64,000 nucleotides of DNA, from positions 163,556,001-163,620,000 of the forward strand of contig OZ024741.1 of assembly GCA_964016885.1 (NCBI GenBank). The letters run 5' to 3'. Positions 1 to 64,000 of this stretch are shown piece after piece. Each line of letters begins with the position of its first letter. The stretch's first letter is position 1. Origin of the DNA: Eledone cirrhosa (Eukaryota). The notes beneath the pieces are model-generated. The model did not search any database, was not told the origin of the DNA, and saw only the letters and a program-made list of their open reading frames with translations. Both the position numbers and the translations under genes were made by a program.

Positions 1-19
1 CTATGTCTTGCTGTTATAT

Positions 20-178
20 TAGCAGTATCGGGAGGGTTGGATGCCATGCATTACAGCATAGAGTTCAAATCCCACTGACATTAACTTTGCCTTTCATCCT
101 TACGGCGTCGATAAAATAAAGTACCAGTAATACAGTGGAATAATTTCTGGCCTTGTGCCAAAAGTATAAACAATTATT
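20..178 (+). mobile_element. tRNA-derived SINE (family S1), partial
   Basis: B-box GAGTTCAAATCCC plus central GCCTTTCATCCTTACGG.GTCGATAAAATAAAGTACCAG and tail GGCCTTGTGCCAAAAGTA.AAACAATTATT. Confidence 0.85.
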
Positions 179-415
179 TTGTGTTTCGTAGAAAGAATGC
201 AAAACAGAAATGAACGGTTAACAAAATCAACTTTAAATTTAAAGACATGCCAAATAACAGATTATGGGCTTCGGAAAACTTAACACTACAGATCAATACA
301 TCGGCACGTAATTCCTACAGTCATGAAAACAAAATGAAATAATCGGAGTGACGCGTCTTTAGTTTTACATATCTCACAAGAAAGTGTAGCATCAATTTAT
401 ATATAATTTAGGGTA

Positions 416-532
<117 letters not shown>

Positions 533-740
533 TAGAGAGAGAGTGAGAGAGAGACTGAGGGGGGGGGGATACATTGATATAAAAATTCTTTAGATGTTTC
601 TGATGCGAAAACCTAAAAGAGAAATGTCTGCTTGAAGAATCAGAGGTGAAGAGCCGCCAGTTAACTTCTTTCAGAGAATAAAATTGATGCAGTGGCACAC
701 ACACAAACACGTCACACGAACATTCATATATGCACTATAA

Positions 741-789
<49 letters not shown>

Positions 790-901
790 CGCGTGTATAT
801 ATATATGAATATATATAAACATATGTATACATATTTATATATATATATATAATCATCTCTAACGTCACGATATATATTATCACCACATTATTGATAACTT
901 G

Positions 902-964
<63 letters not shown>

Positions 965-967
965 ATA

Positions 968-1021
<54 letters not shown>

Positions 1022-1037
1022 TATATATACACACACA

Positions 1038-1082
<45 letters not shown>

Positions 1083-1387
1083 AGATAGAAGAGTGCTGGA
1101 GACATTATATTAATTGAAATATTCTAGATATATGAAGTAGAATGAAAACATAAATATGAAAAAAAAGACAAGAAATGATTAATGGTAACCAGAGGCTTTA
1201 CATTTTAGAGAATCGTGGTACATGTGCAAAATAGTGAGATCAAAATCCTATAAATCTATAGATGTAGTGTGAATATTTAGTATTATTATTTATGGTTATA
1301 TTTTTCTTTCTTTTGGTCCGTTATCAGTATATAGACCTATGTAAAATAGAGTAAACAGCTATATAATTATTAAGTTAATAAACCAGC

Positions 1388-1738
1388 TTTCTAGCATAGT
1401 TACGCCCCTTTACGCTCTGAGTTCAAATCCCGTCGAGGTTAACTTTGCCTTACATCCTTAGAGGGTCGATAAAATAAAGTACCAGTAATGTACTGCGAAA
1501 TTACTGGCTTTGTGCCAAAAGTAGAAACAATTATTATATCTACAAAACGGTGGATTGGCAGTATTGGTAGACGGTCCGACGCCATGCTTTGACGCATAGA
1601 GTTACGGCCCTTTCCATTCTGAGTTCAAATCTCACCGACGTTAACTTTGCCTTTCATCCTTACGGGGTCGATAAAATAAAGTACCAGTAATGCACTGGGA
1701 TAATTGCTGGCCTTGTGCCAAAAGTAGAAACAATTATT
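1388..1738 (+). mobile_element. Two tandem S1 SINEs
   Basis: Partial copy 1388-1536 and full copy 1548-1738 with A-box TGGCAGTATTGG. Confidence 0.88.
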
Positions 1739-1868
1739 AAATCTACAAAACCGTATGATGCTGTATGGCTAAGGAGTTCTCACCGCAAACATGAGGTTCC
1801 ACACACTGTACGACTGTGAGCAAGTGTCTTCGAGATGATCAATGCCTTATGAGTGAAATATATATATA

Positions 1869-2058
1869 TAATTGTTTCTACTTTTGGCACAAGGCCAGCA
1901 ATTACCCAGTGCATTACTGGTACTTTATTTTATCGACCCCGGAAGGAGGAAAGGCAAAGTTAACCTCGGCGGGATTTGAACTCAGATCATACAGGGAGGT
2001 AACTCTATTCTTCAAAGCATGGCATCCGACCCTCTACCTATACTGCCAATCCACCGCC
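1869..2058 (-). mobile_element. S1 SINE
   Basis: Full-length reverse copy. Confidence 0.9.
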
Positions 2059-2297
2059 TTAATATATATATATATATAATATATATAATATATATAATAA
2101 TCCACCGCCGAAATATATATATATATAATGCCCAAGAAACGCCGTATGTCAATACGTTGCCCCCACGACTCTATCAGGAGTTACAGGACCAAACATACAT
2201 ACCATACGTATATATATAGTAGAGGCAAAAGTATTCAAGGTATAGAGCATCTCAAGTCCGTTGGACGAGTTTGAATATAATTATTAAGTTCAGTTGC

Positions 2298-2448
2298 TGC
2301 CACGGCTCCATGCCAGATACGTACGTTACGTTAGTCTCGATGAGCACCTTGTTCAACGTATGAACCGGTTCATTTTCATCAGCACAGGGTGAATAAGTTA
2401 GTCTTCAGGATTAACGAAACGTACGTATCTTGTATGCGGCCATTGTAG
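2298..2448. mobile_element. MITE-like element with ~40-bp imperfect TIRs
   Basis: CATGCCAGATACGTACGTTACGTTAGTC / GATTAACGAAACGTACGTATCTTGTATG. Confidence 0.6.
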
Positions 2449-2457
2449 TAATAGTTT

Positions 2458-2600
2458 CTGTCTTCCCAATTATATACACAAGGCATGGGTTGATCCAAGG
2501 TTATGGTAAATGACACTTGCTAAAGACATCTTGCTACGGGATTGAAATCACGACCTAATAATTGCAGAGGGAACTACTTAACCATTCCGTTATGCTGCGT
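2458..2600 (-). mobile_element. Diverged CORE-type SINE
   Basis: Reverse complement has TGGTTAAGTAG..GATTTCAATCCCG..GCAAGTGTC..CCTTGGATCAACCCATGCCTTGTG. A related relic lies at 1755-1860. Confidence 0.5.
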
Positions 2601-2767
2601 CCATAACTATAGGTGAAAGATATTTTAATATATTTCTTGAAACAATTTTTTAAATAATGAGAAATACATTCTGTATTTAGAATGGTATTATGTGAGGTTG
2701 AAGTTTCCCTGGTGCATTCCCTTTTATATCATAGGGCTCATTTAGTATATCTTTAATATTAGGTATA

Positions 2768-2872
<105 letters not shown>

Positions 2873-2891
2873 GGGAAGAGAGAGAGAGAAA

Positions 2892-2973
<82 letters not shown>

Positions 2974-4261
2974 GATAGATAAATTCGAATGCACTACATT
3001 TCTCCAGTGGGTTTTCTAGACTTAATGAACAAATACAGTTGATGCATTAATGCATTAAGTTGTTACACATTTTAGATTGGAGGTTATAAAGATAGCTTTT
3101 AAGAAAGCAAATTCAATTAATTTTCTTTTATGTAATGGTTGATATATTCATAAAAGCATATACATATATATATAGTATATACATATATATATAGTATATA
3201 AAAGCATATACATATATATATAAATATATCCATCCATCCTCTCCATGCATACATACATAGTGTTACGTGTGCACAAACTCACACACGTATATATGCTGTT
3301 AAATGTGTGACATGTAATTAAGGTATAGATTCACAGAATTTTTGTCAACTAGAATCTTCTAAATGTTTATGAAGTGTTATGCTATGAAGTTTTAGAATTA
3401 ATTTTGCAATTCATTAAAAAGAAAAAGATAAAAGTAACTCCTGCAAAATCAGAAGAACAAAGATATTATTTATTTTCTCTCTTATATATTTGTTTGATTT
3501 TTCATAATTTCTATTTAATTAAGCGATTGATTTGTTTGAAGTCATACTATGGAATACGAAATATGTTTCCAACATGACTGATATATTTAAACGGTTGATG
3601 TTTTCAGTAGAAATTTTAAATGTGTGTGTAATATATTATATTAGTATACTTATAATAGCTTTTCGTTACTAAATATCTTATATTAAAACAAGAACAGTTT
3701 GCCTACAAAATAACCTAGTAAATAGATATTACATACTCTGTTCTATTTTGCTACGATTTAAATGACACGATCATCATTATCATCATCATATATATATGTA
3801 TGGTGAGGAGGGTGATACTTGGACACCCTGTGGGATGAAATACATGACCCGGCAAAGGGCGGAAGAACTCAACAGAGTCAACGGCCATCCAAATAGTACT
3901 TTTTTTTTCACCTGGGAATGAAAGTTCCCCAGTTGTTGTCACAACACCTTTCTAGGAGAGGGAAACTCTGGAAAAAAACCTGCGGCTTCGGCAGCATCCG
4001 ATGATGTTGACCAGTTCTCCTTTCGGGTAGTGTTTGCGATGCTCAAAGAGTAGGATTGGTCAAGTCCAAGCTCTTTCCCCACTTAAAAAACCTGCAAAGC
4101 ACAGGCATTGCTTGTTCAGGCTCTGTTACAGGTTTGTGTGGTTGGAGGTAGCCTAAAAGTGCACCAAACTCTATAATCTTACAAGCGATTGCAGTACTCA
4201 TAGCAGAGTTTACACCCATCATATATAGATGTAAAGTATATATATATGTATATATATGTAA

Positions 4262-4351
<90 letters not shown>

Positions 4352-4495
4352 GTAAAGATTCAAGACCTCTGGATCTTTTCATATTACTCACTATACTAGA
4401 GTACTCTAGTGGGTTATGGTCCACTTGGTATTTTACCACACCCTTTCTGATATATATATATATATATACCTATATGTTTATGTATATGTGTGTGA

Positions 4496-4595
<100 letters not shown>

Positions 4596-4717
4596 GTATA
4601 TATGTATATATATAAAAAGAGAGAAAGATAGGGGGAGATAGGCTGTGGTGCTGAGACCGAAGAGACCACAAATCATGGGAGTACTCAATGCATTGAAGTA
4701 CTCTCTCTCTCTCTCTC

Positions 4718-4749
<32 letters not shown>

Positions 4750-4861
4750 GATATGTGTGTGTGTGTGTGTGAGTGTGTGTGTGTGTGTTAGGTAATGCCG
4801 AAGGAAAAGCAAAAGAAAAAAGAGTGCTCTATGTATAGAACAGTGCTATTTAATTGTTCAC

Positions 4862-4966
<105 letters not shown>

Positions 4967-4991
4967 GTATTTTGCAATTTCAGAGCTCCAA

Positions 4992-5046
<55 letters not shown>

Positions 5047-5206
5047 TCGGTGAATCCATACGTACATATATATATGTGTGCATGTATGTATATATATATA
5101 CACACTACTGTACGTCTGTATACATATATGTATGTACGTGTACATACTTATATTTAAGTAACAGCCGTACTAAGAGTGGGAAATGAAATTTCATTTCATT
5201 TTTTCC

Positions 5207-5272
<66 letters not shown>

Positions 5273-5790
5273 CATTAATGATGCTATTCTTAAATGTTAT
5301 CTCATTAACTAAGTAACCGACTGTTCCAAACATTTATGTAACAATTAAAGTCAGTAATGACGTAGAATTGTATATTGAACCTACAATATTATGGTTTGTA
5401 TGTTATTCATGGGAGACAATGCACAGATGGTAACCTTTAGCTATAGTAAAGAATATTCTTATCTCTTTTATTACATTACTTTGTATGTGAGCGACCTTAA
5501 TCTAAGCACCGATAATGTGTTTCAAAGTTTTACCTTTCTTCACATATGTTATACGAGATCTAATACATTTACGATTACAAAAAGTTTAACACCTTGTATC
5601 AGCTGTAGGCAGAAATTAGAGAGATTTAAAGATTAGTCCTATTGAAACTGAATTAAATTAATGCCATTGGTCAAAATTATAATCAGGTTAAATATTTTAT
5701 AGTGTTTCATTTTCTCTCCAGTTTCTAGCTTCCTCTTTTACATTCTTTCAGCTTTCTGTTCTCCCTCCTCCACTCTCTATTTTGATTTAG

Positions 5791-5879
5791 GTCTGAATGA
5801 CGCTGACGCTAATTTGGACATTCATTTAACCAAAGACGATGTACTTAGTGTTAATAAAATGTTTGATCCGTTCAACTGA
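5791..5879 (+). CDS. Candidate terminal coding exon of an unidentified host gene (GLNDADANLDIHLTKDDVLSVNKMFDPFN*)
   Basis: Long polypyrimidine tract 5708-5790 ending TTTAG; a single open phase to TGA in non-repetitive sequence. No homolog recognised. Confidence 0.35.
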
Positions 5880-6853
5880 GCTGAGCGAACGCGTAATGTC
5901 ACCTTCGTTTGCTTGATATTGATGAAGACGACTGAAACATCTATTTCATAATAGATAATACGTTGCATGATTTTCAAGAATCTATCAAAGAATCATTCCA
6001 TCCCTAAAGAAGTGATACGGATTCTGATGACTCTATCCATAAATCTATTCTTAAGCCTAATCATAGAACTTAAAATTAATGTTTGTAGGGCTAAGTACAA
6101 AGTTGTCCGGCACCAGGAAAGAAGAACCGGTTTATAGACTTGCTAGAAGTGGTAGCTAAAAAAGAATTATGTATGGCTATTAAGAGTAATCCAGTTATTT
6201 CTATTGAGTGTGTATTAGTTTCTCAATGTTAAGGCAAATATAATTCAGCATACTTTATAAAGATGAAGATTTTAAGAATATTAGAAGTATTTATGTTGTT
6301 GCTTATGGTTCAATGCGGTGACTTGGCGGAATCGTTAGAAAGAGGTATAACATTTCCAATGAAAATAAACTTCAGCCAATCATATTCTGAGTAAAAATCT
6401 TGTTGAGGTCAATTTTGTGCTACTTGCTTATGTTGTTGAGAGAATAATGTACTAGTAAAGTACTTTAAACCATTTAAATGACTGTCATTTGTGTCTCCCA
6501 TGCTTCTTGAAGAAAGAGGCAACGAGTGATAGTACGAACAGATTTTCTCTGTGCTGTTCATAGTATAAATACCAATGGCCATATTATTCCTGACCTTAAT
6601 AATTATAAGGCTTGAAAATAGAGAATTATGAAACAATGCAAAATTGGAGTGATATGTAGGGCGTCCTCAAGTATATCATACACAATTTGACAGATGATAG
6701 AGATGGTTCAATGACAAATGTCCAGATTCGTAAACGTTAAGAAAGAAAAATCAACAGCTCATCAAGGCCTATTCACTTTTCAGACAATATATATATATAT
6801 ATATGACAGAATACACACGCCCACTATCTCACTACCATACGTTTGTGTGTGTG

Positions 6854-6906
<53 letters not shown>

Positions 6907-7345
6907 TATTATACAACAGCTTAATATACATTATGTCAACACCATAACATACTAACCATCGAAACAGACACATATATACACACACACATAACACCTTCTA
7001 CTTTAGAAAATAAAAACCAGAACTAAATAAACCTCAACATACGTTAATACTCTAACACCTTAACATGCTACCCCCCTCGCCCCCCCCCCCCCCCACACAT
7101 ACATAACCCCCTCCCCCATTTCTACTAACGGAATCATTTTCCTACACACACACACAATATATATATATATTCTCTCCATCTTAACATGCTAACCATACTC
7201 CCACACACACACACATAACATACACATAAAATGTTTATATTCTCTCCATCTTAACATGCTAACCATGCTCCCACACACACATACACACACATAACACCCA
7301 TACACACAACTCCCTCCCCATTTCTACTAATGGAATCATCTTCCT

Positions 7346-7380
<35 letters not shown>

Positions 7381-7394
7381 CATACACACACACA

Positions 7395-7444
<50 letters not shown>

Positions 7445-8176
7445 CACAAGCACACAAATACATATACATATCTCTACTTTCTTTATTTCAATAGAAAGTC
7501 TGAATTCTGACACCCCAGCGAACCAGCCATATTCACTGAACCAGAACAATTCTCCCCATCCCATTTCTCTTGACCATTATCTTTTGTTTGGCACAAAATT
7601 CTCTAAAAGGCTACAAAATAAATTCCCAAATACGGGCGCGGAATTTAATGCACTTGTTCACGTGACAGTCATAATTTCATTTATAACCAATCAAATTACA
7701 TTTATGAAAAAAAAAGCCTTTGTGAGCCACTTGTTTAAAGTGAAAAGAAACTCAAACACAAACTGGCGCGAAAGCTGATGTGCTTATTCACGTGACTGCA
7801 TCAACTAACCAAACTTCACTCATATATGAAAAAACAAGCTGACCCCCCCCCCCCCCCCCCACACCTTGTTTTAAGAACTTTGTAACGGGAACTGGCGCGG
7901 AATTTATTATACTTATTCACCAAACAACGAACCAAATTACTTCTCTAAAAACTGTCATTTCGAGCCACCTTTTGCCATATAAAACAGAAGTAACATTCAA
8001 AGACCATCCAGATGTGAGAAAATCCACAGACACTCCATCTCAATTCTACTTTTGAAAAGCAGAAGAACTGCGAAACCGGTAAAGAAACCAAATAAATATA
8101 TATTAAAAAAAAAAAAGACTCCAGTTGCACTTTCGATTTCATCTGTTTTCCCTATATATATACATATACATATATA

Positions 8177-8521
8177 TAGTGACGAAACATAAGTCAATTG
8201 TATGAACTCATAATCCTTTATTTACCGCTATATATATTTCGATGACAGCCATTGTATGGCTATGACCTCACCAGGCAGTTAGTAAATTCTTAGATATGCC
8301 AGCTCTGGATTTTTGGTGTCGGTGGTTTTAGAGCCTTGGGATATTATGTCCCAAGTCCCAAGGCTCTAAAACCATCAACACCAAAAACCCAGAGCTGGCA
8401 TATCTAAGAATTTACTAACTGCCTGGTAAGGTCATAGCCATACAATGGCTATCATCGAAATATATATAGCGGTAAATAAAGGATTATGAGTTCATACAAT
8501 TGACTTATGTTTCGTCACTAT
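8177..8521. repeat. Long hairpin (~165-bp arms, ~14-nt spacer)
   Basis: 8177-8342 is the reverse complement of 8355-8521 with few mismatches. Confidence 0.92.
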
Positions 8522-8630
8522 TATAACTCCGAAATCTATATCTTCGTTGAGTGCTCTCTATCCGCATACTGAAGTACTGGATTTTACCAACACTTTTGTT
8601 GCGTACACACACACACACACACACACACAT

Positions 8631-8661
<31 letters not shown>

Positions 8662-8666
<5 letters not shown>

Positions 8667-9220
8667 GATAAACACAAAACGTGTTTGCATTGCAACAGAC
8701 TAATCCCGCATAAACGGCTGTTATTTCTAGCACCGGGAATGCGGGACGGCTAGTTTGGCCTGGCTACACACGTGTAGTCAGACCTGCAAAATTTTTGATG
8801 TGAGATGTACTAATTTTACTGGATTCCTGTTGATAAGCACAGAAGATTTGGATATTTCACTTTTTATTTCAATTCCATTTCGATTCTCTTTATTTTTCAA
8901 TTCACGTACCACCGTTGCGAAACGGATTTAGGTTTCGAGGTTCAAATTCGTCTACGGAACAGGTTTGGATTTTGAAATTTAAATCTGTCCAGGAATCATG
9001 GCCGTTGCCAATATAAGCTTGTCTTTATTGATTTATCGAGACAGACAAATTGTATTCACTTTAATTAGTTTATTTCATTAATAGCTAACTTTGTCTGTTG
9101 CAATGCAAACACGTTTTGTGTTTATCATATATTTTAATGTATTTAACTGCTCGGAAATGCCCCTTTTCTTGGAGCTTGATTATTGTAAACGACTGAGAGT
9201 TAATTCTCAAAATATAATAT
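8662..9220 (+). mobile_element. Family A element with short inverted 3' piece upstream
   Basis: Head CGGCTGTTATTTCTAGCA at 8715. Shares blocks with 18103-18520 (e.g. GAACAGGTTTG..TTTGAAATTTAAAT). 8662-8700 is inverted at 9092-9130. Confidence 0.72.
8826..8932 (+). ncRNA. Hammerhead-like motif, U3-A8 core, long stem II insert, degenerate stem III (family A)
   Basis: CCUG-UUGAUAA-GCA...UGC-GAAACGGAUU-UAGG, at the position homologous to the HHRs at 18217 and 30895. Confidence 0.55.
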
Positions 9221-9221
9221 A

Positions 9222-9325
<104 letters not shown>

Positions 9326-9356
9326 AACTGGTTACACAACAGTTAGTTCACCTTAC

Positions 9357-9394
9357 CGAGAACAGTTGTTTCACCTTAGTGGATCCTCAGCTCG
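9357..9394 (-). ncRNA. Hammerhead ribozyme copy in the inverted 5' pLTR of PLE1
   Basis: Reverse complement reads CGAG-CUGAGGA-UCCACUAAGGU-GAAACAACUGUU-CUCG. Confidence 0.8.
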
Positions 9395-9562
9395 TAATGG
9401 ACATGGTTATACGGAACAGGGAGGACAACCGTACGAACGCGCATGCGCAGAAACGGTCGCTTCATTCAGGCAATACTAAGAGAGGTGTAAGGGAGATAAC
9501 TGCGAAAGTCCGAAAGTTTCTAGTTGAAAAGAAACTTAGCATGTTGTAATACAATCCGTGTT

Positions 9563-10640
9563 GGATTCCCGGACTTCCACACGGGAATATACCGCGACGA
9601 TGGACTGACCTTATCGAGCCATAAAAGTGGTCACAACCTCGACCGGTTTAAAAAAATACTTAGCTACTACCGTCAATGAGTTAGGACTTAGGTTAATAGT
9701 AGCTACCAACCTCTCTAGCGTAGATTTCTTAGACATTAATTTAGACCTTCGCACACACATCTACAGACCCTTCCATAAGTTTAACGAAAAACTCAATTAC
9801 ATTCACAAGGACTCATGCCACCTTCCCACTGTTTTTCGAAACTTCGTAAATAATATCAGTACTAGAACCTCAAACCTCTCCTCTAATAAGGCTATCTTTG
9901 ACAGAGCGGCACCCTACTACAACACGGCGTTAGCTAACAGCGGCTTCTCGAAACCAATCACTTACTCTCCCACTAACAATAACAGCAATAAGAAAACAAA
10001 GCCCAACAATAGATAAATTATTTGGTTCTCTCCTCCATTCTCACTCAACGTTAAAATCAATGTAGGCAAACAATTTCTAGGTCTCCTAGATAGACACTTT
10101 CCCATAGGTCATAAATACCGCTCCATCTTTAACTGACACAAAGTAAAACTAAGATACGCCTGCGCTAAGAACATGAAGGTCCACATCGCCACCAGGGTGC
10201 TCTTACGTAAGCCCGAAGCTTGTCCCCTTCAACAGCAATGTAAAACACCCGCTGTAGTTTATGGAGCTGTGGTCACTTCTAACCGACCAAATCAACCACA
10301 GGAGGTCAAATCCTATGTGGGTATGGCGGAGGGCCGACTTAAGGAACGCTTCCTGAACCACCAGTCGACCTTTAGGTACCCGGACAGACGTTCATCCACG
10401 AAACTCGGGAGCCACATATGGTCCCTCAAGGACTCAAGTGTAGACTACTCCATTCAATGGAAAGCCATCACTACACCAAGCCATACGCAAGGAGCAATCT
10501 GTCGTGTGGACTATGTAATGATGAACGAATAAATATTCTAAAGAGATTACGCAATAGCGATTGCCTAAACTCAAGAATGAATTCTTCCCACGTTGTCCAC
10601 ACGTCTGGAAACAACTCTTACATAACTACAAAGCTCCGGA
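9563..10640 (+). pseudogene. Disrupted PLE polyprotein: RT C-terminal half plus GIY-YIG endonuclease
   Basis: ORF-track pieces 9627-10016, 10173-10532 and 10418-10678 joined across stops and frameshifts. Confidence 0.9.
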
Positions 10641-10812
10641 TTGAATTACAACAACATCCTAATTTTCTTATCAACTAGAAACTTTCGGACTTTCGCAGTT
10701 ATCTAAATTACACCTCTCGCACGCAATTTAGTATTGCCTGAGTGAAGTGACCGTTTCTGCGCATGCGCGTTCGTACGGTTGTCCTTCCTGTTCCGTATAA
10801 CCATGTCCATTA

Positions 10813-10850
10813 CGAGCTGAGGATCCGCTAAGGTGAAACAATTGTTCTCG
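10813..10850 (+). ncRNA. Minimal type I hammerhead ribozyme in PLE1 3' pLTR
   Basis: CGAG-CUGAGGA-UCCGCUAAGGU-GAAACAAUUGUU-CUCG: stem I CGAG/CUCG, palindromic stem III ACAAUUGU, GUU site. Confidence 0.85.
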
Positions 10851-10948
10851 GTATGGTGAACTAACTGTTGTGTAACCACTTCTTACTAACTCGTCCCATG
10901 GACTCAGTGGTCTACCACTACGGATATTACCTTCCTGTGTTCTACCAC

Positions 10949-11047
<99 letters not shown>

Positions 11048-11164
11048 GTGTGTGTGTGTGTATACATATATATATAGTAATAATAATAAATTTGAAGACT
11101 AAAATCCAAAGAGGGCTCGATAAGGATAAAAATATATCAAATGTATAAGAACCGTAGAGCAAAT

Positions 11165-12268
11165 ATTTATTAAAATAACAGATTAAAGTTTAAGCAAACA
11201 ATCGCTGCTTTCACCCTTAACTGGATCTTCTGAAACTAAAACAGTCAATCTGTGAACGCAGAAGTAAATATTTCAAAAACTGTTGCAACCGAAGGAAGAT
11301 AGGAAGACGATACTTTGGTTCGTGGAAACGTTCCCTGGCAAAGAACGGAAAAAAACGAAGTTAATACGTCATTATTTGGTGCAGTGAAAACAATTACACG
11401 CGAAGACAAAACCACGTTTATGGTATAAATGAAGTCGTAGACTAATATTCTATTTGCGTCTGTGTGAGTATGCCGGTTCGTACGTATGTAGGGTGTGTGA
11501 CTATCCGTTTATATACGTTTATTTAATTATGTATACACACACACACACACACATGTATATATATATATATATGTTTTTTTTTTGTTTATGTGTATTTGGT
11601 GTATACGTTCGCATGAAGGCGGTACAGGCGTTGCGTGGGTTCTGTATGTGCGTGTGTGTGAGTGTTTTTTTTTATTTGTTGTGTACGTGATTGTATTTTC
11701 ATACCCATGGGGAGTGGTTTCGCGTATGCTTGTGTATGTACGTATATGGATGTGTGTATGTATATATTTAATTTCAATTACCTCTGTATTTTATTTGCTC
11801 TATTCTTAACTCTGAAACCGAGAATCATTCGGTTTCCTAAATAGAATTTTAGTCTACGACTTCAGTTATACCATTTACGTGGTTTTGTCTTTGCGTGTAA
11901 TTGTTCTCATTGTCCCACATAATGACGTATTATCTTCGTTTTTTCCGTTCATTGCCAGAGAACGTCTCCATGAACCACCTAATAGAATATTAGTCTACGA
12001 CTTCCTTTATACCATAAACGTGGTTTTGGCTACGCATGTAATTGTTTTCACTGCACCAAATAATGACGTATTATCTTCGTTTTTCCGTTCTCTGCCAGGG
12101 AACGTTTCTACGAACCAAAGTATCGTCTTCCTGTCTTCCTTCGGTTGCAACAGTTTTTGAAATATTTACTTCTGCGTTCATAGATTGACTTATTTAGTTT
12201 CAGAAGATCCCGTTAAGGGTGAAAGCAGCGATTGTTTGCTTAAACTTTAATCTGTTATTTTAATAAAA
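11165..12268. repeat. Fold-back of a Helitron-like repeat family (~290-bp inverted arms)
   Basis: 11168-11453 is inverted at 11981-12265, with a tandem duplicate at 11840-11980. The same 3' part occurs at 15895-16058 and 58255-58420. Confidence 0.8.
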
Positions 12269-12423
<155 letters not shown>

Positions 12424-12467
12424 GTACGTTATTCCGGGTTGAATCGGAGGTAACCACAGTAAGTAAA

Positions 12468-12527
<60 letters not shown>

Positions 12528-12544
12528 ATATACATATATATATA

Positions 12545-12616
<72 letters not shown>

Positions 12617-12621
12617 TATAC

Positions 12622-12678
<57 letters not shown>

Positions 12679-12737
12679 TATATATAATATAGAGTGCTCA
12701 ACCGGCATACCGCCTATGGAAGCATCTTAGTTACCAG

Positions 12738-12803
<66 letters not shown>

Positions 12804-12819
12804 ATTATCCAAGATGTAG

Positions 12820-13536
12820 TAATGGTTAAATGCAACCACAAACTAAAAGCTAAATTCTCTCACTATAAAATAACTTAACATTCGAACCCGTAACTATAAC
12901 ACCGTTTTCTAGCTAACAACCTTCTCTTCCCCCCACACTACAAGACAATACACTGCTTATCACTATACATGGTAACTCAGTGCAATTCCTAGATTACTAC
13001 TACAAACCCAAAGTTCACTCACCACACAAACTTTGTCTGTCCCCTCTCTACCTATCTCTCTCTACATCCATTACACTCTCTCTCTCTCGCCTTTGGCCTA
13101 CCTTCCTCTCAACATCTATGAACCTGCCCTCTGGGGCAATAAATAATTCCGACCTTAACTGTCAACGCAAACGCATCTCTCCAAAAGTAACCAGTATAAT
13201 AAAACCCCTACCATAACATTTTGATTAAGATATCTACAAGCCACTCTCTCCTACTTCTCCAACCCCTGCATATCTTTCTTTCTCTCTCCCTCTTCCCTAC
13301 TTTTCTCTCTTCCTTTTCTACTCTATCTTTCCCAACAACCCCACTTAAGGGTATTTACATTGTACATTTTACCATTCTGCTCTGAGGAAACAGTGGTCAC
13401 AGCATTGGATATTTAAGTTCTGCAAGTACTTGTGAATTTGCACGTAGCATAACTAGGCTGCAGTACCACCGTGGAAACACTTGTAAGCACACGGAATAAA
13501 TTACCTTTTTATGATGTCTACCTGTTATTATTCATT

Positions 13537-13540
<4 letters not shown>
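12820..13540 (+). mobile_element. PLE-type 3' UTR/pLTR fragment embedded in (TA)n
   Basis: C/T-rich tract, then an HHR, then AATAAA (13495-13500), then (TA)n. The 3' ~135 nt recur inverted at 47499-47635. Confidence 0.7.
13378..13489 (+). ncRNA. Type I hammerhead ribozyme with ~85-nt stem II domain
   Basis: UGCU-CUGAGGA-AACAGUGGU...ACCACCGUG-GAAACACUUGUA-AGCA: stem I UGCU/AGCA, GUA site. Confidence 0.75.
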
Positions 13541-13584
<44 letters not shown>

Positions 13585-13971
13585 TATTCCTGGTTGAATC
13601 GGAGGTAACCACAGTGAGTAAGGTACTCAATACATAGCAGAGTATAAAAGTTTTAATATAGAAGAGCTTCTACAGGACTAGAACTGTTTCATTCGTGAGA
13701 AATCATGAGTCCTGATGATTTCTCACGGATGAAACAGGTCTAGTCCTGTAGAAGGCTCTTCTATATTAAAACCTATATATATATATATATAAATAATATA
13801 AAATCAAAGATGGTTAAAAGAGTTCCATGTATTTTATTAATAAAATACATGGAGCTCTTTTAAACATCTTTTGATTTTATATTATTTATACTCCAGTCCT
13901 ATAAACTGTTGAGTGCTACTTATCCGATATTTGCATTGCTTTATTGTGCTACAATAAAACTCACCTCCTAC

Positions 13972-14013
<42 letters not shown>

Positions 14014-14403
14014 TGTGAGTGTGTTTGTGTGTGTGTGTGTGTGTGTATATCTGCTAGAGTGATCAAACGTTGTAAAACTAGCACCGATTAATGTACTGTC
14101 TGCTGAGTATATGATAAATATGTCCTAATGATGTGCTAAATTCGTCTCAGCGTTTACCAGGCGTCACCTTAACAGAAGACATAACACAATTCTTCGTATC
14201 TTCTGTCAATATACTATATTCTCAGGTGTGTTCAGACTCGCACAATAATCCGCAGCCACATACACAACTACACAACTACACATCAACACATCAACATACA
14301 TCCACAGGCAAAGACACACATAATCACAAGTACACACATATATACATATATGCGTACGTACATGTATATATATATATACATATGTTTCAAAAACATACTT
14401 ACT

Positions 14404-14433
<30 letters not shown>

Positions 14434-14439
<6 letters not shown>

Positions 14440-14513
14440 TTTTAAATATATAGTTTTACATGAAATTTCATTATTTTTTAACCCAGGCAGCGCCGAGTGC
14501 TTCTCCTAGTATG

Positions 14514-14555
<42 letters not shown>

Positions 14556-14637
14556 CATACTAGGAGAAGCACTCGGCGCTGCCTGGGTTAAAGAATAATG
14601 AAATTTCATGTAAAACTATATATTTAAAACGATATAT
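14434..14637. repeat. Palindrome centred on (TA)n; arms contain a Helitron-type 3' end
   Basis: ACCCAGGCAGCGCCGAGTGCTTCTCCTAGT and its reverse complement either side of (TA)n 14516-14552. Confidence 0.88.
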
Positions 14638-14689
14638 TTTCTGAACAATTATTGTGATTAGTAATTCTAACATTCCTACATAACAATCA

Positions 14690-15155
14690 TCCTCAGCATC
14701 AACATCATAATCCTTAACATCGTTGTTTCATGCATGCATGGGTTGGATGCGTTCTTTCCAGCACACCATCGAAACACTCCTCGTGTTCCTTCGTCATATC
14801 CTCTGTGAGAACCAACAATGAGGGATCAACTTTTACCATATCCACCCGGGTCTTCCTTGATCTACCTCTATTTTGGTTTTTCACATATTTATTGTACATC
14901 CAACGAAGCATGATCGCTTCGTTTCTTTCCCGTCTACGCATGTCCTCTGCTTTCAGCAGCCCATGTTTCATTAACATGCAGCATCGCACTTTGCACACGT
15001 GTGTCATACATTCGTTCTTTTTTTACGTAGGGACAAACTATTTGTTGTCAACAGAGTGAATAGCTCCCTAAACATTTTCCATCCTATCCTTATTCAAGCT
15101 ATTATGCTTTCCAAACACCCTCCTCCGCTGCAAATTTAGTCCCCTAGATAGCAAA
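14690..15155 (-). mobile_element. Degenerate RTE LINE 3' fragment
   Basis: RIGWKMFREL, EDMRRRERNEAIMLRWM, RGRSRKT motifs; ATG-like repeat tail. Confidence 0.75.
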
Positions 15156-15249
15156 TCAACAAAAATAATGAACATGAAATAAAAAACACATACAGACAGT
15201 GATATATGTGTGTGTGTATGTGAGTGAGGATATATATATGTATGTATAT

Positions 15250-15382
15250 GAAGGTGCGTGGCATAGTAGTTAGAGCGTTAGGTTGTGAGTTCCCGAATAG
15301 GGTGGTGGTTGTGTTCTTGAACAAAACACTTTATTTCACGTTAATCCTGCTCACTCAACTGTAAAAATGTAGAAATGAGTTG
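15250..15382 (+). mobile_element. CORE-type SINE fragment
   Basis: tRNA-like head GTGGCATAGTAGTTAGAGCG plus GTGTTCTTGAACAAAACACTTTATTTCAC..CACTCAACTGTAAAAATG. A related stub lies at 28317-28352. Confidence 0.65.
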
Positions 15383-15494
15383 TGCCGTCACTAGAGCCAG
15401 GTTGGTTCGGCGGCGCGAAGAGGGTGATTGGCATGCATGGACGACAGCTGGTCTTCCACAGGGTCATTCCACACACAATGCGGCATACAATACG

Positions 15495-15607
<113 letters not shown>

Positions 15608-15681
15608 CATATATATACATACATGCACAGATATATATATGTATGTATGGATTTATAGTATATATATATATATATATATAC

Positions 15682-16060
15682 AATAAAGCTGACCGCCGTA
15701 TGTAAGTAACAAACTTTCCGCCAAACAGCTGGACCAAAAAGCACCAAATTCGCACCATACATGTAACTTTTTCCAAGTAAGAAAGTGAGGGTGTTTTTGT
15801 CTACGGAATTTTGTTAAAAGATTAAAGACATTATTTAAATATTCACTTCTTTAAAATTTTCAAATGTCAACACTTCCGGTTATACGACATTCCTAACGTC
15901 TTCACGAACCAAAGTATCATCTTCCTGTTTTCTTTCGGTTGCAACGTTTTTCGAAATATTTACTTCTGCGTTCACAGATTAATTTTTTTAGTTTCAGAAG
16001 ATCCCGTTAAGGGTGAAAGCAACGATTCTTTGCTTAAACTTTAATCTGTTATTTTAATAT
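15682..16060 (+). mobile_element. Helitron-like non-autonomous repeat
   Basis: CCGCCAAACAGCTGGACC..CACCAAATT head; tail shared with 58255-58420. Confidence 0.55.
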
Positions 16061-16310
16061 ATATAAATATTTCAATCATATATATAAATATTTCAATCAT
16101 ATCTCATTTTGTTTGACCCGTTTTAGCTTGTTCGCTTTTTTGGCTATGGTAGTTAATGGCTTCTTAACCATCGTCTCAGAGTGTATGACCTTTTTAACTT
16201 ATGTTTATCGCTCTGGTATCTTCTTCAGTTCCATCGAGCGCTTGTCAGCACAATATGGAAGTTGCGTTTCGCTAATTTCTACCCGCCGAAATGCGATTCT
16301 CGCTAAATTA

Positions 16311-16365
<55 letters not shown>

Positions 16366-16914
16366 GTGTACAGATATTTTTGCATACACAAACCAAAATA
16401 TAAAAAAACGTATTTATTTTACGAAAGCACAGACGGCTTATCGTCATTGTTACTGCCGATATGCCACCCAAAAAGTCCTAGCTTGGTCGCAAGATCAGAT
16501 TTTGCAGAAGTAAAATGGTTCCATCGCGTATCACATGGAAAAAACGAAAAGTGACAATGGGAAGATATGTACATGATTGGGATAAGAGTATATCCAGGAA
16601 AGTTTATTGATACTAATTTTAGAGCACCAAAGAAGAAGAAAAACATACCACGTATGCTAACCAACCTGACTGCTATTTCTAGCAGGTTGGGAATCTATCA
16701 TAAGATAGTTGTCTCTGCAAGTTCGTTGTCAGTGATGATCGTGTTTCGCGGCCTATGTCTCCGATTCCAATGGTGGTTTACACACACACACACACACACA
16801 CACGCATACGCACACGCACACACACGAACACTCACACAGGCATACACACATGTATACACACATGTATACACACACACACACATATATATATACACACACA
16901 CACACACGAAGACT

Positions 16915-16950
<36 letters not shown>

Positions 16951-17414
16951 CACACAAACACACACAAGCATACACACACACATACACACACACATACACA
17001 CACACACACAATACACACACACTATAAACAAGACGATTCATTCAATACAGACGTTTTCTCTTCTGCAGGTCTTCTCTTATCATTTGTTAACCCAAAGCTG
17101 GGTACCTCAGCTAGTATATATATATATAAATTACAAAACTCTAAAATTTATTTGAAAATCTGTTCCAATGAACGGTTTAGGGTCTAACAATTTGTCGGCT
17201 TTTGAAAAATATATTTCAGAAATGTATGCACTGCTGTCTTACATAATTACGAATGAATTTTATATTCATACATTTTATATATATATATCATCACTGTTTA
17301 ACATCCATTTTCCACACTAACATGGGTTATATATGCATATATAACTTTGATAACTTTGATAGGTTTCGGCCAGTATTGGCCCAGGTCATGTCTAACCCTA
17401 ATAGCATCACCTGG

Positions 17415-17446
<32 letters not shown>

Positions 17447-17784
17447 CTCAATGTTATGCAAAACATCCTTCGTAGATGTGGTATCATGTTTCTGGTGCAG
17501 GAACAGAGTTAAGTATTCATTGAAACAACAGCAGAAGATCGGGCTGAAAATTTTACTTTAGAATTTTAATTCCGCGACAGCGCTATACATATTTCCATCG
17601 TTCAGCCCTATCATTCGATTTTACCAGGTGTTATTTGCGGAATTATATAACAGGATTACATTGAACCCAAACAGAGAATAGACAATAGAAGAAAAAGTAC
17701 CGATTCTATTCGTGGACAGCCTGCTAATTCAGTGTTATGTCGATGGCAGACGGTCCCCGAATATATATATATATATATATATAA

Positions 17785-18511
17785 TATTAAGTGTAATTAA
17801 TTCTTTTACAATGGAATTAGCTCAAAGGAAATATTCCTGGGCCGTGTATAAAAGTAATATATATGAGTAATATATATGATGAAACAGATACCAACACATC
17901 TGTATTTATATTGCAAAAGAAAGTTAGCCAGAATGAAGAATATTAATTATTTTACCACAGTTCGTCCACATCGATTTAAAATAATAAATCGACAAAAACT
18001 AGCTGCGCTGCCAAATGGCTATGATGTTTATACATATTTAAATTTCAAAGTCAAACCTGTTCAGTAGATAAGTTTAAACCTCATATATACGCCTCATATA
18101 TACGACTGTTATTTCTAGCAGTACGGTTATGAGACTAGCTTGAATCTGTGAACCCATGTGCGTCACACAGTCTTTTAAATTATTTAGAAGTGAAGCTTAT
18201 CAATTGTCTCTGGATGTTTACTGAGGAGAGCAGTGGCATGATATTCCTACACTTATATTCATCTCGAAACATGTTTGGATTTTGAGGTTTAAACTTATCT
18301 ACTGAACAGGTTTGACTTTGAAATTTAAATATGTATAAACATCATAGCCATTTGGCAGCGCAGCTAGTTTTTGTCGATTTATTATTTTAAATCGATGTGG
18401 ACGAACTGTGGTAAAATAATTAATATTCTTCATTCTGGCTAACTTTCTTTTGCAATATAAATACAGATGTGTTGGTATCTGTTTCATCATATATATTACT
18501 CATATATATTA

Positions 18512-18520
<9 letters not shown>
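17785..18520 (+). mobile_element. Family A element with inverted copy of its 3' part upstream
   Basis: 17848-18083 is the reverse complement of 18283-18520. The unit starts CGACTGTTATTTCTAGCA at 18103. Confidence 0.78.
18217..18279 (+). ncRNA. Type I hammerhead ribozyme (family A)
   Basis: UUUA-CUGAGGA-GAG...CUC-GAAACAUGUU-UGGA: palindromic ACAUGU stem III, stem I with G-U pairs. Confidence 0.72.
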
Positions 18521-18552
<32 letters not shown>

Positions 18553-18756
18553 CGAAGGAAATGTGGTAAGGAACCATGTGGACCATAACGCACCAAAGTA
18601 CTCAATACTTAGGGTAGTAGAGTGGGTAATAGGAACGAGTAGGACCCCGACGGCTGAGCTCAAGCCGTTTCGACGGCTAATTCTGGACTCTAATTCAGTC
18701 AGTCCAGAATTAGCCGTCGAAACGGCTTGGGCTCAGCCGTCGGGATCCTACTCGTT

Positions 18757-18804
<48 letters not shown>

Positions 18805-18949
18805 AGGAAACGAAAAATCAGTGATGCATCTGGACTTTATTTCGTGTCACAAATGTTTCGCAGGCATGTAGCTCGAGTCATGGTCCTTGTATGGATCTGG
18901 CTGATTCTACTTCTGCGGGTTCTTTCAGACACGGGTGTTACGTCCGGAG

Positions 18950-18984
<35 letters not shown>

Positions 18985-19107
18985 ATCCGAGTATTTCGAA
19001 TATTAATAATAGCATTCGATCCGTTTGCAATTATGCAGACAGCCTCTTTTAAGCCACGTCAGTAGAATGAGCCCCTCTTTGTTGCCCTTCTGTCGGCATG
19101 TAAACAG

Positions 19108-19143
19108 AACTGCACGTTTCTGGATGATTACCCTTCATCAGTG

Positions 19144-19148
<5 letters not shown>
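19108..19148 (-). ncRNA. Degenerate hammerhead (cleavage-site nucleotides apparently deleted)
   Basis: AACUGCA-CUGAUGA-AGGGU-AAUC-AUCCA-GAAACG-UGCAGUU. Lies in a (TA)n-flanked fragment 18982-19150 homologous to 47253-47347. Confidence 0.6.
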
Positions 19149-19222
<74 letters not shown>

Positions 19223-19239
19223 TATATTGATAGATAGAT

Positions 19240-19721
19240 ATATTTCTTTATTAGCCACAGGGGCACAAAAGAAGGGGACAAATACAAAGGGGGAAGTTTA
19301 CATACAATAAAAACGTGTAAAATGTTATTACAAATGGAATTTAAAAAGTTAGTCGATTTTCCCCAATAGAGGGAGACAGTTTATATGGGTAACACATACC
19401 CCCGAAAAAAAATGTGCAACCCTCATCTCCAGGAGTACGAAGAGTTTGTACTCCTTTCCTCTCTTCCTCCTTTTCCTCAACCTACAGGCTGATATAGAGA
19501 GAAGGCCCATTCACTCGGGCCATTCTCGCCACTTTCACCCACCTTTCATAAAACTTGCTGGGGTACAGCACCTCTCTCTCCATCCTGATTCTTCTTCCAA
19601 AGTGGTATTTGAAAAAAAGAATTAGTTGTTGGCCGGAGAGAAAGGTGCCTGACCTCAGCCCTTTCAACCTTGTCCACCATACAACCTCTTTCGCCATAGC
19701 TATCACACAAAGGAAAACCGC
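19240..19721 (-). mobile_element. Tx1/L1-clade LINE 3' fragment
   Basis: Near-identical to 23830-24308; (GATA)n on both sides. Confidence 0.92.
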
Positions 19722-20098
19722 AGATAGATAGATAGATACATACATACATACATACATACATACATACATACATACATACATACATACATACATACATACA
19801 TACATACGTGCATATGCGTATGTGAAAACTACGAAAAGGAAGGCACTCACATATTAAGGTGAGCGTAGTCACACACGCAAGCACAGGAATAAACATATAG
19901 ACGCACACATAGTCATTCATATTGAATTATTTTCTTTTTATTGTCTGGTGACATGTAAACAATTAAAAAGTTATTTCTCATAACTCAAAAAATATTTATA
20001 TTTATATAAGAATGTCGCTGCCTGTCTCTGTTTATTGATCTGTCGTCTCTTCTCTCTGTCTATCTATTGTTATGACTCTATACTATTACTTATCTGTT

Positions 20099-20186
<88 letters not shown>

Positions 20187-20212
20187 CATATATATACACA
20201 TAATACACATAA

Positions 20213-20262
<50 letters not shown>

Positions 20263-20694
20263 GAAATATACTTATGTATACATATATATATATATATGTA
20301 TTCATATATTTATATATATATTTATATATATATGTGTGTGTGCGTGCGCGCGTTTGTGTGTATATATGGCTGTGCGTGTGTATGTGTGAGTTCGTTAGTG
20401 TGTGTGTGTGTGTGTATGTCAGTTTCTCTACCCCAAGTGATATAAACATATGCGCACTAAGAATCAAGCAGACACACTAAAACATATGTATGTATTTTAG
20501 ACTTCTTTAAACAAACTAACCAACCCATCATCTATAACCACACTTCATTTAAAATTCTTCACATTCGTATCTGCCCATCCTTTCTCTTTCACAGATAAAC
20601 ATTTCATATACAATTAAGTTAAAAATGTACATCCATATATGTATACTGAAATACTAGTATGCATATGAATACACACACGTATACATATATAGAT

Positions 20695-21060
20695 GTACCA
20701 AGTCTTTCACTGGTTACTTTACTGTGAGTATCCAGCTATTCTGTATGTAAACACACAGACAAACCGGTTTTTAGAGTCATACTGGTTTTTGAGGAAACAC
20801 CTTTCCTCTATTCTCCAGAAAGCCAGACAAGGAATATTGAACTAGTTTCGTTGTTGTTACAACTCATCAGCAATATTTACCTATCTACCGGCCTTTCTGG
20901 AGAATCGTAAAAGCACATATCGTTATATGCTTTTTCTATGAAAATTAGTAGTGGGCAGACTAATTTGCATAGAGTGTGAGTACGTACCGGTTCAACGGAG
21001 ACGATAAAAACAAATAACGAAACGAAATTAAATTTCGTTTCATATAGTTTGCCTAATTCA
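20695..21060 (-). mobile_element. Diverged family B element (multi-hairpin RNA around an HHR)
   Basis: Same order of motifs as 47780-48070: GAAATT..TTTCGTTTC hairpin, CCGG, CACTC-n-TATGCAAATT hairpin, extended stem I, HHR. Boundaries are approximate. Confidence 0.68.
20811..20904 (-). ncRNA. Type I hammerhead ribozyme with long extended stem I (family B)
   Basis: AAUAUUG-CUGAUGA-GUUG-UAACAA-CAAC-GAAACUAGUU-CAAUAUU (core 20833-20877). Outer stem UUCUCCAGAAAG / CUUUCUGGAGAA. Confidence 0.92.
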
Positions 21061-21315
21061 CCGTCACACATATCATACAACTTCAACTTGTTTGATTATA
21101 CCACAGAGAAAACCATAATAGTATACTCCAACTGCATTTCACAGACTACCCACTATAAAAACAAACACACATGAAAAGAAGCAGCTCCAGAGGACAACAC
21201 ATTACAATACTCGAATATTAGTGCAACGCTTCTCAGAAGTTAGATTATCAGACATGAACCACGCAGAGACAAACACATGTTTAATCTGAGGCCAGTCATT
21301 CTTGAAAGGGTTAAG

Positions 21316-21532
21316 GGCGGCGGATTGGCAGTATCGGTAGAGGGTCGGACACTATGCGTTGCAGCACAGAGTTCCGGCCCTTTATAATCTGAGGTCAAAT
21401 CCCGCCGAGGTCAACTTTGCCTTTCATCCTGACGGGGTCGATAAAATAAAGTACCAGTCACGCACTGGAGTCGATTTAATCGACTCCCCCACCCCGAATT
21501 GCTGGCCTTGTGCCTATATAAGAAACCATTAT
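21316..21532 (+). mobile_element. S1 SINE (long subfamily) with TSD
   Basis: TTGAAAGGGTT at 21302 and 21532. Confidence 0.9.
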
Positions 21533-21560
21533 TGAAAGGGTTTCATCATCATCATCATCA

Positions 21561-21615
<55 letters not shown>

Positions 21616-21930
21616 TGTAAATATTAACTTAAGAATGTCATTCTCGATTAATTGTTTAATATCCACTTACTTAAGATTTAGTCTGATTCATTAACGTAAT
21701 GTAAACAAATTATCTGACTTCATGTTTCAATAATAAACTTCAGGACGTTTTAATTTATTTACATATACATTAGGTTTACTAACAAAGATAAGACGTCGAT
21801 CGTAAGAACACACGAAGAAAACATAGTTTTTATTGTTATTTCCATTGCTGCTGATATCAACTGATCGAAACTCCTAACAGAAGCCTCTCCAGCGAGAGGA
21901 GATTATATCGATAGATAGATAGATAAATAG

Positions 21931-23805
21931 ATATGTTTCTTTATTAGCCACAGGGGCACAAAATAAGGGGACAAATACAAAGGGGGAAGTTTACATACAA
22001 TAAAAACGTGTAAAATACTATCACAAATACAATTTAAAAGTTAATCTATTTTCCCCCAATAGGAGGAGACATTACATATGGGTAACACAAACCCCCGAAA
22101 AATGTGCAACCCTCATCTCCAGGAGTACGAAGAGTTTGTACCCCTTTCCTCTCCTCCTCTTTTTCCTCAACCTAGAGGCTGATATAGAGAGAAGGCCCAT
22201 TCACTCGGGCCATTCTCGCCACTTTCACCCACCTTTCATAAAACTTGTTGGGGTACAGCACCTCTCTCTCCATCCTGATTCTTCTTCTAAAGTGGTATTT
22301 GAGAATAAGAATCAGTTATTGGCCGGAGAGAAAGGTGTCTGACCTCAGCCCTATCAACCTTGTCCACCATACAACCTCTTTCGCCATAGCTATCACACAA
22401 AGGAAAACCGCCTGTCCTTCGTTTTTGAAGGAGGGTGGTGGTTTTATCATGACAATGGACTCGGTGGTCAACCGGATTAGTCCCACCCGCGACAATAGTC
22501 GTTCTACATAGCTCCACAGGTCGGTAACGCCCGGGCAGTGTATGAATGCGTGCGCGACGGTTTCTTCGTCTCGCACGCACCTCGGACAGATCTTTTTTGA
22601 AGGGTCCCTGCCCGGGCGCACATGTCTGTAGAGCTTGTCTCGAACTGGTAGAGCTCCTCTGTAGCACTGCCAGGCCAGTGACTTTTGGAAGTTGTCCATC
22701 GGTCCCTGGTGGAAGGTCCTACCGAACAGACTGGCTAGTTCGTCTTCCTCTACGCCTAGAGTTTCACCAAGCGCGTCGTCGCACTTGCCGCGGATCAACC
22801 CTCTATAGAATGATCGCCGAGAGGGCTGTGAGCGTCTGAGCACATTCGATGTGCCAGTCGGCCAGTCGGCCCACTTCTGGGTGAGTGCAAACTCCTTGGC
22901 CGTCACCTCGTTCCAGTTTTTCTCCACCTGGAGGTCCGGACGAAACCAGACCCCGAGCAGCTTTACCGGTCCTTCCGTCCAGCGTCCGTCAACGCCATTG
23001 GAAGGCATCGGTTTGCCTCTCCACGATCCGAGTTGCAAATCGATGTACTTGTCCCGGTTCAGCTTCGCTCCTGTGAACCTTTCGTATTCCTTCAGTAAGG
23101 TCCCGACCTCCTCGATTTGCGAGGCGCTCGACACCATTACTGACATGTCGTCGGCGTAGGCCGACGCCGCTGTCCGCAGTCCCGGTTCCAGAGGGATGCC
23201 CTGCAATAGATCCAACTTCCGCAGTAGTGGCTCGAGAGTCAGTACGTACAGAAGGGAGGAGATAGGACATCCCTGTCGAATGGATCGCGTGATATGGAAC
23301 GGCTCCGAGAGGTAGCCGTTCACTTTGACCCTTGAGCAGATGTTGCTGTTGTGCATTACAGCAATCCAGCCCCTGAACACGGGTCCGAAGCCTGGTGCCT
23401 CGAGCACCGCATCCATGTTACGATGGTCAACCCTATCGAAAGCCTTAGACTCATCCAAGTTGATCAGGGCCCCACCGAAGCCGGTTTTACACTCTACCCT
23501 CTCTATGATGTATCGCATGAGGTGGAGGTTGTCGTGTATGGACCTGGTCGGCATTGCCCATGTCTGCGCTTCTCCCACCAGGTTCTCGACGACAAGCGCC
23601 AGCCTCTTTGCCAACACCTTGGCGAAAATCTGTAACTCTGTGTTTAGCAGAGTTATGGGCCGGAAGTTGCCTATGTCCTCCCCCTTATTCTGGTCCTTCC
23701 TGATTAGTGTGACTACGCCCCCGGTCACAGAACTGGGAATCCTCCCGTTCTGCTGCCAGTTGCAGTAGACCGCTTCCAGGAGACCGGAGAATAAGTCCGG
23801 CATTG
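21931..23805 (-). mobile_element. Tx1/L1-clade LINE, 5'-truncated, RT plus C-terminal Cys-rich region, internal deletion
   Basis: ORF 22316-23803: NFRPITLLNTE, NLDESKAFDRVDH, IRQGCPISSLLY, AYADD, CPRC...ETVAHAFIHC. 3' end GGCTAATAAAGAAA followed by (TCTA)n. Confidence 0.95.
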
Positions 23806-23829
23806 CTACGTAAAATAGATAGATAGATA

Positions 23830-24330
23830 TATTTCTTTATTAGCCACAGGGGCACAAAAGAAGGGGACAAATACAAAGGGGGAAGTTTACATACAATAAA
23901 AACGTGTAAAATGTTATCACAGATGGAATTTAAAAGTTAGTCGATTTTCCCCAATAGAGGGAGACAGTTTATATGGGTAACACATACCCCCGAAAAAAAT
24001 GTGCAACCCTCATCTCCAGGAGTACGAAGAGCTTGTACTCCTTTCCTCTCCTCCTCCTTTTCCTCAACCTACAGGCTGATATAGAGAGAAGGCCCATTCA
24101 CTCGGGCCATTCTCGCCACTTTCACCCACCTTTCATAAAACTTGCTGGGGTACAGCACCTCTCTCTCCATCCTGATTCTTCTTCTAAAGTGGTATTTGAA
24201 AATAAGAATCAGTTGTTGGCCGGAGAGAAAGGTGTCTGACCTCAGCCCTTTCAACCTTGTCCACCATACAACCTCTTTCGCCATAGCTATCACACAAAGG
24301 AAAACCGCCTCTCCTTCGTTTTTGAAGGAG
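23830..24330 (-). mobile_element. Tx1/L1-clade LINE 3' fragment (tandem to previous copy)
   Basis: Near-identical to 21931-22432. Confidence 0.92.
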
Positions 24331-24762
24331 GAGACACACACACATACATGCACACATACAAGCACGTACACACACGCACCCCTCACACACCCCACACATA
24401 CATATATATGCGCAAATAAATGGAAAAACAACATAGCAAAAGGATACAGTACTAGGAAAATATATATTAGTTTAACGCGTGGTATAGTGGTATAGTAAGA
24501 AAGACGTTTATCAGAAGATACAATGAGAAAGAAAGGGATAAATAGAAGGATAGAGGAGCGTGAGAAGATGAAGAAAAAGAAAGAAATGGCGTGTGTGTTT
24601 TGTCAGACATTTTCGATTTTGTATTAGTTTTGCATGATTCTTGATGTGAAAACGTGTTGAAACAGATATTATTATTATTATTATTTGGGAAGGTCATGCT
24701 GTCAATAACAATACATGCACCAGTCGAGTTTCATTTCAGTTTTATTATTAGTTCGGTAACTA

Positions 24763-25220
24763 GGGTGGTGAATTGGCAGTATCGGTAGGGCGTCGGACAA
24801 CATGCTTTGCAGTATAGAGTTACGCCCCTTTACGATCTGAGTTCAAATCCTGCCGAGGTTAGCTTTGCCTTTGATCCTTACGGGGGTCGATAAAATAAAG
24901 CACCAGTCACGTACAGGGGTCGATTTAATCGACTTTCCCCTCCCCCAAAATTGCTGGCCTTGTGCCTATATAAGAAACCATTATTAGTTCGGTAACTAGT
25001 GTGATAAATTGGCAGTATCGGTAGAGCGTCGGACAACATGAGTTGCAGCATAGAGTTAGGCCCCTTTATGATCCGAGTCCAAATCCCGCCGAGGTTAGCT
25101 TTGCATTTCATCCTTACGGGGTCGATAAAATATGTACCAGTAATGCACTGGAGCCGATTTAATAGACTTTCCCTTTCCTTTCAAATTGCTGGCCTTGTGC
25201 CTAAAGTAGAAACAATTATT
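24763..25220 (+). mobile_element. Two tandem S1 SINEs sharing a triplicated target
   Basis: ATTATTAGTTCGGTAACTA at ~24744, ~24980 and ~25215. Confidence 0.9.
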
Positions 25221-25649
25221 AGTTCGGTAACTAATCCACTCCTCAGTTTGTTAATGTGATGGCTTTTTAATTGCCATATTAAATTGCCAAAGTTCTTTCC
25301 ACATATATTCTGTAACCTTATAATGGTTGTTCTTGTTATACTTTTTTTATATTGTCGTATGTGTTTGTGTCTGGGCGTGTATCTTTGTGTGTTCGGACTG
25401 TCACAAGCTTTTGTGTTTGGCATGTGTATCTTTAGGCATGTGTGTGCTTGTGCATACATGATTGCTTTTACATCCTGCTTCTTTCTCCTTCACGTGGCAT
25501 GTGTGCATGTGTATTTTTTCTGTTGTCTCTCTCACCTATGAGTATGTGGTTGGTTCTATTCCAGAGTCCTCTAGGGGGTGGGTTAGTGTCTGTCTATCCA
25601 CCCTTCTTTACTTATTCATATGTGTCCATTATTGTCGTCAGTTGCTAGG

Positions 25650-26350
25650 TTGTAAGGATTTTCTTATTCCATTCATTTATGCTTTCTAATGAGGGTCGGT
25701 TTATTTTCTATTATATGCGTGGCTTCATTGCAACACTTCGGTCAGCAAGTGTTATTTATATTTCAATGTTTTTTAGAGATTCACCATACTTTAATTTGGT
25801 GTGTTGCTATAACACTGACGAGTTTACTTGTATTTGAGTTTTCGCCAGTGCCCATTTATCCTTTCTCCGGTATTGCTTGCCGCTTCTCCTATGAATGCCA
25901 AGGACGTATGTGTACGTTGTCCCTCTGTGCATTTTATGCCTTTAACTATATTTTAACTTTACAGTTTATCTGTGGATATTGTAGATTGTAAAATATCTTT
26001 CCGTAACGGATATGGGGGTTTCTCTTAAAAGGGTAACTTTTGCTGATCAGGACCGTTATATGAATTCCTAGTTTTTCTACTATTCTAATTTTAATTCTCA
26101 TATATCTAAAGACCCTATGGCTCTATTAGCTTATTTGCCTCTGGGTGTAGCACAGAGGAACATCGCACGCTGGTATTTGTTGTTGTCATAATACGAGTAG
26201 AACTTACCTACCTTTTTCTTTATCCTCTCTATTCTGTTCCATTTGTACACACAAAAAGATATATATGCAGACTTATATTGAAGCTTATATAATACGTTTA
26301 TTTGTACATTGTCCCTCTGTGTATTTTACGCTTTATCTATTATCAATGAC
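25650..26350 (-). mobile_element. Degenerate PLE GIY-YIG relic
   Basis: Manual translation gives IRIVEKLG..LISKSYPFKR and NIVKGIKC..AFIGEAASNTGERINGH, with multiple stops. Confidence 0.5.
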
Positions 26351-27164
26351 CTATAATCTAGATGTCAGTCGAGAATATAAAATATGAATTATGAGGTAAT
26401 GTTTTTCTACGTGTTGAAGTTAACGTGCTGGTGGGCTATAAGTAATAGTTCTTCTTGCGTAGTCATTTGCTAACATTGTTGAGTAATATTATGCGTGCAT
26501 TACAATTTGTCTGAATAGAGAAAGTTTTACAAATAGATTATCAGATTATAAAATAAAATAACGTTAATACAGAATTATAGCCCTGAGTTGAAACAATTAA
26601 CATTTCAACTGCGAAATATTTTAGACAGCCAACAATGTTGTGAATGTTTATAGAACCTAGCGGGTATTATAATATAGAAGAACACTTTCAAAGAGAATGA
26701 ATCGGGTAATAAAAGGTACAATCCCCAATTTTATATCCTTTCCTTCTCTTAGTATATTTGAGGGAATAAATTTGATCACTATTGCTGACACTGTAAGTTA
26801 ATGACTGTGGGTTAATTATCTACAGAAACAGCTGTAAACTTTCTCACAGCCACCGGTGGTGAACGACACCTTATAAGTATACAAAGGCTACAGAAGTTAA
26901 GTTTCCGAAGCAGCAATTAAATGACAAATATCAGGTCGATAATTTCATTGCAACCACACTGTATGTCATAAAAAGAATGTGGTCACATTTAAATAATTTG
27001 TTAGCAAATATCCCCGTTCTAATCAAACAATCATAACACTCATTACACACATACAAGCTTCCCGCCTTTCCTTCATACGTTTTGACTTTGGGTGCCAAAT
27101 CTCTAATTTTTGTCAAAGCTATCCACTTCATTATTCAATGTTTATACCTCCGATAGTCTACATC

Positions 27165-27765
27165 AATTTTATTTATGGAATATATCATGTAAATAGAGGT
27201 TAATAAAGAAGGAAAAATAAAAAAGTTTAGATTGAGAAGAAAGAATGAAATGTAAAATAAGAAAATATAAAGTAAAAGAGGAAAAAACGGGAAAGGGAAG
27301 GAAAGGCAAGGACTCTGGTGTCATAGAGGAATGGAGCGGGAGGTTGGAGAAGGATGCTTGGGTTGTGGACCTAGAACGCGACAGTAGAGGTGCTGCACGC
27401 TGCGGACAAAACCGCAAAGGTTTTCCCGCGGACAATGGCCAGCTACACCCGCTGCAGCAGCCAGATCACCTCCTGGAGCTCCTTCCTCAGACGGGCCGCG
27501 GACGTTCCGATCTTGCAGAGGAGCTCGGTAGTACGGGGTCCAGGTATGCCTGAGTTCTCGACTGCAACCGGTACGAAGAGGAAGCAACCGGACAATCCCC
27601 AGTATTTGTTTATCTTCCTTTCCTCTGCAGGGCGGGCCATGGTACCAGGGTTTGTAGTTGAAGCGACTATGGTAGAGGCGGAGATGTATCACAACATATG
27701 GCGTCCCAGCTGAGAGAGCTACCTCCTTCGAATGGAAAGAGGGTGATTTCATCGGGACGCTTACC
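27165..27765 (-). mobile_element. CRE-like non-LTR retrotransposon 3' fragment (restriction-like endonuclease)
   Basis: RPDEITLFPFEGG..LSWDAICCDT..AEERKINKY..FVPVAVENSG..GP..WLLQRV*LAIVRG, then a pyrimidine-rich UTR ending AATAAA. Confidence 0.78.
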
Positions 27766-28186
27766 TTCTTCATTTGTAACAATAATTTCTTTTGTGTTCA
27801 TTTGGAATACAGTATATTCTTCTTGTTTGTCATTTGTCCCTCTCAATCTGATCAGTTTAACTTCACTCCAAAGATTTCACGAAATTAGATACGTCACCTA
27901 CTTTTATTTGTTTCGAATCTATTTCGTTGATTAACGAGATTCCCACGTTCTTCTGGATAGAAAAGTTTCATGAGTACATTGAACTGGTCTTGATTTATTT
28001 TGTTTTATTTTTTCTTAGTTACGGTGTCTGGCACTAAGTTTCTATATAAGAAGATATTGGTAAGATGGTGTATTGGAGGATCGTTTTGATTTTAAAACTT
28101 CAACCTTAGCTCTCAGAAGGCTTGTCAGCTGAAGTTAGTCCGTCGATTCATACCTTTTTATTTTACTGTTTTTCTTGTTAACCAGA

Positions 28187-28322
<136 letters not shown>

Positions 28323-28486
28323 TGAGCAAGACACTTTATTTCACGTTGCTCCTTCTACCTGGAGTTGCGACCGATAGATAGTATTAGCAATTGGAAAGAC
28401 CGATGGAAGCATTGTTTCCTCGGTCCGATTTGACGAAAGTCGACCGACTAAAAAAAATAATTTATATATATATATATATATAAATT

Positions 28487-28554
<68 letters not shown>

Positions 28555-28570
28555 TATATATATATATATA

Positions 28571-29040
28571 GGAACAAGTAAGACCCCGACGGCTGAGCTC
28601 AAGCCGTTTCGACGGCTAATTCTGTACTGAATGAAAATTTATTCTGGTATTTAAATAGCCGAACTTATCAAGAGGTAATTCCATATATGGTCAAAGAGAT
28701 AATCACCAGGATTGGTCACATCACAAGTTAGTAGTAAATCTGTGATGGCAAGATAGTGGGGGAAGGGGTAGCTAAACCTGCCGGTAGGAGAAAAAAGGAG
28801 AGGGGTGGAGTAGACCCATTCATGCGTTGGTAGTGCCAGCTACAGCTGGGTGTGAGGTCAAAGAGGATACTGGGGAGGAGGAGGGGGAGGAGGTCGAAAC
28901 GGTAAGTAGAACAATGAAAGGTAAAACTATAGAAGGTACTGAGAGAGAAAAAAAAATAAGCAAAATCTGGTTACTAAGACATAAGTCTGTCGCTATAGCT
29001 AGGCTAAAGAAATACATAAATAAATAAATAAACAAATAAG
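28571..29040 (-). mobile_element. PLE-type 3' UTR/pLTR fragment
   Basis: Abuts (TA)n and contains an HHR. Homologous termini occur at 18551-18760, 38145-38205 and 53556-53686 (the last is attached to PLE3). Confidence 0.7.
28583..28676 (-). ncRNA. Type I hammerhead ribozyme, U3-A8 core variant, extended stem II
   Basis: ACCUC-UUGAUAA-GUUCGGCUA...UAGCCGUC-GAA-ACGGCU-UGAGCUC-AGCCGU-C-GGGGU: all three stems pair; GUC site. Confidence 0.82.
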
Positions 29041-29687
29041 TGAATAAAAGAATAGATAAATAAATTTAAAAAAAATATATATATATTTTTTTTTTCAATT
29101 AGCTCTCTTTTTACGCCAGAGATACGTTCACAGACGTGGTGACGTACACGAAATAAGCAATAAATCAATCCATTAAATGATGAAGGGATTGAGGGTGAGT
29201 TCCAATCTTACAAATGTTGATAATTATTTTCAAAATAACCCTATACGTAGATTTATTTGATACATACTAATATAACTAATATAATATTTGAATATTTGAA
29301 ATAAAAACAAAAGACTTAATAAAATATAACATGATTTACTAAATGATACTATAAATAAATTGGATACTCAACAGGTTATTCTGACTGACGAGGATCATAG
29401 AATATTTATAATAGCAGAGTGGTGACCTCGTCAAGCAATGGTGCTAAATGCAACTGTAACCCTTCGATCATGGCCCGTGCTGCAGTTCATCCACATACGA
29501 CGGATCAGGCTGAAGGCTGTGCAACTTCCGAAATTATGTGTTATTTGCTGCGTCTTATTTTTCCTACCCTAATATTTCCACAAGAAGAATATGTCGCTAT
29601 TCTTAAACTCATCTCTACAAATTCACCAGAGTACCAGCCTTGGTTTATTTTTCAAAATCTCTTCAAAGATTTAGCATTATTAAGAAA

Positions 29688-29864
29688 TGGTTGGATTTGC
29701 AGTATCGCCATTCTTTGCAGCATAGAGTTACAGCCTTTTACGGTTTGGGTTCAAATCCCGCCGAGGTTAACTTTGCTTTCCATCCTTACGGAGTCGATAA
29801 AATAAAGTACCAGTAATGCACTGGGTTAATTGCTGGCCTTGTGCCAAAAGTAGAAACAATTATT
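29688..29864 (+). mobile_element. S1 SINE
   Basis: Matches family consensus. Confidence 0.85.
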
Positions 29865-30643
29865 AAGAAATCATTTAAGGTCTTCACAACATACCGATTC
29901 ACTCTCCTTCATCAATTCAAATACGTTCAAATGTTCTGAGAAAGCTGCTAATACTTTTTGAAGATCTTTTCCATCTCCTTTCCTAACAAAAAAGAAACTG
30001 TTAATGGTGCGATATCATCTTCCGTAACCGCGCCTCTTCTTAGGCACCCACAGCGCCATCCTGCACCCACATAAAACCTCAAAATCCTTTAACTGTTTTA
30101 TCTCTTCCTTCCACACTACATGTTTGTAATGAAGCTTTCCCAGGCAATACCAGTAATATTGACGGTCTCTAAAATGTTAAATTATCCTCAGTATTCTTCT
30201 ACATATCAGGGTTTGTATCCAACACGTTGAACTTTTTAGCGGATAGTATACCTTGAAAGTTGATATTGCCCACCGTAAATTGCCTCCTGGAGAAAAGAGG
30301 TTTTGTTTGGAAACACGTAAAATGCGTTTATTCTAAGATTTCCTTAAACATCATCGAAGTAGCTTTGGGGTGCAAATCAGTATCAATGGAGAAATTGTAC
30401 AAAACAGTGAAAAAATATTTGACCTGGAACAATATGTGTGCAACTCATGCATTCTTGTTCGACTTCCAGCAATAAGATTATTGTAATTGAATTAATCCTC
30501 CGAGCTATTAATAGACCAATATTGGTTTTCCTTTCTAAATGTGTTGTAAGGTGGGAAAATAACTAAAGCATATCAAATTTCAAGCGACGGAAATCAAGCC
30601 GGTGTGAAAGCATATTCCTATATATATATATATATATATATAC

Positions 30644-31442
30644 TGAGTTAAGAGCTCAGGGTAGTCTTAAATAGCTCTAAGAAAAAAGCTTTTCTGAGCC
30701 GTACAATATAATTGAATAAACAAGAGAGATGAACACTAATATAAACATACATGTGTTCGAATCGTAAGGACTAAAATTTGCTAGGGTGAAAAAATACTAA
30801 CTACACCAATATAGTTTGTTATCCTTAACTTTAAATATTAAATTAAAAAACATAAAGAAAAATAACAGACCTATATTGGGCAAAAATGCCTGGTAACAAC
30901 TAGACAGTGTTGGAGACTGTTTCGCAACGACTTATTAAGTAAAGTTCTCACGTTTCTCTGCTCCTCAGTAGTTGTTGAGAAATTAGTGATCCTTTCACTT
31001 CTAAAAATATTAGAGAATGAATTGTGTACGATATGAATTATCGCACGTGTCATACGGAATCCAGCTTGTCTCGAAATTCCCTGCCGCTAAAAATAGCAGC
31101 CTGGCTGACAGGACAATAAAAATTAGCTCCACATGATGGAGCCGATAAATATATATTGAGTTAAGAACTGAGAGTAGTCTCTTACAATTAAATAGCTCTA
31201 AGAAAAAAGCTTTTCAAGCCGTACAATATAATTGAATAAACAAGAGAGATGAACACTAATATAAACATACATGTGTTCGAATCGTAATGACCAAAATTTG
31301 CTAGGGTGGAAAAATACTAACTACAGCAATATAGTTTGTTTGTTATATTGCTGTAGTTAGCATTTTTTCACCCTAGCGAATTTTGGGCCTTACGATTGGA
31401 ATACATGTATGTTTATATTAGTGTCATTTCCCTTGTTTATTC

Positions 31443-31447
<5 letters not shown>
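30644..31447 (-). mobile_element. Non-coding HHR element, family A (retrozyme/non-autonomous PLE-like): ~513-bp unit plus partial tandem and inverted copies
   Basis: 30644-30822 is repeated at 31157-31340 and inverted at 31343-31447. Head motif GGCTGCTATTTTTAGC at 31086-31101. (TA)n on both sides. Confidence 0.8.
30895..30976 (-). ncRNA. Canonical type I hammerhead ribozyme (family A)
   Basis: AACAACUA-CUGAGGA-GCA..32nt..UGC-GAA-ACAGU-CUCCAAC-ACUGU-C-UAGUUGUU: 8-bp perfect stem I, 5-bp stem III, GUC site. Confidence 0.92.
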
Positions 31448-31529
<82 letters not shown>

Positions 31530-31718
31530 ACTATGTTGACACTCTTTAACTAACGTCTTCCGTGTGAATTGTGTGGTCTTGTTTTGATTAACTAATGAAT
31601 ATATATATATATATATATATGGAAGACGTTAGTTAAAGAGTGTCAACATAGTTGCAGTTTAATGTAAGGAATAAAGAGTGTACATTAATTGTAGTTTAAT
31701 GTAAGGAATAATAATGTC

Positions 31719-31842
31719 CAGTTACAATTGTTTCACTACTCCATATAATGTTTCTGGATCAATTGATTATTATATCGTTATTGATGTGGTTCAGAGGAAG
31801 ATAAGTAACTTAAGTAATATTATGGAGCAGTTCTTCAGAACG
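31719..31842 (-). ncRNA. Type I hammerhead ribozyme with ~100-nt stem II domain (PLE2 pLTR)
   Basis: CGUU-CUGAAGA-ACUGCUCCAUA...UAUGGAGUAGU-GAAACAAUUGUA-AC. An 11-bp stem II closes a long insert. The inverted pLTR copy (~34703-34734) has GUA-AACG, which pairs perfectly with CGUU. Confidence 0.78.
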
Positions 31843-32250
31843 TCAGATGAGATAATGAAAATATTGATATATATAAGATGGAATGAGAAATATAAAATAA
31901 AATAAAGGAAGATGGTTATGTGTCTGTAAGATTACATAGATTGGCAGTTCCCGAAAGGAGTCATGGATAGCTCAAATGTCTGCTATAAACAAGCATTACG
32001 CTTCTGTCGAGGCTGTAGTACTATATGCCTGCGTTAAAAGATGGCTACTTTTAGGAAATTTATCTTATTAAGTAGAGACTGGTTTCAAGAGAGGTAACTC
32101 CTTGAAAAGTTAAATTCATTAAGAATTTATAAGTAAGATAATGCAAAGGACCTTAAATGTGAGATAATGTGAGGGAGGTAACTTATAATTGTCTAACTAT
32201 AGGGCTAAATACATAACATGCTAGCTATACGTAATGGCGACATTAGATGA

Positions 32251-34660
32251 CTATGTTGGGTCGAATATTCTGTTGGCGAAGGAATTTGCCCTACGATGGT
32301 GACAGTTAATAATTATCTTGTTTCTGCAGTTAATAGGAGGTGGGCGTGACAGAGTTATGTGATAGTCCTCGGTAAGACAGAGATCACAACAGTTTCTTCG
32401 TCCATTGAATGCTGGGTATCTAGCCAAGATATCCCATGATAATGAGTGTTCAATGTTGGTTAATTTAAGGTTTTTAATGAGCCTAGCTAGAGATGTTGAG
32501 CATCTATTGCTAGGGTCGCGGAAGGAAAATGAGTGCGCATTATAGCGTACCTTAAAAGGGTTAGCGGTAGAGCCAATATAGGAGCTAGTATGTGATGCCG
32601 TTCTAACTGTGCACCTATATACTATATTGGGCGGAAGGCATTGTCCGTTAAGTGGGCATGCAGTAGAGTAACGGCAGTTGCAATTACTGTTGCGATTAGT
32701 AAGAGTAGGGTTGTTTAAACTATGCGACTGGAGTGTACTAATAGGATTGGAGGGGGAGATACGCTACTAGAATAAGTATTGGTATAGTTGCGTGGTGTGT
32801 TTATGGGGGGGGGGGGGGTACCGCGGTGTGGGAGTTATATTTTTTTAGTTTATGATGGTTGCTGAATGCGATGTGGCTAGCTAGGTTCGGTGTCATGGAG
32901 AAGGAGATTTTAATATTGTTTTTATTAAAGAGTTCGTAATATCTATGATCGGTGGGGCGGCGGGTTAGATAGGAAAGAGAAGAAGCGTTTAGGGATATTA
33001 GTGGCTAAATTAGATAGAATGGGGGGGGGGGGGGTTAAGCCAGGTGATTTTTTTAGGCCTATTACTTGTAGGGGTTCTAGTAGAGTTGGCGAAGGCCTTA
33101 ATAGGGTTATTATTACCAAAGCGTTTGCTATTGGTCATCCCATTGTTCATTGCTATTCTAGGGTTGATTCTGAGTCTGCTACTAGGAGTGGGAAGTAGGC
33201 CTCTGCCACTAATACGGTTCCCTGTATAGGTGTTGATAAGGCTAAAGTTCCGGCGTATCTGGCTACATGCTATTGTGTTTCTAGTTCTAGTGTTAAATTT
33301 ATTATAGTTGTGGTGAAGTTCTGTGTTATGGCCTTTAGGTATGTAGTAGATAGACTGTTCATAACCAGATTCAGAAAGGGCCTTATTATAATATGCCGCG
33401 TGATTCTTAAATATCTCCTCATTTGCGGATAGCATGGAGATCCTATATGAGATAGATTTAATGACTGCTCTGATGACCACCGGTGGGTGATTAGAGTGCG
33501 GGCTAATATATGTAAGTATTTCACCTGGTTTATGATAAGGGTAATATAAATTGTTATTAAGATTTAGGGTAACGTCCAGGAAATTTACTACCTTATGGTT
33601 CGGTTCGATGGTGATAGAGAGACCGTTATTTTTTTAAAATCTATGTAATTGTTTTTTGAGCACGTCAATGCGTCGATTAATGCAATTGTGGACTGCAAAT
33701 AGGGCGTCGTCCCTATATATTCCACCTTGCAAGGGTTTGATCTCAGCTCTGATGTTATGTAAGAGGTAGATTCCAACTAAATCGGTGACTTGCGCAGAAT
33801 CGCTTGATCCCATTGTGATGTCGAAGTTGTCCGTTCTGTCCTTTCTTGTCCAGAATGAGCCGTTGAACTTAATGATGGTCTGACTAGCCATAAGTATGAT
33901 GTCAATCTCCTTATTAGTTATGTCAGAGTTAGTGATAGCTATGGTTAATGCTTTGTTAAGCAGTGCCGGGGTTATTGAAGCGTAGTAACTGTCAATGTCA
34001 AATTGGAGAAACCTCATCGAGTCCTTGGACCGTAAATCTGAGAACCATCTAATGACTTGGCAGGTGTTAGACAACAGCTTGCAGGTGATACCATCTCGCA
34101 TCCCAGGGATGATCCTATCGAGAATGTTCTTGCTGATACGACCCAAGTCAGATGTGGTTGGGCTTATAAGCCTAATAGATGGGTTCTCAATAAAGCTTGG
34201 CTTGTGATCCTTGAGAGAACCTAGGAGTTGTGGGTACATAAGGGTGGGTAAATCTATCCAGATGCAAGTCCTTAACCAGAGCCTGGGCTTTTCGGTTAAG
34301 TAAGTTTACACTGGAGGGTATAGTTTTTTTATAGTTCTTATTAAGCTCCTTAAGAAGGAAAGAGTTGTAAGTTTCAGGAGGCATGGTATATAGATTTTTA
34401 GTTTTATCAGAGTAGCATGTATGAGGTGGCTATTTTTAAAGTTTTTGATTGTTGTTGCTACTTTTGTGAGGAAATTTATTCTTATGCCGATTTTGCTTGT
34501 TGAATTTAATGCTCCTGGCGAGGTTAAATAAATCCTTCTCAAAAGGGCCCAGCAGGATGTTGTGTGGAGGGTTCTTGCAGGTGGTAAATCCATATATATT
34601 GGCAGTACTTCCGGCGCCAGTAGCACCCATTCTGTCAAAGTGGAAAGCCTTCCATCGTAC
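32251..34660 (-). pseudogene. PLE RT + GIY-YIG polyprotein remnant
   Basis: ORF-track pieces 34436-34630, 34187-34384, 33634-34239 and 33010-33480, plus a manually translated GIY-YIG domain at ~32251-32700. Confidence 0.92.
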
Positions 34661-35074
34661 CCTCCGATCAATAACGATCTAATAATCAATTGATCCAGAA
34701 ACATTTTATGGAGTAGTGAAACAATTGTAAACGGACATTATTATTCCTTACATTAAACTACAATTAATGTACACTCTTTATTCCTTACATTAAACTGCAA
34801 CTATGTTGACACTCTTTAACTAACGTCTTCCATGTGAATTTTGTGGTCTTGTTTTGCTTAATTAATGAATATTTCCAGCTCTGTGCACCTAATCTCTGCA
34901 TGAACCCAGTTCTCTAGCTGCCCCCCACTGCATATTGCACATTGAGCACATGCCTTTACGCTTTTGGCTTCTAATACCTTCACCAATCTCTCCACTCCTC
35001 TCCTATCTCCATCTCTCTGGTTTACACTTGAACTGTGTATATATCTACATATATATATATTATATGTATGCATA

Positions 35075-35980
35075 TCTATATAAAGTTGTATTCCTGTCTG
35101 TTTGTTTGTTTGTTCACGAACTACTCCTATGGTTTTGGAGATAGACGCCCCATAACCATATATATTCTGAAACTACATTGCCCAGGTACTTGGATAAGAA
35201 TATTTCCTTTAGTCAAAGGGTTCCCCGGGGGCACAAACCTCCGCTGAAAATGTTTTCCCTTCGATTCATATGAAATTTAAACCATAGGTAAATGACAAGA
35301 TATGATGCCTATTAACAACATTTCAGCAAATTGCAATAATATTAAGACACCCTAATAAGGGTTAAACCCCCTATAGTGAACATTTTGGTCAATAAATGGA
35401 ACAAGATTTCACGAACTCCTCCTATGATTTGGGAGATAGACCCGCATAACCATATATATTCTGAAACTACATTGCCCAAGGTACTTGGATAAGTATATTT
35501 GATTTTAATCAAAGGGTTCCCCTTCGATTTATATGAAAAATGACAAGGTAAATGACAAGGCATGATGCCAAGTTTCACCAAATTTCAATAATATTAAGAC
35601 ACCCTAATAGGAGTTAAACCCCCTATTATGGTTCCCTGGAGGCACAAATCCCCGCTGAAAATGTTTTCCCTTCGATTTATATGAAATTTAAACCATAGGT
35701 AAATGACAAGATATGATGTCTATTCACAAAACTTTTGAATTGATATTTTGAAAAAAGTTATTTACAAGAAACAAAATAAGAATAAGATTTAATAATGTAA
35801 TTTTGATTTGATATATTACAAAAAATAATGTTTTCCAATTTTTCATGCATTACAGTTTTCATTGAGTAATATTGAAATGCAGAGTTTTTCTCCATAAATT
35901 ATATCACTGACTTAAAATCAATCGTCATTTTCTTACAAAAAAAGGTATGAAACACAGCAAGGCGCGGGTAATTCGGCTAG
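35075..35980 (+). mobile_element. Non-autonomous Helitron with internal tandem duplications
   Basis: 5' A|TCTATATAAAG..GTCTGTTTGTTTG; 3' GC-rich ..GCAAGGCGCGGGTAATTCGG-CTAG|T. Repeated blocks around 35130-35380, 35430-35620 and 35630-35730. Confidence 0.75.
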
Positions 35981-36324
35981 TATATATATATATATATATA
36001 TGAAACTATATACTATATATTTATACATAAACATATGACAGCCTCAACATCGAAAAAAAATTCTTTTTCGTTATGAAAAAAGATGTTTTCTGCTTTGTAA
36101 ATAAGCCACAGATATCCCAGTAGCACTTGAGTATGCCAGACAGTATTGTTTCAAGATTAGTTAATCTCTCATCAGTGACACTCATTGAACCGGTACTGAG
36201 ATGAAAGTAGACTATATTCTATATAGATTTTGTGAGATGAACATTTGCTGGATGTGCTCATTTGCAAATAGAAACCCTCCGCTGGAAATACTCGTTTGCA
36301 TATAGTGCGAACTTGGCTGGTTAT

Positions 36325-36743
36325 AATTAGTTTCTTATATAGGCAAAAGGTCAGCAATTTTGGGGGGGAGGGAAAAGTCGATGAGATTGACCCCAGTGCG
36401 TGACTGGTACTTTATTTTATCAACCTCGTAAGGATGAAAGTCAAAGTTAACCTCGACAGAATTTGAACTCTGATCGTAAAGGGCCGTAGCTCTATGCCGA
36501 AAAGCATGGCGTCCGACCCTCTACCGATACTGCCAATCCACCGCCCTTCTCTAATAATTAATAATTGTTTCTACTTTTAGCACAAGGCCAATAATTAGCC
36601 CAGTGTATTACTGGTACTTTATTTAATCGACCCCGTAAGGATGAAAGGCAAATCCCTCGGTGGGATTTGAACTCAGAATGGCAAGGGGCGTAACTCTATG
36701 CTTGGCGTCCGACCCTCTACCGATACTGCCAATCCACTGCCCT
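36325..36743 (-). mobile_element. Two tandem S1 SINEs
   Basis: Copies at 36325-36546 and 36562-36743. Confidence 0.88.
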
Positions 36744-37059
36744 AATAAAGAAAAACTGTAGCAGCAACGGCCCCATCACGTAATTGGCAGAGAATTCACT
36801 GATAACCTTTACAACCTTTAAGTAAATATTGTAGCTGATATAGAAATAAGTATAAGTATATCCTCAAAACGTTACTCAGAACGTTTGAGATGCTGGAAAA
36901 GTGTCTGTTACTGGTTATTTTATTTCGCCTATATATCAATGATTAAAACGTTATAAAAGTTCAATTTGATCAAATACAAAATATCTATCATCACTTACAT
37001 ACATACCAGGGAGAATTAGTAACATTTATGAGAAGCTTTTATGTCACACACACGGTTAC

Positions 37060-37371
37060 GCACACACTAAACAGACGCACGCACGCACGCACACATCTAC
37101 ACATACAAAGGAATATACGGTCACACAGGCACATACATATACGCACACTCACGCACCCACACATACGAAGAAACATACAGTCACACAGAAACATAAATAT
37201 ACGCACACGCACACGCACCCACACATACAAAAATACATAGTCACACAGACACATAAATATACGCACACACACGCACCCGCACATACAAAGAAACATAGTC
37301 GCACAGACACATAAATATACGGGCACACCCACCCACACACACACATGTACAAAGAAACCCACACACGAATT

Positions 37372-37435
<64 letters not shown>

Positions 37436-37660
37436 CACAAACACAAACACACAAACACACAGGCACGCACCCACAGACACACATACAAAGAAACCCAGAC
37501 ACGAATTCAAACACACACACAAACAAAAACACAAAATAACACAAACACACACACACATATTCAAAGAAACCGATACACGAATTCAAACACTCACACAGTC
37601 ACAAACACACAGGCACGCACCCACAGACACACAAAGAAACCCACAAACTCACAGACATAA
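37060..37660. repeat. CA-rich minisatellite (~58-60-bp units)
   Basis: Repeated CACATACAAAGAAACATAGTCACACAGACACATAAATATACGCACAC. Confidence 0.8.
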
Positions 37661-38099
37661 ACAGGCACTCAGGTACATTAAAAAATAGGAATAAAATGAA
37701 CAGGAATGATTGTCGTAAGCTTCTGCGTCATCGAAACGAAAAATTATTGATTTACTGATAGAAGAATTTGTACAGTAATAACGAATTAACTCAAAATTAA
37801 ATGTCCATACTTATTACATCAGTTTCCAATAAATACTAAAAACAAATGAAGACTATCAAGAAATAAATCTGTATAACGTCCAATAGCTTTTAAAATGTAT
37901 ATAGTGATGATGATTTGTTTAAACTTTTCTCAATATAATTTAGAAATCAAGTTTCTGTTTTGATACTATACTTTCAACTATACTAATAACAATATGTGTG
38001 GTATACGGATCTATATTGATGTCCGATCTGTTCTTCAAATAAAAGAGTATGACTGAGTCAAATATTCTCCGGTATACAGGTGAGTATATGGGTGCGTGT

Positions 38100-38144
<45 letters not shown>

Positions 38145-38296
38145 AGTTCGGATCCAGCTGTCGAAACGGCCAGAACTCAGCCGTCGGGGTTCTGACTCTT
38201 TCCCTATATATATATATATAACCGTTTCCTTTCGCTATATGTCTCTCCACCACTCCCCTACACACCCTTTGAACTCTGTTCCCACACACTTCTCAC

Positions 38297-38324
38297 CTGA
38301 GGAAGGGCTTATGCCCGAAACGTC
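38297..38324 (+). ncRNA. Minimal hammerhead core in a (TA)n-flanked pLTR fragment (38220-38420)
   Basis: CUGAGGA-A-GGGC-UUAU-GCCC-GAAACGUC: palindromic ACGU stem III. Stem I is poorly paired in this copy. Downstream AATAAA. Confidence 0.75.
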
Positions 38325-38416
38325 GTCCCTCACCAACACCTCACTCTCCAGAGCGTGAAATTAATAAACATTCGTTGTACTGCCTCTCTGTTTTGTCCCT
38401 GTTCAAATTTTTCCAT

Positions 38417-38480
<64 letters not shown>

Positions 38481-38967
38481 GAGAGTGTGTGTGCGTGTGT
38501 GTGTGTGTGTGTGTATGTGTGTTTAAAAATTGTATACACACTTCATCAGCATTCTAATAAATATTAGTTGTACAGGTAATCAAAGTGTGTATATATTTTT
38601 GGGGAACACCCTGTATATATATGAATCCGCGCGCGCGCGTGTGTGTGTGTGTATGTGAGTGTGTGTGTGTAAGTACGTGTACTATTCTTAATCGCCTATC
38701 TTACGTGTCAGACAATTTATACGCGAAGTCAGTCTTAAAATATTTAATTTCTTTCCAGTGCAAAGAAATTGTATATCCCTGAATTGCCTGGGACCTGCTG
38801 TAAGTCACACAAATGCTATGGAAGACTGCCTTATAGTATTGCTCTCATATCATCGGTATTGTCTCCTTGCCCTTTTCTTACAAACGTCTTACACTTATTA
38901 ACATAACATTCCGACTGCTTAGAAGTATTTTACTCTCTTATGTTTTCCTACCGCCTCATGCCAGTAA

Positions 38968-38992
38968 TCTATATATTATTAAAAGTCTGTGA

Positions 38993-39023
<31 letters not shown>

Positions 39024-39297
39024 GATGTCTGTAATGTAATACAGCCAAGAGGGCGCATAATGGGGAAATACTTTGAAAGGAAGTTGACCCTAAAATGGGT
39101 ATACAAATGGAATAAAACAAGTTTCGCGTAAATCGAAGCACGGGGTCCCGAGATATGGGGTTTTCTGGGTACCTTCATAAACAGAGATAGAGAAGAATAG
39201 AGAGAAAGAGATAGTGGTTGTGAGAGAGTAGATTGAAAGAGAGACATAGAGAGAGAGAGAGAGGAGACAGAGAAGGAGAATAGAAGAGAAGAGCTGA

Positions 39298-39354
<57 letters not shown>

Positions 39355-64000: not shown

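Follow-up and report, generated by a model that had tools for sequence, protein, structure and literature searches.

Non-LTR retrozymes have been described in animals (PMC7229834) and have been proposed to be non-autonomous derivatives of Penelope-like elements (PLEs), in a study in which eight out of nine predicted Xenopus elements did not cleave (bioRxiv 10.64898/2026.07.22.740005). Hallmarks of PLE insertions include a tail on one side only, inversion and a bias for (TA)n (PMC8557442). In the PLE of Anolis the tail corresponds to the interval between two internal start sites of the reverse transcriptase (RT), and ribozyme cleavage was not needed in vitro (PMC11167929). Which enzymes transcribe and which enzymes move the retrozymes of animals has been an open question since the work on the newt satellite. 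One genome now offers concrete candidates for both, namely a promoter box in common with the U6 and RNase MRP genes of the host and RT start sites of the PLE type mapped to the base. The reading that we favour, with a probability of about 0.72, is that of a non-LTR retrozyme transcribed from an internal promoter of the U6/MRP type and copied into (AT)n sites by the RT of a PLE.

The window analysed here is a stretch of 64,000 nucleotides from Eledone cirrhosa (contig OZ024741.1), and the element of interest occupies positions 20610–21041 of its minus strand. It is very probably a copy of a non-coding hammerhead repeat, that is, a non-LTR retrozyme, in the form of a 5'-truncated monomer with about 432 of the 466 nt of the unit of a family named A. 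An earlier sequence-only reading had set narrower limits; the element runs beyond them, to about 20610. It is flanked by a 9-bp direct repeat (20602–20610 and 21038–21046, plus strand), the right copy having 4 nt in common with the truncated 5' end, and this repeat is likely a target-site duplication. No open reading frame (ORF) of 150 codons occurs in the element among the frames of the window. Rfam at gathering score gave no match anywhere in the window, the hammerheads having been obtained by a pattern search. The element region folds far beyond chance (z −7.1), while for the comparison region at 47.7 kb folding is modestly beyond chance (z −2.4).

All the parts of the element lie on the minus strand. 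From its 5' end, a portion of the so-called tail interval (21004–21041) holds a GAAAT..ATTTC hairpin (21019–21041) plus a T5, and position 21004 is the second fixed 3' end in other copies of family A. It is followed by a 12-nt box, TATGCAAATTAG (20960–20971), which matches the box found at −76 to −78 of the host U6, U6atac and RNase MRP genes and is likely a promoter element, and by a TATA-like box (20922–20929) 43 nt past the start of the octamer ATGCAAAT. The predicted transcription start, placed at 20893–20898 by counting 30 nt past the TATA or 77 nt past the box, falls within the 5' arm of stem I of the ribozyme. The latter is a type I hammerhead with an extended stem I (20810–20905), composed of the stem I 5' arm (20871–20905), CUGAUGA (20864–20870), stem II (20850–20863), GAAA with a palindromic stem III (20841–20849) and the stem I 3' arm (20810–20839), with a predicted cleavage site after 20840 at the triplet GUU. 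GUU is a slow cleavage triplet; the triplet is likewise GUU in A1, but GUC in A3 and GUA in B. It is not mentioned in the accessible part of a paper on cleavage triplets. Lastly, the "short" fixed 3' end of family A (20610–20627), preceded by a T5, is likely the first RT start site. Since the window copy holds one ribozyme only, it would by itself be unable to release RNA of unit length. A reading of ATGCAAAT as a SECIS element or as a start codon was dropped, the frames closing after 15 and 8 codons when followed by eye. Many copies of a SINE-like repeat are present in the window, and one of them (21313–21533) lies 270 bp from the element; LINE-like RT and endonuclease frames are present at 22316–23836 and 48869–51788.

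Several features pointed out in the sequence-only reading were found again: the octamer ATGCAAAT at 20963–20970 and at 47990–47997, a GAAAT..TTTCGTTTC hairpin in its place and, at both loci, a hammerhead with an ACUAGU stem III, whose type I cores lie at 20870 and 47917, all on the minus strand. Four small hairpins that it had listed are also there, one of them (20761–20788) being imperfect and paired otherwise in the minimum free energy fold. Its description of the two elements as sharing an architecture with little overall identity does not hold in its second half. The homology is supported, and the full units are colinear relatives rather than look-alike folds, 59% identical (286 of 482 columns), with an alignment score of 171, where 100 shuffles gave 3 at most; even the two intervals originally compared are 52% identical, with one stretch of 78 nt at 70%. 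The second element, a copy of family B (47681–48095, minus strand, limits approximate owing to flanking AT repeats), has its parts in the same order as family A. A third related family, F, is represented at 36104–36302 of the same strand, with a hammerhead at 36175 and two boxes, the first at 36268, with one mismatch and followed 42 nt later by a TATA, the other at 36302. Tail-end fragments of family B (5146–5212 and 43660–43707) and a repeated piece matching, by eye, the 3' end of family D (13401–13582 and 47456–47638) were observed elsewhere in the window.

The genome (3.0 Gb in 1,796 contigs) was searched for further members. Family A, with its unit of 466 bp, gave at least 104 matches among the 40 of 560 candidates that were scored; its copies are 98–100% identical, and the full-length matches, with one exception, 99–100%. 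Family B has a unit of about 420 bp and copies that are about 97% alike. Intact ribozyme cores of the A and B clades, recognised by a core pattern, number 40,258 (control 3), and the combination of tail hairpin and octamer 13,292 (control 0). A search for hammerheads that differ in stem III and have the octamer upstream gave 1,665 matches (control 6) and led to families C to G. Families C, E and G and most rows of F were recovered by requiring the 8-mer, which is an ascertainment to be kept in mind. Among hammerhead repeats found without requiring the box, families A, B, C, D and F and one of two M loci carry it; the box is absent from families H and I and from two hammerhead-like motifs of the window (30899–30968, minus strand, at 30968; 18221–18279, plus strand, at 18221), which have a long stem II and a repeated and inverted context. 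As families H and I lack it, not every retrozyme needs the box. Family I is a young, multimeric hammerhead repeat of 310–311 bp with long inverted arrays (L317, L318 and L331); its pattern class, which includes family C, has 18,719 matches (control 137). A U1-like sequence does lie at a suitable distance in family I, but its match is weak (2.9 bits, p 0.01) and not enough for a claim. Upstream of its main box, family D repeats octamer-like motifs several times (L258–L261), and family F has two. In some subfamilies of B (L268, L270 and L073) the T tract of the tail is broken, and read-through by polymerase III would be easier there.

Copies are dispersed, mostly in (AT)n, and range from monomers to multimers. 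Head-to-tail arrays reach 31 units or more, and an inverted arm is frequent. Mismatches are fewer within one insertion than between insertions (medians 2, 1 and 5; 41 units), and this low divergence fits a circular template and a homogeneous source array equally. Full units folded as circles reach z values of −8.5 to −12 (two A and two B units, 25 shuffles each), and one 496-nt contig, from four runs of unrecorded kind, closes on itself, as tandem DNA would also do. Among only 34 partial matches, the 5' ends do not pile up at the predicted cleavage site or start (one at unit position 235, two at 177–178).

The box held in common by the retrozymes reads TATGCAAAT(T/G)AG and, in 24 of 26 representatives, is followed by a TATA 42–47 nt later. 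The distance is 42–46 nt in families A–F (43 in A), against 46–48 in host genes; only G1 and G3 have 47, and B1 and G2 are without a TATA at that place. It was this TATA past the octamer that suggested a DNA element. The host snRNA genes were fetched by Rfam family (promoter loci examined: L177–L196, L217–L232, L239–L250, L277, L285 and L286). In 12 of 20 U6 loci, two of them single and ten being copies of one array, the box lies at −76 to −78; in six further array copies it is displaced by a SINE-like insert, and two loci lack it. The insert, of about 190 bp, sits between the TATA and the start in six of the 16 U6 array copies (L183, L184 and L186–L189) and is likely silencing. No box was found in 12 further U6 loci, mostly 5'-truncated and taken as retro-copies. 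The box is also present in one of eight U6atac loci, the best-scoring one, and in the single RNase MRP locus, which was looked up after the prediction had been made. In the host genes (three independent U6 loci, the top U6atac and MRP) it comes with a TATA at about −30. It has no match in 5,520 nt of DNA further upstream of host genes and is absent at that place from U1 (12 loci), U2 (eight loci, six of the 14 listed plus two) and RNase P (one locus). The U1 and U2 loci have TATA boxes and a TCA(G/A)T at −56 to −58, and RNase P has a TCA(G/A)T at −66 from the model start.

U6, U6atac and MRP are type 3 polymerase III genes. For U6, this assignment can be found in PMC1761439. The agreement between retrozymes and host genes goes beyond the 8-mer, with T at −1, A at +9 and G at +10 in 84–97% of family-weighted representatives and in four out of four host genes. 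A profile built from five host boxes gives 15.0 bits for family A, compared to 15.6–19.0 for the host boxes themselves, and most retrozyme rows score at host level. A distal element resembling TACCTCCCT, near −260 in 10 of 13 host loci, was found in one of the 26 retrozyme representatives and not in A. Together with the shorter distance to the TATA and the T5–T7 tracts of the units, this speaks against a plain U6 promoter. The sequence-only reading had recognised the POU/Oct octamer in ATGCAAAT and had offered a DNA promoter element as one explanation, which the presence of the same extended box in the host promoters supports. The versions found in host genes, among them ATGCTAAT and ATGGAAAT, hint that the box may be the proximal element of this lineage rather than an Oct site. 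That the box acts as a DNA promoter element is probable.

The ends of the insertions are informative about how the copies have spread. The 3' ends fall at two fixed places, which are separated by 60–72 nt and enclose the GAAAT..ATTTC hairpin, while the 5' ends are scattered. Once overlapping loci are dropped, 24 loci of family A can be counted: 18 are inverted, all 18 with one short and one tail end, and the remaining six end at one of the two sites. The pattern is less regular in family B: among 29 loci, six have a short and a tail end, one has two tail ends, 15 have one 5' end and seven are odd or cut. Overall, the insertions show 5' truncation, an inverted 5' copy, a one-sided tail and AT-rich or (TA)n flanks. 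The genome contains PLE-1, a young autonomous family with intact frames of 887 codons encoding an RT together with a GIY-YIG endonuclease at the C terminus, and at least two more PLE families. PLE-1 and PLE-3 have the same two ends in (AT)n, about 40 nt apart. A 5'-truncated, inverted copy of PLE-1 is found in the window (51806–53555, GIY-YIG at 52642–53304), and intact copies elsewhere have a terminal repeat whose hammerhead core is degenerate, as well as a Cys linker ahead of the endonuclease.

Two loci are apparent chimeras of a retrozyme and a PLE, as might be produced by a template jump. The former (L056/L251) is one inverted insertion with a tail end of family B on one side and a PLE-3 end on the other, directly joined at a microhomology of 5 nt; in the latter (L151) family C is joined to PLE-2. 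An adjacent insertion followed by a deletion is a conceivable origin for both. Another 29 loci of PLE-3 and 23 of PLE-1 yielded no further chimeras, and L300, considered as a third one, was rejected, its parts being separated by AT repeats. Family C has a block of 38 nt in common with the 3' end of PLE-1 (0 of 200 shuffles; 39 comparisons made). No autonomous PLE with a terminal repeat like A or B was found by comparison with PLE-1 and by eye at the ends of PLE-2 and PLE-3, and in 60 A/B loci the unit neither contains an RT plus GIY-YIG ORF nor flanks an ORF as its terminal repeat. PLE-1, the PLE of the window itself, was rejected as sequence parent of A or B, as no common 3' region was found. 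Taken as a whole, the insertion ends and the chimeras make it highly probable that a PLE RT mobilises the retrozyme.

Different explanations have to be weighed for the octamer. It could be a hairpin that the RT, or another protein, recognises in the RNA, and recognition by the RT was the other explanation advanced in the sequence-only reading. The hairpin is indeed strong in family A (z about −6) and moderate in B, the octamer sits some 35 nt to the 3' side of the tail end, and the Anolis PLE requires RNA 3' of the RT start sites (PMC11167929). However, the hairpin is weak or absent in the other families, the pairing registers differ among A, B and C, and 26 representatives (24 distinct) have no structure in common at this place: 49% of the cells are paired against 54% in a slid control, no double change is seen at any octamer column in the 24 distinct rows and RNAalifold predicts no consensus pair. 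What was called an invariant hairpin is therefore an invariant 8-mer with variable pairing. The helices of the ribozyme behave otherwise, with 80% of 387 cells paired in 23 representatives (slid controls 29–47%) and 78 double changes against 29 in shuffles, a test which relatedness inflates. Selection on an RNA fold, as previously suggested, is thus supported for the ribozyme stems and not for the octamer hairpin, and the supposed full compensation of stem I applies to proximal stem I and to stem II, the distal extension differing in length and being unalignable. Moreover, the same box occurs in untranscribed DNA of host genes, and it is GAAAT..ATTTC, a different hairpin, that the two fixed 3' ends enclose. 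Recognition of ATGCAAAT as an RNA hairpin is consequently improbable; its action as a single-stranded RNA motif is conceivable. A borrowed host promoter is the likely meaning of the box when set against an RNA hairpin signal.

If the box is a promoter, the same retrozyme, mobilised in the same way, could be transcribed by polymerase II from a promoter of the snRNA type, or from Oct plus TATA. The distance from box to TATA, shorter by 3–5 nt than in U6/MRP, would suit this, as would the C and A at +17/+18, which are 96% conserved and form TCAG in B, D and E at the distance seen in U1 genes. The host U1 and U2 genes have TATA boxes too, the newt satellite 2 provides a precedent (cited in PMC2220036), and polymerase II would pass the T5–T7 tracts of the units, through which polymerase III would have to read. 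By contrast, the U1/U2 box profile is good only in family D (9.9 bits; −4.2 in A), while the U6/MRP profile is at host level in most rows, and past the predicted start runs of T5 or more are rarer than runs of A5 or more (7 vs 18), a weak indication because the 26 rows are related and non-independent. On balance, a polymerase II promoter appears unlikely, though it deserves to be taken seriously, and for the choice of polymerase as such the comparison leans towards polymerase III. A more radical alternative is that the arrays are satellites spread mainly at the DNA level, with the 8-mer kept by common descent only. Very long arrays with alternating variants do exist, and at 59% identity between A and B the chance of a shared 8-mer from descent alone is about 1.5%. 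On the other hand, reverse transcription is indicated by the fixed 3' ends, the random 5' truncation, the inversions and a repeat that looks like a target-site duplication. In six lineages the box persists at a fixed distance from the TATA, and its match to the host promoters extends past the 8-mer. Spread of this type is very improbable.

Under the favoured reading, a retrozyme with a U6/MRP-type promoter mobilised by a PLE, the box and the TATA would make transcription begin at the ribozyme's 5' arm. Where units stand in tandem, the read-through RNA would carry the promoter of the next unit and a second ribozyme, and double cleavage would release a monomer, which may be circularised. The PLE RT would then nick AT-rich DNA and begin copying at two internal positions of the RNA, on either side of the GAAAT..ATTTC hairpin; one such start site per arm of the insertion would produce the short and tail ends together with the inversion. 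As the promoter lies inside the repeated unit, new copies would keep it, unlike U6 retro-copies. Tentatively, the retrozymes may have captured the upstream U6/MRP polymerase III promoter of the host, tandem repetition and the hammerhead having made an external promoter retrotransposable, a scenario that we hold at slightly below even odds.

A search of the literature (most subscription papers, Repbase and preprint supplements being outside its scope) brought up no earlier description of these families, of a retrozyme with a U6/MRP-type box or of U6 promoter elements in cephalopods. Tens of thousands of copies scatter the promoter box across the genome. The analysis has also, as a by-product, located the promoter elements of the host U6 genes, a useful resource for expressing guide RNAs in this group of animals. 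Should the proposal be true, one genome would offer, in a young retrozyme family and an intact PLE that is likewise young, a complete, testable retrozyme life cycle.

The families presented here resemble the known non-LTR retrozymes of animals in consisting of non-coding tandem units of a few hundred bases with one type I hammerhead each (PMC7229834; bioRxiv 10.64898/2026.07.22.740005), as well as in their low GC, in the range from monomers to multimers and in the proposed dependence on PLEs. Family B has a U–U mismatch at the base of helix II, as reported for a retrozyme family of the axolotl. They differ in that no promoter is assigned in the accessible portions of PMC7229834 and bioRxiv 10.64898/2026.07.22.740005. 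The link to PLEs was drawn from co-occurrence and terminal-repeat similarity in the published retrozymes, as far as these sources describe it, and is drawn here from insertion ends and chimeras. Circular RNA and cleavage have been demonstrated in published retrozymes, whereas families A and B are known from sequence alone. The canonical PLEs with a C-terminal GIY-YIG have partial tandems, an inverted 5' copy, a tail at one end, (TA)n targets and a hammerhead with a short palindromic stem III in common with the retrozymes (PMC8557442; PMC11167929); the retrozyme is distinguished by having no ORF and a tail of 60–72 nt instead of the 30–40 given for PLEs. The PLEs of this genome have degenerate cores, whereas the retrozyme has a full-size ribozyme with an extended stem I, and no U6-type box was seen in the PLE ends that were read, unlike in the retrozyme unit.

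Two other hammerhead repeats invite comparison. Newt satellite 2 has an octamer and a PSE. Like the units described here, it is a hammerhead tandem repeat with an internal promoter of the snRNA type (cited in PMC2220036). It was reported to be transcribed by polymerase II, while the box found here is that of U6/MRP and comes with a TATA. The promoter of the schistosome Sm-alpha consists of tRNA-type A and B boxes and is not known to include an upstream U6-type element. Nevertheless, Sm-alpha is alike in placing a promoter before the hammerhead, in requiring a tandem for propagation and in relying on polymerase III (PMC6765202).
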